Source: a virus. From it: a DNA stretch of 64,000 bases. The stretch spans positions 1-64,000 of IMG/VR virus record IMGVR_UViG_3300045118_000377, one strand, 5' to 3'. The translations under genes were made by a program, and so were the position numbers. Positions 1 through 64,000 of the stretch are shown here, piece by piece (within the stretch, counting starts at the first letter, position 1; every line of letters begins with the position of its first letter). Under the pieces are notes generated by a model. It ran no database searches and was not told the DNA's origin. It saw only the letters and a program-made list of their open reading frames with translations.

Positions 1-1080
1 GTTGGCCGACGGCTTGACCTTCCAGCAGACGGCAGGACGGTCGGGGTCTCCCTGGAAGTTGAGGCTGCGCTCGCCCAGGGGCTTGTCTCGCCTGTAGATC
101 ACAAACCCCTCGTAGCCGTGCTCGTCAAGCTGGGCCATGGCGTCTTCGTAGCTGCCTTCGAACGCCACGATCCCCATGATGTTGTCGCAGTCCATGAACC
201 CGACCTGCTGCCCGGCGGGCAGGACGGGGTCCTCCCAGCCCTCGTGAAGGGCCTCGATGAACTCGATCCAGGAGCTGCAGTTGCTCGAGAACTCCATCCG
301 CGCCCCCTTCCAGTAGGGGTTGCGGTAGACGTACGCCTGGACGAGGCCTAGCTGCTTCTGCTTGCGCAGCGCCTCCTCCGGCAGGCTGTTGGCGATCTGC
401 TGCATCATGCTGAAGTCCTTCTTGCCGCGGCCGTTGCCCATGAAGAACTCGGCGAGGAAGATCGACTCCGGCGGTAGAAGCGCGTCGAACTCCTCGACCA
501 GGTGTGGGAACTGGTCGTTGCAGACCTTCATCTTGCCGCGGCTCTGGATCCAGACCTTGTCGTGCTTGTCCTTGCTCACGACGTAGCCCATGCCGTTGAC
601 CTTGATCGTCCAGACGATCTTGGGACCTCCGATGATCTCCGCCTCCTCCGCCAGCATGTTGAGCAGGATGCCGTGGTCGATGGAGTTCACGGGCTTGGAG
701 AAGCACAGGTTCTGCGGAAGCGGCCCGTCGAAGTTCACCTCTTGGCCAGTCTGGTACTTGGAGATCTCGGCCTCGGCGCTGGCCTTCATCCAGCCGCTGA
801 GCTCGTTCAAGAGCTTGTAGCCCTCGCGGGCCTTCTTGCTGATGTCCCGGATGACCTGGTCCCTGGCCGACTGCTTGGCATCGACGTAGCCCTTGGTGCC
901 GGGCTTGCCCTTCGGGCCTGGCGTGTCGCGGGTCTCCCGCATCTTGCCGTTCTGCACGCCCCACTGGGTCACGACCTCTTCGCCCTCGACCCATGAGCGC
1001 CAGATCCTCCATCCATCCTTCCCTTGTTGTCTCATTTCTATGAAACAACTTTTTGGATCACTCATCTTATGTTTGGTCAT
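1..1080 (-). CDS. ATP-dependent DNA ligase with N-terminal WGR-like domain (partial, runs off the left edge)
   Basis: Not in the ORF track because it has no stop in the window. My translation from ATG 1080 reads MTKHKMSDPK...WRIWRSWVEGEEVVTQWGVQNGK (WGR-like), then nucleotidyltransferase motifs I TIKVNG, III FLAEFF, IV GYEGFVIY and V CWKVKP. Confidence 0.8.
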   Translation of the reverse strand, partial: MTKHKMSDPKSCFIEMRQQGKDGWRIWRSWVEGEEVVTQWGVQNGKMRETRDTPGPKGKPGTKGYVDAKQSARDQVIRDISKKAREGYKLLNELSGWMKASAEAEISKYQTGQEVNFDGPLPQNLCFSKPVNSIDHGILLNMLAEEAEIIGGPKIVWTIKVNGMGYVVSKDKHDKVWIQSRGKMKVCNDQFPHLVEEFDALLPPESIFLAEFFMGNGRGKKDFSMMQQIANSLPEEALRKQKQLGLVQAYVYRNPYWKGARMEFSSNCSSWIEFIEALHEGWEDPVLPAGQQVGFMDCDNIMGIVAFEGSYEDAMAQLDEHGYEGFVIYRRDKPLGERSLNFQGDPDRPAVCWKVKPSAN

Positions 1081-1600
1081 CTGATCCTTCTCCTGGGAGA
1101 TTGAGCGCGGCGAAAGCTCCATATAACTCACGCGCAGCAGCATCATAAGCTTTTGCTGCAGCAAGCTCGTCCTCGAATAGTCCGAGGTATCTGGGTGTCG
1201 GTGCTGTGATCTGAGCCGCCCATTTGCGTGCTGCTTTGTGCCAGTACACGCCGTGGAATCTAGATGATCCTACCCGTTTGTGGATCCTGTTACGCTGATT
1301 TTGTGTGTGGGTAGCTGCTCTGAGATTCTGCCTCTGATTGTTCAAACCGTCCCCATCCTTGTGATCCACTTGGTCGACTTGACCAAGTAGAGCGCGATGC
1401 ATGTAGACCGTCTTCCTGGATCCATTCACATCCTTGGTTGCTGTGCGCACAGCATACCAAGTAGACCTTCCACGAACAGCGCGCCATTTGTAGTTGATCA
1501 ATTTATCGTAGTCTTCATCATTCACAAGAGCGACCTGTCCTTGTGTCAGGGGAATCTTTCGCACAGGTTCTCCTTTCACGAAGTCAACTTCTGGTTTCAT
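1067..1600 (-). CDS. HNH-AP2 homing-type endonuclease
   Basis: IPLTQGQVALV...VYMHR...VDHKDGDGLNNQRQNLR (HNH) followed by SRFHGVYWHK...KWAAQI...YLGLF...AAKAYDAAARELYGAFAALN (AP2). AT-richer than its flanks. Start placed at ATG 1600, just after a -10 box. Confidence 0.9.
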   Translation of the reverse strand: MKPEVDFVKGEPVRKIPLTQGQVALVNDEDYDKLINYKWRAVRGRSTWYAVRTATKDVNGSRKTVYMHRALLGQVDQVDHKDGDGLNNQRQNLRAATHTQNQRNRIHKRVGSSRFHGVYWHKAARKWAAQITAPTPRYLGLFEDELAAAKAYDAAARELYGAFAALNLPGEGSDDQT

Positions 1601-1606
1601 GAAGTC

Positions 1607-1636
1607 CTTATACCCGTGCCCGGCAGGTTCTTGCAA
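1607..1636 (-). promoter_or_regulatory. sigma70-like promoter TTGCAA-N18-TATAAG, probably giving a leaderless HNH-AP2 mRNA
   Basis: Reverse complement of 1607-1636. ATG lies 6 nt after the -10 box and there is no SD. Confidence 0.6.
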
Positions 1637-1653
1637 TCCGATCTTCAAGCTAA

Positions 1654-1677
1654 GAAGAGCGCGTAGTGCTGCTCTTC
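1654..1677 (-). terminator. Hairpin terminator after ORF 1687-2037
   Basis: GAAGAGC...GCTCTTC stem followed by TTAGCTT on the minus strand. Confidence 0.45.
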
Positions 1678-1686
1678 GTCCGGGCG

Positions 1687-2037
1687 CTACAGCTCATAGC
1701 CATATCCCTGCGGCGGGTCCTCGTAGAAACACTCAACGATCTCTTCTACAGCCACTGGGATACCACTTCGCTTGTGCCGATCGCAGCAGTACTGCCATCG
1801 CTTGTACGCGCGCGCGATGCGCGCGTACCACACGTCGAAGTCCGGGTGGGTGTCAGCGTACGCGCCACCCGCGGCCGCGAACCCCAGCTCCTGCAACTCT
1901 CCCATCTCTAGGGGAACGTTCCTCATGAGGAACGTTCCGATGGCGGCCAAGATCTCCATCTGGCCGCGGTTGCTCGCTTGCTTGGCGATCTCCTGGAAGA
2001 ACCGTTTGACTGGGTCGGCATTCCTCTTCTTAGCCAT
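1687..2037 (-). CDS. Hypothetical protein (116 aa)
   Basis: Clean ORF with an AAGGAG SD and its own upstream promoter motif. Confidence 0.75.
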   Translation of the reverse strand: MAKKRNADPVKRFFQEIAKQASNRGQMEILAAIGTFLMRNVPLEMGELQELGFAAAGGAYADTHPDFDVWYARIARAYKRWQYCCDRHKRSGIPVAVEEIVECFYEDPPQGYGYEL

Positions 2038-2064
2038 AAACGATCTCCTTTCTTGGTTACTGAT

Positions 2065-2094
2065 CTTATCCCCTACGGGTGATCGGTTTTGCAG
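2065..2094 (-). promoter_or_regulatory. Repeated phage promoter motif CTGCAA-N18-GATAAG
   Basis: Near-duplicate at 14113-14148. Same architecture at 6543-6572 and 15262-15302. Confidence 0.65.
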
Positions 2095-2096
2095 CT

Positions 2097-2119
2097 AAAA
2101 AGAGCCCGTTGCGGGCTCT
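2097..2119 (-). terminator. Intrinsic terminator closing the RAMP/array operon
   Basis: Minus strand reads AGAGCCCG-CAA-CGGGCTCT-TTTT. Confidence 0.8.
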
Positions 2120-2120
2120 A

Positions 2121-3596
2121 GTACAGGTAGGTTGGGTGACCAGTGCTGGTCGGCGCGATCGATTTCGTCGATCGGCCAGCAGCGTATCGCGCGAGCGGGT
2201 TACAGCTTGTCAGCCGGCGCGGGAAGGCGTGGCCATCGTCGCGACTGGACCAGTCTCGTCAGATGACACGACCCGAGGCGTACTGATCCTGCTTGTCACC
2301 AGACTTGGATCACGTAGTGATGGCTCGTCTGGTGGAAGGCGCAGAGCGGCATCGGCCCGCATTGTCATTCGGCTTGCGGATCGAAAGGGCAGCTCCGGGG
2401 TAGGGTTGTCGCCGGGCTTGCAGAGTCCGGTAGGGGCGCAGCTTGTCAGCTGTTGTGTTGGGACGGCCGTACTGTCACGCGAACTGTCTGAGGAGAGGCC
2501 GTCACTCGGTAGGGTGGTCCAGGGAAAGCATCGGCATGTCACATGCCGCGATCCGAGAGGTCGTGAGTGGTGCTAGCTTGTCACTTGACAAGGATCGTCG
2601 CGCGATGAGTGGACTCGTCGTTCGTAGCGAGAAGGATGAGTACGGTCTGGTGCGAAACGTCGCTCGGCAGGGGTGACCGGGAGGCAGGGTTGCCAGAGCT
2701 TGTCGAATGAGCGAACTGCGTGGAGTTGGGTTGCGATGTCTCGGGGCAGGGATGGGTTCCCGCACGATCTGGACGCGGTGCAGCTTGTCAGCTGGATCGT
2801 TAGGGCTGGTACGTCACTTGGCAAGAGCTCGTCGATTGCGATGGCTCGAGCCGAATGATCGCGTAGGGACAAGAGTCGGCTCGTCGCTGGGCCTGAGTGG
2901 AGCGCCGAGACCGGTGAAGGGTAGTCGTGCGGATAGGACAGTCTTTGAACGTCGGCAGGCCAGATCCGAGCAGACTGGTCTTGTCGCTCGACGCGTCACG
3001 GTGCGGCATGCAAAGCCACGTCATTTGCAGTGTGCAGCGAGGAGAAGCGATCCGTCGATCGACTAGGTCAGGGAGACGTGTCATCGGGGTCAGCAGGCCA
3101 CGAGAAAGCTCGTCGCACGGGCAGATACGGTACATGAAGACGCAGCTGGACTCGTCGACCGCGGCGGGAAGGCTTGCCCGAAAGGACAAGGCAGTAGGCT
3201 CGGGTAGTCATCTGACCTGGTATGCTCAATGAGGTCGCATGCAGCGACCCGCTTCGATCACGACTCGACTCGTCACATGGCCCGCAACGCCAAGGGTCGC
3301 TATGCACAAGCTCGTCGCGCGGTAGAGAAAGGTTCAAGCTGATCCAACACGTCCGCTGTCGAGGGTTGGCGAACCTAGTCCCGTGATACGGCTTGTGATG
3401 TCACGCTCAGACATGGCTCGTCGTGCGGCTCACGTCGATCTCGCGTGGACCAGTCGCAGGAATTGGTGGGGAGCGATGCAACTGATCTTGGCGGCGGGTA
3501 GTCGGCAGAATCGATCGGTCCAAGGAGGAATAGTCGGTGGTTGCGAGAAGAGCGGGAGGGTCGCTGGTACTGAGATCGTTAGAGGTTCGGCTTGTC
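2121..3596 (-). ncRNA. 5-nt-periodic array of about 40 non-identical units, GA(CNNNN)n; putative guide-RNA array
   Basis: Plus-strand units are (NNNNG)nTC, e.g. 2330-2366 tggtG gaagG cgcaG agcgG catcG gcccG cattG tc; 2954-2985 ggcaG gccaG atccG agcaG actgG tcttG tc; 2986-3022; 2583-2619; 3536-3562. Common lengths are 27, 32, 37, 42 and 52 nt. Unit ends are often GCTTGTC or GCTCGTC. No credible CDS. The pattern is observed; RNA function is inferred. Confidence 0.75.
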
Positions 3597-3604
3597 TACC
3601 TGCC

Positions 3605-3862
3605 CTAGCGATCAGGTTCCTTCAGCGACTCTCCCCAGGTGAGAACCTCGGCTGGTAGGGCCGTGGCGCTCACGTCCCATTTGGCTCCTTCGTCCAACCG
3701 CGGCATGGCCAGCAGGAGGTCGGAGATACGATTCTCCACCACCCGCTGGCTGGGAATGTTCTCGCCCATCGGCGCTCGCACGTAGACCCGTATGCAGATG
3801 TCGTAGTGGCCGGCGTCCCCGACGTACCGTGCGGGGACATCACCATCAGGTCGGGTCTTCAT
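3605..3862 (-). CDS. Hypothetical protein (85 aa), last ORF before the array
   Basis: Overlaps the upstream ORF; stop codon lies 8 nt before the first array unit. Confidence 0.6.
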   Translation of the reverse strand: MKTRPDGDVPARYVGDAGHYDICIRVYVRAPMGENIPSQRVVENRISDLLLAMPRLDEGAKWDVSATALPAEVLTWGESLKEPDR

Positions 3863-4316
3863 GTGCCTTCTCCAGCTTTTTGGCAGCCTCCACCACCGCG
3901 TCCCAGGTGTTGCCTCCCTCTATGCCATTGGCGCTGATGGCCAACCACCAGCCACCAAACTCGCCCGCGCGGGGTTTGGAACACGTGCCGGCTCCGGTCA
4001 TGGTGAAGATCTGCGTCGGTCGGAAGCGGCGAAGGAACGCCTGGACGAACCAGATCAGGTGATTCTCATCGAACTGATCCTCCGCATACAGGTGCAGCCG
4101 TTTGTGCTTGGTGTCATTGTAGATAGACCACTCGAAGTTCGGCCAGTTGTCCAGCGCGTCGGGCTCGAGGTCGACCTCGAGCCCTAGGGCGTCGTAGACC
4201 TTCATCACCTCCTCATCGGTCTCGGTGGGCATCCGGAGGATCTCGTTGACCCACTTGTCTTCGCGCTTCTTGATCTTGTCGATGACTTCGCTGAATTGGG
4301 AATAGCTGTCAGCCAT
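3846..4316 (-). CDS. Hypothetical protein (156 aa)
   Basis: Coupled ORF with SD and genome-typical codon usage. Confidence 0.75.
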   Translation of the reverse strand: MADSYSQFSEVIDKIKKREDKWVNEILRMPTETDEEVMKVYDALGLEVDLEPDALDNWPNFEWSIYNDTKHKRLHLYAEDQFDENHLIWFVQAFLRRFRPTQIFTMTGAGTCSKPRAGEFGGWWLAISANGIEGGNTWDAVVEAAKKLEKAHEDPT

Positions 4317-4650
4317 CGGTCTTCTCCCTCTCTGGATGTCCGACCCAGCCGGCAGGGTCTTCCTGGGCGCAGTCGGAGAACGGGCAGGTCTCGTCCGGGC
4401 AGCGGCCGTCCTTCAAGGACGCCCCGCACCTGGCGCAATGGATCTCCTGCAGGAGTTTGATGTCGTCGTTGGTCGTGCCGTCCGGCATGTCGTGCAGACT
4501 GACCCACACCCACGCCTGGACGTAGAGCCCGTCGTCGGGCGGGTCGGCGATGGAGAACTTGGTCTCATCGTCGATCTCGATGTCGCCATCCTCTTGGTAC
4601 TTGGATCGAGCGACATCGATCACGGTCTGTTTCAGCTCGTCCTTGGTCAT
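4309..4650 (-). CDS. Hypothetical protein with C-terminal Cys cluster
   Basis: CARC...CPDETCPFSDC; ATGA overlap with the upstream gene. Confidence 0.7.
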   Translation of the reverse strand: MTKDELKQTVIDVARSKYQEDGDIEIDDETKFSIADPPDDGLYVQAWVWVSLHDMPDGTTNDDIKLLQEIHCARCGASLKDGRCPDETCPFSDCAQEDPAGWVGHPEREKTDG

Positions 4651-4862
4651 GACCTCCTCCTCCTCCGGAGTTTGCGCACATGGTGAATCACGTTGTCACG
4701 GGTGAACTCCATGTCCTCCTCGAGCAGCTCCATGATCTCGTTGTGCATTCGCTGTCGTCCCTCACGGAAGCCGCGCATGAAGGAGTCGGCATCGAAACGT
4801 CCCAACAGCTTCTCCACGCCCGTGAGGAAGTCCTGACGGCTCATGACTCTGGACTTGGGCAT
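4647..4862 (-). CDS. Hypothetical protein (71 aa)
   Basis: Coupled to the upstream gene by a TGATG overlap. Confidence 0.65.
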   Translation of the reverse strand: MPKSRVMSRQDFLTGVEKLLGRFDADSFMRGFREGRQRMHNEIMELLEEDMEFTRDNVIHHVRKLRRRRRS

Positions 4863-5137
4863 CAGTCGCTCTCCGGCTCGGGCTCCGGCCCCACGCGGTC
4901 GTAGGGCTCTTGGGACTCCTCCTCCTCCTCATCCTCGTCCACGTCCACGTTGCTCTTCAGGGTCGACTCGATGGAGTCGAGGTCGTAGCCCTGGCTGAGC
5001 AAGTAGTCGATCTGCGCGGTCGTGCCGGAGTTGTTGATGTCGGTCGCCTCATTCGACTTCATGTCGTGGACCTCGCCATCCAGCGCATCACTCAGGTGGT
5101 GCTTCTCGGCGTAGGCGATCAGCTGTTCGCGGGTCAT
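4862..5137 (-). CDS. Acidic hypothetical protein (91 aa)
   Basis: Coupled ORF with a D/E-rich C-terminus. Confidence 0.7.
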   Translation of the reverse strand: MTREQLIAYAEKHHLSDALDGEVHDMKSNEATDINNSGTTAQIDYLLSQGYDLDSIESTLKSNVDVDEDEEEEESQEPYDRVGPEPEPESD

Positions 5138-5376
5138 GTGCCCTCCTTCTCGTCGATGTCAGCGCGCGAGATGCGGTTGGGATTGAAGTAGACGTTGACG
5201 TAGACGATGTTCCTCCAGGTGCCGTCGGAGGCCGGCTCCATCTCGTGGATCTCTGGCAGGGCCGCCTGCAACGTCTTCAGAGCTTCGTCCTCGCTGTCGG
5301 CCTCGACCTCCGCGCAGAAGCCGACCGGCCCGTCATCCGAGTCTCCCAGGCTGAAGTGGTACCTAGCCTTCGGCAT
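5134..5376 (-). CDS. Hypothetical protein (80 aa)
   Basis: Coupled ORF with a VEADSEDEA motif. Confidence 0.7.
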   Translation of the reverse strand: MPKARYHFSLGDSDDGPVGFCAEVEADSEDEALKTLQAALPEIHEMEPASDGTWRNIVYVNVYFNPNRISRADIDEKEGT

Positions 5377-5602
5377 AGCTGCACCTGATATCGACCTCGT
5401 TGTCGTTCTCGTCGAACACCGGGCCGTCCCAGATGAACATCAGCGGCCGGCTATGCTCGTCGTCCACCGTGAACGGGTGGTCCTCCTGGTTGAGCCGGTT
5501 GCACTCCGGTGTGAAGATGGCGAGCAGCGCCTCGACGTTCGCAGCCTCGATGATGACCGAGCCGGGATGGCAGATGTCCCCCATCAGTCTGTACTTGGGC
5601 AT
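5363..5602 (-). CDS. Hypothetical protein (79 aa)
   Basis: Starts 3 nt after the RAMP gene stop. Confidence 0.7.
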   Translation of the reverse strand: MPKYRLMGDICHPGSVIIEAANVEALLAIFTPECNRLNQEDHPFTVDDEHSRPLMFIWDGPVFDENDNEVDIRCSYAEG

Positions 5603-5605
5603 GGG

Positions 5606-6460
5606 CTACTCCTCTGCCTCGGCATCCGCCTTCTTGCCCTTGCCGGCCGTGCGCGCCTTCTTCTCGTAGATCGGGGTCTCGACCTTGGCCGTCTGCTTCA
5701 TGCCCACGATCTCCACGCGCCCGAAGCCCTGGCTGCGGCTCGCGCCCCACCCGTTGTCCTGGCAGAGGGTGAGGAAGAAGACGAGGTCCTTCTCGCTGAC
5801 CTTCACGGTGTTGCCGGATGCCGCGCGCCGGAGCTCGAACTTGAACTCGGCACCGGGGGCCACGTACTCGTGGATCTTGATGGTGGAGCGCGGACCCTGC
5901 GGGCCGGTGATGTGGGCGACCATGGTCTCGGTGCCATCGGGCCCCTTCAGGATCTTGCCGTCGCGGTAGAAGAAGATGGCGTCGGGGTGATCGATGCCGC
6001 GGGCGAACATCGCGTGCTGGATGACCTGCTTGGAACCCCAGTCGCTGACGGTCTTGCCCAGGGTCGTGGCAGCCTCACGCAATCCGGCCTTGATCTGCCT
6101 GCTCTCCACGAAGATGGCCCCGCGGAAGGGCTCGAGCGTCGGGTCCTGCGCGATGCGGTCGTCGTCCACGACCTTGAACACGCACGTGCTCTTGTCGCTG
6201 GCGGCCTCGGTCTCGACCGCCGGGTCCTTGGTGGCGGCCTCCGCGATGCGAGCCTTGGCGGCGTCCACCACCTCCTGGGTGACCAGCCCCTTGCGGGCGC
6301 GGGCCTCGAGCATGGCGAGCTCGGCCTCGGCGTTCTTGGGCCAGCCGGCGAGCATCTTGTTCGCCGTCTGGCAGGTGATGACCCACTTCTCGTAGAGCTG
6401 GTCGGCCCCGTACTTCTTCATGAGCTCCTGGAAGCTGTTGACTGGTCCGGTCTTGTCCAT
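5606..6460 (-). CDS. Solo Cas7/Csm3-like RAMP-superfamily protein (284 aa)
   Basis: IFVESRQIKAGLREAA resembles the group-7 RAMP 'iPgSslKGalR' segment. HEYVAPGAEFKFEL matches 'E.v..g..f.f.l'. C-terminal Gly-rich loop GWGASRSQGFGRVEI. AAGGAG SD. No other cas genes in the window. Confidence 0.8.
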   Translation of the reverse strand: MDKTGPVNSFQELMKKYGADQLYEKWVITCQTANKMLAGWPKNAEAELAMLEARARKGLVTQEVVDAAKARIAEAATKDPAVETEAASDKSTCVFKVVDDDRIAQDPTLEPFRGAIFVESRQIKAGLREAATTLGKTVSDWGSKQVIQHAMFARGIDHPDAIFFYRDGKILKGPDGTETMVAHITGPQGPRSTIKIHEYVAPGAEFKFELRRAASGNTVKVSEKDLVFFLTLCQDNGWGASRSQGFGRVEIVGMKQTAKVETPIYEKKARTAGKGKKADAEAEE

Positions 6461-6510
6461 GACACACTCCTTGTTGTGCGACCTCAGTCGCTGAATGGGG
6501 ATCTGAAGGA

Positions 6511-6572
6511 CTTATATCAACGATCCGAGTGGAATTCGTAGCCCGAAAGGACTGCGATTTCCTTGGGATAAG
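6511..6572. promoter_or_regulatory. Divergent promoter pair
   Basis: Minus strand TACGAA-N18-TATAAG (6540-6511) faces the RAMP operon. Plus strand CCGAAA-N18-GATAAG (6543-6572) faces the small-ORF cluster. Confidence 0.55.
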
Positions 6573-6591
6573 AAACTACAAGGAGGTCAAC

Positions 6592-6807
6592 ATGGCTTTG
6601 ATCGAGATCTTCGTGGGCATGCCGTTGGACAACTTCCAGCGCCTGGCCAAGACCGACAAGAAGGCGGCCGCGGTCGCGTTGAAGGACGAGCTCAAATCGT
6701 TCAACGCCTACCTCGAGAGTCAGCGGATGGATCCGATGGGGCGCATCGAGGAGTCGATCGTCCGCGAGTACATCGGCTGGAAGCTGATGGAGCGAAAGGA
6801 TGGCTGA
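6592..6807 (+). CDS. Hypothetical protein
   Basis: AAGGAGG SD before ATG 6592. Confidence 0.7.
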   Translation: MALIEIFVGMPLDNFQRLAKTDKKAAAVALKDELKSFNAYLESQRMDPMGRIEESIVREYIGWKLMERKDG

Positions 6808-7027
6808 TCCACGATGGGTACTGGGAAACTCTCTGCGCGATCTGGAAAGCGACATCAACGATTGCGAACGGATCGTCGCCAACGGCGGACGTCCAAGCTA
6901 CGACCTGCTGGGGACGCTTCGGGTCAATCTCGAGGTGTCCGAGGGCAATCTGAACGTGGCGACATCCAGTCAAGCGATCCAGTTCGACGAGCTTCAAAAG
7001 CGCGCCAGGCAGATCCTAAAGAAATAG
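6800..7027 (+). CDS. Hypothetical protein
   Basis: Coupled ORF. Confidence 0.65.
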   Translation: MADPRWVLGNSLRDLESDINDCERIVANGGRPSYDLLGTLRVNLEVSEGNLNVATSSQAIQFDELQKRARQILKK

Positions 7028-7035
7028 ACCTGGTG

Positions 7036-7188
7036 ATGAAGATCGCTCCCGATGGCTGGTTCGACGCGCGTGACATCGGCGTGCCGAAGACCAGGCTCAT
7101 CGAGCTGGCCAAGGCCCACCCCGACATGCTCGAGTCCCATCGGGACCAGGCCAACATCTACTTCAAGGTGAGACGATGCCGAGACTGA
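7036..7188 (+). CDS. Small hypothetical protein
   Basis: 3' part of ORF 6814-7188 (MKIAPDGW...); fills the gap between neighbours. Confidence 0.5.
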   Translation: MKIAPDGWFDARDIGVPKTRLIELAKAHPDMLESHRDQANIYFKVRRCRD

Positions 7189-7496
7189 AGAAGTTCAGCC
7201 GCAAGCGACTGATGGAAGTGCTACAACGCCTTGATCGTTTCAGGGTGTTCGCCAACGTCAACGTCATCGCTCGGGAGAGTGAGAACTCGCCGCCCATGGT
7301 GGAGATGGAGCTGCAGAAGCTCGTGCAGGAGGAGAAGGCCGTTGCCATCAAGATCGCAGCCTACCATCCAGAGACCGGTGAGCTGGGTGAGGAGACCTGT
7401 TATCGACTTGGCGTGCCGGTCAAGCCGAGGATGTCGGACATCTACATGCGGATCATAGATGAAGAGGACGCCAAGAAGAGGAAGAGGAGACGCTGA
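7176..7496 (+). CDS. Hypothetical protein
   Basis: Coupled ORF. Confidence 0.65.
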   Translation: MPRLKKFSRKRLMEVLQRLDRFRVFANVNVIARESENSPPMVEMELQKLVQEEKAVAIKIAAYHPETGELGEETCYRLGVPVKPRMSDIYMRIIDEEDAKKRKRRR

Positions 7497-7678
7497 TGGC
7501 GCGGATGAGCAGAAAGAAGATGGTCGAGCGGATCATTGAGGGGCACGTGGAGGAGATCAGCGAGTGGGCGCTGAGAGACCTGGACTCCTTGCGTGCCTGG
7601 CTCACAGAGGTCCTCGGTCTCAGGGCCATGGACGTCCGCACTTTGCAGGAGGAGTTCGGCTCCTACTTGGAGGAGTGA
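7496..7678 (+). CDS. Hypothetical protein (60 aa)
   Basis: TGATG coupling at both ends. Confidence 0.65.
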   Translation: MARMSRKKMVERIIEGHVEEISEWALRDLDSLRAWLTEVLGLRAMDVRTLQEEFGSYLEE

Positions 7679-8031
7679 TGCACTCGTCGCCGCGTCAGGG
7701 AACAGGCAAGGGCTGGTTGCGCGAGTGGGAAGACGAACAAGAGCTCACCAGGGAAGAGCAGAAGGAAGCCGACAGGCTGAAGCGGATAGAGGACGCGCAG
7801 ACAGCTCAGATCCTCGAGGACATCCGCATGATCCGATTGGAGGAAGAGCACCAGGAGGAGAAGCGCAAGAGCGACCTGCTCTCCGCCAAGGGGTACTTGA
7901 AGGACTGCGGCTGGTCGGACGCCGCGATCTGGGCGCTCTCGGACGACGAGGTGCTGGAGGCGGCCGAGACCGAAGCCGTGTACGCGGAGGAGGTCTACGA
8001 CTTCTACGGCGATGAGGGAGACCCCCGATGA
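7678..8031 (+). CDS. Acidic coiled-coil hypothetical protein
   Basis: GGAGGAG SD; TGATG overlap. Confidence 0.65.
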   Translation: MHSSPRQGTGKGWLREWEDEQELTREEQKEADRLKRIEDAQTAQILEDIRMIRLEEEHQEEKRKSDLLSAKGYLKDCGWSDAAIWALSDDEVLEAAETEAVYAEEVYDFYGDEGDPR

Positions 8032-8234
8032 CCGTCAAGGAGATCTTAGAAATCGTGGGTCGCAAGAGGGACGGAGACCCGGTGAGAGCGGCAGCGGCCG
8101 TTGCCGACTTCTGTCGCTTTCGACTCGGCCTGAACTACCGCCAGACGTTTGAGATCGTTCAACGTGTTCTGCCGGACATGTCGATGCCTGAGTGGGACGC
8201 GCTGCTCTACGAAGCCGATTGGGAGGGACCATGA
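8028..8234 (+). CDS. Hypothetical protein
   Basis: ATGA overlap. Confidence 0.65.
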   Translation: MTVKEILEIVGRKRDGDPVRAAAAVADFCRFRLGLNYRQTFEIVQRVLPDMSMPEWDALLYEADWEGP

Positions 8235-8509
8235 GTGACGACTTCAAGCGGGTGGGCATCGCGCTCACTGAGCCGAGAGGACCTACCGGGAGAAGGGACG
8301 AGTACGGGATCTTCAGGTTGTCCGAGGCCTACGGGCACAAGATCGACCCACCTGCTCTCTACGTTCGGTATGAGGGCTACCGCGAGCAGAGAGAGGACGG
8401 TGAGGCGATGGTCGGGCTGCCTTTGGGCGGCCCGAACTGGCGGCCGCAGCCGTTGAGGGACTTCCACCCTGGAGCATACGAGATCGTGAGGTTCTTCGAT
8501 GAAAGTTGA
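8231..8509 (+). CDS. Hypothetical protein
   Basis: ATGA overlap and GGAGGG SD. Confidence 0.6.
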   Translation: MSDDFKRVGIALTEPRGPTGRRDEYGIFRLSEAYGHKIDPPALYVRYEGYREQREDGEAMVGLPLGGPNWRPQPLRDFHPGAYEIVRFFDES

Positions 8510-8882
8510 AGCTGGCATGGCCCATTTGATCCAGCACTGGCTGGACATGGGGGAGCGTATACCGGACGTGAAAGATGACGTGCTGCAGAGCTACACTGAG
8601 GACTTGGGGGATGGCTACCAGGCCGACATCAAGATCTGCAACGGCGACGGCCCCTGGATCGATGCGGTCCTGTTCAAGGACGGGCATGAGGTCCAGACGC
8701 TCGAGCCCGGCTTTCACTTCCTGGGGCACTACGAGTTCCAGCACGGAGATCGCAAATTCGTGGTCGAGGTCGATACCGACTACGTCTGCCCGCATGGTGT
8801 CCGCGGCCCATGCAATGCGTGCGATGTGGCCGGGGACTTGGCCTACGATGCCTGGCGTGAGGATCAGAGGAAGGACTTCTGA
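8499..8882 (+). CDS. Hypothetical protein with C-terminal CPHG...CxxC Zn-ribbon
   Basis: VCPHGVRGPCNAC. Confidence 0.65.
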   Translation: MKVEAGMAHLIQHWLDMGERIPDVKDDVLQSYTEDLGDGYQADIKICNGDGPWIDAVLFKDGHEVQTLEPGFHFLGHYEFQHGDRKFVVEVDTDYVCPHGVRGPCNACDVAGDLAYDAWREDQRKDF

Positions 8883-9157
8883 TGGTCGACTTGACGCCGG
8901 ACGAACGACAGTTCCTCACCAGTCCCTACCAATCGTTCTGGGGTGTTCACGTCTCGAGCGTGTGCCACCGTCCAGAGCTCTGGTCTCTCATCAAGAAAGG
9001 GCTGATCGTGCTGGAGGACCAGCAGCGCGTACCAGCCAAGAACAAGCCCAGCTTCTTCCTGGTGCTCACAGAGGCCGGGAAGGCTGCGTGGAGGGAGATC
9101 AATGACCACAATGAGATTCACCAAGGAGGCGGGAAGCTCGGTAGCCATGAGCATTGA
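8882..9157 (+). CDS. Hypothetical protein, possibly winged-helix-like
   Basis: SLIKKGLI...LTEAGK pattern. Confidence 0.55.
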   Translation: MVDLTPDERQFLTSPYQSFWGVHVSSVCHRPELWSLIKKGLIVLEDQQRVPAKNKPSFFLVLTEAGKAAWREINDHNEIHQGGGKLGSHEH

Positions 9158-9374
9158 GGGCGAGGACCCGGCCCTTCTGATCGGTGATGGGCCTCCTGAT
9201 GATGTGCGCCTGCCCCCAGAGCTTGGTGGACACATCGAGCGCGTGAAGGAGAGCTTCATGGGCCCCTGCCCTCATTGTCGGCAGAACGTGCGCCACCTGG
9301 TCTTGGAGAGCTGCTCGGTCGCTGAGTGCGTGCAGTTCTTCTGGTATCGCCGCCGGGAGGACAACGACCAATGA
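9102..9374 (+). CDS. Hypothetical protein with CPHC
   Basis: GGAG SD; coupled to the next gene. Confidence 0.55.
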   Translation: MTTMRFTKEAGSSVAMSIEGEDPALLIGDGPPDDVRLPPELGGHIERVKESFMGPCPHCRQNVRHLVLESCSVAECVQFFWYRRREDNDQ

Positions 9375-9535
9375 GAACCTGCCACTGCCCACTTTGCGGT
9401 GGGCCTCCCATGATCCTGGGTGCTCTAGGCAACCTCCTCTGGATGCGTTGCCGAGACTGCGGGATCGACTTCAATCGCAAGCAGCGGCCGAGGAGGAAGC
9501 GTGTGCGGAAGCCGGAGGCGGAAGATGGTCGGTGA
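9371..9535 (+). CDS. Small Zn-ribbon protein
   Basis: CPLCGG...LGALG...RCRDCG; ATGA overlap. Confidence 0.6.
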   Translation: MRTCHCPLCGGPPMILGALGNLLWMRCRDCGIDFNRKQRPRRKRVRKPEAEDGR

Positions 9536-9800
9536 CAAGGCACCTTTCACCTACCAGAAGAACTTCGAGTTCATTGTCAATCTGCGCATTTCCTCACAGC
9601 ATCCTATGGACGGCGTGACCCTGGATACGGTGATGGATCAGATCCGCGTGAACCTTACGCATAGTGACACGATCACGGATGTCTCCGTGGTGCGGGTCGA
9701 ACAAGCCCCCAGCCGGTTGAGCGTGCTCATCGAGCGACTGGCGGTGCTTCAGAACGTGCTCGGTGAGCTGAAAGAGGAGATCAAAGGATGCGGCCGTTGA
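9525..9800 (+). CDS. Hypothetical protein
   Basis: GGAGG SD before ATG 9525. Confidence 0.55.
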   Translation: MVGDKAPFTYQKNFEFIVNLRISSQHPMDGVTLDTVMDQIRVNLTHSDTITDVSVVRVEQAPSRLSVLIERLAVLQNVLGELKEEIKGCGR

Positions 9801-10300
9801 CACCGACACAGAAGGCAGTCGGGACGAACACGTACTTCATCCGCGCGCAGATCTGGTTCCCGGACGGTTCTGCCATCAAGGCCGAGATCCCCTGGGTCGA
9901 CCAGCTGACGGGCAAGCGCCTGACCGATGAGATCGTCGAGGCTATGAAGAAGCCGGAGAAGAAGACGGCCGAGGAGTGGGAGGAGGAGGCGCGCAAGGGT
10001 CTGGAGGAGAAGGCCGCGGCCAAGAAGCTCGAGCGCGCGTTCCGCTGCCTGCCGATCGTGAAGGACGTCGACTGGGTCCAACAGCCCAGCAGTCGGCCGA
10101 TGCGGGGCATCATCGACAACGCCAGGGACATCACGTTCTCGCGAGAGCTGAAGCTCGAGGAGCTGGAGATCGCGAAGAAGTACCTGGCTATCGACGCCTA
10201 CCGCCGTGGCAAAGGCTGGACGGGCGTGTCCGGCTATCGGACGGAGGACAGGCCGGCCTTCGTCTACAGATTCACCACGACCTGGGATTCCAGTGACTGA
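9788..10300 (+). CDS. Hypothetical protein (170 aa)
   Basis: Coupled ORF with typical codon usage. Confidence 0.7.
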   Translation: MRPLTPTQKAVGTNTYFIRAQIWFPDGSAIKAEIPWVDQLTGKRLTDEIVEAMKKPEKKTAEEWEEEARKGLEEKAAAKKLERAFRCLPIVKDVDWVQQPSSRPMRGIIDNARDITFSRELKLEELEIAKKYLAIDAYRRGKGWTGVSGYRTEDRPAFVYRFTTTWDSSD

Positions 10301-10961
10301 TCTCAAACACATCCTGAAGGGCATGAGCGACGAGCAGATCTTGGCGCTGCTGGAGGAGCAGTATGCCGACTACGAGCGCCTGGGCGCAGTAGACGATGAG
10401 GGGAAGCTCATCGAGGCCGACTACTTCGCCAGGGTGATGGCAGAGGCATTCGTCTCTGCCAGCGCCCTCAATCCGAAACTCACCCTTCCCAAGTTCTGTT
10501 CACGGATAGCGGAGGAGACGATGAAGGAGAAGGTCAAGGCCCGGCAGTACTGGGCCGTCAGACACAACGGCGACAACGGCGACCTGATCTTGGGCCGCGT
10601 GAAGAGCGTCCGTACCACCGGCGAGGTGGTGCTGACGAACCTGCTCACGGGCAAACTCTCGACCAAGAAGATCAATGTCCTGCTCGTACGGAACAAGCGC
10701 ATCAAGAAAGAGCAGGCCGACGTGATCCTCGACATCTACCAGAGGAAAGGCCGACCGGCCGCCAGAGCCGAGGCCGTGAGGATGAAGTCTCCCTACGAGC
10801 CACGGCAGGAACAGTTGCCGCTGCGGGACGGGAACGCGATGGCGGCGGCCGAACTCAACAGGAACCTGGAACAGCTGGTGCAGGAGATCAATCTCAAGAT
10901 GCAGCTGGTGATCGCAGAGTTCACGTCCAAGCTGCTCGATCTCGTGAAGGCATCGTTATGA
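10293..10961 (+). CDS. Hypothetical protein, possibly with an internal second start at 10521
   Basis: GTG 10293 overlaps the previous gene; strong GGAGGAG SD before in-frame ATG 10521. Confidence 0.6.
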   Translation: MTDLKHILKGMSDEQILALLEEQYADYERLGAVDDEGKLIEADYFARVMAEAFVSASALNPKLTLPKFCSRIAEETMKEKVKARQYWAVRHNGDNGDLILGRVKSVRTTGEVVLTNLLTGKLSTKKINVLLVRNKRIKKEQADVILDIYQRKGRPAARAEAVRMKSPYEPRQEQLPLRDGNAMAAAELNRNLEQLVQEINLKMQLVIAEFTSKLLDLVKASL

Positions 10962-11296
10962 AGATGATGCCCGGACAGAAGCCCTACACCATGGAGCAGG
11001 CATCCAAGCTGCAGGAGATGCTGTCGGACGCCTGCGACGCGGAGGACGAGATCGACCTGGACGAGCTCGAGCGGTCGGCGGACGCCTACCGGATGACCGA
11101 GGTCCGTGTTGCAGTCAGCCGGTTCGACAGGGCGACCTGCGTGCGAGTACTCGAGTCGATCTCCATCCAGTGCTACGACCACGAGGACGTCGCGACCCTG
11201 CGAACGGCCGTCATCACCAACGTCGAAGACGGGACGCTCAGTCCCAAGGACCTGCTGGCGGAAGGAGAAGTTGGAGGAGGCTCAGAAAGGGCTTGA
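10958..11296 (+). CDS. Hypothetical protein
   Basis: ATGA overlap. Confidence 0.65.
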   Translation: MKMMPGQKPYTMEQASKLQEMLSDACDAEDEIDLDELERSADAYRMTEVRVAVSRFDRATCVRVLESISIQCYDHEDVATLRTAVITNVEDGTLSPKDLLAEGEVGGGSERA

Positions 11297-11486
11297 CCTC
11301 GGCCCTCGATCGGAGTGATCCTGGGGCCTGCGAATCGAGACTGTTCGGTGCCGAACGCCACTCGAGGGACGACATGACACGCTAACACACGATCGGGATA
11401 GAGCAGCCGCTGGTGGTGGGCACCCACCTGAGCCGCCGGCTGATCGAGTCCTCCTGTTGCCCGGCCAGGTACTGCCGGGCGTTTGC

Positions 11487-11557
11487 TGCGGGTAAGTGAA
11501 CCAGCGTCACGGTGGATTCATAATCCACAGAGCCAGGGGCAGCACCTGGACCCGCTA
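11487..11557 (+). tRNA. tRNA with CAU anticodon (Met or Ile2), non-canonical
   Basis: Cloverleaf: acceptor TGCGGGT/ACCCGCT+A, D stem GTGA/TCAC, anticodon arm GTGGA-TT-CAT-AA-TCCAC, T stem CCAGG/CCTGG. T-loop GGCAGCA is atypical and CCA is not encoded. Confidence 0.7.
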
Positions 11558-11710
11558 ACGGGCCGATGACGATCGGCGGTCAATCCATAATAGGGCCACG
11601 GGGACGCCCGGATGATGGGGGCCCATAGGATCGAAGTGACGCCGACCTGCACCCCATCGTGGGCGGCGTCGTTCTTGCTCCGGCCGGAGCGAAACCAAGC
11701 GGAGGAGATC

Positions 11711-12100
11711 ATGGCAACGAAGAAGGCCGAGAAGAAGTCGAACGGGGAGCCGAAGAAGGGGCTGAGCGCGAAGGATCGCAAGGCGCTCGAGAAGAAGCGC
11801 GACCAGCTCTACAGCGTGAGGGACGCCAACGAAGACCTGCCGTACGACATGGTCGACACGGTCAACTCGCTCAGCGACAAGAAAGATCTGAAGTCGCTCA
11901 AGACCGTCCTCAAGACCGTGGGGGTCGACGGCACCAAGTTCCTCGCGGCCATCGACAAGCTTCAGGCCGAGTGGAAGGCCCTCAACGTGAAGATGGACAA
12001 GGCGTCCAAGGCCGCGGAGAAGGAGATCGACAAGCTCGACAAGCAGCTCGGGAAGGACGAGCCCGACAAGCCCTCGCTCAACCCCACCTTCTCGTTCTAG
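11711..12100 (+). CDS. Lysine-rich helical hypothetical protein
   Basis: GGAGGAG SD; MATKKAEKKS...; strong codon bias. Confidence 0.8.
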   Translation: MATKKAEKKSNGEPKKGLSAKDRKALEKKRDQLYSVRDANEDLPYDMVDTVNSLSDKKDLKSLKTVLKTVGVDGTKFLAAIDKLQAEWKALNVKMDKASKAAEKEIDKLDKQLGKDEPDKPSLNPTFSF

Positions 12101-12533
12101 CCCACCCGCCAGCACCCTATCCTATGCGTCCGGCTGCCCCAGGGCGGGCCGCAGGCGGTACGGGAGCCCCCCTGAGTAGCAGTCCGGGCCCCGAGCGCTC
12201 CTGCGGCCGCCTGGGCGGCCTGGCGGCTGTCCTGGAGTGTGTCATTTTTCCCACATACTGGATGTAGGCCGTGTGGCGCTGTATCCGGTATCACTGGTCG
12301 CGCTGTCGGATTGTTCTTGGCATCGGAATAGTCGTTTTTGATTGACTTCCACGTTCAGATCGATCATTGGTGGGGTATGACGTTCAAGAACTACTCGCCA
12401 ACATTGCGCGCGTGGATCAGGAACCATGCGCACGGTGCTTCGCCGGGCGGCTGACCTCCTGAGTCAGCCATGATGCCGAGACGGCCGCCCAGGAACTTCC
12501 TGTGGCGGCTTTGTTGTATCTGGAGATTGGATC

Positions 12534-12928
12534 GTGGGTTGGAAACATAGACTGTCGGATCTGGATCTCAAGTCTATGACCGCGACCTGTGCAGTTTGTG
12601 GCCGGGCACGAGAATCAGATTCAGAGACGGTGGCTCCAGCCGACCAAGGTGTGCGACCAGGGACAGCAACTGGCGTAGCCAACGAGGAGTTGATCATACG
12701 CACTTGCGTTGGGTGCGTGCTCGCGAAGAGATGGTCAGACTGCAACATGGGCGGTGCGCCATCTGTGACAAGAAGAAGGTGTTGGTGCTTGACCATGATC
12801 ATGTTACCGGAAAGATCCGTAACGCTGTCTGCTACTCTTGCAACATGATCTTGGGCAGTATCGAGACCGCGATGAGCAAGGACTTGCTGTCTGCTTTCTT
12901 GGACTACATCGCTTGTCACAAAGATTGA
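12534..12928 (+). pseudogene. Endonuclease VII-like HNH nuclease split by a frameshift near 12603
   Basis: One frame gives HRLSDLD...TCAVCG; another gives PGTRIRF...CAICD...LDHDHVTGKIRNAVCYSCN. One extra C at tgtggc^cgg would join them. Confidence 0.65.
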
Positions 12929-12938
12929 GGAGATCGAG

Positions 12939-13160
12939 ATGCGAACCAGCGCGATGAGAGTGACCAAGACCAAGACCGAGGGCCGGGTCGTGTGTCAGTG
13001 CGGCGCGGTCCTGTCTCTCGTCCAGCCGGCGCAGAAGGAGAGCGCGGAGGTCGAGGAGCGTGATCCGTCCACCAGTGGGCAGATCATCATCCACGACGAG
13101 CATCTCCGTGACCAGCTGGAGAAGGTGCTCGGCTTCCGGCCGTACTCCTTCGGTCGCTGA
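12939..13160 (+). CDS. Small hypothetical protein
   Basis: GAGGAG SD; followed by a GC hairpin near 13174-13198. Confidence 0.6.
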   Translation: MRTSAMRVTKTKTEGRVVCQCGAVLSLVQPAQKESAEVEERDPSTSGQIIIHDEHLRDQLEKVLGFRPYSFGR

Positions 13161-13220
13161 TCTCCAACTCCTACCCAGCGCGCGCCCGCGCGCTGGGGTT
13201 CCTGTTGCCTGAGTGAGACC

Positions 13221-13646
13221 ATGCTGAACTTGACCCTTGCGTTCATGAAGGACAACGACGAGCGACCTTACTCGTGGGTGGACCTCTGCATCGAGCTCGC
13301 AGACCAGGTCATGCACTGGACGGAACGACGCGGCCTGAAGGTCGAGCCCATCACGATCGAACCGCTGGATGGCAAGTACCTGTTCTCCCCCGTAGGGGAG
13401 GGTTGGGCACTCCACCAGGTGATCTTGTGTGGAGGCAAGGTCCACGACATGTACGTGGAGGAGCCGATCGCTCTCGGGCCGTACCTGGAGGTGATGTTCC
13501 CCGGGCAGCGCCTGCGCGTGGAGTATCCCGACCGTGACCCCGTTGGTCTGCACGAGCTGACGAAGCCGGTCGCGATCTACGATATCTGGAAGGATGGCGT
13601 GCTCGAGCTACGTGTTGACACCGACAGCCTGCCCGCGGTAGCCTAG
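13221..13646 (+). CDS. Hypothetical protein (141 aa)
   Basis: Clean ORF with C...H..D spacing (LCIELA; WALHQVI...VHDMY). Confidence 0.7.
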   Translation: MLNLTLAFMKDNDERPYSWVDLCIELADQVMHWTERRGLKVEPITIEPLDGKYLFSPVGEGWALHQVILCGGKVHDMYVEEPIALGPYLEVMFPGQRLRVEYPDRDPVGLHELTKPVAIYDIWKDGVLELRVDTDSLPAVA

Positions 13647-13674
13647 AACTCTCGATGCTCGTGCTCCTTCCTGG

Positions 13675-13707
13675 CGGCCCTCGGGTGATCCCGAGGGCCA
13701 TTTTTTT
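13675..13707 (+). terminator. Intrinsic terminator
   Basis: GGCCCTCGGG-TGAT-CCCGAGGGCC followed by ATTTTTTT. Confidence 0.85.
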
Positions 13708-13753
13708 ACGATCAAGCTAAGAACAACTGGAATGGGATGGCCAGAACATCGGC

Positions 13754-14086
13754 CTAGCGGAAGAACCTGCGGAGGTAGGTGAGCGTGGCGGCGAGCACCG
13801 CTTCGAAGCAACCGCCCACCAGCTGGCCGTCGAAGGAGAGCTGGTAGTAGCGGTCGTAGCGGCGGACGATGCAGACCATCTCGTCCGCCACCTTGATGAC
13901 CAGACGGTGGCAGTCTGGGTCGATCAGCTGGGCCTCGACCGTGACGTTCTCGTTCACGTCGCGGACGAGCTGGTCGTCGAACTCCAACTGCTCCAGGATC
14001 GCCTTCCAGTCGACGTGCTGGAGGTCTGGTGCCGCACCCCAGAGCTCTCTGAGCTTAGGTCCCTGCACCAACTGCATGGTGATCAT
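13754..14086 (-). CDS. Hypothetical protein
   Basis: AAGGAG SD and the repeated promoter motif upstream. Confidence 0.75.
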   Translation of the reverse strand: MITMQLVQGPKLRELWGAAPDLQHVDWKAILEQLEFDDQLVRDVNENVTVEAQLIDPDCHRLVIKVADEMVCIVRRYDRYYQLSFDGQLVGGCFEAVLAATLTYLRRFFR

Positions 14087-14112
14087 AATGATCTCCTTCC
14101 TTGGTTACCGTT

Positions 14113-14148
14113 CTTATCCCTAGGAAGGTGATCGATTTTTCAGCTAAA
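14113..14148 (-). promoter_or_regulatory. Second copy of the promoter/leader element at 2065-2100
   Basis: TTTAGCTGAAAAATCGATCACC...TAGGGATAAG here versus TTTAGCTGCAAAACCGATCACC...TAGGGGATAAG at 2065-2100. Confidence 0.65.
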
Positions 14149-14317
14149 GTGAGATCCCACGGCCTGGGTCGGTCGCGGCTGTGGGTCTTCTGAGGGTGAC
14201 CACACCCCCGGCCCGCGGCGGCCGCCTGCACACCGTGGGGTCTCGGTGCGCACCTGTCCATGGGTGGACGTGGTTCTTATCTCTTGCGGAGTACAATTTT
14301 TGCGTTTAGGATATGTC

Positions 14318-14803
14318 ATGAGAAAAAAGGTCAACATCAAGAGGATTTCGCGCTATTGGCGCAGCGTGGAGGAGCGGCTGGGCAAAGATGAAGTGGCGCG
14401 AAGAAAGACCCGACTTCGTAGAAGAAAGGCCGCAGAAAAACGTGGCCGTAAGATATGCGCAAAGTGCGGTAGGTCCAGGAATACTTCGGGCGATCACAAC
14501 GTATACTGCAACCAATGCCTTAGTGAGTACCAGAAGGAATACAAGAGGGCCTACAGACTGAGGAAGTATGGGTTGGATGTTGCTTCTTACAATCTCCTTA
14601 TGGAGTCTCAGAATGGGGGTTGTGCTATCTGTGGCGGAGGCCCTCGTGGGCGATGTAAGTACTTATCGGTGGATCACGATCATTCTACCGGGAAAGTGCG
14701 TGGGCTTCTCTGCAGTCGGTGCAACAGTATCTTGAGTCTTCTGGGCGACGATATCAAGGCACCGATGCTGAGTAAGATCATTGAGTATTTGGGAGCAAGC
14801 TAA
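14318..14803 (+). CDS. Endonuclease VII-like HNH nuclease
   Basis: CAKC...CNQC...LRKYGL...QNGGCAICG...VDHDHSTGKVRGLLCSRCN. AT-rich. TTGCGG-N17-TAGGAT lies just upstream. Confidence 0.85.
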   Translation: MRKKVNIKRISRYWRSVEERLGKDEVARRKTRLRRRKAAEKRGRKICAKCGRSRNTSGDHNVYCNQCLSEYQKEYKRAYRLRKYGLDVASYNLLMESQNGGCAICGGGPRGRCKYLSVDHDHSTGKVRGLLCSRCNSILSLLGDDIKAPMLSKIIEYLGAS

Positions 14804-14826
14804 CGGGGGAATTTCACCCCCTCCGG

Positions 14827-15237
14827 TCAGACCTTGCGGCCTGACCGGCTCGGCGTCCTCTTGATCTCCTCCATCCGCTCAGCTGCAGAACGGACGAGGA
14901 TCTCGAGCTGAGCCCGCAGTTGGTCCTTGTTCAATCTCTTCTCCGAGGCTTTCTTGATCGCCTCGGCGAAGGTGATGAACTCGACCTCCGCCTTAGTCAG
15001 GACGAGGACCTCTCCGCCACTGAGGCGGACCAAACTGTGGTGGATACGGATCTCTCCGTCCTCTCCGACGAAGTCGGAGAGGTCGACGACATACTTCTGT
15101 CCGTCGACCTCCACCTCCACCGTCTTTCCGATCTCGGTAAGCGCTTGTATCGTCTTACCGAGGCCGAACCCTTTGGCGATCGCCGGGCCCACCACGGTCC
15201 CGATGACAGCCAAGACCACCATCGTTTCAAGGATCAT
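14827..15237 (-). CDS. Hypothetical protein with N-terminal hydrophobic helix
   Basis: AAGGAGG SD before ATG 15237; MILETMVVLAVIGTVVG. Confidence 0.7.
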   Translation of the reverse strand: MILETMVVLAVIGTVVGPAIAKGFGLGKTIQALTEIGKTVEVEVDGQKYVVDLSDFVGEDGEIRIHHSLVRLSGGEVLVLTKAEVEFITFAEAIKKASEKRLNKDQLRAQLEILVRSAAERMEEIKRTPSRSGRKV

Positions 15238-15261
15238 AATACCTCCTTTCTTGGTCATGTT

Positions 15262-15302
15262 TCTTATAACCTGCAAAAACGATCGGTTTGCAGGTAATAA
15301 GA
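15262..15302. promoter_or_regulatory. Palindromic bidirectional promoter element
   Basis: TCTTATAACCTGCAAAAACGATCGGTTTGCAGGTAATAAGA, between divergent genes that each carry CAAGAAAGGAG before ATG. Confidence 0.7.
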
Positions 15303-15328
15303 GATCCAATCAAGAAAGGAGATAGTTC

Positions 15329-15541
15329 ATGGGTGAGAAGAAGCGTTTGGCCATGGAGATGCAGGAGATGGCGGGCTGCTTGCGGCGTGCGGGCGTCAAC
15401 TTCATCATCGCGGTGGACCTTGGTCGGAAGGGCAAGGTTCACAACGTGATGGTGGAGATGGAGTCGCAGGACCACCACCACACTCTGGATCTACTGTGCG
15501 GGATCCTGGAGGTATGGTGGGACGGCAGCCACAAGAAGTAG
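15329..15541 (+). CDS. Hypothetical protein (70 aa)
   Basis: AAGGAG SD. Confidence 0.7.
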   Translation: MGEKKRLAMEMQEMAGCLRRAGVNFIIAVDLGRKGKVHNVMVEMESQDHHHTLDLLCGILEVWWDGSHKK

Positions 15542-15568
15542 GGCAGATCCAACTAAGAAAGGAGGTGC

Positions 15569-15596
15569 GAGAGCGCGCTTGCGCTCTCATTAGCTA
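15569..15596 (+). terminator. Hairpin terminator
   Basis: GAGAGCGC-GCTT-GCGCTCTC followed by ATTAGCT. Confidence 0.5.
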
Positions 15597-15654
15597 GATC
15601 TTGGATTTTCTTAGCCTCCCTGTGATAAGCTACGACAGCCGCGCGGGAGCACCG

Positions 15655-18600
15655 ATGCCGATCACCAGTACCCAGATGGCAGGACTGGTCGGCGGTCAGC
15701 AGGCCATGTTCGGCAACATGGCCACGTACGCCGCTCAGATCAGTCCATTCGCACCACAGGGCATGGCCCCGACCTACACCAATCCGATGGCGGGTGCCGA
15801 TTTCCCGGCTGCAGGATACGCCCCAGGTCAGGCCGACTACATGCAGGGAGCCGCTCAAGCCCCTGGAATGATCGGGGCGGCCGCGGCGTTCGGGGCTCCT
15901 GCTCTTGGGCTTGCCGGGATGGCGATTGGTGGACCAGTCGGTGGCATGCTCGATCCCATGACCGGTGCTATGCGTGGCCTCGGCCGTGGGGTGGGGTGGA
16001 AGTCTGGAGCGGGGTGGGGCGCGAATCTCGGCCGTGTGATGAGCAGCGGTATCGGCGGCATAGCTCGAGGCATTGGGCTCGGTGCGATCGGCGCACTGCC
16101 AGGCTTGGCCATCTCTGGAGCGATCCAGTATGCCGGCGGGCAGATGATGGAGGGTGCGGAAGAGCGCAACCAGACTCTACGCTTCCTCCAGCAGAATTTC
16201 CGATTCGCGAATCCCCAAGCGCGCGGAGGATTCGGTTTCCGCCAAGAGGAACAGGAGGGCATCCACCGCACGATAGCCGAGATGGGAGGTCAGATCGGGA
16301 CTACCGTCCGTGAGATGCAGGGCATCATGGGTGGCGCGGCGCGCATGGGTGTGTTTCAGGGCGTGCGCGATGCGAAGGAGTTCCAGGCCAAGTTCAAGGA
16401 GACTGTCGGCGCGCTGACGGAGATCGCAAAGACATTCAACACGACTCTGAACGAAGCCATGCCGATGTTTGGTGAGGCCCGACGTCAGGGCTTCTGGACT
16501 CCACAAGACATCACCCGTCATGCGCAGTCGATCCGACAGGTCCAGGCCACCACCGGCATGAGCGCACATCAGGCTCAGCAGTACACCGGCGCGATGGCCC
16601 AGGTCGTTCAGGGGATCGGAGGGACGCTGCAGCAGGGATCGAACCTTGGGGCGCGCATGCTCGGTCAGGCGGGCGCGGCAGCGTTCGCCGGCAGCATGAC
16701 CGATCAACAGCTGCAGAACGCGGGCTTCGGTACCGGCACCCAGGGCGTGGGGAACTTCGCCATGTTCATGGGGCAAGCGAACGCTCGCTTCGCTTCCTCC
16801 CGCGTCGGGCGCTGGGCACTGGCCGCCATGATGAACCGCAGCGGCGACATCGATCCCGAACTCATGCAGCGGTTCTCCCGTGGTGAGATGGGGGTCGGTG
16901 AACTCCAGCGGCGAGCAGAACGCAATGTCGGTGGGCCTGGAACAACCGGTCGTCCGGGGGGCGCAGAGCAGTTCTTGATGAACGAGGAAGAGCTCCGCGG
17001 TCAGTTCGCGGAGCAAGGAGGTGCGGAGGGGTTCGTTCGCAGGATGGCTGGCAGCAACCTGTGGGGGACGGACTCCCGTTCCCAGCTCATCACCAGAAGG
17101 ATGATCCAGCGCTTCCTCGGTGGCGACCGCAGGCAAGCCGACATGATCGCTCAGCGGATGCGTGACATGCCGCGTATCCTTGCCACGCAAGCTGCCCAGA
17201 CCGAGCAGCAAGCCGATATGATCCAGCGGCAGCAGCAGAGCTCGATGGACGACACGTGGCAAGGCATCACACGCAAGGTAGGTCAGTGGTGGCGGCAGAC
17301 CGTGACCGATCCCCTCAAGGAGTTCGGGGCGAACCTGGGCGCGGAGTGGAGTAGGGCGTGGCAAAGCATCAGTGAGAAGGTGTGGGGAGGCGGCGCTCGT
17401 CCTACCATCTCCGGCGGTGCGATCAGAGGATGGGTTGCGGCAGCTACTTCTGGAAATATGGCCACCCTGCGTCATCAGTTCGGAACGCGCGGTCTGACCG
17501 AGCAGGTCATGGGGCGTCCCTTGACTGGCATGGCGGGCGTCCAGAACGAAGACACGATGAGGCAGCTGGGGATTGGGGCTGCTGGCATCGGGATGACGGG
17601 CGGCTTGTTCAGCCGACCAGAGATGCGTTACGGGGCCGCCGACATCAGGCGTGGTGAGGCCCTTGCTGGTGCCAGCCGCGGCGAAGTGTCGCTGGAGGAG
17701 GCCCGCGCGATGGGCTACGGCAGCACCGGAGACTGGCAGGCGCAGAAAGAGGGAGCGGCCGGTCGACAGTACCGTGAGTTCCTCCAGAGCAATGCCGCCC
17801 TGCGGATAGCAGATACAGCGAAGTCCCTGGGGGGTCTCCCTGGTCAGGACCGGATGAAGATCCAGAGGCAGATGCAGCTTGCCTACTTGCAATCAGGTGC
17901 TGCTGGGGCCGACATCCAGAAGGCGGTCAGCACCGGCGATCAGGGTCAGAATCTGGCTCGCATGCTCTCGTACATGAACGCAGAAGATCGACGCGGCAGG
18001 ACCGGAGATGCTGGTCTTGCTGGCCCTGGTGGGGGTCTGTCCGGGCTCCGTGGTCGTGAGCTTATGGAGCGGATCGAGCAGATTCATGAGGGCGCGGCCA
18101 TCATGTTGGGAGGCGGACCCGGTGGAATTCCAGGAACCACCAGGGTCACTGGAGCAGCGATCAAGGAACTCGCAGATCACCCGGATACTGCGGATGCCTT
18201 GAAGCTGATGCACGATGCTCAGACGGAGAGAGACCCAAAGAAGGCGTCGGAGCTGAAGGCCGAGGCGCTCAGGAAGCTCAATCAGGCTGGCAACAACAAT
18301 GAGAACGGTCTGTCAGAGTCTGCGCGTAAGGCCTTGCTTGAGCTGGGTAGCGGCAGTGCTATGGGCAATGTGGTTGCCGGGACTCTCGGCGCTGCCAGGA
18401 AAGTTCAAGACTCCGAGGCCATAAAAGGGATCCATGAAGGCCGTATGCAACGCCTGCGCGGTCGACTTGGTGAAGAGGGCACCAAGAGACTGAACGATCT
18501 GTCCAACAAGACCAAGCTTGGCAAGGCCATCACTGCCTACATGGGAGGGGCGGGGGGTGCAGAAGAACGATATGAGGCCCTCAAAAAGATCGCCGAGGAA

Positions 18601-19239
18601 GCTCGAACGGATCCTAAAGCCGCGGCCAGGGCGTTGGACATGCTCAGCAAGGCGGGGTCAGGTGCGGGTGCAGAGGAGATGATCCAGACCATCATGGGCG
18701 CGCAGGAATCGGGCCGGATCCGGGACATGGGAGAGCGGGAAGAAGCGGCAGCCGCTACCGGCAAGGGTGCGGCTGCCGGCAAGGCGCGCGGTCAGATGCA
18801 GCAGTTCCTCGGGTACATGGGGATCAGCGGCAAGGATACCCGTGGATTCGCCGCCGCCATGGTCTCTGGTACGATGAGCAAGGAGACCAAGGATCGCATC
18901 GAGTCGAAGCTGCGTGAGCAGCTTGGGTGGAAGTCGGAAGACATCAAGGAGTTTTTGAAGGACGCGCAGGGTGGCTTGACGACCAAGGAGAAGACGAAGT
19001 GGGCAAATCGCTTCGAAGCAGGACGGGGGATCTCGGTCAACGACCCGGAGGTTGCTGCGCGAAGGGCCAAGTTCGAGGAGTCCATGCGGACGGTGACGGG
19101 ACGGGAGACGAAGACCGAGAGCCTACTGCAGCAGCAGCTTCGAGTGCTCGAGGACATCAAGGCCGGTGTTTCAGAGAACAAGACCGGCCAGCCAGCCAGC
19201 TCTGAACCGGGCGGCGGCGGGCCTCCTAAGAAGAAGTAG
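15655..19239 (+). CDS. Tape measure-like protein (~1190 aa)
   Basis: Long G/A/M/Q-rich helical protein at the head of the tail module. Start at ATG 15655 after GGAG. Confidence 0.65.
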   Translation: MPITSTQMAGLVGGQQAMFGNMATYAAQISPFAPQGMAPTYTNPMAGADFPAAGYAPGQADYMQGAAQAPGMIGAAAAFGAPALGLAGMAIGGPVGGMLDPMTGAMRGLGRGVGWKSGAGWGANLGRVMSSGIGGIARGIGLGAIGALPGLAISGAIQYAGGQMMEGAEERNQTLRFLQQNFRFANPQARGGFGFRQEEQEGIHRTIAEMGGQIGTTVREMQGIMGGAARMGVFQGVRDAKEFQAKFKETVGALTEIAKTFNTTLNEAMPMFGEARRQGFWTPQDITRHAQSIRQVQATTGMSAHQAQQYTGAMAQVVQGIGGTLQQGSNLGARMLGQAGAAAFAGSMTDQQLQNAGFGTGTQGVGNFAMFMGQANARFASSRVGRWALAAMMNRSGDIDPELMQRFSRGEMGVGELQRRAERNVGGPGTTGRPGGAEQFLMNEEELRGQFAEQGGAEGFVRRMAGSNLWGTDSRSQLITRRMIQRFLGGDRRQADMIAQRMRDMPRILATQAAQTEQQADMIQRQQQSSMDDTWQGITRKVGQWWRQTVTDPLKEFGANLGAEWSRAWQSISEKVWGGGARPTISGGAIRGWVAAATSGNMATLRHQFGTRGLTEQVMGRPLTGMAGVQNEDTMRQLGIGAAGIGMTGGLFSRPEMRYGAADIRRGEALAGASRGEVSLEEARAMGYGSTGDWQAQKEGAAGRQYREFLQSNAALRIADTAKSLGGLPGQDRMKIQRQMQLAYLQSGAAGADIQKAVSTGDQGQNLARMLSYMNAEDRRGRTGDAGLAGPGGGLSGLRGRELMERIEQIHEGAAIMLGGGPGGIPGTTRVTGAAIKELADHPDTADALKLMHDAQTERDPKKASELKAEALRKLNQAGNNNENGLSESARKALLELGSGSAMGNVVAGTLGAARKVQDSEAIKGIHEGRMQRLRGRLGEEGTKRLNDLSNKTKLGKAITAYMGGAGGAEERYEALKKIAEEARTDPKAAARALDMLSKAGSGAGAEEMIQTIMGAQESGRIRDMGEREEAAAATGKGAAAGKARGQMQQFLGYMGISGKDTRGFAAAMVSGTMSKETKDRIESKLREQLGWKSEDIKEFLKDAQGGLTTKEKTKWANRFEAGRGISVNDPEVAARRAKFEESMRTVTGRETKTESLLQQQLRVLEDIKAGVSENKTGQPASSEPGGGGPPKKK

Positions 19240-19246
19240 GTGATCG

Positions 19247-19492
19247 ATGTCCAGGATCCAGGGAGTAGGAACCAACGCCACGCCCAAGAGGGCCACTGCC
19301 ATCGTTCGCTACCCCATGCGAGATGGCAGGACGCTCACGGTCTACATCCGAGACACGATCGTCGTGGAGGACCCGTACTTGAAGTTGGTCAAGGCCAAAC
19401 TCTACTCCGTCCGTACTGGCAACCCGTTCATGGCCGACATGACGGACAGGACGATCAAGGACTCGTTGATCAAGGTCAACATCCAGATCTGA
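19247..19492 (+). CDS. Hypothetical protein (81 aa)
   Basis: Fills the operon gap; typical codon usage. Confidence 0.7.
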   Translation: MSRIQGVGTNATPKRATAIVRYPMRDGRTLTVYIRDTIVVEDPYLKLVKAKLYSVRTGNPFMADMTDRTIKDSLIKVNIQI

Positions 19493-19499
19493 GGAAACG

Positions 19500-20849
19500 A
19501 TGGCCGTTTTCATTGAGATCCAGGCGGACAAGTTCAAGACCATCATCGACTCGCTTGCCATGCAGCGGCCGCGGTTCGAGAACGTGCGCCGTCCCTTCCG
19601 TGGCATCGAGATCAAGGAGGACACCTACGCCGTCCTGAAGGTCATTCGCGCCAGCGGCAAGGAGATCCCACTCTTCGACGCCGGTGCCCGTCTCAACGGC
19701 TATAGCGGAGATCACAACACGCCGGAGGACTGGGCAGATCCCGACTACCAGCAGAAGGCCTCGTTCCCATCGGAAGGATGCACGTTCAACTACTCCAACT
19801 TCATCGCGCAGCAGGTGATCGATTCCAGGCAGGAGAAGAGCCAGGTCGTGGAGACCTTCGGCGAGCCCTACATCTTCTTCTTCGGAGAGAAGCCGCGCAT
19901 CCTCCAGGTGCAGGGCGTCCTGTTCAACACGTTCGACTTCAACTGGAAGGCGGAGTTCCTACGCAACTACGAGAAGTGGTTGCGCGGCACGCGCCTGGTC
20001 GAGGAGAACGCGCGCACGTACTTCTACTACGGCGATCAGATCGTGGAAGGGTACATGCTCAACGCCCAGGTCGTAGACACGGCCGACAACCCCTATCACG
20101 TGTCGTTCATGTTCAATCTGTTCGTCACGGCACACACCTACCTCGGAGTCATTGACAACACCGGCATGTATCCGATCTCTGCCAACGTCCAGATTCCACC
20201 GGACACGCTCACGGACAAGGCCAACTTCAACGAGAAGATCCGTCAGCTCCGTGAACAGGCGGCGGCCATCGGGCCGTCCCAGCTCCAGAGCAGCATCGAG
20301 GACGTGCGGCTGGCAGCGATCGAGAACGCCAACTACGTGACAGGCAAGGCTGCCTTGCATGGGGCCATCATCAAGGGCCTGGCTGACTTCGAGGCCACGA
20401 CCAAGAAGTTCTTGGACAACGTCAAGACCTACTTCTACGGCCGCCGCACGATAGTCCCTACAGGTCTGGCTGGGGCCGAGGGGTTCGTTGGAGACGCGCT
20501 GAAAGCGAACGAAGCCACGTTCGCGGGCGAACCCATCCAGCGTGAGTTGCCGTTGAGGAGCCGCATCAGCGACAACTTCGACGAGTACGTCGGCGACTTC
20601 GGTATGCCTGGCGTCTTCGACCAGGATGCGATCGATGCCGCTATCGAGGCCAATGCCATGTACGACAAGGACATGTACGAGGCCAGCCTTCGGCTGCAGC
20701 TTGCCAGCATGGGAGTAGACGTGTCGGATCCCAATGTTCTGCAGAAGCTGCGGTCTGAAGCCACCAACACGATCGTGGCACTGGCCGGAACCGTGGACTT
20801 CGTGGCCGGTATGGGAAGAGGCATCGCTGAGATCACAGGGATCGGATAA
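19500..20849 (+). CDS. Putative tail tube initiator/baseplate-associated protein
   Basis: Position after the tape measure gene; EKSQVVETFGEPYIFFFGEKPR segment. Function inferred from context. Confidence 0.45.
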   Translation: MAVFIEIQADKFKTIIDSLAMQRPRFENVRRPFRGIEIKEDTYAVLKVIRASGKEIPLFDAGARLNGYSGDHNTPEDWADPDYQQKASFPSEGCTFNYSNFIAQQVIDSRQEKSQVVETFGEPYIFFFGEKPRILQVQGVLFNTFDFNWKAEFLRNYEKWLRGTRLVEENARTYFYYGDQIVEGYMLNAQVVDTADNPYHVSFMFNLFVTAHTYLGVIDNTGMYPISANVQIPPDTLTDKANFNEKIRQLREQAAAIGPSQLQSSIEDVRLAAIENANYVTGKAALHGAIIKGLADFEATTKKFLDNVKTYFYGRRTIVPTGLAGAEGFVGDALKANEATFAGEPIQRELPLRSRISDNFDEYVGDFGMPGVFDQDAIDAAIEANAMYDKDMYEASLRLQLASMGVDVSDPNVLQKLRSEATNTIVALAGTVDFVAGMGRGIAEITGIG

Positions 20850-23800
20850 TGGCACAGGGCCACCCTCTACACCTGCGGCTGTTCCTCGAGGGCGTGGAGG
20901 TCCCCGTGGTCAGCGCGCAGATCCAAATCGCGGCCAACACACCTGCCTCGGCTTCGATTCAGGTGATCGCGACCGACAAGGTGCTGGACCTTCTGCCTCG
21001 CACGGTCGTCCACCTCTTCTTCTACGACTACGTGGAGGCTGGCAACACCGCGCTCGAGCGCGACCCGGCGAGCAGGGTCTACGATGCGACGGGAGAAGAG
21101 GTGCTGGACTACAACGACCAGGACTTCTTCAACAGCCGCTACAAGCTGCTGTTCATGGGCGAGATGTTCTCGATCGAGTTCCAGAAGACCAGTCTCTCCC
21201 GTGCGGTCGTGCTCCAGTGCAGCGACTTCTCCAACTACTGGGACACGACCTACCAGTACAACTTCGGCGGTAGTCTCTTCGGCGGTCGCAAGGAGGCAGC
21301 CTTCATCGGGGCCAACAGCAACTTCTTCACTGGCATCCTGGGACATGGGACCGGGACGATCAGTGCCTTGCTCAACTCGCGTTCGGTGAACTTCCCCGAG
21401 CTCCGCGGGCTGCTGGCTGGCGTCGTGCGCATGCTCGAGGCCATCGGAGGCAGCTACTACGGGAAGAACGCATTCCGTGGGTGCAACGACTTCACCTCGA
21501 TCGCCGAGCTGCGACTGAAGATCTTGCAGCAGATCACTGCGGCTGAGAAGGACACCAGCACAGCCAAGCTGTTCGCTCGCAAAGCGTTCAACATGTGGAT
21601 GAACCGGCAGAGCGGCAGCCTCGGGAAGCTCGTCACCTTTCGTGGGCTCGTGAAGTTGATGTTCGACTTCATCTTCCACGAGGTCTATCCGTGCCCGGCT
21701 GCCAAGTACGTCCCGGCCACGGCGAAGGAGGAGAAAAGGAAGACCTCGGTTCCTCTCTCGCAGTCGAACACGTACAAGGGCTTCTTGGGGACGGTGAAGA
21801 CCACCTACGGCAAGGTCGACTGGGCGTTTTCCCAGCTGAAGGCTTGGCACAGCTACAACGATCAGCCGGAGGATATCCAGCAGGAAGGGATGAAGAGATA
21901 TCAGATCGCTTTCATGTACGCCGAGAAGGCGGTCAACACGATGTACACGCTGGGCATGACCCAGCCGGCCAGCGCATCGACGGGCATCGCAAAAGAGATC
22001 TCTACGATCCACGTCAACATCAAGCTCATCGGTGGCCTGCAGATGCACAAGGGCTTCAGTAGCCGCGGCTGGAAGGTCAACACTTCCTACTTCGACTACA
22101 CGCAGGTCACGAACCGGTACGACGAGTGCATCTCCGCGTTCAAGAGGCTGCTTGGGCTGAGGCAATCTGGATCGAAGAAGGTCACGGTCAACATGCAGGC
22201 GCGGGTCAACAATCAGATCTTCAGACCCGACATCTTCTACGCGCCGCCGCCTCGGTGCAACGTGCTGTTCCCTGAGACCTACGACAACTTCGCCTTCGGC
22301 CGTCAGTACATGCGAGAGGTCTCCCGGCTCGAGCTCCAGACGCACAACGAGCTTCTGGGCAATGATGCGCTCTTCAACGGCTTCTACTACGCGCCCGACA
22401 TCGAGGATGTTCGCCGCGGCGTGAAGCTGAGCAGCCGGCGCTTTGCTCAGTTGATCATGGACCACGAGCTCTACACCGGCATCATCCCGATGTTCGAGAA
22501 CATGAGCGAGGCGAACATCTTCTCGATGGCGTCGGGGAAGAGCGTGAAGGAAGGAGAGAAGGTCGGCTTCGCTCAGCGAGCGGTCAACCACCAGTACTTC
22601 AAGTACCGCTTCCAGTCACGTTCGATGGAAGCCGGCGGGCGCTTCAATCCCTATTTCGTACCCGGCTTCCCGTCGTTGATCATTGACAAGCCCATGGACG
22701 TGGCCCGTCTCCAGATCGCGGCCATGCCTCTCGACGAGCAGTTCAAGGCTCTGAGCCTGAAGGTCGATCCCAAGGAGAAGGTCACCAGATCCCAGATCTT
22801 GCAGCAGTTGGTCAGCCCGCAGTACTTGGGTGTGTGCGCGAGCCTGGTCCATTCCGTCACGCAGGATGGCGGCCGAACCCAGTACCAGTTCATGCACGCG
22901 CGGGTCCATCGAGAGAGCACCGAATTCCTGGGTGTGGACAAGGTCACGGTGTCCAGGGTGCTTGGATCGGCTTCGCGACCGACTGTGGTGGCCGCCCCCG
23001 AAGTGATGATGCCGAAAGCCGGAAGTAGGGGCCCGAAGAACGGAACGATCACGTCTGTGAAGGACGTGACCAAGTCCTTCAAGGGCAAGATCTTGCCGGT
23101 GCTGGGCACTGGCGTCAGAGCGGCCGTTGGGAGCGAGATGCCGAGGTACATGTTCAAGTACTTCAGCGAGAACAAGGTCCCCTACACACCAAAGCCTGGC
23201 CAGTCCAGCCTGGACGCTCCGACGGTAGAGCTCAAGGCCTACAGCATCGTGGAAGCCTTCAGTCGTCGGTACAAGGAGAAGGTAGATCTGCCGATCGAAG
23301 AAGCCATCAAGGCTCCGTGGATCTGGCCGGGGTGGTGCAACCCGCAGATCAATGAGACCTACATGCAGTTCTTCGGGACCACTTCTATCACCGACGTCGC
23401 GGGTGTGAACGCGGCCAATGAGAAGTCGTTCTTCCTTGCAGAGGACGATGTCCAGGTCGTGATGGAAGAGGAGGCGCTCGTCACCAAGGGTACCGGGACC
23501 AAGAAGAAGGCATCCAAGCCGAAGCCACAAGACGTGCGACTGGCAGAGGAGCAGGCGGCCAAGCAGTATCAGAAGACCGTGCTGCTTGCGGACACCGAAC
23601 GCACGGTTGAGAACTCGGTAGACTTCCTCGTTCGGGCCTATAGCTTCGTGAAGGTCAACAACGCTGATGTTGGAGACTTCCTACGTTCGTATGGATGGCG
23701 TCCGATCGCCACCATCATCGACATCATGGGAAGTGCTGACTTGGAGATCAAGAAGGTCACGAAGAAGATCAAGAAGACTGCACGTCAGAGAGTGGTGAAG

Positions 23801-24187
23801 CAGAAGGCGGGTCGCAAGCAGATCGATGTGGCCGGAGGATACGACATCACGACTAGAGATGCGAACGGGAAGGTCATCGGCAAAGAGCATGTGGGTGGCG
23901 TTCCGATCTATCTCGTCACTGAGGCCGTTTACGGTACGCGCTTCATCACGCGAACGGTGGATCAGACCGGCTACGAGGTCAACGGCAAGGAGGGCTTCCA
24001 CAGCCGTGCGTTCGGCGACGTCGCGGACCTGTTCGGACTCGTGAGTCCCACAGTTCAGCAGGTGCTCAAGCTCGACAAGCAGGGCAAGCGCAAGGTTGCC
24101 GAGCGTCTGGACGTACGGAAGCGTCGCCGGGAGGTCGTCCGCAACTACGTGGAGGAGCTGACCGGTTCTCGAGGACTTCTCGGATGA
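20849..24187 (+). CDS. Putative baseplate hub-like protein (1112 aa)
   Basis: LRLFLEGVEVPV...ASASIQV N-terminus, GRFNPYFVPGFP hub-like motif, and gene order. Confidence 0.5.
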   Translation: MAQGHPLHLRLFLEGVEVPVVSAQIQIAANTPASASIQVIATDKVLDLLPRTVVHLFFYDYVEAGNTALERDPASRVYDATGEEVLDYNDQDFFNSRYKLLFMGEMFSIEFQKTSLSRAVVLQCSDFSNYWDTTYQYNFGGSLFGGRKEAAFIGANSNFFTGILGHGTGTISALLNSRSVNFPELRGLLAGVVRMLEAIGGSYYGKNAFRGCNDFTSIAELRLKILQQITAAEKDTSTAKLFARKAFNMWMNRQSGSLGKLVTFRGLVKLMFDFIFHEVYPCPAAKYVPATAKEEKRKTSVPLSQSNTYKGFLGTVKTTYGKVDWAFSQLKAWHSYNDQPEDIQQEGMKRYQIAFMYAEKAVNTMYTLGMTQPASASTGIAKEISTIHVNIKLIGGLQMHKGFSSRGWKVNTSYFDYTQVTNRYDECISAFKRLLGLRQSGSKKVTVNMQARVNNQIFRPDIFYAPPPRCNVLFPETYDNFAFGRQYMREVSRLELQTHNELLGNDALFNGFYYAPDIEDVRRGVKLSSRRFAQLIMDHELYTGIIPMFENMSEANIFSMASGKSVKEGEKVGFAQRAVNHQYFKYRFQSRSMEAGGRFNPYFVPGFPSLIIDKPMDVARLQIAAMPLDEQFKALSLKVDPKEKVTRSQILQQLVSPQYLGVCASLVHSVTQDGGRTQYQFMHARVHRESTEFLGVDKVTVSRVLGSASRPTVVAAPEVMMPKAGSRGPKNGTITSVKDVTKSFKGKILPVLGTGVRAAVGSEMPRYMFKYFSENKVPYTPKPGQSSLDAPTVELKAYSIVEAFSRRYKEKVDLPIEEAIKAPWIWPGWCNPQINETYMQFFGTTSITDVAGVNAANEKSFFLAEDDVQVVMEEEALVTKGTGTKKKASKPKPQDVRLAEEQAAKQYQKTVLLADTERTVENSVDFLVRAYSFVKVNNADVGDFLRSYGWRPIATIIDIMGSADLEIKKVTKKIKKTARQRVVKQKAGRKQIDVAGGYDITTRDANGKVIGKEHVGGVPIYLVTEAVYGTRFITRTVDQTGYEVNGKEGFHSRAFGDVADLFGLVSPTVQQVLKLDKQGKRKVAERLDVRKRRREVVRNYVEELTGSRGLLG

Positions 24188-24191
24188 TCCC

Positions 24192-24221
24192 TTGCCACCG
24201 CGGGTGGTAGAGAGGTAGACT
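24192..24221 (+). promoter_or_regulatory. sigma70-like promoter TTGCCA-N18-TAGACT (leaderless)
   Basis: ATG 24228 lies 6 nt downstream of the -10 box; no SD. Confidence 0.55.
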
Positions 24222-24227
24222 CGGCCC

Positions 24228-25037
24228 ATGAAACCCCAGATCTTGTTGGGCGTTCTCGGCATGATGGAGAAGGTGGCGGTCTCGAAGCTCATGGCTTCCC
24301 ACACCCAGATCCGCAGGGGCCGACGTCCGTACCGGGTCGACACTCTCCTGAAGCGGAAGGAGCGCGAGGCGGACATCCCCGAGTTCCTCAAGGACGTGCC
24401 TGAGAAGACCGCGGCCAAGGACTACGGCCCAGGCGGCAAGTGGATCCACGACCGCGCCCACAGGATCATGGAGGACAGTCCTGAGACGCCCAAGTCCGTG
24501 GCCTACGCTACTGCCACACAGCAGGCACACAAGGTCGGCAAGAGCCCGAAGGACTTCCGCACGCGCGAGGGCGTGCATGAGGCCAAGATGAAGTACGACG
24601 CCCCCAAGAGCGAGTACCAGAAGACCGCAGGTGTCGAGAAGCAGAAGCGCTTCGCCGAGTTGATCCGAGAAGCCATGAAGGGCGGTATGACCTTCGAACA
24701 GGCGTCCAAGAAGCTCGCGAGGGGCGGATCCAAGGCACTGGCCCCGAGCGCCCCGAAGTCCTCGGCGCTGCATGCGTTCGAGGACGCGCAGAAGGTCGTC
24801 ACGGGTTCAGCGAAACTGGCTGGGTTCTTCGACGAGCTGAACAAGATCAAGACCGCGGGCGTCGGAGTGGATCTGCGCATGCTGACCAAGAGCGGCGTGA
24901 CCAAGATCCACATGCCGAACGAAGAAAGTCTGGAGCAGGCCAAGCAAAAGCTCGAGCGTACCCAACGTGTCGGGGCCGATCTCAAGGTCAAGCCGCCGGA
25001 CCCGAACATCAGAGCGGTCGCCACGAAGACCAAGTGA
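24228..25037 (+). CDS. Hypothetical protein with repeated KxA motifs, possible internal head protein
   Basis: EKVA, EKTA, QKTA, FFDELNKIKTA. Confidence 0.7.
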   Translation: MKPQILLGVLGMMEKVAVSKLMASHTQIRRGRRPYRVDTLLKRKEREADIPEFLKDVPEKTAAKDYGPGGKWIHDRAHRIMEDSPETPKSVAYATATQQAHKVGKSPKDFRTREGVHEAKMKYDAPKSEYQKTAGVEKQKRFAELIREAMKGGMTFEQASKKLARGGSKALAPSAPKSSALHAFEDAQKVVTGSAKLAGFFDELNKIKTAGVGVDLRMLTKSGVTKIHMPNEESLEQAKQKLERTQRVGADLKVKPPDPNIRAVATKTK

Positions 25038-25045
25038 GGTGTTCG

Positions 25046-25567
25046 ATGAAGTACCATAATCGTGATCAGTTCCTGGGAGTCATGAAGAAGATGGCGGCAG
25101 AGTCTCAGCTCGAGCAGAACGTCACGACCTCCGGTGCGCAGCCGAGTCCACCTCCCAAGAAGGAGGGTCCGTCGACTCAGACGGCCAGCCCACCCTCGAT
25201 CTTGATGGAGGGAGTCAACGAGAAGAGCACGCCCGGCGCTCAGGCGGAGATGAAGCCGGCCATCGAGCAGCCGGATGAGGTCAAGCCGACCTCTCCGTTC
25301 AAGTTCCGTGGCCCGGACGAGAGCATGTCGCAGGAGGCCGAGGAGCGCGCGAAGGCCGACGCCAGCGGCAGCCTGGCCGAGGACTTCGAGAACTTCGTCG
25401 AGGGCAAGCGCAAGACCCAGGCGGAGCTCAAGTCGCTCCTCGACAGCTACGGCGGCCAGAGCGCGGCCTCCAGTGAGCAGGCCAAGATCAGCGCGGCCCG
25501 TGAACACGGCTTCCTGGATGAGCTGCAGAAGATCGCGCTCAAGGCCGAGACCGTGCGGGGTAGGTAG
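25046..25567 (+). CDS. Hypothetical protein with GFLDELQKIA motif
   Basis: GAGG SD; low-complexity P/E/S linker. Confidence 0.7.
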   Translation: MKYHNRDQFLGVMKKMAAESQLEQNVTTSGAQPSPPPKKEGPSTQTASPPSILMEGVNEKSTPGAQAEMKPAIEQPDEVKPTSPFKFRGPDESMSQEAEERAKADASGSLAEDFENFVEGKRKTQAELKSLLDSYGGQSAASSEQAKISAAREHGFLDELQKIALKAETVRGR

Positions 25568-25568
25568 C

Positions 25569-25982
25569 ATGGCCATCCACGACTTCGAGCTTGTGAAGAT
25601 CGCGTTCCTGGACGAGCTCCGGAAGATGGCAGCCAGCATGCTGCTCCGCCGTGCTCTCCCGGGCGCGGCAGTAGGTGCAGCAGCCGGTGCGCTGACGGCC
25701 AGCCCAGAGCTGGGTGAGAGTCGCCTCGAGCAGGCGCTCAACTACGGACTGGGTGGGGCCGCGCTCACCGCCGGTGGCGGGAAGCTGCTCGAGCACCAGG
25801 CGCTGAAGCGTGGCCGGCGTGAGCTGCTCGGCCAGTACAAGCGAGGTCTGAAGAAGCTGCATGGTCTGCCTCTGGGACGGGCGGAAGCGTCCATGGCCAA
25901 GGGGCAGTTGCAGCAGAACGTCAGGAGTGCTGGGTCCGAGTTCGAGCAACGGGTTCGATCGACGCCTTTCTTTGGTGTGTGA
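25569..25982 (+). CDS. Hypothetical protein with AFLDELRKMA motif and Gly/Ala hydrophobic segments
   Basis: ATG 25569 right after the previous stop; GAAVGAAAGAL and GLGGAALTAGG. Confidence 0.7.
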   Translation: MAIHDFELVKIAFLDELRKMAASMLLRRALPGAAVGAAAGALTASPELGESRLEQALNYGLGGAALTAGGGKLLEHQALKRGRRELLGQYKRGLKKLHGLPLGRAEASMAKGQLQQNVRSAGSEFEQRVRSTPFFGV

Positions 25983-25985
25983 TCG

Positions 25986-26810
25986 ATGAACGCCATCGAC
26001 CTGGCACTCGAGGCGCTTGACGAGGTCGGACTCCAGAAGGAGTCGTTCGCCGCGCCCAAGCCTCCGGCTCCTCCCAAGCCACCGCAGCCACTTCAGCCCA
26101 GTCTCTCTGGTCGCCAGCAGCGCGAGATCGAGATGTGGCACCACTGGAACAACAACGGCCGCCAGCCGGCGCACCTGCAGCCGCTGGTCGAGTCGTTGCA
26201 GCCGTTGGTGAAGAAGAGGCTCAACATCTTCGAGAACCGAGAGCGAGACATCCCTCCGGCCGCCATCAGAGCCGAGTTCCAGGACCAGTTGGTCAGTGCG
26301 CTCGAAACCTACGATCCAACTCGCGGCACCAAGCTCAACACGTATATCAGCGACCGGCTGATGAAGGCCAACCGCTTCGTCACGACCTACCAGAATCCGG
26401 CGCGCATCGTCGAACCACGCACGTACATGATCACGAAGATGCGCGGGGCCGAGGACTTCTTGCACCAGGAGCTGCGTCGACCGCCGACAGCGATGGAGCT
26501 GGCGGAGCACATGCAGGTCCCCACGCAACAGGTGGAGCTCTTGAAGAAGGAACTGAGGAAGGCGGTCCCCACTGGTCAGTTCGAAGCCGACCCCGCGGGC
26601 TTCACGCCGTCGAAGACCAACGAGCTGTTGCGCCTCATCCCCTACGAGCTGACCCCGGAAGAGAACTCGGTGTTCGAGCACGTCTACGGAACCGGCGGCA
26701 AGCCTCAACTCGGGACGGGTGACATCGCGAAACGGCTCAACATGAGCGCGCCGAAGGTGTCTCGGATCAAGTCCGCGATCGCGGAGAAGATGAAGCGCTA
26801 TGGCGGGTAA
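25986..26810 (+). CDS. sigma70-family RNA polymerase sigma factor (FliA/WhiG-like)
   Basis: Region 2 ALETYDPTRGTKLNTY, region 3 LRRPPTAMELAEHM, region 4 LTPEENSVFEHVYG...DIAKRLNMSAPKVSRIKS. Confidence 0.85.
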   Translation: MNAIDLALEALDEVGLQKESFAAPKPPAPPKPPQPLQPSLSGRQQREIEMWHHWNNNGRQPAHLQPLVESLQPLVKKRLNIFENRERDIPPAAIRAEFQDQLVSALETYDPTRGTKLNTYISDRLMKANRFVTTYQNPARIVEPRTYMITKMRGAEDFLHQELRRPPTAMELAEHMQVPTQQVELLKKELRKAVPTGQFEADPAGFTPSKTNELLRLIPYELTPEENSVFEHVYGTGGKPQLGTGDIAKRLNMSAPKVSRIKSAIAEKMKRYGG

Positions 26811-27018
26811 CAAGGCAGAACGCGACGCTCGCCTGGATGCGCTCAAAGCAGCCGTGGACGAGTGGGGCAAGAAGGAGAAGAAGCGGTACGAGGACGAGGC
26901 CAAGTTCCTGCAGTCGGTGATCGACGGTCACACGGGGGCGGGGAAGACGGCCAGTGCCAACGCCAGCAAGTCGGCGGCCTATTGCGTGGACAAGATCAGC
27001 CAGTTCCTGGAAGGGTAG
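26800..27018 (+). CDS. Hypothetical protein (72 aa)
   Basis: Coupled ORF. Confidence 0.6.
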   Translation: MAGNKAERDARLDALKAAVDEWGKKEKKRYEDEAKFLQSVIDGHTGAGKTASANASKSAAYCVDKISQFLEG

Positions 27019-27070
27019 AAAGTCGGTACTCACCGGGGTCTGTAGTACCGTAGAATGTGGGTAATGAACC

Positions 27071-27364
27071 ATGGCTGTCACAGCTCGTCTTCGGGACATC
27101 GCCGCGTTGAAGACCCGAGAAGGGATCTCCCTTCTCGGGATCAAGGACGGCGTCAATGTCATGTTCACGACACCGGAGCCATTTGTCCAGAACCCAAACT
27201 TGAACATCAAGGTCTATCTGAACGGTCAGCGACTCTGGAATGGGGCGGGCAACGACTACACGGTGTCAGAGAGCGGCGGACCGGGAACTGGCTATGATAC
27301 GGTTGTGCTGGCAGTGCCGCCGAAGGGCTTTGAAAATCTGATCGCGGACTACCGAGTCCCGTAA
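27071..27364 (+). CDS. Small virion structural domain protein
   Basis: GIKDGVNVMFT...VYLNGQRL...DYT beta-domain seen in phage fibre/decoration proteins. Confidence 0.6.
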   Translation: MAVTARLRDIAALKTREGISLLGIKDGVNVMFTTPEPFVQNPNLNIKVYLNGQRLWNGAGNDYTVSESGGPGTGYDTVVLAVPPKGFENLIADYRVP

Positions 27365-27381
27365 GCTACAGGAGATTCACA

Positions 27382-29343
27382 ATGGGTCGCAGCATCTTCA
27401 GGCAGGACACGCAGGTCAGGAAGTCGGTGACGTACTCCTCGGCCACCTTGCCGAGCCTGGCCAACTACCAGACCAACCCCGTCAGCTTGGAAGACGACAT
27501 GAACGTCCTCCGTTCTGCGCACCATCTGGTGCTCAAGAACCAGGCGGGGAACTGGTACGACGATCTCAACGTGCCTTCGGCGCTGGAAACAGGTGTCAAG
27601 AGAGGCGTCAACGATCTCAACACCGCTCTCCACGCGGTCGAGAAGAAGCGTGTCCTCCGCGATGTCTGGAAGCTCACGGACATCTACCCCGGTCTCGACC
27701 TGGCGATCCTTCTGGTCAACGACCTGAAGGCCAAGTACGAGGCGCATCGCGTCCTGATCGCCGGCAGTGTCCACGGGGCGGCGGACAACACCAACGCGGT
27801 CACGGCTCCCAACGCGACCAGTCTCGCCACGGCCAACACGTTGGCGAACGACATCAAGACTCAGTACAACGCTCACCGTGTCCTCACCACGGGCGGTGTC
27901 CACGGAGCGGCGGATACGACCAACGTCGTCACCTCGGCGAACGCGACCGATCTCGCCACTCTGATCACCCTCGTCAATGAGATGAGGACGGACTACGAGG
28001 CGCACCGAGTCCTCACTTCTGGGGGAGTCCACGGGGCCTCGGACACCACGAACACGATCTCTGCCCTGGCGGTGGGTTCGACTACACAGGTTCACGTCCT
28101 GACGGCGGCTCAGCTTCCGACCCAGACCACGGCAGCCATTGGCGCTGTCACGACGCTGGGTACGGTCGCTGCGACGGCGACCACCTTCGGCACGGCTGGG
28201 TTGGATGAGGTGGTTGGTTCGACAGCTGTGTCTCCAAAGAACCTGATGCCGCTCGTCGACGCCGACAACCACCTCGATCCGATCATGATTGGCGGCAAGC
28301 AGCTCTTTGGTCTGTTCCAGACAGAGAGTGCCACCGATGGGTCCACCATGACGGGGACCACGCCAAACCGAGCGCAGATCTCGTTTGTGGTGCGCAACAA
28401 CACGGGTGATGATCTGGAGCTGGCAACGGTTCCAGTCACTCAGGGATTCAACTTCGCGTCTCGCGAGCGAGTGAGGCTCGAAGATCTCAACGAGCAAGAC
28501 TTCCTCAAGGGAGTCATCATCGAGTTCCCGTCGGCAACTACCGTCACTCGTCAGGTCGCCTACAACAACCAGGGTGTCACTCCGGTCGAGATGGGCACCA
28601 ACTCCTATCTTGATCTGGCAACCGGCCTCGAGTGGGATATCCGCGATAACCTCAATGCGATCCTGCTCAAGGTCTTGGAAGGATCCGCAGGTGGAACCAG
28701 CGAGGTCCAGGTTGCAGCCGATGTCGATGTGTTCAACATCGATGCGGTGCTGAACGACTTCCTCAATGGCATCAAGGTAGACACCGGAGCGGCGGGTACC
28801 ACAATCCAGATCGGTATGACTGCCAACCAGATCGATTCCGGTGGCGTTCTCAAGGTCGCTTCTGGAGGAGGAGCCGATCTGTCCCTGGCGGCGGCTCTCG
28901 AGCTGAACCTTACGGACTCCTACCGAGGAGGTTCCACCTGGAGCCTTGCGGACGGTATCAACTTGGCCGCCAGCTCAGCTGAGTGGTCTGCTTTCGAGAC
29001 TGCGTTCGGTGAGGTCTCCCTCATGAACGCCATCGTGCAGGCCAAGAGCGCTGCCTACCGTCGGCGTGTCTTTGCTGTGGCTACTGCGAATGTCAACGCT
29101 GACAATGACATCAGCGGCCCAGCCAACGACAACAACCTTGATGCCAACCTCGGAGATCTGTCCGCCGGCACCTTCACCGATGACTACGATCTGTACCTCA
29201 ATGGGCAGTACCTTCGCCCCGGTGCCAACTTCTCCGCGAACCACGACTTCTACCCCGGTACCTCTCTGGCTAACGGACAGATTCGGTTCGAGTTCAAGAT
29301 GCACACGGGCGATCAGCTTTGCTTGATCGACCGCACAGCTTAG
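27382..29343 (+). CDS. Virion structural protein with three 43-aa repeats
   Basis: Three copies of YxAHRVLxxGxVHGAxDxTN; C-terminal LYLNGQYL...DFY domain. Confidence 0.65.
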   Translation: MGRSIFRQDTQVRKSVTYSSATLPSLANYQTNPVSLEDDMNVLRSAHHLVLKNQAGNWYDDLNVPSALETGVKRGVNDLNTALHAVEKKRVLRDVWKLTDIYPGLDLAILLVNDLKAKYEAHRVLIAGSVHGAADNTNAVTAPNATSLATANTLANDIKTQYNAHRVLTTGGVHGAADTTNVVTSANATDLATLITLVNEMRTDYEAHRVLTSGGVHGASDTTNTISALAVGSTTQVHVLTAAQLPTQTTAAIGAVTTLGTVAATATTFGTAGLDEVVGSTAVSPKNLMPLVDADNHLDPIMIGGKQLFGLFQTESATDGSTMTGTTPNRAQISFVVRNNTGDDLELATVPVTQGFNFASRERVRLEDLNEQDFLKGVIIEFPSATTVTRQVAYNNQGVTPVEMGTNSYLDLATGLEWDIRDNLNAILLKVLEGSAGGTSEVQVAADVDVFNIDAVLNDFLNGIKVDTGAAGTTIQIGMTANQIDSGGVLKVASGGGADLSLAAALELNLTDSYRGGSTWSLADGINLAASSAEWSAFETAFGEVSLMNAIVQAKSAAYRRRVFAVATANVNADNDISGPANDNNLDANLGDLSAGTFTDDYDLYLNGQYLRPGANFSANHDFYPGTSLANGQIRFEFKMHTGDQLCLIDRTA

Positions 29344-29352
29344 TAGTGAGCT

Positions 29353-29384
29353 GAAGAGGGGGAGGAGTGATCCTCCCCCTCTTC
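29353..29384 (+). terminator. 14-bp hairpin (terminator or processing site)
   Basis: GAAGAGGGGGAGGA-GTGA-TCCTCCCCCTCTTC. Confidence 0.6.
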
Positions 29385-29403
29385 TGTGTAAAGGAGATGA
29401 CCT

Positions 29404-29994
29404 GTGAGCCTGGTGGACAAGATTGAGATCAAGAGAGGCACAGTAACGTCGATTGGAGTGAAGATCGAAGAAATGCTCGATGGAGCAGAGAGAAAGGCCC
29501 ACGAAACAGGTGGAGCCAAGAAGGCCATGCAAGCACATGTCAAGAATCTTCTTGGCATTGTGGCTGCAGTGGATGCTGAGGTGGAGAAGTCGATTCCTGA
29601 TCTTCCGACAGCACAGTTGATCAAGACCTGGTTGTCGAGGTGTGTAGTAGCTACAGAAAACCTGGCTGGTCACCTGGCCAACGTTGAGATGCAGGCGCTC
29701 GGAGAGGCTGTTGGGTACAAAGCTGTTCACGATCACATTCAAAAGGTCGTGAAAGAGATCGATGATGGGAAAGAGAACTTCCTCAAAGCAATAGAGGAAG
29801 GAAGGATAGTCCTGGAAGAGGACGGAGAAGCTAAAGCAACCGGGACAGGTCCAAGACCTCCGGGAGTGAGGCCAGCCCCTTCGATTGCCCAGCAGAGGAA
29901 GGCTGAGGAGTCTGTTCTAGAATCCAAAACCGAAGGTGAGTCAGTCGTGGCCATGGTGATAGGCAACAAAAAGGACAGAAGAAGGAAGAAGTAG
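29404..29994 (+). CDS. Hypothetical helical protein
   Basis: AAGGAG SD and GTG start. Confidence 0.7.
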   Translation: MSLVDKIEIKRGTVTSIGVKIEEMLDGAERKAHETGGAKKAMQAHVKNLLGIVAAVDAEVEKSIPDLPTAQLIKTWLSRCVVATENLAGHLANVEMQALGEAVGYKAVHDHIQKVVKEIDDGKENFLKAIEEGRIVLEEDGEAKATGTGPRPPGVRPAPSIAQQRKAEESVLESKTEGESVVAMVIGNKKDRRRKK

Positions 29995-30455
29995 TGCCAC
30001 AGACACCGGACAGGCACCCTGGTGCCATGATTGAGGATGATGAGATCATCCTCAAAGAGACCTCTGGCGATCCCACAGAAATAGGTGGGATTCGTCACGT
30101 TGGCGGGGCCTTCCGCATGAAGGACTCCACGGGGGTTTTCGATCCGCGTTCTGGTGGGGGAGGGATTACCGAGTCGCAGCACGAGGTGCTCGACACGCTG
30201 GTCCACGACATTGATGAGACCAGCTACGACGAAGTGATCTACTCCGGTAATCGCATCTCGCAGTACATCACCTGGACCAGCGCGGCGAAGCTTCTGAAGA
30301 TCCGTGAAGAGCAGTACACCTATGGCTCCGGCGGCAAGATCTCGCAGGTGGTGACGACGCAGTACGACGGGGCCGGGGTTGTGAAGATGACGATGACTGA
30401 AACCTACACATACTCCGGGAACAAGGTGAGCAGCATCACCAGGACGAAGACCTAA
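29994..30455 (+). CDS. Virion-associated protein with YD-like Tyr-rich beta repeats
   Basis: EQYTYGSGGKISQV and ETYTYSGNKVSSI. Confidence 0.55.
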   Translation: MPQTPDRHPGAMIEDDEIILKETSGDPTEIGGIRHVGGAFRMKDSTGVFDPRSGGGGITESQHEVLDTLVHDIDETSYDEVIYSGNRISQYITWTSAAKLLKIREEQYTYGSGGKISQVVTTQYDGAGVVKMTMTETYTYSGNKVSSITRTKT

Positions 30456-32269
30456 TGCCAATCGTTCAGATCATCATCGACGACAGCACCAGCAAGATCA
30501 TCACCGGCAGCTACGAATTCGACCGTGCTGGCGGTGGAACGCTGGTCATCCCGTCGGGCTCTTCCTTCCCCGAGACCCCAGCAGCGAAGGAGCTGTTCTG
30601 GCGTACGGACGAGGGCCGGCTCTACCGGCGCAGCGACGCCAACGATGCGTGGGTGGCGGTTGTCTCCGCGGTCGCTGCACATCACGCGAGTCACGAGTCT
30701 GGCGGATCGGATGTGGTGGCCCACCAGAATTTAAGCGGAGCTGGAACAAACACGCACGCGCAGCTCGACACGCACGTGGCGTCAATCAGCAACCCGCACG
30801 CGACCACCGCATTTCAGGTTGGTGCTCCTCCGACAAGCAGAGCCGTCAACACGAGCAACGGTCTCCAGGGGGGTGGTGACCTATCCGCAGACCGAGTGAT
30901 CAGCCCAGTCTACGGATCGGCGGTCAACACCGTATGCCAGGGCAACGATTCACGGTTGTCCGATGCAAGAACGCCCACAGCGCACGCTTCGACGCACAAG
31001 GGAGATGGAGCCGACGCCATAGCGATCGCAACCACGAGCGTTGCGGGGCTGGAAAGCGCAGCGGACAAGACCAAGCTCGACGGCATTGCGGCCGGAGCCA
31101 CGAACACCCCGCTATCCAGTACACCCCCGATTGACGTCACTAAGACCGCTGCGTCCGCTGGTACGGCAGCAGAGGCCGCTCGCCAAGATCACAAGCACGA
31201 TATCGCAACCGCCGCCCCAGGGACGACGACTTTCGGCTCGGCGAGCGAAGGAACTGCGACTTCCTTAGCACGAAGCGACCACGCTCATACGCTGACAGCC
31301 CCAAGCGCTCCAGCAGACGTGACCAAAGCCGCAGCCTCGGCAGGATCTAGCGCCAATGTGGCTCGCCAGGACCACAAGCACGATGTGAGCACAGCGGCTG
31401 CCGGAGCCGCGATGCCCGGTGACTCCGCTGCGGAGGGAGCAGCGACTTCTCTAGCCCGCAGCGATCACCGACACTCGCTGCCTGCTTTCGGATCGGGAGC
31501 AGGGACATTCTGCCAGGGCAACGACAGTCGGCTCTCTGATGCACGAATACCTACGGCGCACAAGACCAGCCATGAGCCTGGTGGGTCGGACGCAATGGCA
31601 GTTGACGCCGCTGCCGGGACGGGCTCGCTGCGTACTCTCGGGACTTCGGCGACCGCTGCATGCGCTGGGAACGACAGTCGACTCTCAGATAGCCGTACTC
31701 CGACAGCACACGCAGCCTCTCACAAGAGTGGCGGCTCAGACGCGATCAAACTCGATGAGCTGGCTGCTCCGACTGATGTGACGACGCTGGACGCCTCCGT
31801 GTCGGCTCATGGGCTGTTGCCCAAGCTGGGAGGTGGGACCTCCAACTATCTCAGAGCTGATGGGACATGGGCAACCCCGTCAGGTAGTGGTGGGGTGTTT
31901 GGTTCTAACCCACAGCAAGCGGCGAGTGATGGAATATCCACAACGACCAGCAGCACTTTCCAAGACAAGACTACCCTCACCACTGGTGCGCTGACCGGGA
32001 CCTACCGAGTGGCGTTCTCGTGCGAGATCATGATCGGAGCGGCCAACGCCAGATACCAGTGTAGACTGTATAACAGCACGGACGCTACGGAACTATGTTT
32101 CGATGAACAGCGCCCGTCAGCGGTGAGTATGTACACGACCGTGTCTGGCTTCGTCTACGTGACATTCGCTGGAGCAGCCAAGACGTTCAAGATCCAGTTT
32201 GCAAGTCAGAACAACTTCACTACCGTCACGATTCGTAGGGCTAGGATCGAATTCTGGAGGGTAAGCTAA
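30455..32269 (+). CDS. Tail fibre-like protein with His-rich repeats
   Basis: Repeats GNDSRLSDxRxPTAH (3x), ARxDHxH (4x) and HxxSHxxGGSD. Confidence 0.7.
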   Translation: MPIVQIIIDDSTSKIITGSYEFDRAGGGTLVIPSGSSFPETPAAKELFWRTDEGRLYRRSDANDAWVAVVSAVAAHHASHESGGSDVVAHQNLSGAGTNTHAQLDTHVASISNPHATTAFQVGAPPTSRAVNTSNGLQGGGDLSADRVISPVYGSAVNTVCQGNDSRLSDARTPTAHASTHKGDGADAIAIATTSVAGLESAADKTKLDGIAAGATNTPLSSTPPIDVTKTAASAGTAAEAARQDHKHDIATAAPGTTTFGSASEGTATSLARSDHAHTLTAPSAPADVTKAAASAGSSANVARQDHKHDVSTAAAGAAMPGDSAAEGAATSLARSDHRHSLPAFGSGAGTFCQGNDSRLSDARIPTAHKTSHEPGGSDAMAVDAAAGTGSLRTLGTSATAACAGNDSRLSDSRTPTAHAASHKSGGSDAIKLDELAAPTDVTTLDASVSAHGLLPKLGGGTSNYLRADGTWATPSGSGGVFGSNPQQAASDGISTTTSSTFQDKTTLTTGALTGTYRVAFSCEIMIGAANARYQCRLYNSTDATELCFDEQRPSAVSMYTTVSGFVYVTFAGAAKTFKIQFASQNNFTTVTIRRARIEFWRVS

Positions 32270-33387
32270 TGAGCGCAACCAAGTACACCTACTCAATCCA
32301 GAGCGACTTCCCAAACCACATCGTGGCCACGGACAGACTCGCGCAAGAGATCAGAGCAAGCGCCATCATCACGGCTCTCGATGGGATCAACACGTCCGGT
32401 GACGTATGCGACATCTGGTTCAAGGGTTCGCTGTCGCAAGGAGACGAGACGATTCTTGCTGGACTCGTAGCGGCGCACCAAGGTCAGCCCCTGCCAGAGA
32501 ATACAACCACACTGATCAGCACAGGCAAAAACACGAGCGACGGCTCCCCGATCTTCGCGTACAAGAAACCGGACGCACCGAAGCTCACGTTCATCACCAG
32601 CAACTGGTGCGACCGTACGACCTGGTACAGCTCGTCGGTCTATGTCGAGGATGAGGTCGCTACCGATTCCGGCGACCATACGACCTACAACCTCGCCCAC
32701 CCGGATGTGATCGACACCTACCACGGCAAGATCAGCTTCGAGGACTTTCTGAAGGACAGTCAGGGGCGCAGCTACCGCGTGGCTGTGAAGGTCGACGACG
32801 TGGCGAAGGTCGAGCGCGACCCGCATGTCGGTAGCGGTGGCGACTTCACCGTGAACTACGCCGACGGCAAGATCGTGTTCCTCTCCGCTCTCCAGGGAAC
32901 CGAGGTGGTGAAGGTCACGCACCACTACGCCAACGGCAGCACCTTCGTCGTCGCGCCTATCACAGGCAAGGTGCTCATGATCGAGACGGTAGAGGTCCAG
33001 TGCTCGGACGACCTGGAGATGCTCGACACGTTCGTCTTCCAAGCCTACGGCCTGGTGGACGTCTTCGCGCCCTGGATCATGCTGCCACCCTACAACATCC
33101 CCAGCGGGACCAAGATCCCCCTCGGGAATGCGTTGAAGTACAAGACCATCCAAGACATCGTCAACGACAGCAACCACAGCTACCCCGCGTACCCCGCTCT
33201 CGGCGGCGCGGGATGGAGAGGGACGCAGAAGCCGTCTTGGATCTTCGCCTGGAACTACGACGTGGGCTCGACGATGCTGCGGTCGAGCTACGGAATGGAG
33301 ATCAGGATCTCGCTCGAGCATGACACTAAGTGTGGCGGGACCTACGCGACAGCAACCCTCTATTGTACCAGCGGGGATGAATCGTGA
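32269..33387 (+). CDS. Virion structural protein (372 aa)
   Basis: Beta-rich; DFTVNYADGKIVF motif; context. Confidence 0.6.
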   Translation: MSATKYTYSIQSDFPNHIVATDRLAQEIRASAIITALDGINTSGDVCDIWFKGSLSQGDETILAGLVAAHQGQPLPENTTTLISTGKNTSDGSPIFAYKKPDAPKLTFITSNWCDRTTWYSSSVYVEDEVATDSGDHTTYNLAHPDVIDTYHGKISFEDFLKDSQGRSYRVAVKVDDVAKVERDPHVGSGGDFTVNYADGKIVFLSALQGTEVVKVTHHYANGSTFVVAPITGKVLMIETVEVQCSDDLEMLDTFVFQAYGLVDVFAPWIMLPPYNIPSGTKIPLGNALKYKTIQDIVNDSNHSYPAYPALGGAGWRGTQKPSWIFAWNYDVGSTMLRSSYGMEIRISLEHDTKCGGTYATATLYCTSGDES

Positions 33388-33719
33388 CCGGACAACTTCC
33401 CAAGATCACCATCGCACCGATGTTTGATCTGTGGTCGATCATCCACTTCGGATTCTGGGCGTTCATCTCCAGCTCCGTGGGCGCAACGTGGGAGCCGCCG
33501 CTCTGGGTGCATCTGCTCTACACGCTCATCGGCAGCTACGTGTGGGAGGGGATCGAATTCCCTCTTCAGCGGAAGTACCCAGCGCGGTGGAGCTACCGGC
33601 TGGAGAGCTGGCAGAACAGCTTCATCGGCGATCCGATCTCCAACCTGCTCGGTGCCGCTTTCGGCTGGTTCGTGGTGGCGTACTACAGAGAGCACTACTG
33701 GATCTGGAGGAAGCGGTGA
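33384..33719 (+). CDS. Small membrane protein
   Basis: Three hydrophobic segments; DLWSIIH...WEGIE...ESWQNSFIGD. Confidence 0.7.
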   Translation: MTGQLPKITIAPMFDLWSIIHFGFWAFISSSVGATWEPPLWVHLLYTLIGSYVWEGIEFPLQRKYPARWSYRLESWQNSFIGDPISNLLGAAFGWFVVAYYREHYWIWRKR

Positions 33720-34366
33720 GCCGTGACCCAAAGGCGACTCATTGTACGGATCCTCTGGGAGTGCCCGTGGTGCGGGAAGATCTGGACAAAGAGGCCGTTA
33801 CCCCGGTCGAAGTGCCCATGCTGTCGTGCAACTGTGGAGGAAAGGGGCTGGGTATCACGATCGGATTCTCTACCACCAACAAGCTCATCTCGAGAATCAT
33901 CCGGTGGATCACCAGAGGGAAGGTGAGTCACTCCTGGGTCGCCTACGACGACTTCACGCTTGGCTTGCGCATGGTCTTGCAGGCCGAGGCCTGGGGCTTC
34001 GAAGTACGGCCGTGGGCGAGGTGGTGCAGAGAGAACATCTGGGTGGCGGAGTTCCGTTTGATCAACGGGGCTCAGCACTCAGCGCTCCGCAAGAGAGCGA
34101 GGGAGATCGGGGAGAAGTACGACTACAAGTCGGCCATCGTGGCGGGGGTAATCTCCTGGTTCCGCAGGTGGGTGAGGGCGAAGTTCAGCTTCCGCTCGCA
34201 CAGAACTCCTGGGAAACTGATGTGCAGTGAAGCAGTGGTGAGGTTCTTGAAGGACGCCGGGTGTCAAGCTGTGAGAAACTTGGACGAGGAGCTGACGTCT
34301 CCCGCGGAACTCTACGACATCGTTCGGTGCTCCACGGAATTCACTGCGGTGAAACGTGAGAGGTGA
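33716..34366 (+). CDS. Permuted papain-like (YaeF/YiiX, NlpC/P60-type) amidase/peptidase
   Basis: IRWITRGKVSH (His before Cys)...GEKYDY...MCSEAV...SPAEL. GTGA overlap start. Confidence 0.75.
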   Translation: MSRDPKATHCTDPLGVPVVREDLDKEAVTPVEVPMLSCNCGGKGLGITIGFSTTNKLISRIIRWITRGKVSHSWVAYDDFTLGLRMVLQAEAWGFEVRPWARWCRENIWVAEFRLINGAQHSALRKRAREIGEKYDYKSAIVAGVISWFRRWVRAKFSFRSHRTPGKLMCSEAVVRFLKDAGCQAVRNLDEELTSPAELYDIVRCSTEFTAVKRER

Positions 34367-34369
34367 CCA

Positions 34370-34696
34370 ATGTCTGGATCGTATGCTGCGGTACTTCCTT
34401 TCCCGGCGCATGCTAGGGAGATGGAGACTCGGCACGAAGCGGTTGACGAAGACATCCCTACCATCGACGATGTGATCTGCTACCTGCGATGGAAGCACCC
34501 AGAGATGGTAGAGACCCTCGACGACAGGATGAAACACCAGCACGAGATGGTGCTCGAGATCCTCATGAAGAAGGGGGTGTCTCCTCGTGATCTGATGCGC
34601 ATGACTCCCGGTGAAGCGAACGCGCTCGACGACCTGGAGTTGCGCCTCTGCTACCACGTCTTGAGAGACATCGCCTACATCGACTCCTTGCGGTAG
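34370..34696 (+). CDS. Hypothetical protein
   Basis: GAGAGG SD; clean ORF. Confidence 0.6.
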   Translation: MSGSYAAVLPFPAHAREMETRHEAVDEDIPTIDDVICYLRWKHPEMVETLDDRMKHQHEMVLEILMKKGVSPRDLMRMTPGEANALDDLELRLCYHVLRDIAYIDSLR

Positions 34697-34704
34697 AATG
34701 GGAC

Positions 34705-35016
34705 ATGGACCCCACTGTAGTCAAAACCCTCATCAACCTAGGCACCTACGGGCCGCTGGGTATCATGGCAGCTGTGGGATTCATGCTGTTCCTCCTGGAG
34801 CGCAAGAAGACCTCTGAGCTGACTTCCAAGCTGCTGGAGTTCGCTCAGGCTAGCGTGAAGGCTGATGCTGAGCATACTAAGGCGATGGAGGCGCTGGGCA
34901 AACTCTATGACATCAGCGTCGATTCCATGGCAGCTTTGAACAACAACACTGCCACTCTTGGGACGATCAAGGATGCCCTTGGTCGGTTGGAGTCGAAGAA
35001 TGAGCGCAAAAGATGA
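34705..35016 (+). CDS. Holin-like protein (one N-terminal TM segment + coiled coil)
   Basis: GPLGIMAAVGFMLFLLERKK then a heptad tail; BhlA/UviB-type architecture. Confidence 0.55.
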   Translation: MDPTVVKTLINLGTYGPLGIMAAVGFMLFLLERKKTSELTSKLLEFAQASVKADAEHTKAMEALGKLYDISVDSMAALNNNTATLGTIKDALGRLESKNERKR

Positions 35017-35380
35017 TCCTACGTCGTTGGGGCTGGTTCTGGTGGAGATGGGGGTGATCACGGAGGACCAGCTGCGGGAAGCGGTCGAGCGGCAAGAGAA
35101 CTCGACGCTGGAGCAGCTGCTGGGTGCGGTCTTGGTCCACGAGGGGTTCTGCAAGAAAGAGGACATCGAAGCCGCGATCTCCGCCCAGGAGAGTATGCGC
35201 AGAGGCAAGAAGGTCCAGCACGCGATGGCCGTCGCCGACCTTGCCATCTATCGAAAGAAGACGAACGGGGCGCGTGACCGGGCGATAGCCAGCGGCGCAC
35301 GTCTGGTGCGCACGGCCAGTGGTTCTGGCTTCCAGGCGGTCACGCCGGAGCTGCTGGCCAAAGGCACCGGAGATCGGTAG
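35000..35380 (+). CDS. MshEN-like domain protein
   Basis: Tandem SLGLVLVEMGVITEDQLREAVERQ and LLGAVLVHEGFCKKEDIEAAISAQ match the MshEN consensus RLGxxLxxxGxIxxxxLxxxLxxQ. Confidence 0.7.
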   Translation: MSAKDDPTSLGLVLVEMGVITEDQLREAVERQENSTLEQLLGAVLVHEGFCKKEDIEAAISAQESMRRGKKVQHAMAVADLAIYRKKTNGARDRAIASGARLVRTASGSGFQAVTPELLAKGTGDR

Positions 35381-35389
35381 TATCCTCTC

Positions 35390-35929
35390 ATGGCCGTACC
35401 TGCCACAGTCGGGACGGCGGTCCCTATCGCCATGATCCTGGAAGACGGGAACGAGTCTCAGTTCCCGCAGGCGGAGATCTACAACGGCGGCTCTTTCCCT
35501 CTCTCTGTGTTGAACCTCGTCCACAAGGGCCGTGGCAGGTACGAAGCAAACTGGACACCTCCGATCGCTGGTGTGTTCGCGGCCATCTTCATCGTGTACT
35601 CTGACTCGGCTCACACGATCGAGAACATCGTCTACACGCGGGAGATCGAGCAGATCTTCGCGACGGCCAGCAACGTGGACGACCTCGCGGCCAAGATCGC
35701 CAGGGTGCTGGGGTTGCTGCATGAGAACTCCTACATCGACAACACGACCTTTGACGCTTTCGGGCAGCTGCTGACCTGCCGCATTCGGCTGTTCGACTCC
35801 AAGGCGCACGTGGAGCTCGCCACCGATGGTGGAACCGAGACCCTCGGTCTGATCGCCACCTACTCTATGGAAGCCGACTACGAGGCGGCTGGCCGGCTGA
35901 AGACCTACCGGTACAAGAGGGTCGGATGA
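35390..35929 (+). CDS. Putative virion protein
   Basis: Ig-like GRYEANWTPPIAGVF segment. Confidence 0.6.
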   Translation: MAVPATVGTAVPIAMILEDGNESQFPQAEIYNGGSFPLSVLNLVHKGRGRYEANWTPPIAGVFAAIFIVYSDSAHTIENIVYTREIEQIFATASNVDDLAAKIARVLGLLHENSYIDNTTFDAFGQLLTCRIRLFDSKAHVELATDGGTETLGLIATYSMEADYEAAGRLKTYRYKRVG

Positions 35930-36225
35930 GCCTCTGCGCGACAGCTCTCGTGACCAGGGGCTACATCTGTTGCGACATCACGCAGAACCAGATGGTCTCG
36001 TGTGACAAGCCCGAGTTCGTCGGCTTCGTGGAGGTCCGGCCCAAGATCAGGTGGGTGGAGGGACAGCAGCCTCCCAGTACACCCGTGCCCTCGATGACCA
36101 GCGCCCAGGAGCTGCGGCCGCGGATGGTCGGCAAGGCGGACCCAGCGCCTACCACTGTCTCTGGGCCCAAGCAGGTGTCGGCTCAGGAGCTGAAGCCCAA
36201 GATCGTCAAGGCCGAGGAGGAGTAG
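35926..36225 (+). CDS. Hypothetical protein with short SAQELxP repeats
   Basis: EVRPKI, SAQELRPRM, SAQELKPKI. Confidence 0.6.
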   Translation: MSLCATALVTRGYICCDITQNQMVSCDKPEFVGFVEVRPKIRWVEGQQPPSTPVPSMTSAQELRPRMVGKADPAPTTVSGPKQVSAQELKPKIVKAEEE

Positions 36226-36226
36226 C

Positions 36227-37177
36227 GTGGCCACCATCAAGATCAAGATCTACGTCTCCGAGCTGGCCAACGTCATGACGTTGTACGACAAGATCTCCGT
36301 GCAACGATCGACGACCGCTCCTCCGTCCACTACCGAGGACGACCTCACAGCCAACTCATCGGCACCAGCGACTCTCGTCGGCTCGCTCGAGGGACCGTAC
36401 CTCCTCAACGGCAAGACCCTGACGTTCAAGGTCAACGGCACGCAGGTCTCCGTGACCTTCACGTACGCCGACCCGGTCGCGATCACCCAGGTCGTGGATG
36501 CCGTGAACGCGGCGCTCGCGGCCGCGGGCCTGGGTGCGACAGCCGATGCCTACGGCGGCAAGCTGCGGATCAGGACCACTTCCAACGGCACGCAGTTCAC
36601 GTTGGAGATCATTAGCGGTTCTGCTGTCACGGTTCTGGGGTTCACTGCCGGGCAGAAGGCGCACGGCCTCGCCGCTCACATCACGCTGGTCGTTGGCACG
36701 ACCCAGTATGAGTTCGACGACGGCAGCGGGCTGGCCTCCTACTACTACCGATCTCGCTTCTTCAACACCGCCAATGGTACCTACAGCGCGTGGAGCGACT
36801 GGATCCAGGGAACGACTGGAGCCGCCATCCCGTCGGCCGATCTCATCATCGGAAAGGTCAAGCTGGCCGATCTGGATGGGAAGGCACTTCCGAACCGTGT
36901 GATCACCATCGGCAACGCCATGGAGCCCAGCAAGGCGGATGGGTACGGGATCTTCGGGGCGGCGATCACGCTGGAGACTGACGGCACGGGGCAGGCTGAG
37001 ACAACGCTTGTGAAGGGATCGCTGGTGGATGTAATCTTCAATGGTACTTCCATCGTCCGGCGAATCCGGGTGCCGTCATCGGGGACTGAGTTCGACCTCC
37101 TGGACGACTCGCTGGTAGTGGGAGACGAGTTCGAAATCCAGGTGCCGGACATCCCCTATGCCCCTCGGAGATCGTAA
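36227..37177 (+). CDS. Virion structural protein
   Basis: Carries the LNGKTLTF...VVDAVNAAL...LRI...LGF module also found in the baseplate proteins. Confidence 0.6.
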   Translation: MATIKIKIYVSELANVMTLYDKISVQRSTTAPPSTTEDDLTANSSAPATLVGSLEGPYLLNGKTLTFKVNGTQVSVTFTYADPVAITQVVDAVNAALAAAGLGATADAYGGKLRIRTTSNGTQFTLEIISGSAVTVLGFTAGQKAHGLAAHITLVVGTTQYEFDDGSGLASYYYRSRFFNTANGTYSAWSDWIQGTTGAAIPSADLIIGKVKLADLDGKALPNRVITIGNAMEPSKADGYGIFGAAITLETDGTGQAETTLVKGSLVDVIFNGTSIVRRIRVPSSGTEFDLLDDSLVVGDEFEIQVPDIPYAPRRS

Positions 37178-39809
37178 GACAGGGCGGTTGCTTCCAGCCA
37201 AGGGCGAATTCGCTCCAGGCATTCCGAAATCAAGAACGATCAGACCTCTGCCGCCGGTGCCGCGCGGCCAGCCCCAGCAGTGGGAGCTCGCCACTCAGCT
37301 CCACCACGCAGAGAAGGCCGGTCCGCACACCGACCTCCGCCTGGTAGATCCCGAAGGCCACGCCCACAGCTGGGTGCTGCCCGACACCGGCCTCCCAAAA
37401 CCGGGTGAAAAATTCTACCTCCCGCAGGTCGAGACCCACACGCGGGAGTACGCCGCGCGCAAGGGCGAGTTCGAGCTGCCGGCTGGCTATGGCAAAGGGA
37501 CCGTGACCGGCTCGGGCCTGCGCCCGGTAGACGTCCATTACAGTGAGCCTGGAAAGCTCCGTTTCAGCCTGTTGGAAGGCAAAAACCCTCAAGATTACAT
37601 ACTGGTACGGTCACCCAAGGGGTGGGTTATCCACAACTTTTCACCGACAGCGGAAGCGGGTGTGCGTGGATCGAAGGGTTTCGCCATCCCGCAGGCGAAG
37701 CCAGCGTACAAGGAAAAGCCAACAACTTCGGTGGAGTTCGACGACCCGAGGGTGATCCATCAGGCCAAGATCGACGGCGCGCACGTGACCGTCCACATCC
37801 CGAACAAGGACAGCCAGGTCCGGGTGTTCTCCTACCGCCCGACCGAGGCTGGGACCGGGGTCATCGAGCATACCCACAAGTTGCCCTCGTACCACACGCT
37901 GCGTGCCCCTGGGAGCCTCGCTGGCACCGTTCTCCGCGGTGAGGCATGGGCGGCAGGCCCGGACGGCAAGGCGCTGCCAGCGGAGCGTATAGGCGGCCTC
38001 CTGAACGCGGGCGTGGCCCGTTCCAGAGAGCTCCAGCAGGAGCATGGCCCCCTACGCCTGTCGGTCTTTGACGTGGTGCGGCACAAGGGCAAGCTCATGG
38101 AGAACGCCCCCTACGCCGAGAAGCTCGAGGTGCTCCGGCAGGTGGCGAAGGAGATGCCCCAGCTCGAGCTCCCGCCCACGGCCGAGACGCCGGAGGAGAA
38201 GCTCAAGCTCTTCACTCGCATCCAGGAAGGGAAGGAGCCGGTCACCCGAGAGGGGATCGTGGCCTGGCATCTGGACCGGCCACTGCCAACCAAGATCAAG
38301 TTCCGACCTGATGTTGATGCCGAGGTCGTGGGAGTGTTTCCAGGTAAGGGGAAGCACGAAGGACGAGCCGGTGGGCTGGTGGTGAAGCTGCCGGGGTCCG
38401 AGGCTACCACGAGAGTTGGAACTGGCTTCTCCGATCAGATGCGCAAGGAGCTGTGGGAGAGACAGCACGAGATCGTGGGGCGCGTGGCGCGTGTGGCGAC
38501 TCAGCAGGTGTTCCCGAGCGGCAAGATGCGGGCACCGGCGTTCAAGGACTTCCACACGGAGAAGGGCAAGATCGCTTCGGGCAGGCACAGAGTCGAACAT
38601 CTCACTACGGATGAAGAGAAGCTGGAAGCTGCTAAGTTGCAAGAAGGGATCGGTTTCGGACTTGGCCCGATCAAGCCATTGCATCCCAAGTGGGAGTATT
38701 ACGGCATTCGTAGTGACGACAACAAGCTGGTTGCTGTGAGCCGAGTCAACAAAGAGCCGTTGAAGGAGTGGGAAGGTTCAAAGGACTACGAGCAGATCGC
38801 TCGGCACAGGCCGGATGTATCTATCTCGGCCACTACCGTCCACCCGGAACATCGCAGGAAGGGCATGGCAAAAGCTCTCCGAGCTCACGTCCAGGATCGA
38901 TACAACACGATCATATCTGGTACCGGGGCAGAGTCAGACCTACCAGCTATGTCTAGGATCTTGGAGCAACAGGGGTTCGAGCCTATTTGGCACCGTGGGG
39001 CGAACACGCAGTACGTGTGGAAGAAGCAGGCAATGCTCGAGGCCCTAAAGGATGAACTGAACAAGGTCGCGGCTCCTGATATCAGCCCCGCGCAAGAAGT
39101 GGTTCCAGACCCTGCTCAAGATCGCCCATCGCTTGTTGGCGGCATCGCTGCGACTGGCGGCGGCACGTTGCTGGCGGCCGATATGAGAAAGCGGTTGCTT
39201 GGCGAGAAAGTAATCTACCACGGCACACATTCGGATGAAGCCGCAAAAGGGATCATGGAGCATGGGCTCCAACCTTCGTACGGTGGCACGGGGGCAGCGA
39301 AGCTGACGCCAAACTATGTAGCGCGTAGCAAAGGAAAGGTGCACGTCACGGGCGTTAAGCCTGTTGCGATGATGTTCCGATCGTTCGACCCAGAGACCTA
39401 TCGTCGTGAGGGTTACGATATCGGACACCTCGTGCGCGGGAACTTGCCTGGGGCACCAGGCACGGTGGTCAAAGCGCGCATCCCGATGTCCCTTTGGGAC
39501 AAGTTAGAGATCGATCCAGACATGCTGGGACATACCCCGCAGAACGAACTTCAAGAGGCCATGATCAAGGAGATCGGAGCTCGTGGGGCGCACCCCATCG
39601 AGTCGAAGTACATCAGTGGGGGCCGTGGCAGTATCAGTCGAATCCCCGAAAAGATCGTGGAACTCGGGAGGGAGTTGCCTGGCTATGTCAAGAGACACCC
39701 TCTGCGTTTCGGGGTTGGAGCGCTTGGAACAGCCGGGGGTCTCTATCTTGCCGGCAGGGGAATAGGATCTCTGCGTAGAAGATTCTCCACGCCTACTGAG
39801 GAAGGATAG
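37158..39809 (+). CDS. Polyprotein: LigD-type 3'-phosphoesterase + ATP-dependent DNA ligase + GNAT + ADP-ribosyltransferase-like domain
   Basis: PE: QLHHA..GPHTDLRL..HSWVLP..ETH..GYG. Ligase: KIDG, LRGE, VFD, EGIV, KFR, and OB-fold VGTGFSD. GNAT: VHPEHRRKGMA. ART-like: IYHGT...IMEHGLQP. C-terminal Gly-rich hydrophobic helix. Confidence 0.75.
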   Translation: MPLGDRKTGRLLPAKGEFAPGIPKSRTIRPLPPVPRGQPQQWELATQLHHAEKAGPHTDLRLVDPEGHAHSWVLPDTGLPKPGEKFYLPQVETHTREYAARKGEFELPAGYGKGTVTGSGLRPVDVHYSEPGKLRFSLLEGKNPQDYILVRSPKGWVIHNFSPTAEAGVRGSKGFAIPQAKPAYKEKPTTSVEFDDPRVIHQAKIDGAHVTVHIPNKDSQVRVFSYRPTEAGTGVIEHTHKLPSYHTLRAPGSLAGTVLRGEAWAAGPDGKALPAERIGGLLNAGVARSRELQQEHGPLRLSVFDVVRHKGKLMENAPYAEKLEVLRQVAKEMPQLELPPTAETPEEKLKLFTRIQEGKEPVTREGIVAWHLDRPLPTKIKFRPDVDAEVVGVFPGKGKHEGRAGGLVVKLPGSEATTRVGTGFSDQMRKELWERQHEIVGRVARVATQQVFPSGKMRAPAFKDFHTEKGKIASGRHRVEHLTTDEEKLEAAKLQEGIGFGLGPIKPLHPKWEYYGIRSDDNKLVAVSRVNKEPLKEWEGSKDYEQIARHRPDVSISATTVHPEHRRKGMAKALRAHVQDRYNTIISGTGAESDLPAMSRILEQQGFEPIWHRGANTQYVWKKQAMLEALKDELNKVAAPDISPAQEVVPDPAQDRPSLVGGIAATGGGTLLAADMRKRLLGEKVIYHGTHSDEAAKGIMEHGLQPSYGGTGAAKLTPNYVARSKGKVHVTGVKPVAMMFRSFDPETYRREGYDIGHLVRGNLPGAPGTVVKARIPMSLWDKLEIDPDMLGHTPQNELQEAMIKEIGARGAHPIESKYISGGRGSISRIPEKIVELGRELPGYVKRHPLRFGVGALGTAGGLYLAGRGIGSLRRRFSTPTEEG

Positions 39810-39813
39810 GCTA

Positions 39814-40743
39814 ATGGCCGTCACTGTCAGAGTGTTCGTGGTCGACGAGCAGATTCCAACCCCGTCCCCGATCGAGAACGTGCTGGTGCGGGTGTTCGAT
39901 TCCACAGGTGTGGTCTTCATCACGCAAGATCTGACGGACGCGAACGGCATCGCGGACTTCACGCTTGATGGGGACGACCCGCCGGTCGACTACCAGGTCC
40001 GGCTCTCGAAGACCGGTGTCGCCTTCGACGGACTGCTGGGAGACGACAGCAAGAGCCCACAGCTCATTTCCGTCTACGATCCTCCCGGCTCCGCTCCATC
40101 TGGTACCAACGACTTCCAGGTCAAGGGGCAGACCTACCATCGGCCGGCCGCGACCAACCCTCGCCTGTGCCGTGCCAGCGGGTTCTTCAAACGCGGTGAT
40201 GGGCAGCCGTATCCTTGGCTTGACCTCATGTTCGTTCCCACGTTCAAGCCCACGATCGTGGATGGTGATGGTGTGATCGCCAGCACAGTCACCGGTCGTA
40301 CGGATGCCGACGGCTACTTCGAGATCGATCTCTACCGAAACGGTATCTACCACGTCACGATGGAGGGGCTGGAAGACGTACCGCGTGAGGTGGTCGTGCC
40401 GGACTTGTCGTCGATCAACATCATCGACCTGCTCTTCCCGGTGGTGGCCAAGGTCGAATTCGACGTCCCGTCCGTCAGCCTGGCCGTCGGCGAGTTCGCG
40501 GAAGTCTTCCCAACGATCACGGCGTCTGACGGGCACGTCCTGGAAGGGGCAGCGGTAGCTGACGTCCTCTACGCCATCGCAGACACGGTCGTGGCCAGCG
40601 TGCAGGCGAAGACCGACAGACTCGTCATCCAGGGAGCAGCGGCGGGCTCGACAGAGCTGAACGTCGAGCGCGCTGACACGTCAATCGTGCTGATCCCCGA
40701 CACGGGCATCACCTACACGCCACTCCCTATCACCGTTTCATGA
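39814..40743 (+). CDS. Virion protein with prealbumin/Ig-like domains
   Basis: TDANGIADFTL and TDADGYFEIDL motifs; C-terminal Ig-like segment. Confidence 0.6.
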   Translation: MAVTVRVFVVDEQIPTPSPIENVLVRVFDSTGVVFITQDLTDANGIADFTLDGDDPPVDYQVRLSKTGVAFDGLLGDDSKSPQLISVYDPPGSAPSGTNDFQVKGQTYHRPAATNPRLCRASGFFKRGDGQPYPWLDLMFVPTFKPTIVDGDGVIASTVTGRTDADGYFEIDLYRNGIYHVTMEGLEDVPREVVVPDLSSINIIDLLFPVVAKVEFDVPSVSLAVGEFAEVFPTITASDGHVLEGAAVADVLYAIADTVVASVQAKTDRLVIQGAAAGSTELNVERADTSIVLIPDTGITYTPLPITVS

Positions 40744-41066
40744 TCGCTGTGGCCCCTATCCTCCTGGACCTCGAGCCGGACGAGGGATTCCGTCCGTGCA
40801 CTCAGGATGGAGAAGGGGAGCGTCTGCTGCTGGCGTCTATCATCAGGAGGGCGGCGTTCGACATCGTGCTCTATCGCAACGCCCCGCGCCTGGTAGATCG
40901 CCTGGTTGGTGTCGGTGCGTACATGTGGATGTTCAAATCGGAGCACAATCACTTCACGTCGTTCTTGAACATCTGCGAGCTGTTGAACCAAGACCCGGAA
41001 TGGATCCGAGAGGAGACGTTGAAGCTCAAGAAGTCCGACGTCAAGAAGTATGATAGGATCCGTTGA
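40740..41066 (+). CDS. Hypothetical phage protein (108 aa)
   Basis: ERLLLASIIRRAAFD...SFLNICELLNQDPEWIR; ATGA overlap. Confidence 0.65.
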   Translation: MIAVAPILLDLEPDEGFRPCTQDGEGERLLLASIIRRAAFDIVLYRNAPRLVDRLVGVGAYMWMFKSEHNHFTSFLNICELLNQDPEWIREETLKLKKSDVKKYDRIR

Positions 41067-41079
41067 GAATCGAGGAAAC

Positions 41080-41526
41080 GTGAAGAAACGCTGCACACAC
41101 TGTGAGAAGAAGAAACTGTTGGATCAATATCATAATGATCATAACAGTGCCGATGGCAAGAGGAGTGTGTGCAGGGAGTGTGTTAATGAGTACCAGAGAT
41201 CGCATTACGCAGCGGGTACTCCATCTGCTAAGAAAAAGAATGCGTACCGGAGAGAGTGGCGTGTGCGCATGCGCAAAGAAGTATTGCGACATTACGAAAA
41301 TGCTTGCGCCTGTTGCGGAGAAGATCGATATGAGTTCTTAGCTATCGATCACATTAAGAAGGGGGGAAATAGGCATCGCAAGGAGGTAAAAACAACACAC
41401 CTGGACTACTGGCTGTGGATGAACGACTTCCCTCCGGGATTCCGGATCCTCTGCCACAACTGTAATTCGGCTATCGGATTCTACGGATACTGCCCCCACG
41501 AACGAGAACGTGGATCTCACAACTGA
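41080..41526 (+). CDS. HNH endonuclease with N-terminal Zn finger
   Basis: KRCTHC...SVCREC, CACCG...LAIDHI...RILCHNCN. AT-rich insert. Confidence 0.8.
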   Translation: MKKRCTHCEKKKLLDQYHNDHNSADGKRSVCRECVNEYQRSHYAAGTPSAKKKNAYRREWRVRMRKEVLRHYENACACCGEDRYEFLAIDHIKKGGNRHRKEVKTTHLDYWLWMNDFPPGFRILCHNCNSAIGFYGYCPHERERGSHN

Positions 41527-41537
41527 GTGGTGCGAAG

Positions 41538-44378
41538 ATGGCGAACTTCACGCAAGAAGAGATCGATGCCGCGGTCAAGAAGTTCATCCGTACGGACGTT
41601 CGCACTACCAGGGATCCACTCGGACCAAGGGACGCAGACCAGGTCTTTGCGGAGGTCATAGAGTTCGTCTCCAGCGGGCTGGTCTTCGACACGAACTCCA
41701 TCTTCTACCTCATCTACCTGGCCAAGAACCGGGTCAATCAGGACCTGAACTCTGCGCTGTCCGTGTTGGAAGACCTGGAGCAGGCCATCAATGAGGTAGG
41801 ACGGTACACCACGAAGGTCACCCGTACGTCGCTGCTGTCGGATGCGGCTTCCGCGCTTCTGGAAGCGGACAGGCTGATCTCGCAGAAGAAGACCATTGCC
41901 TCTCCGCAGTTCGCGCGCTACGAGAACGCGCTTGATCAATTCGTAGAAGCCTCGCTCGCACCCAACATCAGGAACCTCGTGGGGTCCTACCCAGAGACCT
42001 ATGAAGTCGTGCGGCCTCCGCAGGCGGCACAGACTGCCATCAAGTCCGACATCATCTCCTTGCGTAGCTACCACACGACAATCCTCGCGGAGGCCGAGCA
42101 GCTGTCCGTGGCGCTCACCGAGTTCCTGGCCCAGAACCTGCCGATCCTGGCCATCCAGAACTCGGTGAAGAAGGTACAAACGGACCTGAAGTCGTTGCAG
42201 AAGGAGTTCGATGGCAGCACTGAGGCCGAAGCCATCGAGATGACCAGAGATGCGTACCTACGCATCACGGCCGGTAGGTCTGTGATCACCAATCTCGTTA
42301 CCATGCGTGACCCGACGACATATCGCATGCGGGGCTCGGACTCGACTGCCGATCGTGCGCAGGCCGCTGTTGGGTCATCCAACACACCGGGGCAGGTGAC
42401 GACGAGCAAGAGCGCGCCCTACAAGGTCGTCCCTGGATCAAGCGATCAACTGAGCCTGAAACTTGACGGGACGACTATCGTTCCCATCACACTGGTCCCT
42501 CCGGACCCCGCGAAGATCGCTGGATCGAACTCGGACCAGTCCTCATTTCAGATCACGGAATCGACTCGTGCGAAGCTCACAAGTTCGTTGGTCGATCCCT
42601 ATATCGTGCCGGCTGGTCCGGGGAATGTGTTCGACGTCTACGTCGATGGTGTGGGATACCGAGTGACCCTGACTTCTGGGAGTCGTACAGCTGCTGAGGT
42701 AGCAGCCGAAGTGATGACGGCGACCAGGATTGACGGGTCACCTGGGGTGTTCTCGGACGTGGCTGAAGCTACCTTTGTTGCCAAGACCCTTGGCATCCAG
42801 CGGAACAGCTACGGCCAAGGGTCGATCGTAATAGGCAGCCAGTCGGTCAACTCAGCCCTTGGCTTCACCGACAACCAGACTGCTTCAGGTACGACCGCCA
42901 ACAACATCCTTCGCCTGATGGTGGACGACGAGCTCGAGGTCTTGGCGACCCTGACTGCGGGCAGCAGGACAGCCGCGCAGGTGGCGTCCGACATCACGGC
43001 CGCTGCTTCAACGCGCATCTTGGGCGGGACCGTGACGTTGGGCACTGCTGATGGCGTGACGATCTCGTCCAAGAAGTACGGAGCTCAGTCTAGGATTCAG
43101 GTGAAGCCAGACAGCGACGTGCATCGAGCAGCAATGACGGTGCTGGGGTTCATCGAGGGCCAGAGCGCGCACTCAACAGATCTCAGCCTGGAGAGTCTGT
43201 ACTCGACCTTGAACGCGGTCTCTGGCATCCAGCCAACTCGGTCCTCCACGCTCCTGGCTTCCGGCGTTGGTGGGGTGGCCACGCTTTCAGGATCGAACTA
43301 CATTCTCCAACTGCCGACTGGCTCTATCCCAAGCGGGTTCACGATCAATGACGTGCTCTTCATCAAGGCCGGCGAAAACGCTGGCTACTACCACGTGTCG
43401 TCCTTCACCAGCAGTCCGGCGGCCATCACCGTGGACAGGCCATTCGCTGCCGTCAGTGGTGACGCGGCGCAGAACCAGAGCTGGGAGCTGCGCAGAGATC
43501 TGATCACCATCGCCACCACTACGACCGACCTGACCTCTTCGTTGGAAGTGCAGAGTGGAACGGCGAACGGCGCGCTGGGCCTGACAACTGGCATCAATCG
43601 AGGTACGACGTCGGGGGTCAAGGTGATGGAGGCAGGCAAGGCGCTGAGCTTCTCTAGGAACAGTGTCGTTGCTGGTGATCTTCTCAACATCCCGTCCGCG
43701 AGCCAACGCACCATCACGGAGGTGTCGCAGAACGGGTATCAGATCGAAGTCACGCCGGAGGTGTCGAACAACCTGACCGGTCAGCTCTACTACATCGAAG
43801 GAGCGGCTCCGAAAGCCTACTCGATCTTCATCGCCGGCCTACTAGAGTGGCTGGCCGACATCGGAGCGTCCGTCTTCAAGTCCGACATCCTGGACCTCGA
43901 GCGAAAGCTCAACCCCTTGCTCTACAACATGCACCCCACGACCGGCATGGTGAATGACGCCATGAACTCGGTCCTGTCGCTGAAGGGGTTCTACACCGAC
44001 CTTCAGGCTGTGTTCGACGCCTACGTCGTGTTGAGGGTATCTCTTGTGGACAGCATGTTGGACATGCTCTTGCAGAAAGGGATGCGTCGCGGGCACGATC
44101 TCCTACTGCTCGGCCAGTTCGAGGACTTCTTCTCTGTCAATCGTGACACCGCCTCCTACGGCGGGAACATGATGGAGAAGATGCGGAAGGTGGTGCAGAA
44201 CGACGTCCCGGCAAGCCGCGGTCTGGACGGCGGGCAAGATGGCTCGCAACTGACAGCATCATTCGAGGACATCGACTACAATCGCGACTACTCGGACGGT
44301 GACGACGAGAAGGCGATCGCAGAAACCGACGACATCCCCGAGCCGGATGTGGACGATCAGATCTTGAGTGGTGTCTGA
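41538..44378 (+). CDS. Large virion/baseplate-associated protein (946 aa)
   Basis: Helical termini with repeated LTxGSRTAA..VA...LGF beta modules. Confidence 0.6.
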   Translation: MANFTQEEIDAAVKKFIRTDVRTTRDPLGPRDADQVFAEVIEFVSSGLVFDTNSIFYLIYLAKNRVNQDLNSALSVLEDLEQAINEVGRYTTKVTRTSLLSDAASALLEADRLISQKKTIASPQFARYENALDQFVEASLAPNIRNLVGSYPETYEVVRPPQAAQTAIKSDIISLRSYHTTILAEAEQLSVALTEFLAQNLPILAIQNSVKKVQTDLKSLQKEFDGSTEAEAIEMTRDAYLRITAGRSVITNLVTMRDPTTYRMRGSDSTADRAQAAVGSSNTPGQVTTSKSAPYKVVPGSSDQLSLKLDGTTIVPITLVPPDPAKIAGSNSDQSSFQITESTRAKLTSSLVDPYIVPAGPGNVFDVYVDGVGYRVTLTSGSRTAAEVAAEVMTATRIDGSPGVFSDVAEATFVAKTLGIQRNSYGQGSIVIGSQSVNSALGFTDNQTASGTTANNILRLMVDDELEVLATLTAGSRTAAQVASDITAAASTRILGGTVTLGTADGVTISSKKYGAQSRIQVKPDSDVHRAAMTVLGFIEGQSAHSTDLSLESLYSTLNAVSGIQPTRSSTLLASGVGGVATLSGSNYILQLPTGSIPSGFTINDVLFIKAGENAGYYHVSSFTSSPAAITVDRPFAAVSGDAAQNQSWELRRDLITIATTTTDLTSSLEVQSGTANGALGLTTGINRGTTSGVKVMEAGKALSFSRNSVVAGDLLNIPSASQRTITEVSQNGYQIEVTPEVSNNLTGQLYYIEGAAPKAYSIFIAGLLEWLADIGASVFKSDILDLERKLNPLLYNMHPTTGMVNDAMNSVLSLKGFYTDLQAVFDAYVVLRVSLVDSMLDMLLQKGMRRGHDLLLLGQFEDFFSVNRDTASYGGNMMEKMRKVVQNDVPASRGLDGGQDGSQLTASFEDIDYNRDYSDGDDEKAIAETDDIPEPDVDDQILSGV

Positions 44379-44746
44379 TGCCGAAAGCGCCGCCAAAGCC
44401 AAACGCCCCACAGGTCACGAAGACCAAGCTCAGCTTGCAGCTTCGTGAGATCTTGGGCGCTGCGTACGCCTTTGTGCAGGGCCGACAGTTCACGGAGACC
44501 GTTTCAACCGTGACGTTGGAAGTCCTGATGAAGGATCAAATCGACGACATCAAGGGCACGCCGAAGGTACCTGGGAGGTTGAACAAAATCGCAGAGATCG
44601 ATAAGATCGTCACGGACACCACGAAAGCCGTGGAGGAAGTGAAGAAGGTGCCCCCAGAAACCTTCGCCGCGGCCGTGAAGGATGCTACGCAGAGCGAGTC
44701 CGCGAACGTCAACACGCCCGAGGACCCGGGAGAGGCTGAGGGATAG
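44378..44746 (+). CDS. Hypothetical protein
   Basis: TGATG coupling. Confidence 0.65.
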   Translation: MPKAPPKPNAPQVTKTKLSLQLREILGAAYAFVQGRQFTETVSTVTLEVLMKDQIDDIKGTPKVPGRLNKIAEIDKIVTDTTKAVEEVKKVPPETFAAAVKDATQSESANVNTPEDPGEAEG

Positions 44747-44747
44747 C

Positions 44748-45401
44748 ATGGCTGACATTCAGGTCACCTATCTTCGAGACATCGTGAACGTCCTCTCCGT
44801 GACGAATGTCGTGGGGTCAGATCCTAGAACTCTGGACGTGCGTGGACCGGACTTCAGCAGCGTCGTCAAGGTCGAGGTCAACGAGATTGAGGCACCCAGC
44901 TACGTGGTCATGAGCAAGACACGTCTGTTGGTCCAGGTGCCCGATTCCATGCAGAACGAGCTGATCAGGTCGGTCAACGTCCTCAGCAGCAGGATGACGG
45001 CCACCGACCGAAGCCAGGTGTACTTCGAGCTCACCGACCGACCCCAGAAGGTCACCGGCATCCAGAAGCTCGTCCAGACCTTCCTGCTCTTCCTCATGCG
45101 GACCCCGGGGTCTGATGCGTGGGCTCCAAACACTGGCGGCGGCGTCCAACGCCTGGTGGGTTCGAACTTCTCGAAGAACGCAACCGGAGGTATCACGGCG
45201 GCGTTCACGCTGGCAGTCAGCAGGGTGCGAACGCAGATCATCTCCAGGCAAGCCAGGGATTCGAGGCTGAACACGGACGAGAAGCTGGCCGCGGCCAATG
45301 TCCTCAGTGCGATCTTCAGCGCGCAGCAGACGGCGCTGCTGGCTCGTGTGGAGCTCATCTCCCAGTCCGGCAAACGTGCTATCGTCGGCGTCAACTTGTA
45401 G
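44748..45401 (+). CDS. Baseplate wedge gp25/W-like protein with N-terminal IPT-like domain
   Basis: VTGIQKLVQTFLLFLMRTPGSDAWAPNTGG resembles the gp25 L.T..Ge....P..G motif; precedes the J-like gene. Confidence 0.65.
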   Translation: MADIQVTYLRDIVNVLSVTNVVGSDPRTLDVRGPDFSSVVKVEVNEIEAPSYVVMSKTRLLVQVPDSMQNELIRSVNVLSSRMTATDRSQVYFELTDRPQKVTGIQKLVQTFLLFLMRTPGSDAWAPNTGGGVQRLVGSNFSKNATGGITAAFTLAVSRVRTQIISRQARDSRLNTDEKLAAANVLSAIFSAQQTALLARVELISQSGKRAIVGVNL

Positions 45402-45410
45402 GAGCGGCCA

Positions 45411-48400
45411 ATGTCCGGTTCCGTCGATCTGAAGACATTCCTCGAGGAGAGGTTCCTCGCGTACGATCCCGACACCGATCTCTCGGAGGGCTCTCCTGCA
45501 CAGCTGACGGTCATCGACCCGACCGTCCGCCGATTCCAGCCGGACCCGTTCGAGATGGACCTGCCGACGTTCATCAAGACCCGCCTGCGGCAGGAGTTCC
45601 CGAACCTCCAGGCTGAGGATGGTGACGCTCTGGCTGACTTCCTGGTCAAGCCAATGGAGGCCCTGCTGGACCCGTTCGTCAGAGAGGTCCAGTTCCTCCG
45701 CAACAACCAGAGCCTGGCCTACCCCGAGCTCCTGGCACCGGATGAGGCCGACTCGCTGATGGGCAACCTCTTCGTCCGCCGATCGCGCGGGAAGAAGTCG
45801 GTCGGAAGCGTTCGTGCGTACTTCAGCGCCCCGACGGCCTTGACGATCTCCGTGGGGAACAGTTGCTACACGGCCGATGGGTTGAACTTCATTCCCTCGA
45901 GCCCGCAGTCGATCTCGGCCGAGGCCATGCTCTTCAACCAATCCGGGAATCTCTTCTACTTCGACATCGCGTTGGAGGCCGAAACTGAGGGGGACGAATA
46001 CAACATCGAGGCTGGGTCGATCGTGGGTATCACCAACGTGCCGTCGGCCGTGCGCGTCACCAACCTCCGGAAGTTCTCGGACGGCGAGCCGGAAGAGACC
46101 ACGATCGGCTACGTCGAGCGCGGAGAGACCAGTCTGACCGAGAGGTCGATGGTCATCCCGCGCGGAGTGCTGGCCCGGCTCTTCGATGTCTTCGGAGACA
46201 TCCAGCACCTCCAGGTGGTCGGGTTCAACGACCCCGAGATGCAGAGAGACATCCTGACGGGCGGCGGTCTTGGTTCGATCGTCCACTACTCCGCGACCGG
46301 ATTCACCCAGGACGATGGGAACGGCGACACGTACTCCAACGTGTTCGAGGACAACTCTGCCGATTTCATCACGCTCCTTGGCCCCATAGGCGATGTGAAG
46401 AACTTCACGTTGTCTGTGGCCGGAGTCGACTACAGCATCACGCGGGTCATCAATGCCAACGCCGTCTGGATCACCAATCTGGATGGTACGGCTTCGACCC
46501 TCTCCGACACGCTCTCGAACGTGGCCTACTACATCCGGAAGAACGAGCTGACGCTGTCTTCCATCCCCGGTGGCGTGGTATTCCCGATCGGTCCCAACGG
46601 GGAGATCGTGATCGAGGGCAACGAAGTCCACATCGGCGGGTGTTCGGACTTCTTTCTTCGCGGCCTGACGGCGGAGGACGCAGATCAGGTGGTCAAAGAG
46701 ATCAGCGACGAACAGCCGCTGACCGAAGGGAAGGATCTGAGCGTCGTCATCGCCGGGCTGCCGGAGGACATCGTTCGGGTTGGTCTCGCCAGCACCGACT
46801 TCATCACCAAGGGAGTGAAGGTTGGTCACTCTCTCGTGATAGAAGGAGCGGGCGTGGCTGTGGCAGGCAGCTACCAGATCATCAAGGTGGCACCCAGAGG
46901 GACTGGTGTGACGGAGTCCAGGGAGCTGCAGGTTGAGCCGGCCCCGTCGTCTTCGTTCTCGAATCTGTCCTACAAGATCGTGGACGAGCTGGACATCAAC
47001 CTGAATGAGCCGAAGAACATGCGTGAGACCGGCTCAGATCTGAAGGCCGTCATGGGCAGTCGCCAGGTCAGCACGGTCTCCGAGGTCGACTTCCTGGCGG
47101 TCGGCGGGCAGGTCGGCGACACACTACGGGTGACCAGCGATTCTGCCAACGCCGGTGACTACGGCGTGCAGCAGATCACCGGCACTGGCAACAAGCTCAT
47201 GGTCTTGGATGGCGAGTTGCGCCGGACGTCCGACTCCGAGCCTTGGCAGCTGTTCAACAAGCAAGCCGGCATCCAGCTGCCGCTCTTGCGTATCAAGACC
47301 ATCGATCTGCTGGATTCGTCGTTGAACCCCACGGGCGAGACCCTTCCCTACGCGGACCCAGTGGACATCCAGTCGTCGGCGTTCTCCAACGCCGGTGTCG
47401 GTCTGAAGAAGGCTGTGGCGGATGCCAAAGTGGGGATCATCGGAACGGTCGACCTCAGTGGCGGGGCATCGGCGCTCAACGGGAAGCAGATTCAGATCTC
47501 CGTCAACAACGCACCGGCGATACCCGTCAACTTCTCCGGTGTGACCACGCTGCAGACGGCCGTAGACCAGATCAACGCCATCACCGGACTCAGCGGTATC
47601 GCTCAGGTCTACACCATCGGAGCGGCGCAATACCTGGCGATCAGATCTACTACCCGATGGCTGCAGGTGACGCCCTACGGCTCCGCCAACAGCACACTGG
47701 GTTTGTCCACGAGCGTGTCTGAGGACAGTCGGCAGGTGACGAGCACGAGCGTGTCGGACTGGACGCAGTTCGGAATCGAGGTGTTCAGCGACTCGGTCTA
47801 CGTCATGTCCGGAGACAACATCGGCTTCTGGTGGCTGGAGTATCTGGCCGCCGATCGTCTCCTCATCGCGCAGGTGGACGACGCCGGTCGCGTCGTCTTC
47901 CCACTGCCTAGCGTCAACACCTCCATTCGCATCGGGAGCCGATCGTTCGGGAAGGTGCGCTGCTACTTCCTCGAGCCAACTTCCTTCGAGGTCCGCGGCA
48001 GCTACCGGAAGGCCGCCAGGCGCACCTCTGTGCATCAGGCGAATGCCGCTCTCGGCACGATCACGGCGGATGAGGAGCAGCGCACGGAGTTCACGCTCGA
48101 CGTCAACGGCGACGGTGTGAGCCTCAAGAACTTCTTCCCCGATCCCGAGCTCCACTTCCAACTGCTGCCAGTGACATCGGAAGACGTACCGAACAACCTC
48201 GTGGTGGACCTCGCTGGATTGGGCACCCGCGTCGTGGAGAGCGTGCAGGATGCCGGCTCCATGCCGACTGGTCCGGGCATGTACTCGAGGGACGCAAAGA
48301 TCGATTTCCTGCTTCGAGAGGTGCTGCCGGGTGACATCCTGGAGATCACCTACCAGCCTATTCAGGGCACGGTGAACATCTCCGCCAGCTCGTTCCCCTA

Positions 48401-49508
48401 CACGCCCACTCCCAACGTCCTGGCCGGCAAGAGCCTGACGTTCTCGTTGGAGAACGGGCCCGACAAGACCATCACCTTCGATGACCAGGTCGATGGGCCC
48501 ACGAAGTTGGTGGCCGAGATCAACGCCCAGCTGGGGGCCACCATCGCGTTCGTGGAGGACACTGGTTCTGCTCAGTACCTGCGGTTCGAGGCCGACTTCC
48601 CTGTGATCCTCCGCTCCTCCCATCCGACCACTCTGACGACCCTGGGGCTGACAGCGGGCAATAACGACGCCAAGGCCAAGGGAGAGTACAAGGTCCTAGA
48701 CGTCGGGTGGATCTCGGGAGCAACTTCCAACCACTGCCGCATGACGCTCGATACGACGTTCGTGGCTGGTCAGGTGGGACCTTCCCAGCACTTCACGATC
48801 AAGCGGCCCGGTGTCCAGCGTGTCAGCTCCACGGAGATGGCGGAGAACAAGGAGGGGGCGCTCTACTACGCCGACATCGAGCTGGTCTCGGACGGGGTGG
48901 GTGACGAGTTCAACATCGATCCCGATCTCCAGCTGACCGCGGAGAGGTACAAGTCCGACGGCTACCATCTCTACACCGAGGATGAGAACCTCAGCTTCTC
49001 GACCTCGGAGAAGCTGCACATGGTCGTGGGGCGTCGCATGCTCTCGGTCGGCTCCACCGACACGCCGGCCAACATGCGCCAGCTCAGTCTGTCGAACATC
49101 CAGCTCAACTACGAGCGGTCGCCGCTGGTGGAGCAGGTCCAGAACTTCGCGCAGTCGGAGCTAGACCGCGTGCTGACAGCCAGCATCCTGGTGCGGCACC
49201 TCCAGCCCCACTTCGTCCAGGTCGTGGTGAACTACAGTGGTGGATCGCTGGAAGACGTGGTGGTCTCCGACATCGAAGATCTCATCAACGGCCTACTGCC
49301 GGACGAGGCACTCGAAGCCTCAGCCATCGGCGAGATACCCCGCCGCCGTGGGGCGACCAGTGTGGAGATGCCAATCACTGTCATAGGGATCGTCCACTAC
49401 AAGGATCGAAAGGTGCGGGCCGTGAGGTCCAAGAACTCGATCACTGCCGGCCGTCTCGCTACCTTCATGCCGGACGTGTTGGACGTGACTCGAGCCGGAA
49501 CTGCCTAG
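45411..49508 (+). CDS. Baseplate J-like protein (1365 aa)
   Basis: RSRGKKSVGSVRAYF...EAETEGDEYNIEAGSI...VTNLRKFSDGEPEET, a typical gpJ pattern. Confidence 0.75.
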   Translation: MSGSVDLKTFLEERFLAYDPDTDLSEGSPAQLTVIDPTVRRFQPDPFEMDLPTFIKTRLRQEFPNLQAEDGDALADFLVKPMEALLDPFVREVQFLRNNQSLAYPELLAPDEADSLMGNLFVRRSRGKKSVGSVRAYFSAPTALTISVGNSCYTADGLNFIPSSPQSISAEAMLFNQSGNLFYFDIALEAETEGDEYNIEAGSIVGITNVPSAVRVTNLRKFSDGEPEETTIGYVERGETSLTERSMVIPRGVLARLFDVFGDIQHLQVVGFNDPEMQRDILTGGGLGSIVHYSATGFTQDDGNGDTYSNVFEDNSADFITLLGPIGDVKNFTLSVAGVDYSITRVINANAVWITNLDGTASTLSDTLSNVAYYIRKNELTLSSIPGGVVFPIGPNGEIVIEGNEVHIGGCSDFFLRGLTAEDADQVVKEISDEQPLTEGKDLSVVIAGLPEDIVRVGLASTDFITKGVKVGHSLVIEGAGVAVAGSYQIIKVAPRGTGVTESRELQVEPAPSSSFSNLSYKIVDELDINLNEPKNMRETGSDLKAVMGSRQVSTVSEVDFLAVGGQVGDTLRVTSDSANAGDYGVQQITGTGNKLMVLDGELRRTSDSEPWQLFNKQAGIQLPLLRIKTIDLLDSSLNPTGETLPYADPVDIQSSAFSNAGVGLKKAVADAKVGIIGTVDLSGGASALNGKQIQISVNNAPAIPVNFSGVTTLQTAVDQINAITGLSGIAQVYTIGAAQYLAIRSTTRWLQVTPYGSANSTLGLSTSVSEDSRQVTSTSVSDWTQFGIEVFSDSVYVMSGDNIGFWWLEYLAADRLLIAQVDDAGRVVFPLPSVNTSIRIGSRSFGKVRCYFLEPTSFEVRGSYRKAARRTSVHQANAALGTITADEEQRTEFTLDVNGDGVSLKNFFPDPELHFQLLPVTSEDVPNNLVVDLAGLGTRVVESVQDAGSMPTGPGMYSRDAKIDFLLREVLPGDILEITYQPIQGTVNISASSFPYTPTPNVLAGKSLTFSLENGPDKTITFDDQVDGPTKLVAEINAQLGATIAFVEDTGSAQYLRFEADFPVILRSSHPTTLTTLGLTAGNNDAKAKGEYKVLDVGWISGATSNHCRMTLDTTFVAGQVGPSQHFTIKRPGVQRVSSTEMAENKEGALYYADIELVSDGVGDEFNIDPDLQLTAERYKSDGYHLYTEDENLSFSTSEKLHMVVGRRMLSVGSTDTPANMRQLSLSNIQLNYERSPLVEQVQNFAQSELDRVLTASILVRHLQPHFVQVVVNYSGGSLEDVVVSDIEDLINGLLPDEALEASAIGEIPRRRGATSVEMPITVIGIVHYKDRKVRAVRSKNSITAGRLATFMPDVLDVTRAGTA

Positions 49509-49819
49509 TCCTCCGTCTTCAGGATTGGAAGCGCCGGCTCTACCGCCTGAGCCAGGTTTCCCAGCTTGACGATCATGCCGTTGTGGGGATTGAACTGGCA
49601 GCCACAGGCCAGGCACTCGAGGTAGAACTTCGGGAGTATCTCGCCCTTCTGCCACATCGTGCGGAAGTCTCCGATCTTCCTGCAACTTCCTCCGCAGCGT
49701 GGACAAGTCTGCACGGCGTAAAATCTCTCGCGTTCCGACGCTGCCGGGGTGAGAATGTCCTCGTGCCCTTCGAGCAACTTGGCTGTGATCTCTGGCGACA
49801 ATAGGAGAAGGTGTCTCAC
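49505..49819 (-). CDS. Zn-ribbon protein, antisense within the tail module
   Basis: CPRCGG...CLACGC. GTG 49819 lies 7 nt after TTGAAA-N17-TATCCT. Confidence 0.6.
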   Translation of the reverse strand: MRHLLLLSPEITAKLLEGHEDILTPAASERERFYAVQTCPRCGGSCRKIGDFRTMWQKGEILPKFYLECLACGCQFNPHNGMIVKLGNLAQAVEPALPILKTED

Positions 49820-49826
49820 GGCAATC

Positions 49827-49889
49827 AGGATAGACCAACAGCGCCGTCTTTTCAATGCGTTGACGCCAGACAGATCACTGGAGTAGAAT
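49827..49889. promoter_or_regulatory. Divergent sigma70-like promoters
   Basis: Minus strand TTGAAA-N17-TATCCT; plus strand TTGACG-N18-TAGAAT (49860-49889). Confidence 0.6.
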
Positions 49890-49923
49890 CCTTGGGAATC
49901 CAGACCTTGAAGAGGTGATCCAA

Positions 49924-51951
49924 ATGAATCTTCGAGCTCACGGAGTGCTGGGCATCGAGGGTCGCATTCGTATCGTGAAACACGACGTTCGAGGCCTTCA
50001 GGGCAGTGGGCCCGGCGGAGCCGTGGAGTACGAAGACCTCTGGGAGCATCTGCCTGACGGCACACGGAGGAGTCGCTACCCAGAGAGGGTCACAGAGGAC
50101 CGAGAGATCCGCAACAAGTTCACTCGTCGTGGACTTGGGTATCTCATGTACTGCGCCTTCTGGTCCAATTCTGGATCTGCGCAGTCAAAGCAGCCGTCCG
50201 AGATCCTCGCCAACTGGAGCACGAACCCGTTCTTGGCGTTCATGCTGTTCGGCGATGATGGTGCGGTTCCCAGCCGACGCGGTGATGCGAAGGTCCTGTG
50301 GGCCGAGAGCGATGGGTCGTCGGACGACAAGATCCCAGGCAACCCACCAGGGTCCGGCACCGTAGCCTATGGGCGGCGTGGGATCTTGCTGTCGGCGACG
50401 ACCGGCATCTTCAAGCGCGTCCAGCTCCGTTATCCGAACGCCTCTCCGGACTACGAATACAACGAGATGACGTTCTTCGCCCAGGCCAACAGCCCCGCGG
50501 TCGAGACCACGGATGTCGGCCTGGACAACTTCGTGGCGAAGAGCATCGGCCTCTCCGCCGACGTCGCCTGCGGCTACAACGAAGCCAACCCCTTCATCGG
50601 CACGCGCGCCGTCATCGGGCAGCTGCCCTCGATCTTCGGGGCGCTGACCACAGGAGCCAAGGCCGGCAACCTCTCCGATCGCGTGTACAAGCACGAGAAC
50701 TTCACCTACGGTGATGGGAGCGCGCTCGGTCTAGGATCGGCGACCGCGCTGCACAAGTTCGTGCTAGGCGAGACCATCGCGAATGGGCTTCCGGGCTACA
50801 TCGCCTCGTCCGAGATCGCCGATGTCAACCTCTGGAGTTCTCCGGCTCCGGAGAACATCACGTTCAACAACACAGACAAGACGATCTTGCTCGGCACTGG
50901 AACCCCGTTCGTGGCCGCTACGCACACGCGCAAGACCATCACGACCGACGCGGCTCTGAACCCAGGCCCCTTCACGATCAAGAGGGTCATCAACAACAAC
51001 AAGGTGGAGGTGTTCGAAGCCGTCGTGGCCGAGGGTCCGGTGAGCAAGACACTCAACATCCTCACGCGCACTACGGGAGACAAGGCGTTCGACGGGCGGG
51101 TCGACAACGAGATGTGGGTGAGCAAGAACGCGGAGGACGGCGATACACCAGGGGCAATCATTCAGGGCGAGAAGTACGTCTCCAACGATGTGGCAGGTCC
51201 GCACTACATCGGCAGGATCTGGGCGAAGGACGACGCGAGGACCATCAGGGGGGTCAGGATCGTCTTCCCGAAGGGCAGCATTCGGGACTTCTGCCCGAAG
51301 TTCTTCACGATCCAGACTCTGAATGCGCTACATGAGTTCGGCGGAGATCCTCAGCCCTTCCACGCCAACGACTGGACGACGAAGTTGGACTATTCTGCGT
51401 CCGATCAGTCGAACAACATCTTCAACAACGGCGAGTACGGCTACGAGTACACGTTCACGACAGCAGTCCCCACGTGTGGGATCAAGATCTCTGGCATCGT
51501 GCCAGTAGACACCGCCCGAAAAGTGGAGATCGCCGAACTCTACGTCTTCGAGGACATGCCGTCGAAGACGATCGATTCCACCAACAACAAGCTCCGGCTG
51601 TCGGTGGATGGAGGGTCCAGCTACAAGACGTTCACGATCCCCAACGTCGCCGCGACAACCAGCACGCAGACCCTGGCCGACGCCATCAATCAGGCTCTCT
51701 ACGGTTGGGGGTTGGAGGCCTACCGATCGGCATTCGGCTTCGTCGTCGTACGTGGAACGGTCGCCGGCAACTACAGCCAAGTCCACTTGGACACGGTCGC
51801 CAACGCGATCAACTCGCTGCTGGGGATACCAACGGCGGGTCTGCCGAAGGGGTACACGGGTGTCACCCAGCCGTTCACAAAGGCGGCGGCCGACGCCGTG
51901 ACCTTCATCTACACCCAGCGCATGGGTGGCAACTTCCCGAAGCCGGCGTAA
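49924..51951 (+). CDS. Tail/baseplate protein with discoidin-like domain
   Basis: AFDG...IRGVRI...FTIQ...VEIAELYVF F5/8C-like pattern; GAGG SD. Confidence 0.55.
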   Translation: MNLRAHGVLGIEGRIRIVKHDVRGLQGSGPGGAVEYEDLWEHLPDGTRRSRYPERVTEDREIRNKFTRRGLGYLMYCAFWSNSGSAQSKQPSEILANWSTNPFLAFMLFGDDGAVPSRRGDAKVLWAESDGSSDDKIPGNPPGSGTVAYGRRGILLSATTGIFKRVQLRYPNASPDYEYNEMTFFAQANSPAVETTDVGLDNFVAKSIGLSADVACGYNEANPFIGTRAVIGQLPSIFGALTTGAKAGNLSDRVYKHENFTYGDGSALGLGSATALHKFVLGETIANGLPGYIASSEIADVNLWSSPAPENITFNNTDKTILLGTGTPFVAATHTRKTITTDAALNPGPFTIKRVINNNKVEVFEAVVAEGPVSKTLNILTRTTGDKAFDGRVDNEMWVSKNAEDGDTPGAIIQGEKYVSNDVAGPHYIGRIWAKDDARTIRGVRIVFPKGSIRDFCPKFFTIQTLNALHEFGGDPQPFHANDWTTKLDYSASDQSNNIFNNGEYGYEYTFTTAVPTCGIKISGIVPVDTARKVEIAELYVFEDMPSKTIDSTNNKLRLSVDGGSSYKTFTIPNVAATTSTQTLADAINQALYGWGLEAYRSAFGFVVVRGTVAGNYSQVHLDTVANAINSLLGIPTAGLPKGYTGVTQPFTKAAADAVTFIYTQRMGGNFPKPA

Positions 51952-51961
51952 GGAGCTGATC

Positions 51962-52627
51962 ATGCAAGGACGTTTCGATCTTCAGATGCTCCACACCCCA
52001 GGCCTGACACAGGATCTTCTGGATGCCGTGCGCAGGGAGGGGGGAGACGCGGCTGTCATGGAGTACCTCCAGCGGTTCCCTGTGGATGGCCAATGGGCCA
52101 TGGACAACCTCATCTTCAAGACCGCGCCCAGCTATTTCTACTACCAGGCGCTCAGCAACCCCGGCCATTACTTCACTACTGGCTACGGCTGGAACGCGCC
52201 GACGCTCTTCGCATGGATCGCGCTGACGCAGACCTCGACCGAGCCCTCCTATACGGGAGAGGTCTACACTCTCGACTTTGGGTGGGACAGCACGCCCGAT
52301 ATGGTTGGTGGGACCAGTTCGCACAAGGTCTTCATCAACAACTGCATCATCAGTCCGGACTTCAAAAGCGATCCGAATGGCCGCGAGGCCATCTACGCCA
52401 AGCTCAAGTGGCTGTACCTGCCGGGCGAAGCCACACACTCAAGTATCAGGAGCGTGACCTACTACTCCTCCTGCCGTCTGGATTACACGACCAGCAACTT
52501 CTCGGTTGGTCATGGTCGTACGGGGAGAGTCAGGATCAAGGACAGTGGCGGCAACCCGGTCACGATCAACAAGGCCAGCAACAAGAGCCTTTTGGTCGAG
52601 TACACGTTCACGATGCCGTCGCTCTAG
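51962..52627 (+). CDS. Putative tail protein
   Basis: AAGGAG SD; ends PVTINKASNKSLLVEYTF. Confidence 0.6.
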   Translation: MQGRFDLQMLHTPGLTQDLLDAVRREGGDAAVMEYLQRFPVDGQWAMDNLIFKTAPSYFYYQALSNPGHYFTTGYGWNAPTLFAWIALTQTSTEPSYTGEVYTLDFGWDSTPDMVGGTSSHKVFINNCIISPDFKSDPNGREAIYAKLKWLYLPGEATHSSIRSVTYYSSCRLDYTTSNFSVGHGRTGRVRIKDSGGNPVTINKASNKSLLVEYTFTMPSL

Positions 52628-52635
52628 GAGGCAGC

Positions 52636-52884
52636 ATGTGGTACTTCACGAAGAAGGCCGACAGCGACCAGCGCCCTGTCCTCGAGATGGCAGAGTCCGA
52701 ATCCGAGGCCAATGCCGCGCGGCAAGCACTGTCTGAGGCGGACCCACTGGCTGTCTTGGGTAGCGTGTTCGAGGAGACGCACGACTACCAGTTCAGCTTT
52801 CCACGGATCTGCGGCGTGGTGTCACTCAGCGATGGGTCGGAAGAGCTGGTCTGGACCGATGGAGTCCGTACCCCCAAGACGTAG
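52636..52884 (+). CDS. Hypothetical protein (82 aa)
   Basis: AGGAGG SD before ATG 52636. Confidence 0.65.
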   Translation: MWYFTKKADSDQRPVLEMAESESEANAARQALSEADPLAVLGSVFEETHDYQFSFPRICGVVSLSDGSEELVWTDGVRTPKT

Positions 52885-52893
52885 GAGCTCAAC

Positions 52894-54006
52894 GTGTCGA
52901 TTCCCAGTGCCAGGGCTGGAGCCGAGCAGGCGTGGGCACACACGTCCTTGCCGAAGACCGTGACGCTCGAGGGCGATGCTGTCAGCGACCTTCCGATCCG
53001 TCAGTGGAAGTGGACCATGCTGTACGTCCCGCCAGGAAGCGTGGCGGCGACGGGTGTGAACGGCAACTTCTCCAACGGCGTGTCGACCTCCCAGAACCCG
53101 TCCTTCGTCTGTGACGTCGACGGCTGCTACGTCCTGCAGCTCGAGGCCCGCAACGAGGAAGGTTGGAGCATCCCTCTTTCTGACAAGGAGCTGTGCCAGA
53201 CTGCGATCTACATCCTGACGGATAAGCTGGGCATCCGACTGCCGGGGGCGTTCCTCTGGCGATACGACGGCGACCTCAATCAGTCCCTGTTGGACCTGGA
53301 GGCCGCCATCGGGACCAGCAGTGTGGACTCTACGGCTCTGCACAAGGCCGTGGCAGGTGAGCTCGCCGCCATGACGGAGAAGAACCCGTCTATCGGGAAC
53401 GACCTGCTGCTCCTCGAAGATAGCGCCGCGGGGTACGCCAAGAAGAAGATCAAGGTCAGCAGCCTGACCGGCATCGTGGACACCACGGCGCTGCACAAGG
53501 TGACCGAGGGCGAGATCAACGCCATGACTGCGAAGGCCTCTCCGGTCGCCGCAGATCTTGTGGTCATCGAGGACTCGGCTGCGTCCTGGGCGAAGAAGAA
53601 GGTCACAGTCGGCAACCTGCCGCAGAGGTGGTCTACCTACAAGCAAGACACTGAGTACTCGCACGCCGGAATCACATTCGACCCCAAGTTCACCTTCAGG
53701 GTCGTTCGTGACTCTAACAAGGCACCAACATCCTGGAGGATCGTTGTTAGCATGCGCGCCACCAACTCGTATGGTGGTCGCGCGGAAGTCCGGGTGCGTG
53801 CAACCGGTTCTGGTGGGACCGATTTGGTGACGATCACTTCCCTCACGGGAAACACCGAACGGGTCTACTCCGGTGTCATCACGATCAACCCAACCAATGA
53901 GCCACAGGACGAAGTCATCACCGTAGAAGTGGCTCTGAGGATCGACACCAGCGGGGACACCGCCTACATGAAGTTCTTCGAATTCTTCTCCATTGCCGGG
54001 GGCTAG
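52894..54006 (+). CDS. PKD/Ig-domain virion protein with a duplicated ~51-aa repeat
   Basis: WKWTMLYVPPGS...DVDGCYVLQL; two copies of TALHKxxxGExxAMTxK...EDSAAxxAKKK. Confidence 0.6.
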   Translation: MSIPSARAGAEQAWAHTSLPKTVTLEGDAVSDLPIRQWKWTMLYVPPGSVAATGVNGNFSNGVSTSQNPSFVCDVDGCYVLQLEARNEEGWSIPLSDKELCQTAIYILTDKLGIRLPGAFLWRYDGDLNQSLLDLEAAIGTSSVDSTALHKAVAGELAAMTEKNPSIGNDLLLLEDSAAGYAKKKIKVSSLTGIVDTTALHKVTEGEINAMTAKASPVAADLVVIEDSAASWAKKKVTVGNLPQRWSTYKQDTEYSHAGITFDPKFTFRVVRDSNKAPTSWRIVVSMRATNSYGGRAEVRVRATGSGGTDLVTITSLTGNTERVYSGVITINPTNEPQDEVITVEVALRIDTSGDTAYMKFFEFFSIAGG

Positions 54007-54008
54007 CT

Positions 54009-54866
54009 GTGAATGTGGCGACCCTCTGCGATAGGAGATACTGCGTAGAGGGAGTCGTCTGCGCGCAATCGGCCTCCACTCAGGGAGCAGACCTCGTCTT
54101 CATCCTTTGTTTGGATCGCGAGACCCGGGACGTCGCGGGACGCCTACTGGATTCCAAGGGGCCGGTGATCATTCCAGTTCGGGACTTGGAGGACTACTAC
54201 CCGGTCCTACGTGAGCTGCGCTCCCAGCGGGATTGGAAGAGCTACGTCGCCGCGCTGAAGCCGTTCTACCTTGGCTACCTCCTGGAGTTCTTCGGGATCG
54301 AGGTCGTGGCCATGGTCGACTCCGACATGTTCTTCTGGGGACCAGTGGCAGAGATCGACCGGGTCATGGGAGACGCTGGCATCCTGGTGATCGACAGAGA
54401 GCTCGACCCGCCGCCGAGGTGCGGCTGGTTCAACGACGGCTTTGTGGTCGCCCGTCCTTCCGGTCTGCCATTCGTGCGCTGGTGGCAAGAGCGCTGCACG
54501 GAGTGGTGCCAGTGGATGACCGATGGGGGAGGAGATCGATTCGGGGCCGAGGGGTACTTGAACGTCCTCCATGACCAACCAGGTATCTTCCCGTTCGCAA
54601 AGTGGGTTCAGCATTCGGGGATCAACCTAGCTCCGTGGAACGCCAGGTGGCACCGTCTGAACGATGGCGACCAGGGCTTCACCGTTGACGACGAGTTCCC
54701 CCTGATCTGCTACCACTACCGGGACTTCCAGGACTTCAGACAGACGTTCTGGGAGGAGGCACCGATCGCAAAAGAGTACTTGGACGCCCTGTACCGGCCC
54801 TACTACGATCGACTGAGAGAAGTCGCTGCACTGATCGAGGAAGCCGGGCTCAAGCCGGTCGACTAG
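54009..54866 (+). CDS. GT-A fold glycosyltransferase
   Basis: LKP...VDSDMFFW (DxD), FNDGFV, WWQERC, GINLAPWN, YHY. Confidence 0.8.
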   Translation: MNVATLCDRRYCVEGVVCAQSASTQGADLVFILCLDRETRDVAGRLLDSKGPVIIPVRDLEDYYPVLRELRSQRDWKSYVAALKPFYLGYLLEFFGIEVVAMVDSDMFFWGPVAEIDRVMGDAGILVIDRELDPPPRCGWFNDGFVVARPSGLPFVRWWQERCTEWCQWMTDGGGDRFGAEGYLNVLHDQPGIFPFAKWVQHSGINLAPWNARWHRLNDGDQGFTVDDEFPLICYHYRDFQDFRQTFWEEAPIAKEYLDALYRPYYDRLREVAALIEEAGLKPVD

Positions 54867-54876
54867 GAGGTCGTTG

Positions 54877-57177
54877 ATGTCCGCCGGGTTCCTTCAGCGC
54901 TTCTACTCCGCCTTCCCCGGCGGAACCATGCAACAGCTTCTCGGGAACGGGACCATCACCGAGGCTGGAGGAGTTCTAACAGTCACCACGCCCGCGAGCG
55001 TGGATTGCGATTGGTGGGGATCGTCTCCGGCCAATGCGCCTATCGCCTATCAGTCAGTTCATGACCGCATAACTGCCTTCGATGGCGTGTTGAAATTCGA
55101 GGCGCGGTGCTATCAGTTCTCAGCGCTGGCCAATACCGAGATGTGGGCTGTGGTCTGGGTGGATCGGTCGACGGCCTACCTGCTTTGTTATGGTAACGGC
55201 AGCCTGTACGTCAATAGATTCTACGGCGGGTCTAACTCGACGGTGACTTCTAGCACGGCCGTTGCCAGCCCTACCACCAGTCCTCACACATACAGGATCT
55301 ACTGGAACCCCACGTCTCGGCCTCTCTTCATTCAAGAGTCCGATGGTACCAATTTTGTGATCAATGCCAACGAGATCCAATTCTGGTATCGCATCGGTGA
55401 TGGCGGCACCTGGACTCAGAAGTACGCACGCTCTATGGAGTTCACGAACGCACTCCGGTTCGGAGTGGGCTGCAAGAACTGGAGCACGTTCCCCGCGAAT
55501 TCTAGCCTGTGGAGCTATGCAGGCATCTATCAGTGGGATGCCACAGCCCAGAAGTTCGTCCCGTCCAAGAAGGACGTGCAGCTGACGAACACGCAAGCTG
55601 ATCCTCTGGAGGTCCTGGCGCTAGAGGATCGAGCCGTCCGGCTCACTGAGAGTGGCTACCCTGCCTTCGACTCGCCGGACGGGCTTGGCGGCCCGGTCGT
55701 TTTGGAAGGAGAGCAGTCGCAGTCGCGCGTCGCGTTCGAGGACAGCGCGCAGATCTTGGACGCCGGAGGCCAGCGCCTAGGATTCATGCCGGACGTTATG
55801 GGTGGCGGGCTTTCCCTCGACGACGTGCTGGCTCTCGAGGACGCGGTCACCTACTACCTGTCGCCCGACGCCGAGTTCAGCACCATCACGCAAGACACCG
55901 ACCTCCACTACCACTTCACCCAGCCCAAGCCCTACATCGCTGTCCCCTACGACACCACGGGAGAGGCGTGGGCGAATCCGACCACGACCGGATTCACGGG
56001 CTACGCGCGCAACGGCTACCGATACACCAACGGTGTACAAGACGCAGGCCCGGTTTCAGCTCCTTGGAGGACCGAAGCATCCGGATCCAACCGCAGTTCA
56101 AGAGGGGATTTCCCGGTCAGAGCGCTGATCGTAGCCACGCGATTGGAGCTTGTGATCTTCGACATGGACTCGTTCAACGGCACGCCGTCCACCCTCCGCA
56201 TGTGGATGCGTTTCTTGTTGGGCAACAGCAGCTCCGACTTCTACGCGCTAGGTCGTGGGCTTGACACCATTCGATCGGTGAGCATGGCCAACGGCTTGCT
56301 GGCAGTCGGTACGCAGGACACTGGATGGGAACCGGGTCGTCTGCACACGATCGACTTCCGCGCGAACACGCCGGCCACGACATTCAGCCTCGTGGGGAAC
56401 GACGGCCAGTGGATAGGACAGGGTACCAAGACCATCGTCGATCGGAACACGAACACCATCTGGTTGTCATCGGGCAGCTACCGGATCACTCTGTCTCAGC
56501 TCCACAGCCTCTCGATGCTGGTTGAAGGCACCTCGACGCACATCGCGATCTCCGGCGAAGACCCGACTCCCAACGTCGTCTCGTTCTCTGGCAACACCGT
56601 GAGCGCCGTGGCTGTGGCAGCGGGCGCGGACATCGGCTCTTCCAACGCCGGGGACACGAGGCAGGTGTACTTTGACGACGTCGGATGGCTGTGGTTCTCG
56701 ATCGGCAGCCGACTCTACCGCAACTGCCACGACTGGAGGCACGGGTACATCTGGCCTGATAAGAGCGATCTCCGTCAAGGGACGGTCGATATCGGGTACA
56801 CGATCACGAAGATCGTGGCGGCCAAGAACAACGTCTACTGTGCGACGGAGAAGGGCGTCTTCAGCGTGTCCAAGGGATCGCTGTCCAACTACCTCGCCTA
56901 CACCATTGTCGGCGGTGGGGGTGGTGGACGTTTGAACGCGCCGCCTGCCGGGGAGATCTTGGTGGGCACAGCGCCTGTCATCAGCGCGCTCAGGTCTTAC
57001 ACCTTGCTCCAGGGCATCACCGTCGTTCCGTACCTGGTGGTTGGGACCTTGTACTCTGGGGGCGGTGACGGGGGGTTCACCCTCATCCGAATGTTCGATG
57101 ACGTCGTGATCAAATCGCTGATCGTACCCAACCTCATTGAGCCCGGCACGTACATCGCGACCGTGATGATGGCCTGA
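54877..57177 (+). CDS. Tail spike/receptor-binding-like protein (paralog A)
   Basis: Lectin-like N-domain, xxLED repeats, propeller-like C-terminus. Confidence 0.55.
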   Translation: MSAGFLQRFYSAFPGGTMQQLLGNGTITEAGGVLTVTTPASVDCDWWGSSPANAPIAYQSVHDRITAFDGVLKFEARCYQFSALANTEMWAVVWVDRSTAYLLCYGNGSLYVNRFYGGSNSTVTSSTAVASPTTSPHTYRIYWNPTSRPLFIQESDGTNFVINANEIQFWYRIGDGGTWTQKYARSMEFTNALRFGVGCKNWSTFPANSSLWSYAGIYQWDATAQKFVPSKKDVQLTNTQADPLEVLALEDRAVRLTESGYPAFDSPDGLGGPVVLEGEQSQSRVAFEDSAQILDAGGQRLGFMPDVMGGGLSLDDVLALEDAVTYYLSPDAEFSTITQDTDLHYHFTQPKPYIAVPYDTTGEAWANPTTTGFTGYARNGYRYTNGVQDAGPVSAPWRTEASGSNRSSRGDFPVRALIVATRLELVIFDMDSFNGTPSTLRMWMRFLLGNSSSDFYALGRGLDTIRSVSMANGLLAVGTQDTGWEPGRLHTIDFRANTPATTFSLVGNDGQWIGQGTKTIVDRNTNTIWLSSGSYRITLSQLHSLSMLVEGTSTHIAISGEDPTPNVVSFSGNTVSAVAVAAGADIGSSNAGDTRQVYFDDVGWLWFSIGSRLYRNCHDWRHGYIWPDKSDLRQGTVDIGYTITKIVAAKNNVYCATEKGVFSVSKGSLSNYLAYTIVGGGGGGRLNAPPAGEILVGTAPVISALRSYTLLQGITVVPYLVVGTLYSGGGDGGFTLIRMFDDVVIKSLIVPNLIEPGTYIATVMMA

Positions 57178-57179
57178 CC

Positions 57180-60029
57180 ATGGCACTGATCACCACATAC
57201 CAAGATCTGTTCCCCAGCTCCACGATCATGAAGCAGTACGCCGGCAATGGCACTGTGAGTGTGCCTGGTGCCGGTGACGCGCGCCTAGTCGCACCGAACG
57301 GCGCGAACTGCAACTATGATCAGAACAACCAGTCCGCCCCGTGCCTCTACGAGAACATCTCCCAGCTGCGTCAGCTCGCCTCGCCAGCGATGATGCTGCT
57401 AGTTGAGACCAAGCTCAGCAGCCTTACGGGAACGACGACCCAGCGTTTCGCGGACTTGTTCTTCGGCACTGCTCCGCAGTCGATTTCTGGCGTGTCGAAC
57501 TACTCCTACCAGCTTGGATTCTACAAGGGTGAGGGCAAGATCATCTGCGACTACTACTACCCCGGTGGTGCCGCACGTCTCTTCACCTCTGGGGCGGTTT
57601 CAGATCCATCCAGTAACCACATCTATCGGATCTACTGGAACACCGGCAAGATCGCGTACGTTCCTGAGACCGGCACGGTAGTCCTGCCAGACTATTTGGC
57701 GTTCATCTACTCCGTGGACAACGGCACGACGTGGGTGGCGCTCGGCACGCGGGCGAGAGACTTCGATCTCAACACGGCGTTCGCCGGTATCGTGCTGAGA
57801 AAGTGGGAGACGTCTGCTGTCAACGCGCAAGCGGACTTCAGCTACTTCGTGGCCAAGCAGCTCAACCCCGCTGACGTGGTGATGGCACCAGATCTTAGCG
57901 GGGCCAAGGAGACCAGGCTTGCTCTCGAGGACGCGGCCTCCACGTTGGGTGAGGGAGGTCCAGAGCGCTTCGATGTGCTGGGTACCAAGGACGCGGTCGT
58001 GCTGCCGTCGACCGACGTCGTTGGCCTGGAAGATGGTCTGGTTCTTCCATCGGTCGGTGGGCCGAAGCCGCGCTACGACTTCCCTCAGATCAACGAGGAC
58101 CCGTCCTTCAGCGACGTCATCGGGTTGGAAGACGGGTTCTTTGTCCAGATCGACGAGACCGACTACATCAAGGGCAAGTACGACGCTGACGGCAAGGAGC
58201 TTCTCGCGGGCGCAAACGCCAGGCACGTCTTCTACTACGATGCGACCCTCGATCCCTGGCACACGCACGGAGCGGGGCACTACGGAGCGGGGCGAGACGG
58301 CAAGCTCTACTACGACGGGGTAGAGTGCGGCCCAGGGGACTTCGGGACCGTCGCTGGTGGGTTTCGGCGCACGGCCTGGGCCTTCCCCGATGGCTTCTTG
58401 GACAGAGATCTGATCGCAAAAGCTGCGCAGATAACGATGCCAGCAGATGGCACCCTGCGCTTCACTGTGAACACGAACGGCACGGACATCGCTAGTTCCT
58501 TGCGCTGGTTCTTCACCGGCGACTTCGACGTCCAGGTCGACTACAACATTGTGTCGAATGGCTCCGGGCCGACAGACGGCGGCATAGTGATCCAGGCGGT
58601 CATGGACTGGAACAACTACACCTACGCCCGACGCAGAATGTTCGGCAGCGGCAACCCAAATTGGGACAAGGACGTTCGGAATAACGGCAGTTGGGGCAGC
58701 TACGCCTCGGTTGGTGGGGCCACTGCTTCTGGGAAGTTGAGGATCACCCGTGTTGGGAGCACGGTCACGTCCTACTACTGGACCGGATCGGCGTGGGCGG
58801 CGATTGGTAGCGGCTCTGCGATGACCTACAACCGACCGATGCTCATCGATCTCGGGTTCTGGTTCAATAGCACACCCACCGGGACAGTGTTCGAGTTCAG
58901 CAACTTTACGATCAATAGCGGCACAACCACGAACCTGATCGGGTGGGCCAGGGAGGCGGCGGGCACCTACCGTGGGTCTCTGGCGGAGTTTCCGCAGCAT
59001 GCTCTGATCGCTTGTACGGAGCCGAACATTGACATCATTGACGCTGACACCAACAAGCTCTGGGCGAGCTTCCGTGGTGCAGCCAACAACATGGTGTGGG
59101 GTCCGGCTAGCTGGGGGTATGTGCGTCAGGCGGTGATGAAGGACGGCGTGCTGATGGTCGCCCTCCCATCGAGCGGAGGGTATGGGCTCTGGATCGATTT
59201 CACCACAGACTGGGCTCGTTCAGCGCAGGAAGGCGGCGGAGGCGCGTTCTACAACCCAGAGTTGTCCACCAACATGTGGCCTATTTGGTCGCCGAGTGGA
59301 AGCGTCGCAGTCCGGAATAGTGGCAGGAACTATCAGGGGCCGTACGCCAACTGGGTGCTCCAGAGCTATTACGTTTACTGGTGCGATCTCCTGCATGACT
59401 CCGGTTATCAGTACCGCCTGTTCGCCACAGCGGCCGGTATCACTCTCCAGCGCTGGCAGCGCTGGAAGTTCCAAGGCGCTAACGACGCTCACCTCGACAC
59501 TCCCTACAAAGGCGTGTCCATGCAGACTGGGACCATGCGCTGGGCACAGTTCCAGCCGTCAACCCGTGACCTGCTGTACCACGATCGGTCGTCCCTCTAC
59601 ATCACCCACTTCGCCGCGTGGAATGCGATCATTTCAGGTGGTGGCGGCACGTGGGTGGAAAATCACACCTACACCCTCTCTGGGACGATTGACGAGGGCG
59701 ACCGCGCACTGGCCCAGGACGCGATGGTGGTGGACGGGAACTACCTCTACTACGCCCGCAAGGAGGGTGTGTACAGGATGGATCTGACCACCGGCACATC
59801 GGTGCTCCTGTACGGCATCGTCGGTTCTGGAGCAACGCACGAGATCCTTCCCACATCCCGCGCGGTGATCTCCGTGGCCTACGGTGTCGACAACTCCGTT
59901 CCCATCCTCCTGGTGGGCATGACCTACCCCGACCTCAGTGTGGCTGTGAATCTGAACACCAACGTGCTCTACTGGAAGGGTCGTCTGGATGACAGCCACA
60001 CACCCTACTCCATGGCGGTGGGAGCATGA
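57180..60029 (+). CDS. Tail spike/receptor-binding-like protein (paralog B)
   Basis: Same architecture plus an extra GDFDVQVDY...LRITRVGSTVTSYY lectin-like domain. Confidence 0.55.
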   Translation: MALITTYQDLFPSSTIMKQYAGNGTVSVPGAGDARLVAPNGANCNYDQNNQSAPCLYENISQLRQLASPAMMLLVETKLSSLTGTTTQRFADLFFGTAPQSISGVSNYSYQLGFYKGEGKIICDYYYPGGAARLFTSGAVSDPSSNHIYRIYWNTGKIAYVPETGTVVLPDYLAFIYSVDNGTTWVALGTRARDFDLNTAFAGIVLRKWETSAVNAQADFSYFVAKQLNPADVVMAPDLSGAKETRLALEDAASTLGEGGPERFDVLGTKDAVVLPSTDVVGLEDGLVLPSVGGPKPRYDFPQINEDPSFSDVIGLEDGFFVQIDETDYIKGKYDADGKELLAGANARHVFYYDATLDPWHTHGAGHYGAGRDGKLYYDGVECGPGDFGTVAGGFRRTAWAFPDGFLDRDLIAKAAQITMPADGTLRFTVNTNGTDIASSLRWFFTGDFDVQVDYNIVSNGSGPTDGGIVIQAVMDWNNYTYARRRMFGSGNPNWDKDVRNNGSWGSYASVGGATASGKLRITRVGSTVTSYYWTGSAWAAIGSGSAMTYNRPMLIDLGFWFNSTPTGTVFEFSNFTINSGTTTNLIGWAREAAGTYRGSLAEFPQHALIACTEPNIDIIDADTNKLWASFRGAANNMVWGPASWGYVRQAVMKDGVLMVALPSSGGYGLWIDFTTDWARSAQEGGGGAFYNPELSTNMWPIWSPSGSVAVRNSGRNYQGPYANWVLQSYYVYWCDLLHDSGYQYRLFATAAGITLQRWQRWKFQGANDAHLDTPYKGVSMQTGTMRWAQFQPSTRDLLYHDRSSLYITHFAAWNAIISGGGGTWVENHTYTLSGTIDEGDRALAQDAMVVDGNYLYYARKEGVYRMDLTTGTSVLLYGIVGSGATHEILPTSRAVISVAYGVDNSVPILLVGMTYPDLSVAVNLNTNVLYWKGRLDDSHTPYSMAVGA

Positions 60030-61540
60030 GTCGCACGCTGTTCACGGGCATCGGGTGGGCGGTCGAGAAGCAGACGATCGCTGCCGGCACCACGCTCACA
60101 GGCCCGGTCCTCGTGAGCGCTGTCAGCACGTCCCCCAACAGCGTCCGCCTGACCTTCGACCGCGCGTTGCAGCTCGAGTACCGAATGCACGTGCCGCCCG
60201 GCGGCTACCGGGCCAAGACCTTGGACATCTCCAGCTACAGGATCGCGAAAGTGGTTGGCGGTGCGCCGCTGACCATAGTTCGCACGGTCTGGGTGGACAG
60301 CACGCATGTCGATCTCCTCACCGAGAACCAGGAGGCGGTGAGCTATCGAGTGACGACCGTTGCCGGCGGCGTCATGGACTTCTGGGGCAACCTGATCACC
60401 GAGCAGACGGCCGACTTCACGGGCTTGTTGAAGTCCGACTACACCACGCCCTCGACTCTGCGCGCGTTCACCTCCGGTTACCCCGGCATGCAGGAGGACA
60501 CTCCAAGCGAGATCTACCCAGATCTCGAAGCTCCGTACCTGCAGAACCTCAACCCTGGCAGCGGCACCATCGACAAGGACCCTGCAGGCAACATCTACCT
60601 CGAGATCAGAGACGACGACGAAGGGGTCAACCTTTCGACGGTCAACATCTGGATCGATGGCACGCTTGCCTACAACGGCAGCACGTTCCTGGCTCCGTAC
60701 AACGGGCCAGGGTCAGCGGTTGTGCTTGTTGGACCGGCGTACCAGTTCACGATCGATCCAACGTTCACCTTCCCCGAGTTCCACGTCGTACTGGTGCACG
60801 TCCATGCCAGAGATCTGGCAGCGATACCCAACGAGCTCGATGGCGCGTACTCGTTCAGAACGTGGGACCACACGGCCCCGTTCGTGGACGCTCATTCGCC
60901 GACCGGCACAGGAATCAGCCAGAACACGCTCGTCACGTTCTCCGTGGATGAGACTTCCGGGTCTGGGGTCGATCTTTCCAGCATGAACGTGCTCATCGAT
61001 GGGGCCGCCGCCATCATCGGTGGTGTGCTCCGTCCTGGTTTCGATGGGCCCTTCAGCGCCATCGTGGCCCACGGCCTGGGGTACAACGTCACGATCCAGA
61101 AGACGACTCCATACCCGTCGTACGACTATGCCACGATCAACGTCTATGCCGAGGACAATGAGGGCAACGGCATGACGTACATCTGGAACTTCCGGGTGGA
61201 GGACTACCTTGGCCCGCTGGTGGAGCCGCTCTACCCATTGGCTGACGATGTCGATGTTCCGGCCAACAGCAACATCTCGCTCAAGATCTCGGATCTTGAA
61301 TCCGTGATAGCGAATTCGATCAGGGTCAACATCGATACCGGGATGGGGTTCGAGCCGGTCTTCGACTGGACTCGAAGCCCCAAGTTCTATCCCGGCTGGG
61401 ATGGTCCGGGTTCGACCTTCAGCGTTGGAGGGGGCGAGTACACCATAGTGATAGATCCCGTGACCGATTTCACGGTAGCCTCTCTTGTACAGGTTGAGGT
61501 GCTTGCCACCGACCCGACTGGCAACCCTGCGAGACTCTGA
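60026..61540 (+). CDS. Ig-like repeat virion protein
   Basis: Three D..AP/GP...D..SGV Ig-like repeats. Confidence 0.6.
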   Translation: MSRTLFTGIGWAVEKQTIAAGTTLTGPVLVSAVSTSPNSVRLTFDRALQLEYRMHVPPGGYRAKTLDISSYRIAKVVGGAPLTIVRTVWVDSTHVDLLTENQEAVSYRVTTVAGGVMDFWGNLITEQTADFTGLLKSDYTTPSTLRAFTSGYPGMQEDTPSEIYPDLEAPYLQNLNPGSGTIDKDPAGNIYLEIRDDDEGVNLSTVNIWIDGTLAYNGSTFLAPYNGPGSAVVLVGPAYQFTIDPTFTFPEFHVVLVHVHARDLAAIPNELDGAYSFRTWDHTAPFVDAHSPTGTGISQNTLVTFSVDETSGSGVDLSSMNVLIDGAAAIIGGVLRPGFDGPFSAIVAHGLGYNVTIQKTTPYPSYDYATINVYAEDNEGNGMTYIWNFRVEDYLGPLVEPLYPLADDVDVPANSNISLKISDLESVIANSIRVNIDTGMGFEPVFDWTRSPKFYPGWDGPGSTFSVGGGEYTIVIDPVTDFTVASLVQVEVLATDPTGNPARL

Positions 61541-64000
61541 TGGCGATCTACTCCTTCGTAACCACGCTCGTCACTCCGGTCAGCGATGAATTCGACTGCA
61601 TGGACTTCAACCCGGGGTCCATCAGCCAGATCTTGTTGTTCTCCGAAGCCGAGATCAGCCGTGGGACGCCTTGGATCACGATCGACAGCGGAGAGCTGGC
61701 CATCCTGAGTGATGACGGCATCGCCAGCATCTTTCGGTACGAACTACCCATCGGACAGCAGTTCACGTTCGAGTTCCAGTTCCGGCCGGTCGCGCTTCCT
61801 ACGAACCTGGACGCGCTGGACAAGAGCAGGTTCTTCGTCGCGGCGTTCGACAACCAGGACAACGCCGGAGGTCTCCTGATCTCCCAGAGCGGCCTGGCCA
61901 TCGTCTCCCAGTTCGGCAACGCCGTGATGCCGATCGCCGGCAGTCAGCACATCATCGAGGAGGGGACCAGCCCCTACACCGTCCGGATGGTGGTCGACGG
62001 CGTGACCAACATCATGGATCTCTACATCACGAAGACCTCGGAGCTGACCACCCTCGGGCACCAGCTGCGGTACACGAGCGCCGCGCCAGTGAGCCCGAGC
62101 TCGGTCATCAGCTCCGTGCGCATAGAGATCGTGGGCCAGGGAGCCCACCCGGTGCATGGGCACTTCCGCTCGCTTCGGTGTGCCTGCAATGCTCTGCGCA
62201 TCCCAAACCGTCGACCGATCGCTGATACCGGCCGTGACCAGACGGCTGTGATGGGGTCCGTCATCCGCCTGGACGGGACCGAGAGCTACGATCCCGAAGG
62301 CTCGCAGCTGACCTACAAGTGGTCACTGATCGGCACGCCCGATCAATCGGACTACGTGCAGAGGGACTCTGGCGGCTTCACGACGGACGATGGGGACACC
62401 GATGGGTTCACCGACGTTTTCCAGCAGGCCGGAGATCCGTGGAGCGCCGCGAACTCCCCAAGCCTTCAGCCGGGAGACGTCCTGATCGTTGATGACACCC
62501 AGTACGTGGTGTCGTCCTACGGGTGGGCGTACAACACCAGCACCAGCAAATGGGATCGAAGCGTCGGGTTCGACCCCAGTCGGTTGGTGGTCACGACCGA
62601 GACCATTCCCGATGACCTGGTTGCTGTCAGCTGGTCGCTGTTCTTCCAGAGCACGTTCTTCGACAACCGCACGCTCCCACAGCCGGCGTTCGTACCGGAC
62701 GTCCATGGGCTCTACACCCTGCAGTTGGTGGTGAACGACGGGTCGTTGGACAGCCTACCGGCCGAGGGCCTGGTGAACATCACCGACAGCAACGTCCCGT
62801 TCGGGGTCGTGCCGGACGTGAACTTCATCTGGGACTACCTCTCTGACGCCTGGAACCTGTACGACGATCGAGACCCAGTCACTGTCATGTGGTCGGGTTT
62901 TGCTCAGGCCGCGGCGAACTTGCTACTGACGGCCTGGCAGCACGACTACGGCAAGAGCCTGGTGGATGTCCAACGCACGTTCCAGCGCCGCTGGTTGAAC
63001 TACAGCTTCTTGCTCGATGAGCCGCCGACAGAGCGCGCCGACGTCAAGCTCCACATCCTCCGAGGAGTAATCTCGTCCAAAGTAGAGGACTCGATCACGT
63101 TCACCAGTCCCGTCTACCTCAAGATCTCAAGAAACGGCGGAGACCTGGTGCGTGTCGATCTCACGGGCACGATGACGAAGGAAGAGATCGTGGACGCCAT
63201 CAACGTGGCGTTCGGCGATCAGGCGGTTGAGAACCCCATCGCGTCGCTGGCCCATAACGTCGATGGCATCCTCTATGGTGGGCCCTACGGTGCCCAATAC
63301 GGCATCCTCAGCTACATCGACTCCTGGTGGCTGGTGCTGGGGAACTCTGAGCTCATCGTGGTGAGCAAGGACGGGACGGCGAACTCCTACTTCGGTTGGG
63401 GCTCGACCTACGATACGCAGAACGAGCTCACGGGACCGAGTTGCACGACCGCGCCTCCCCGCGGATTCTCCGTGCCCGGCACCCCGGTGCTGAGCTTCAT
63501 GGATGAGGGCGTGCTGCACGGGGACCTCCTGGTCCTGGGCGAGGTCGGGGAGAAGGGGACAGGCTACCAGGTCAGCAAGGCCGTTCGACATCAGGCGCTC
63601 ACCACGATCTCCGACATCAAGAACTGGACGGGGAACTGGTGGGTGCCATCGACCGTGACCTCAACGTACACGGACTTCACCAGGCAGTTGGTGGAGACCG
63701 GTGACATCGCGCGGTTCGATGTCCGTGTGCCTGGAGCCCCGGACTCGGTCGAGATCCTGTGTGAAGTCCGGGGAGTTGACGGCAAGGTGCTGGGATTCGA
63801 CGCCCGCCCGTTGCTCGAGGCCACGGCCGGAAACGTAGAAGACTACGAGATCACTTTCATGGGCGTGAGGCGCGTGTCCAACATCCCGGTCGACGCGCTC
63901 GTGGTGAGGATCCCGCGACTGCAAGAGATCATTCTGGACCCGACCGTGTGGTGGGACCAGAACTCTGACTACGTGCTGGAGGTCGATGCCAACGGCGTGA
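61540..64000 (+). CDS. Large PKD-containing baseplate/tail protein (partial, runs off the right edge)
   Basis: Open from ATG 61540 (TGATG overlap) to the window end. NRRPIADTGRDQ...LDGTESYDPEGSQLTYKWSL and GLYTLQLVVNDG are PKD motifs. Confidence 0.65.
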   Translation, partial: MAIYSFVTTLVTPVSDEFDCMDFNPGSISQILLFSEAEISRGTPWITIDSGELAILSDDGIASIFRYELPIGQQFTFEFQFRPVALPTNLDALDKSRFFVAAFDNQDNAGGLLISQSGLAIVSQFGNAVMPIAGSQHIIEEGTSPYTVRMVVDGVTNIMDLYITKTSELTTLGHQLRYTSAAPVSPSSVISSVRIEIVGQGAHPVHGHFRSLRCACNALRIPNRRPIADTGRDQTAVMGSVIRLDGTESYDPEGSQLTYKWSLIGTPDQSDYVQRDSGGFTTDDGDTDGFTDVFQQAGDPWSAANSPSLQPGDVLIVDDTQYVVSSYGWAYNTSTSKWDRSVGFDPSRLVVTTETIPDDLVAVSWSLFFQSTFFDNRTLPQPAFVPDVHGLYTLQLVVNDGSLDSLPAEGLVNITDSNVPFGVVPDVNFIWDYLSDAWNLYDDRDPVTVMWSGFAQAAANLLLTAWQHDYGKSLVDVQRTFQRRWLNYSFLLDEPPTERADVKLHILRGVISSKVEDSITFTSPVYLKISRNGGDLVRVDLTGTMTKEEIVDAINVAFGDQAVENPIASLAHNVDGILYGGPYGAQYGILSYIDSWWLVLGNSELIVVSKDGTANSYFGWGSTYDTQNELTGPSCTTAPPRGFSVPGTPVLSFMDEGVLHGDLLVLGEVGEKGTGYQVSKAVRHQALTTISDIKNWTGNWWVPSTVTSTYTDFTRQLVETGDIARFDVRVPGAPDSVEILCEVRGVDGKVLGFDARPLLEATAGNVEDYEITFMGVRRVSNIPVDALVVRIPRLQEIILDPTVWWDQNSDYVLEVDANGV

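What the first reader, a model, noticed from the sequence alone, without database searches (positions are those of the whole stretch)
2097..6540. Candidate RNA-guided system: solo Cas7-like RAMP co-oriented with a 5-nt-periodic, non-CRISPR array
Seen: a promoter-like motif (6511-6540), the RAMP gene with its G-rich loop, seven coupled small ORFs, an array starting 8 nt after the last stop, and an intrinsic terminator, all on the minus strand. No cas1, 2, 3, 5, 6 or 10 and no identical CRISPR repeats are in the window. Established: Cas7 polymerises along crRNA with a fixed nucleotide step and flips out one base per subunit. Inference: each CNNNN pentamer is one RAMP-subunit footprint, with the fixed C held by the protein and four variable bases reading a target, so each unit is a guide of n subunits. 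From memory and unverified here, phage VIPR systems pair a RAMP with GGY/NN 5-nt RNAs. This array fixes only one base in five and adds a GAC delimiter, so it may be a distinct variant with a different code. With no nuclease evident, it might act by binding or silencing competing phages or host genes.
Basis: partly seen in the sequence, partly recalled or inferred. Interest (0 to 1): 0.95.

Follow-up and report, generated by a model that had tools for sequence, protein, structure and literature searches.

The report
Phage VIPR guide-RNA system, C-anchored array
A lake phage carries a lone CRISPR-like RNA-binding (RAMP) protein and a 1.5 kb array of about 38 short five-letter-repeat guide units, a divergent member of the VIPR systems first described in 2026; its repeats lie on the gene strand with a fixed C rather than the published GGY.

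Summary
On the minus strand a 284-aa gene (6460-5606) is followed by seven overlapping small genes, a 1.48 kb non-coding tract (3596-2120) and an intrinsic terminator (2119-2096). The tract has a real 5-nt rhythm: C lag-5 autocorrelation 0.158, z = 6, the strongest in the 95 kb phage record. GAC occurs 60 times against 26 expected. It parses into about 38 in-phase tracts, most often 42 nt (GAC + 7 NNNYC + 4), joined by a +2 nt frame shift at GAC.

The protein is a RAMP. The alignment-based AF2 model (pLDDT 91.7) matches Csm3/Cmr4/type VII Cas7 chains, and a profile search hits RAMP G-loops.

Of 50 loci encoding relatives, 43 carry the same array grammar beside the gene, always with the C on the gene strand. 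One is the cultured Microcystis phage Mae-JY09.

This is a VIPR-type system (bioRxiv 2026.04.26.720920), so the kind is known; this scan has logged about 300 VIPR-like loci on other DNA.

Which strand is the RNA remains open. Operon context favours the gene strand (S-Y-C/NN units with a GAC start). The opposite strand would read G-R-S/NN, close to canonical GGY/NN. Targets and RNA expression could not be established.

The parts
6461..6590 (-). Divergent intergenic region upstream of the RAMP gene, with a -10-like TATAAG at 6516-6511. Probable operon promoter, not proven.
   Evidence: a + strand gene starts near 6592 behind an AAGGAGG ribosome-binding site, so the region is divergent; no sigma-70 consensus match; the motif partly resembles the GATAAGA core of a repeated leader element.
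5606..6460 (-). vipr-like gene: a 284-aa lone RAMP (Cas7-like) protein with G-loop GWGASRSQGFGR (residues 237-248).
   Evidence: profile hits the RAMP chain 4n0l_A (E 1.3e-4) and Csm3 4qts_C (E 1.3e-3). AF2 pLDDT 91.7. Foldseek top hits are Cmr4/Csm3/type VII Cas7 chains (E about 5e-7); top viral hits are viral RAMPs (best E 5.9e-16); 1600 cluster representatives at E <= 1e-3.
3605..5602 (-). Seven translationally coupled small genes (79, 80, 91, 71, 113, 156 and 85 aa) of unknown function between the RAMP gene and the array. They are not conserved in relatives.
   Evidence: coordinates and overlaps. GC3 0.76-0.91; no family, except that the 113-aa ORF (4309-4650) hits phrog_6739 (unknown function, E 4.6e-7); none clusters with neighbours of vipr homologues in 46 other loci.
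2120..3596 (-). Array of about 38 in-phase tracts of NNNYC pentamers joined at GAC, mostly by a +2 nt frame shift. The modal unit is 42 nt (GAC + 7 pentamers + 4 nt). Presumed guide-RNA (vrRNA) precursor.
   Evidence: stable in lake metagenomes from 2018 to 2025, with 6 SNPs and no indels.
2096..2119 (-). Intrinsic terminator closing the operon directly after the array.
   Evidence: stem 2119-2101, 8 pairs, 6 GC, loop of 3, then TTTTT.: -13.2 kcal/mol.
2045..2074 (-). Repeated promoter/leader element (GATAAGA...AACCAAGAAAGGAG) that starts the next transcription unit. It bounds the locus.
   Evidence: family D2: copies at 2045-2074, 14093-14122 and 15243-15272, plus an inverted copy at 15292-15341.

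Best explanation
This is a phage-encoded VIPR-type RNA-guided system. One operon runs from about 6520 to 2096 on the minus strand. It encodes a lone RAMP (Vipr-like) protein and seven small proteins of unknown role, then a 1.5 kb untranslated array, and ends at an intrinsic terminator.

The array is most likely transcribed with the operon from the gene strand. It would then be cut into roughly 40-nt guides, each starting at GAC and carrying about 7-8 pentamers.

By analogy with the solved type II VIPR complex, one RAMP protomer would bind each pentamer. It would sequester the constrained 3' part (S-Y-C, with C dominant) and expose the two free bases. Together these would spell a gapped 14-16 nt address on double-stranded DNA of a competing phage or of the host, giving silencing by binding.

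Shown here: the RAMP fold, the array grammar, family-wide co-occurrence with a fixed relative strand, and the operon boundaries.
Inferred: transcription strand, processing at GAC, RNA binding, the read-out rule, and the targets.

The confidence of 0.6 is for the whole statement, gene-strand transcription included. That the locus is a VIPR-type system at all I put at about 0.9.
For: Fold:
- Searches place the protein among RAMPs.

Array statistics:
-.

Co-occurrence:
- 43 of 50 homologue loci have the same grammar next to the gene. The pentamer logo is N-N-S-(C>T)-C, with C above 90% in most loci. GAC is at about 90% of junctions. Median units are mostly 35-55 nt.
- Strand is fixed: 29,028 nt in array state on the gene strand against 1,477 nt on the opposite strand.
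- The cultured Microcystis phage Mae-JY09 shows the same layout at the end of a rightward block of genes; 63 of its 66 genes are on that strand.

Gene-strand transcription:
- A terminator lies directly after the array in the window and in the closest array-bearing relative L004.
- The next promoter/leader element follows that terminator.
- Downstream arrays start 1-90 nt after the vipr stop codon in 17 loci.
- In six loci an upstream array ends only 16-28 nt before the vipr start codon, so it must lie in the vipr leader.

Literature:
- VIPR is a Vipr RAMP plus 5-nt-repeat vrRNAs. It has one protomer per repeat, a 1-nt skip rule, staggered arrays and NNNNG-type repeats.
- Non-GGY cores ending in a pyrimidine are reported (GAC/NN, CAC/NN).
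- In a weak alignment to SUSP1 Vipr, the Arg that contacts the pyrimidine (R179) aligns with the invariant R242. The two G-reading residues (D177, W178) align with A/C and S.
Against: - No RNA data exist for this phage, so neither transcription nor the strand is shown.
- The reverse complement of the family pentamer, G-R-S-N-N, is close to canonical G-G-Y-N-N. In SUSP1 the G-type repeats lie on the vipr strand. An antisense, canonical reading is therefore a serious rival.
- In the L018 clade the hairpin between vipr and the array scores as a weak minus-strand terminator.
- A long C-rich, G-poor untranslated RNA would be a good Rho substrate (general knowledge, not tested here).
- No target was found under any skip rule.
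- The free dinucleotides do not look codon-like.
- The alignment to SUSP1 Vipr is poor: hhalign probability 15.6%, G-loop only.
- The window's array is more degenerate (C about 78%) than those of relatives (above 90%).
Confidence: 0.6

Rival explanations
1. Same VIPR system, but the guides are transcribed from the strand opposite the gene. Each RNA would then be a run of G-R-S-N-N pentamers ending in GTC. That is the published G-type code (the NNNNG/NNNGG variants) in a staggered array, and the locus would be an ordinary member of a described type.
For: - The reverse complement of N-N-S-Y-C is G-R-S-N-N, with G above 90% in relatives.
- Canonical repeats are GGY/NN, and both G's are essential.
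- The paper lists NNNGG, YNNNG and NNNNG repeats and staggered arrays.
- A weak minus-strand terminator-like hairpin lies between vipr and the array in L018.
- The variable tract would precede a short conserved 3' end (GRCTY-GTC), as in type II vrRNAs.
Against: - No promoter-like site was found for the opposite strand.
- Arrays are wedged between co-directional genes, with 1-90 nt gaps.
- Gene-strand terminators follow the array in the window and in L004.
- Upstream arrays abut the vipr start codon.
- Mae-JY09 is almost entirely unidirectional.
- In SUSP1 the vrRNAs are on the vipr strand. An always-antisense layout in more than 40 loci would be a new arrangement in itself.
Confidence: 0.3
2. 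The array is not a guide. It would be a cis-acting or scaffold RNA or DNA element: for example a YC-rich Rho-loading or attenuation leader, a decoy that soaks up the RAMP or a rival's RAMP, or a decaying relic of a once-functional array.
For: - No target was found.
- The window's pentamers are degenerate (C about 78%).
- The array did not change between 2018 and 2025.
- Repeated YC dinucleotides are what Rho's primary sites bind (general knowledge).
Against: - Unit lengths are quantised (42, 39, 35 nt) and GAC junctions are conserved across a protein family down to about 25% identity.
- The first two pentamer positions are near-uniform and differ between units, the signature of an address code.
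- The published relatives are experimentally programmable guides.
Confidence: 0.07
3. A stripped-down CRISPR-Cas remnant: a Cas7 gene next to a degenerate CRISPR array.
For: The best structural matches are type III and type VII Cas7 subunits. Unit starts such as GAC, TTGCGAC and ATTGCAAC recall crRNA 5' tags (from memory).
Against: - There are no identical direct repeats and no tandem repeats.
- Cas1 was not found in the record; the other cas families were not scanned.
- The period is 5 nt, not 60-79 nt.
- The same lone-RAMP layout recurs in 43 viral loci.
Confidence: 0.02

Closest known systems
VIPR systems (Vipr RAMP + vrRNA), bioRxiv 10.64898/2026.04.26.720920 and 10.64898/2026.04.26.720927; experimental exemplar is type II of Escherichia phage SUSP1
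   Same: - Phage-borne lone RAMP protein with a G-loop.
- No cas genes and no CRISPR array.
- An adjacent non-coding array with a strict 5-nt rhythm: a constrained part plus two free bases.
- Many guides per locus.
- The paper itself reports contiguous 'staggered' arrays and repeats with as little as one fixed base (NNNNG).
   Different: - The protein is 284 aa against 195 aa. It aligns to SUSP1 Vipr only over the G-loop (hhalign probability 15.6%).
- On the gene strand the constrained part is S-Y-C (C dominant), not G-G-Y.
- Units are about 40 nt and start at GAC, with a 2-3 nt frame shift. They have no individual promoter and no structured 3' tail.
- The array is inside the operon and closed by a terminator.
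- No recognisable vap gene; seven unrelated small genes are inserted between the RAMP gene and the array.
Non-canonical VIPR arrays from the Evo-PIN survey (bioRxiv 10.64898/2026.10.21.760802): cores GAC/NN, CAC/NN, WGT/NN, TGH/NN
   Same: A 5-nt period beside a Vipr-like fold. The fixed trinucleotide differs from GGY and often ends in a pyrimidine. GAC itself is one reported core.
   Different: S-Y-C/NN is not among the cores named in the text. There GAC is the repeating core; here it is only the unit-start signal. The figures and cluster lists could not be read, so identity with one of their 21 clusters is not excluded.
Type III / type VII CRISPR backbone subunits (Csm3, Cmr4, Cas7)
   Same: They are the best solved-structure matches (Foldseek E about 5e-7, probability 1.0). 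In those complexes one subunit binds per fixed step along the guide and bases are flipped out.
   Different: The step is 5 nt, not 6. There are no repeat-spacer array, no Cas10/Cas5/Cas6 partners and no adaptation genes. TM-scores are only 0.4-0.58.

Membership tests
VIPR | Lone RAMP-fold protein (RRM core, glycine-rich loop, thumb) | tested here: met
   RAMP and Csm3 profile hits over the G-loop; pLDDT 91.7. Csm3/Cmr4/Cas7 chains, E about 5e-7; viral RAMPs, E 5.9e-16 and 7.4e-13.
VIPR | Demonstrable kinship to a published Vipr protein (SUSP1 Vipr) | tested here: inconclusive
   hhalign probability 15.6%, 44 columns around the G-loop only. The SUSP1 protein was not seen among the listed BFVD hits. 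No Vipr chain is in the PDB copy. The paper's locus tables are not held.
VIPR | Adjacent non-coding array of tandem 5-nt units, each a constrained part plus variable bases | tested here: met
   Window. Family: (43 of 50 loci).
VIPR | GGY/NN or a related consensus on the RNA strand | tested here: inconclusive
   The gene strand reads N-N-S-Y-C and the opposite strand reads G-R-S-N-N. The RNA strand is unknown. In SUSP1 the GGY repeats are on the vipr strand.
VIPR | Viral or proviral location, with no cas operon or CRISPR array | tested here: met
   The record is a 95,490-nt virus record. There is no Cas1 match and no Pfam RAMPs-model match in the record; other cas families were not scanned. There are no tandem repeats in the window. 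47 relatives lie on IMG/VR contigs.
VIPR | vap accessory gene next to vipr | tested here: inconclusive
   Seven small ORFs have no family. No neighbour family is shared between the window and 46 other loci. Subclades have their own conserved upstream ORFs of unknown function.
VIPR | vrRNAs are expressed and co-purify with the protein | not testable with these tools
   No RNA run is listed for this DNA.
VIPR | Targets obey the 1-nt skip rule (NN x NN x ...) | tested here: inconclusive
   In the local 0.8 Mb search the canonical rule gave 3 hits against 1.3 in shuffles at 16 specified bases. Two exact scans of IMG/VR, with 22 and 24 specified bases, gave 0 hits.
VIPR | Staggered-array architecture (contiguous vrRNAs, where the end of one marks the start of the next) | tested here: inconclusive
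   Units are contiguous and frame-shifted. This fits the figure legend, but the figure and the stated 1-nt overlap could not be checked.
CRISPR-Cas class 1 | Identical direct repeats separated by spacers, and adaptation genes | tested here: not met
   no tandem repeats; no Cas1.
TIGR-Tas | About 18-nt period arrays with a Nop-domain Tas protein | tested here: not met
   The period is 5. The protein has a RAMP fold and no Nop domain in Pfam.

The most novel reading that the evidence does not exclude
This large clade (about 1600 cluster representatives) may use guides made from the gene strand. The protein-held part would then be S-Y-C rather than GGY. Each guide would begin with a short conserved 5' handle ending in GAC (clade variants include TTGCGAC, TCACGAC and ATTGCAAC), resembling the 8-nt 5' tag of class 1 crRNAs. 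That would give a second, C-anchored VIPR code. It would also give a crRNA-like 5'-handle-plus-guide layout cut from a long operon transcript, a possible intermediate between VIPR arrays and CRISPR repeats.
Probability: 0.4. Interest if true: 0.75.

Novelty: new member of a known kind. Interest (0 to 1): 0.5.

Why it matters
VIPR is a months-old class of minimal RNA-guided DNA binders, and only type II has been dissected.

This locus belongs to a very large, mostly uncultured clade. Its arrays are long (about 38 guides here, up to 2.9 kb in relatives), sit inside the operon and always share the gene's strand.

If the RNA comes from that strand, the protein reads a different fixed motif. The guides would then have a crRNA-like 5' handle. 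That would broaden the programmable code and bear on how CRISPR repeats arose.

If the RNA is antisense, the clade is an ordinary G-type VIPR with an unusual convergent layout.

One cultured phage, Microcystis phage Mae-JY09, carries the same system, so a single strand-specific small-RNA experiment could settle the question.

Tried and rejected
- Single-sequence AF2 gave a useless model (pLDDT 38) and was replaced by the 129-sequence run.
- Megablast of the locus against phage records found nothing.
- Rfam found no family in the window and only a tRNA in ten array-rich loci. No hammerhead ribozyme was found to fix the strand.
- Sequencing runs: no RNA holder listed. Only DNA contigs from lake-water metagenomes could be laid.
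- Target search:
  - Gapped-word matching of 511 guides against 0.8 Mb of related phage DNA under 36 read/skip rules gave no convincing excess. The apparent excess for a 3-nt skip is an artefact of unmasked array copies.
  - Two exact IMG/VR scans with clean 11- and 12-pentamer guides under the 1-nt skip rule gave 0 hits.
  - Guides of 7-8 pentamers are too short for exact scans of large collections to be informative, so the window's own guides were not scanned.
- Codon test: the free dinucleotides are not better explained by codon positions 1-2 than by their own base frequencies.
- My own terminator scan over all loci was too noisy to decide the strand. The tool did not confirm the L026 site or the L004 site at about 9945, the closest array-bearing relative; the latter rests on my own scan and the sequence.
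- Sigma-70 promoter scans found nothing on either strand of the locus.
- PHROGs and Pfam gave nothing for six of the seven small ORFs.

Full report
WHAT IS THERE

On the minus strand of the window the features run in this order:
- A divergent intergenic region, 6590-6461. A + strand gene starts near 6592 behind an AAGGAGG site.
- A 284-aa ORF, 6460-5606.
- Seven small ORFs that overlap by 1-17 nt or sit 3 nt apart, 5602-3605.
- After 8 nt, a 1.48 kb stretch without coding signal, 3596-2120.
- An intrinsic terminator: stem 2119-2101, 8 pairs, then TTTTT.
- A repeated promoter/leader element, 2074-2045, that also precedes other early genes.

All eight ORFs have GC3 of 0.76-0.95. The array has no codon-position signal. 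The locus is therefore one bounded transcription unit.

Only a -10-like TATAAG at 6516-6511 is present.

THE ARRAY

- C autocorrelates at lag 5 (0.158). In 2000 shuffles the value is 0.00 +/- 0.027, with a maximum of 0.090. This is the strongest period-5 signal in the whole 95,490-nt virus record.
- GAC occurs 60 times, against 26.4 +/- 4.7 in shuffles.
- Anchoring on GAC puts C at -25 ... -5 and at +2 ... +27, so GAC marks a +2 nt phase jump.
- A phase-tracking Viterbi parse gives 38 in-phase tracts. Of 37 junctions, 25 are +2 shifts.
- The commonest tract lengths are 42 nt (six times) and 39 nt (five times). A 42-nt unit is GAC + seven pentamers + 4 nt.
- The first pentamer after GAC is biased to RAGYC.
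- Within pentamers the last base is C (about 78%). The fourth is about 75% pyrimidine near the anchors. The third is G-enriched. The first two are near-uniform.
- The array is unchanged in lake-water metagenomes sampled in 2018 and 2025, with six SNPs and no indels.

THE PROTEIN

- Pfam and PHROGs give nothing beyond a sub-threshold Cas6 G-loop match.
- A profile of 24 homologues hits a RAMP-domain protein (4n0l_A, E 1.3e-4) and Csm3 (4qts_C, E 1.3e-3) over the G-loop.
- With a 129-sequence alignment, AF2 gives pLDDT 91.7.
- Foldseek then ranks Cmr4, Csm3 and type VII Cas7 chains first (E about 5e-7, probability 1.0, TM 0.4-0.58).
- In BFVD the top hits are viral RAMP proteins, with E 5.9e-16 and 7.4e-13.
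- The family is large: 1600 representatives of 50%-identity clusters at E <= 1e-3.
- Invariant motifs are ESRQIKAG, H..GPQGPRS and G.G..RSQ..G.

RELATIVES

- Fifty loci encoding relatives were fetched: 47 IMG/VR contigs and three MAG contigs.
- An HMM with a background state finds an array of at least 100 nt beside the gene in 43 of them. A lag-5 scan finds signal in nearly all.
- The grammar is shared. The logo is N-N-S-(C>T)-C, with C above 90% in most loci. GAC is at about 90% of junctions, usually as CGAC, with clade-specific extensions such as TTGCAAC, TCTTCGAC and TCACGAC. Median units are mostly 35-55 nt. The frame shift is usually +3, and +2 in the window, L017 and L049.
- The relative strand is fixed: 29,028 nt of array state on the gene strand against 1,477 nt on the other.
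- Only vipr itself is conserved around these loci. The window's seven small genes have no counterparts. A recurrent downstream gene is a DnaB-like helicase, which reflects synteny with the replication module.
- Among 50,697 phage records, three family members used as tblastn queries found only one match: Microcystis phage Mae-JY09 (PP395641.1). Its gene WWT39994.1 is followed at once by GAC + (NNNCC)6-8 units and a strong hairpin, at the end of a rightward block of genes; 63 of its 66 genes are on that strand.

WHAT IT IS

VIPR systems were described in 2026 with these features:
- a lone viral RAMP (Vipr);
- vrRNAs made of GGY/NN pentamers, with one protomer per repeat;
- GGY flipped out and held by the protein, NN pairing with DNA, and one target base skipped per repeat;
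- silencing of rival phages;
- seven types, 'staggered' contiguous arrays, and alternative repeats NNNGG, YNNNG and NNNNG.

A later survey reports 21 clusters with other cores: GAC/NN, CAC/NN, WGT/NN and TGH/NN.

The present locus meets the structural and architectural criteria and belongs to this kind. This scan has already logged about 300 VIPR-like loci in other genomes.

THE OPEN POINT: WHICH STRAND IS THE RNA

In SUSP1 the GGY/NN repeats lie on the vipr strand. Here the gene strand reads N-N-S-Y-C.

For the gene strand:
- The terminator sits after the array, not before it, in the window and in the closest array-bearing relative L004.
- A fresh promoter/leader follows that terminator.
- Downstream arrays begin 1-90 nt after the vipr stop codon in 17 loci.
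- In six loci an upstream array ends 16-28 nt before the vipr start codon. That leaves room only for a ribosome-binding site, so the array must be part of the vipr leader.
- Mae-JY09 is almost unidirectional.
- Read this way the core S-Y-C ends in a pyrimidine, like GGY and the reported GAC and CAC cores.
- In a weak alignment, the SUSP1 Arg that contacts that pyrimidine aligns with the invariant R242, while the two G-reading residues are replaced.

For the opposite strand:
- G-R-S-N-N is close to G-G-Y-N-N.
- The published list includes NNNNG.
- A weak minus-strand terminator-like hairpin lies between vipr and the array in L018.
- A C-rich untranslated RNA would invite Rho (general knowledge).

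I put the gene strand at about 0.6-0.65. The class assignment stands at about 0.9 either way.

MECHANISM

The operon transcript carries the array and is cut at or near GAC. RAMP protomers then coat each roughly 40-nt unit, one per pentamer, and hold the constrained bases. The free dinucleotides of 7-8 pentamers address a gapped 14-16 nt DNA site, and binding represses it. All of this is inferred by analogy. No nuclease is encoded nearby.

Targets were not found. Earlier target claims for other VIPR loci in this scan partly failed later checks, so I make none.

VERDICT

- The locus is a new member of a known but very recent class, in a large divergent clade.
- The strand and the fixed motif deserve one decisive experiment.

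Noticed in passing
window 2045-2074, 14093-14122, 15243-15272; inverted copy at 15292-15341: A repeated promoter/leader element. On the minus strand it reads roughly GGGATAAGATCAGTAACCAAGAAAGGAG. It precedes several early genes, and one pair forms a back-to-back palindromic copy.
   Followed up: partly
window 2329/2332 and 2792/2795: Two lake metagenome runs each show a paired change, CTGG to ATGA on the + strand, at different places in the array. One destroys a junction GAC. The same four-base context appears twice, which suggests a specific mutational or modification-related process, or an assembly artefact.
   Followed up: no
L054 (Microcystis phage Mae-JY09, PP395641.1) 37713-38976: A cultured cyanophage carries the same RAMP gene followed by about ten GAC + (NNNCC)n units and a strong hairpin, at the right end of the record. 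All of it is annotated only as 'hypothetical protein' or left unannotated.
   Followed up: partly
L001 8535-8565, L014 about 5960-6010, L018/L022 8526-8550: In several low-GC relatives a G-run/C-run hairpin without a U-tract on the gene strand sits between the vipr stop codon and the array. It could be a processing or stability element, or a terminator for antisense transcripts.
   Followed up: partly
window 4309-4650 (-): The 113-aa small ORF has a CxxC ... CPDETCPFSDC cysteine cluster (zinc-ribbon-like). It is the only one of the seven with a PHROG hit (phrog_6739, unknown function).
   Followed up: no
L015 7000-8050 and L050 100-1100: Over the stretches read, a 52 kb IMG/VR viral contig and a 13 kb contig binned into a Chloroflexota MAG carry the same vipr-array sequence. 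This hints at the host of that phage, or is a binning artefact.
   Followed up: no
whole record G000: The virus record is 95,490 nt, linear, and CheckV rates it 52% complete. The closest array-bearing relative lies on a 178 kb contig. The phage may therefore be roughly 180 kb, and further arrays or accessory genes could lie outside the record.
   Followed up: no

What the first reader, a model, noticed from the sequence alone, without database searches (positions are those of the whole stretch)
2121..3596. Grammar of the array: (NNNNG)nTC units with quantised 5n+2 lengths
Splitting at GTC gives units whose G recurs every fifth base, and the register resets by 2 nt at each boundary. Examples: 2170-2211 (42), 2261-2297 (37), 2298-2329 (32), 2330-2366 (37), 2411-2447 (37), 2541-2582 (42), 2583-2619 (37), 2620-2661 (42), 2834-2885 (52), 2927-2953 (27), 2954-2985 (32), 2986-3022 (37), 3115-3156 (42), 3275-3316 (42), 3536-3562 (27). 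The other four positions differ between units, so repeat finders would miss it. On the minus strand units often begin GACAAGC or GACGAGC, a possible handle or processing site. Some units are off by 1-2 nt (e.g. 2662-2704, 2886-2926, 3237-3274), consistent with decayed or fused units.
Basis: seen in the sequence. Interest (0 to 1): 0.85.

Follow-up and report, generated by a model that had tools for sequence, protein, structure and literature searches.

The report
Phage VIPR guide-RNA array
The 1.5-kb stretch with a fixed base every fifth position is real, and it is the guide-RNA array of a VIPR system (a lone Cas7-like protein plus five-base-repeat guides, first described in 2026 preprints), so it is a further example of a recently described kind, not a new kind.

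Summary
Window 2121-3596 is the only sustained 5-nt-periodic stretch in the 95-kb phage contig (G lag-5 z = 5.9). It has 240 five-base steps, and 39 of 51 register breaks are +2 nt; 25 of the 28 seven-base steps start with GTC.

This matches VIPR systems (bioRxiv 10.64898/2026.04.26.720920, .720927 and 2026.10.15.759431): a Vipr RAMP protein plus pentanucleotide vrRNAs whose two free bases read DNA while skipping every third base. One guide in a relative (L017) matches rival vipr genes 18/18 under that rule, with the skipped bases at codon wobble positions.

Two points remain open:
- **Transcribed strand.** I favour the gene (minus) strand, about 0.7.
- **Targets.** None were found for this window's own guides.

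The scan has already found VIPR-like arrays on other DNA several times. Verdict: new member of a known kind; moderate interest.

The parts
5606..6460 (-). vipr-like gene: 284-aa stand-alone Cas7/Csm3-fold RAMP protein (P0001), with the G-loop GWGASRSQGFGR near its C-terminus
3605..5602 (-). Seven small, abutting or overlapping ORFs (79, 80, 91, 71, 113, 156 and 85 aa) between the vipr-like gene and the array. They are probably co-transcribed. They are candidate accessory (vap) genes, but their function is unassigned.
   Evidence: ORF list. No Pfam, PADLOC or PHROG match. No relatives next to vipr genes of other loci, and no hhalign link to the conserved upstream neighbours of relatives.
2121..3596 (-). 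Guide (vrRNA-type) array of about 290 pentamers in about 50 in-register runs of 1-14 pentamers. On the minus strand it reads GA(C N N g h)n; on the + strand, (NNNNG)nTC. The two free guide bases are inferred to be minus-strand positions 2-3 of each pentamer. The array starts 9 nt after the stop codon of ORF 3605-3862.
   Evidence: Same grammar next to the homologous gene in about 39 of 48 loci. Guide positions come from the L017 target match.
2095..2119 (-). Intrinsic terminator (8-bp stem, 6 G-C pairs, then TTTTT) on the minus strand, directly after the array
   Evidence: sequence.
6461..6592 (.). Divergent intergenic region upstream of the vipr-like gene. Presumed promoter region of the leftward operon (inferred only).
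   Evidence: Sequence. The vipr-like gene is the first gene of the minus-strand block. No consensus promoter was detected.

Best explanation
The stretch is the guide-RNA array of a phage VIPR-type system.

Inferred transcription unit: a leftward operon (promoter region about 6500, the vipr-like RAMP gene at 6460-5606, seven small ORFs, the array at 3596-2121, and a terminator at 2119-2095) is transcribed as one RNA.

By analogy with the solved SUSP1 complex: Vipr protomers bind one per pentamer. They sequester the fixed spacer bases and expose two free bases per pentamer (minus-strand positions 2-3).

Inferred: the GA linkers break the protein register, so the long RNA is divided or cut into units of roughly 3-11 pentamers.

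Shown for a relative's guide here and for SUSP1 in print, inferred for this window: each unit reads double-stranded DNA through its free dinucleotides while skipping every third target base. It thereby silences genes of competing phages or other mobile elements.

In this clade the strongly fixed base is a single pyrimidine (C on the gene strand), not the full GGY motif.
For: (1) A Cas7/Csm3-fold protein without CRISPR context lies in the same operon.
(2) A pentamer array sits beside the homologous gene in about 39 of 48 loci. C is always on the gene strand and is 91-99% fixed there. Almost nothing is detected on the opposite strand.
(3) Published VIPR systems have this architecture, including NNNNG-type repeats and tail-less 'staggered' arrays.
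[quoted passage not shown] The guide's own vipr gene differs there. The chance of such a hit is about 0.006 over all units tested.
(5) Strand: arrays abut the gene's stop or start codon. The gap is 4 nt after the stop in Mae-JY09, and 20-28 nt (RBS only) before the start in L016 and L038. Gene-strand terminators follow the array in the window and in L005, L008, L027 and L046. The phage's own promoter motif occurs only on the minus strand near the array.
(6) In the weak G-loop alignment to SUSP1 Vipr, the Arg that holds the pyrimidine (R179) aligns with the clade-invariant R242. The residues that read the two guanines (D177, W178) are replaced.
Against: No RNA data exist for this phage, so transcription, processing and the strand are inferred.

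On the opposite (+) strand the array reads as a degenerate form of the published G-G-Y-N-N motif. The preprint lists NNNNG, not CNNNN, variants.

A hairpin with a U-rich tail lies on the opposite strand between gene and array in L019-L023, and my terminator scan is mixed overall.

Sequence similarity to the validated SUSP1 Vipr is not significant (hhalign E 0.0019, probability 14%, G-loop region only).

No target was found for any unit of this window. In the small local database (1.7 Mb) the real units do no better than order-shuffled units overall.

The window's array is noisier and has many short runs, so part of it may be decayed.
Confidence: 0.85

Rival explanations
1. Same VIPR system, but the functional guide RNAs come from the + strand, so they are G-periodic (NNNNG)n units ending in GUC and antisense to the vipr operon. 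The minus-strand read-through transcript would be incidental.
For: The + strand reads G(0.78-0.99) G/T Y N N, the published GGY/NN order, in the window and in relatives. The preprint names NNNNG repeats. L004 carries canonical GGC/NN arrays and a (CNNNN)n+CGA array side by side, and the latter reads as GGY/NN on the other strand. A hairpin with a U-rich tail lies on the opposite strand in L019-L023, and there are 11 versus 5 terminator-like sites in my scan.
Against: There is no room for an opposite-strand promoter or terminator where arrays abut the vipr start or stop codon. There is a gene-strand terminator and no + strand promoter motif in the window. In validated SUSP1 the vrRNAs are co-directional with vipr. 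In SUSP1 vrRNAs the second G and the Y are the invariant bases. The + strand reading here would instead make the first G invariant.
Confidence: 0.27
2. A decaying array: a once-functional VIPR guide array that is now largely degenerate and no longer supplies working guides.
For: The fixed base is present in only about 78-84% of pentamers, against 91-99% in relatives. Half of the in-register runs have 4 or fewer pentamers. The array lies 2 kb from the vipr gene rather than abutting it. No targets were found.
Against: The vipr-like gene is intact and the operon is compact. The array is nearly identical in lake samples taken from 2018 to 2025, with 7 single-base differences in 1.5 kb over four runs and no indels. 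The periodicity is still highly significant. About 20 runs have 6 or more pentamers.
Confidence: 0.12
3. A DNA-level element: a strand-specific protein-binding array, such as a replication origin or unwinding element or a partition site, read as DNA by the RAMP-like protein.
For: The module lies within 3-5 kb of a DnaB-like helicase in 14 related loci and near exonuclease genes. The 5n+2 units approximate half-integer numbers of helical turns.
Against: The RAMP fold and G-loop are RNA-binding features. Arrays reach 2.8 kb, which is far larger than origins. A guide decodes to a rival gene under the RNA-guide rule. Published VIPR RNAs co-purify with the protein.
Confidence: 0.03
4. A chance or compositional artefact, or a hidden protein-coding gene.
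For: High-GC DNA produces long spurious ORFs.
Against: z = 5.9. The +2 break bias is absent from simulations. The same grammar is conserved beside a homologous gene in phages of 44-71% GC. A period of 5 is incompatible with triplet coding. There is no ORF longer than 165 aa.
Confidence: 0.01

Closest known systems
VIPR systems (Vipr protein + vrRNA), type II exemplar Escherichia phage SUSP1 (KT454805.2; genes 28474-29061 and 28031-28471, minus strand). Sources: bioRxiv 10.64898/2026.04.26.720920, 10.64898/2026.04.26.720927 and 10.64898/2026.10.15.759431.
   Same: Both are phage-encoded with a lone small RAMP protein carrying a G-loop. Both have non-coding tandem pentanucleotide units with fixed spacer bases and two free bases. 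A relative's guide obeys the 1-nt-skip, wobble-aligned code and targets rival vipr genes, a target class also reported in print.
   Different: SUSP1 has four separate vrRNAs of about 100 nt, each with its own flanks and a structured 3' tail, and a strict GGY motif on the gene strand. The window has one 1.5-kb tail-less array of about 50 units separated only by GA. A single fixed base is C on the gene strand. The array lies 2 kb from vipr behind seven unrelated small ORFs, and no recognisable vap gene is present. Protein sequence similarity to SUSP1 Vipr is not significant.
VIPR 'staggered' vrRNA arrays and NNNNG / YNNNG repeat variants (fig. S18 and the type-classification methods of 10.64898/2026.04.26.720920)
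   Same: Both are tail-less arrays in which the end of one guide marks the start of the next, and both have a pentamer motif reduced to one or two fixed bases.
   Different: Only legends and methods text could be read, not the figures or data tables. The type assignment, the strand drawn by the authors, and whether the GA/GAC delimiter and variable linker length are described there are all unknown. The preprint states that only the ribozyme-interspersed and single-vrRNA architectures were checked by sRNA-seq.
Class 1 CRISPR-Cas backbone (Cas7/Csm3 filament on crRNA)
   Different: The step is 5 nt, not 6. There is no repeat-spacer array. No Cas5, Cas6, Cas10 or Cas1-Cas2 was detected among the operon's eight proteins. 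The reported target is dsDNA read discontinuously, and the reported outcome is silencing rather than cleavage.

Membership tests
VIPR system | Non-coding tract of tandem pentanucleotide units next to the vipr gene | tested here: met
   240 five-base steps in 2121-3596, in the same operon 2 kb downstream of the gene. The array is adjacent to the gene in about 39 of 48 related loci.
VIPR system | Repeat consensus GGY/NN (YNNGG) or a listed variant (NNNGG, YNNNG, NNNNG) on the transcribed strand | tested here: inconclusive
   The + strand reads NNNNG (G 0.78) with weak G/T and Y after it. The gene strand reads C N N g h. Which strand is transcribed is not known, so the motif fits only if the + strand is the RNA or if a C-anchored variant is accepted.
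VIPR system | Free dinucleotides specify DNA targets with a 1-nt skip, usually at codon wobble positions, in competing mobile elements | tested here: inconclusive
   Met for a clade member: L017:10821 matches rival vipr genes 18/18 with skips at wobble positions. No target was found for this window's own units in the 1.7-Mb local set, and there was no overall excess over order-shuffled controls there. Public collections were not scanned for the window's units.
VIPR system | vrRNAs are expressed, processed and co-purify with Vipr | not testable with these tools
   No RNA run holds this phage. Operon layout and the terminator are only indirect evidence.
VIPR system | Sequence homology to validated Vipr proteins (the preprint used PSI-BLAST from X1U2U4) | tested here: inconclusive
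   hhalign of 24- and 69-sequence profiles against SUSP1 Vipr gave E 0.7 and 0.0019 (probability 14%), aligning only the strand-helix-G-loop-strand at the C-terminus.
VIPR system | Accessory vap gene beside vipr | tested here: inconclusive
   Seven small ORFs follow vipr, but none matches Pfam, PADLOC or the conserved upstream neighbours of relatives.
CRISPR-Cas (class 1) | Array of identical direct repeats (about 24-40 nt) separated by unique spacers | tested here: not met
   TRF finds nothing. The repeat finder finds only degenerate 14-33-nt families centred on the delimiters.
CRISPR-Cas (class 1) | Multi-subunit effector (Cas5, Cas7, large subunit) and adaptation genes cas1-cas2 | tested here: not met
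   Only the one Cas7-like protein gives a cas match among the eight proteins of the operon. The rest of the contig was not scanned protein by protein.
Hammerhead-interspersed VIPR arrays | Hammerhead ribozymes between guides | tested here: not met
   No Rfam match at E <= 1 in 1500-4500 on either strand. The delimiters are 2 nt long.

The most novel reading that the evidence does not exclude
This large clade (about 1600 protein clusters) uses a reduced, C-anchored version of the VIPR code. Only the pyrimidine pocket of the protein is kept, and the two guanine-reading residues are lost. The guides are made from the vipr mRNA's own untranslated extension on the gene strand. Units are set off by nothing more than 'GA' before the first C, with a linker length that differs between phages (5n+2, 5n+3, 5n+4, or an 8-nt ATTGCAAC-like tag). 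It would be a tail-less multi-guide array, possibly intermediate between VIPR and the CRISPR 5'-handle, and it would mean that the published strand and motif assignment for NNNNG-type arrays is inverted.
Probability: 0.35. Interest if true: 0.65.

Novelty: new member of a known kind. Interest (0 to 1): 0.42.

Why it matters
VIPR is a months-old class, known mainly from one E. coli phage. This locus and its about 39 relatives show how a large, mostly uncultured clade builds long tail-less guide arrays with a minimal delimiter. They also show a guide aimed at rival vipr genes. A cultured member (Microcystis phage Mae-JY09, where the system is unannotated) could be used to settle the transcribed strand and how the guides are processed. 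If the gene-strand reading holds, the recognition motif of VIPR proteins is more plastic than reported, which bears on how guide arrays are called in genomes and on engineering.

Tried and rejected
- blastn of the region and of the first 20 kb against the phage collection: no match.
- Related loci through the flanking small proteins and the spurious 444-aa + strand ORF: none.
- Rfam and tRNA scans: nothing.
- Sequencing runs: no RNA holder listed.
- Contigs of four lake-water DNA runs laid on 1600-6700 show 7 single-base differences inside the array and no indels. One low-identity contig joins 2634 to 3865 with 26 foreign letters; it is probably another organism and was not interpreted.
- Local target search (1.7 Mb): for units of 7 or more pentamers there is no excess over order-shuffled units apart from the L017 guide, and nothing for the window's units.
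- Their 14-18 specified bases would give tens of chance hits under exact matching.
- RNA folding of either strand is no more stable than shuffles (z -0.17 and -0.06), so it is not a structured RNA.
- Terminator scan at array ends in relatives: mixed, not decisive for the strand.
- Sigma-70 promoter scan: none. The phage's TGCAA-N-ATAAG motif is absent on the + strand near the array.
- hhalign of the seven small ORFs against conserved neighbours of relatives: nothing.
- Early ideas dropped: a T7-type primase site cluster (GTC), a TRAP- or Rho-type RNA sponge, and a 5-nt-per-subunit nucleocapsid signal. They were superseded by the RAMP link. Microcystis also lacks Rho, though that rests on my own knowledge.

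Full report
**Setting.** The window is the first 64 kb of a 95.5-kb IMG/VR virus contig from lake water. It is a largely novel tailed phage: PHROG hits go only to a tail protein and a ligase. The finding lies between two minus-strand ORFs.

**Observation.**
- G recurs at lag 5 far more than in simulations (1.27; z 5.9). This is the only such stretch in the contig.
- An EM-trained cyclic HMM gives a + strand pentamer of [not C][C .48][A/T][C .39][G .78].
- Along the Viterbi path there are 240 five-base steps. Of 51 register breaks, 39 add exactly 2 nt. Of the 28 seven-base steps, 25 start with GTC. Simulated sequences spread their breaks evenly.
- Tandem Repeats Finder sees nothing.
However, cutting at every GTC gives only a weak mod-5 peak, because many GTCs lie in register.

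**Context in the window.**
- The array begins 9 nt after the stop codon of ORF 3605-3862 (minus).
- It ends at an intrinsic terminator on the minus strand (2119-2095).
- A copy of the phage's TGCAA-N-ATAAG promoter-like motif follows for the next gene.
- Upstream, seven abutting small ORFs lead back to ORF 5606-6460 (minus).
- PADLOC Csm3 models match weakly (E 4.5e-5). A profile search finds 1600 representative clusters.

**Relatives.**
- A profile-guided scan of IMG/VR returned 47 loci that encode a relative. tblastn found one cultured phage, Microcystis phage Mae-JY09.
- In most of these loci the strongest 5-nt periodicity of the +/-10 kb lies directly beside the gene.
- A generic HMM calls an array on the gene strand in about 39 of 48 loci, and almost never on the other strand.
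- There the grammar is much cleaner: C at position 1 in 91-99% of pentamers, G favoured at position 4, G avoided at position 5. Units have mostly 6-7 pentamers.
- Over 4802 five-base steps there are 663 other steps. Of these, 358 are three-base steps, and 282 of those read CGAC. Others read CCGAC or xxxxGAC. The constant is 'GA' before the first C of a unit, and the linker length differs by lineage. The window's 5n+2 is its own variant.
- L002 instead uses an 8-nt (A/T)TTGCAAC delimiter, and L034 uses TCTGACWACCCGA.
- Related phages share units in different orders.

**Literature.** The search found three 2026 preprints on VIPR systems.
- The first (10.64898/2026.04.26.720920) describes phage-encoded ancestral RAMP proteins with vrRNAs of 9-16 YNNGG repeats. 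The NN bases read dsDNA with a one-base skip that usually falls on codon wobble positions. The result is silencing of competing phages, satellites and even other VIPR systems.
- It defines seven types, alternative repeats (NNNGG, YNNNG, NNNNG), and 'staggered' tail-less arrays as well as ribozyme-interspersed ones.
- The second (…720927) gives structures. One protomer binds per repeat. G1 is read by H17 and D177, G2 by R138 and W178, and Y3 sits in a purine-excluding pocket with R179.
- The third (2026.10.15.759431) shows the system at work against a satellite and lists vipr genes among target classes.
- I located the SUSP1 locus in KT454805.2. Its vrRNAs read (GGTNN)n plus a hairpin tail on the gene strand.

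**Test of the code.**
- I took positions 2-3 of each gene-strand pentamer as the free bases and scanned 1.7 Mb (all loci plus the contig).
- One 9-pentamer unit, L017:10821, matched 18/18 in the vipr genes of L039, L047 and L008, and 16-17/18 in eight more.
- The match is antisense to the codons for LAERVFV(D/E)E, with every skipped base at a wobble position. L017's own gene reads LAERVFCEE there.
- The chance of one perfect 18-base hit over all 244 units tested is about 0.006.
- The local set is otherwise too small. Real units of 7 or more pentamers do no better than order-shuffled ones, and no unit of the window found a target.

**Which strand is the RNA?** The target test cannot tell, because the decoded dsDNA site is the same for either strand.

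For the gene (minus) strand:
- The orientation is strictly conserved whether arrays lie upstream or downstream of the gene.
- Arrays abut the coding sequence. The gap is 4 nt after the stop in Mae-JY09, followed by a distal hairpin. In L016 and L038 only an RBS separates the array from the start codon, and in L016 the array fills the whole gap to the preceding co-directional gene.
- Gene-strand terminators follow the array in the window and in L005, L008, L027 and L046.
- SUSP1 vrRNAs are co-directional with vipr.
- In the weak G-loop alignment, the pyrimidine-holding Arg is invariant in this clade, while the two guanine-reading residues are replaced. This fits a motif in which only the pyrimidine stays fixed.

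For the + strand:
- It reads as a degenerate G-G-Y-N-N motif.
- The preprint lists NNNNG repeats.
- L004 has both array kinds on one strand.
- L019-L023 have an opposite-strand terminator-like hairpin.

I put the gene strand at about 0.7.

**Other checks.**
- Neither strand folds better than shuffles, and there is no Rfam family. This fits a protein-coated linear guide RNA.
- The array is nearly invariant in lake metagenomes from 2018 to 2025.
- The seven small ORFs have no detectable relatives beside other vipr genes, so no vap gene is assigned.
- DnaB-like helicases lie 3-5 kb away in 14 loci. I read these as neighbouring replication genes.

**Verdict.** The element is a VIPR-type guide array with its Vipr-like gene in the same operon. 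The class is already in print, and this scan has met it repeatedly on other DNA, so this is a new member of a known kind. The strand and motif question, the GA delimiter with lineage-specific linker length, and the cultured Mae-JY09 example are the parts worth following up.

Noticed in passing
L017:10821-10865; targets L039:10427-10452, L047:7732-7757, L008:4152-4177: A guide in one phage's array decodes (free bases 2-3, 1-nt skip) to a perfect 18/18 match in the conserved LAERVFV(D/E)E codons of rival phages' vipr genes. Its own vipr gene differs there (LAERVFCEE).
   Followed up: yes
L049 (Microcystis phage Mae-JY09, PP395641.1) record 37713-38459 and 38463-38849: A cultured cyanophage carries an unannotated VIPR-like module. 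The gene is annotated as a 'hypothetical protein' (WWT39994.1). A 390-nt (CNNNN)n/CGA array starts 4 nt after the stop codon, followed by a strong hairpin near the end of the record.
   Followed up: partly
L004:5045-5228, 5930-6074, 6095-6150: One locus has canonical (NNGGC)n arrays on the gene strand upstream and downstream of vipr, and also a (CNNNN)n+CGA array on the same strand between them. Either there are two guide classes, or arrays lie on both strands.
   Followed up: partly
L002:10566-10986; L034:8250-8800; L016:9336-9933: Some relatives use longer delimiters between pentamer units: (A/T)TTGCAAC (7 of 8 bases of the ATTGAAAC-type CRISPR 5' tag, from my own knowledge), TCTGACWACCCGA, and CTTCGAC. 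These arrays look like repeat-spacer arrays with very short repeats.
   Followed up: no
window 1607-1635(-), 2065-2093(-), 15263-15292(-), 15272-15301(+): The promoter-like motif TGCAA-N15-21-ATAAG occurs 4 times (0.18 expected), including an overlapping inverted pair at 15263-15301.
   Followed up: partly
window 1067-1648 (-): ORF with HNH_3 (E 6e-7) and weak AP2 domains, a likely homing endonuclease, two genes downstream of the array.
   Followed up: no
window 5207-6541 (+): A 444-aa ORF antisense to the vipr-like gene, acidic and of low complexity, with no relatives. It is probably a spurious high-GC ORF.
   Followed up: partly
window 2634 / 3865 (run X6): One 316-nt metagenome contig, at 85-90% likeness, joins 2634 to 3865 with 26 unrelated letters between them. 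It could be a related strain with a different array, or a chimera.
   Followed up: no
L003, L015, L017 (locus ends): Several viral contigs end inside the pentamer array, which suggests that assemblies tend to break there.
   Followed up: no
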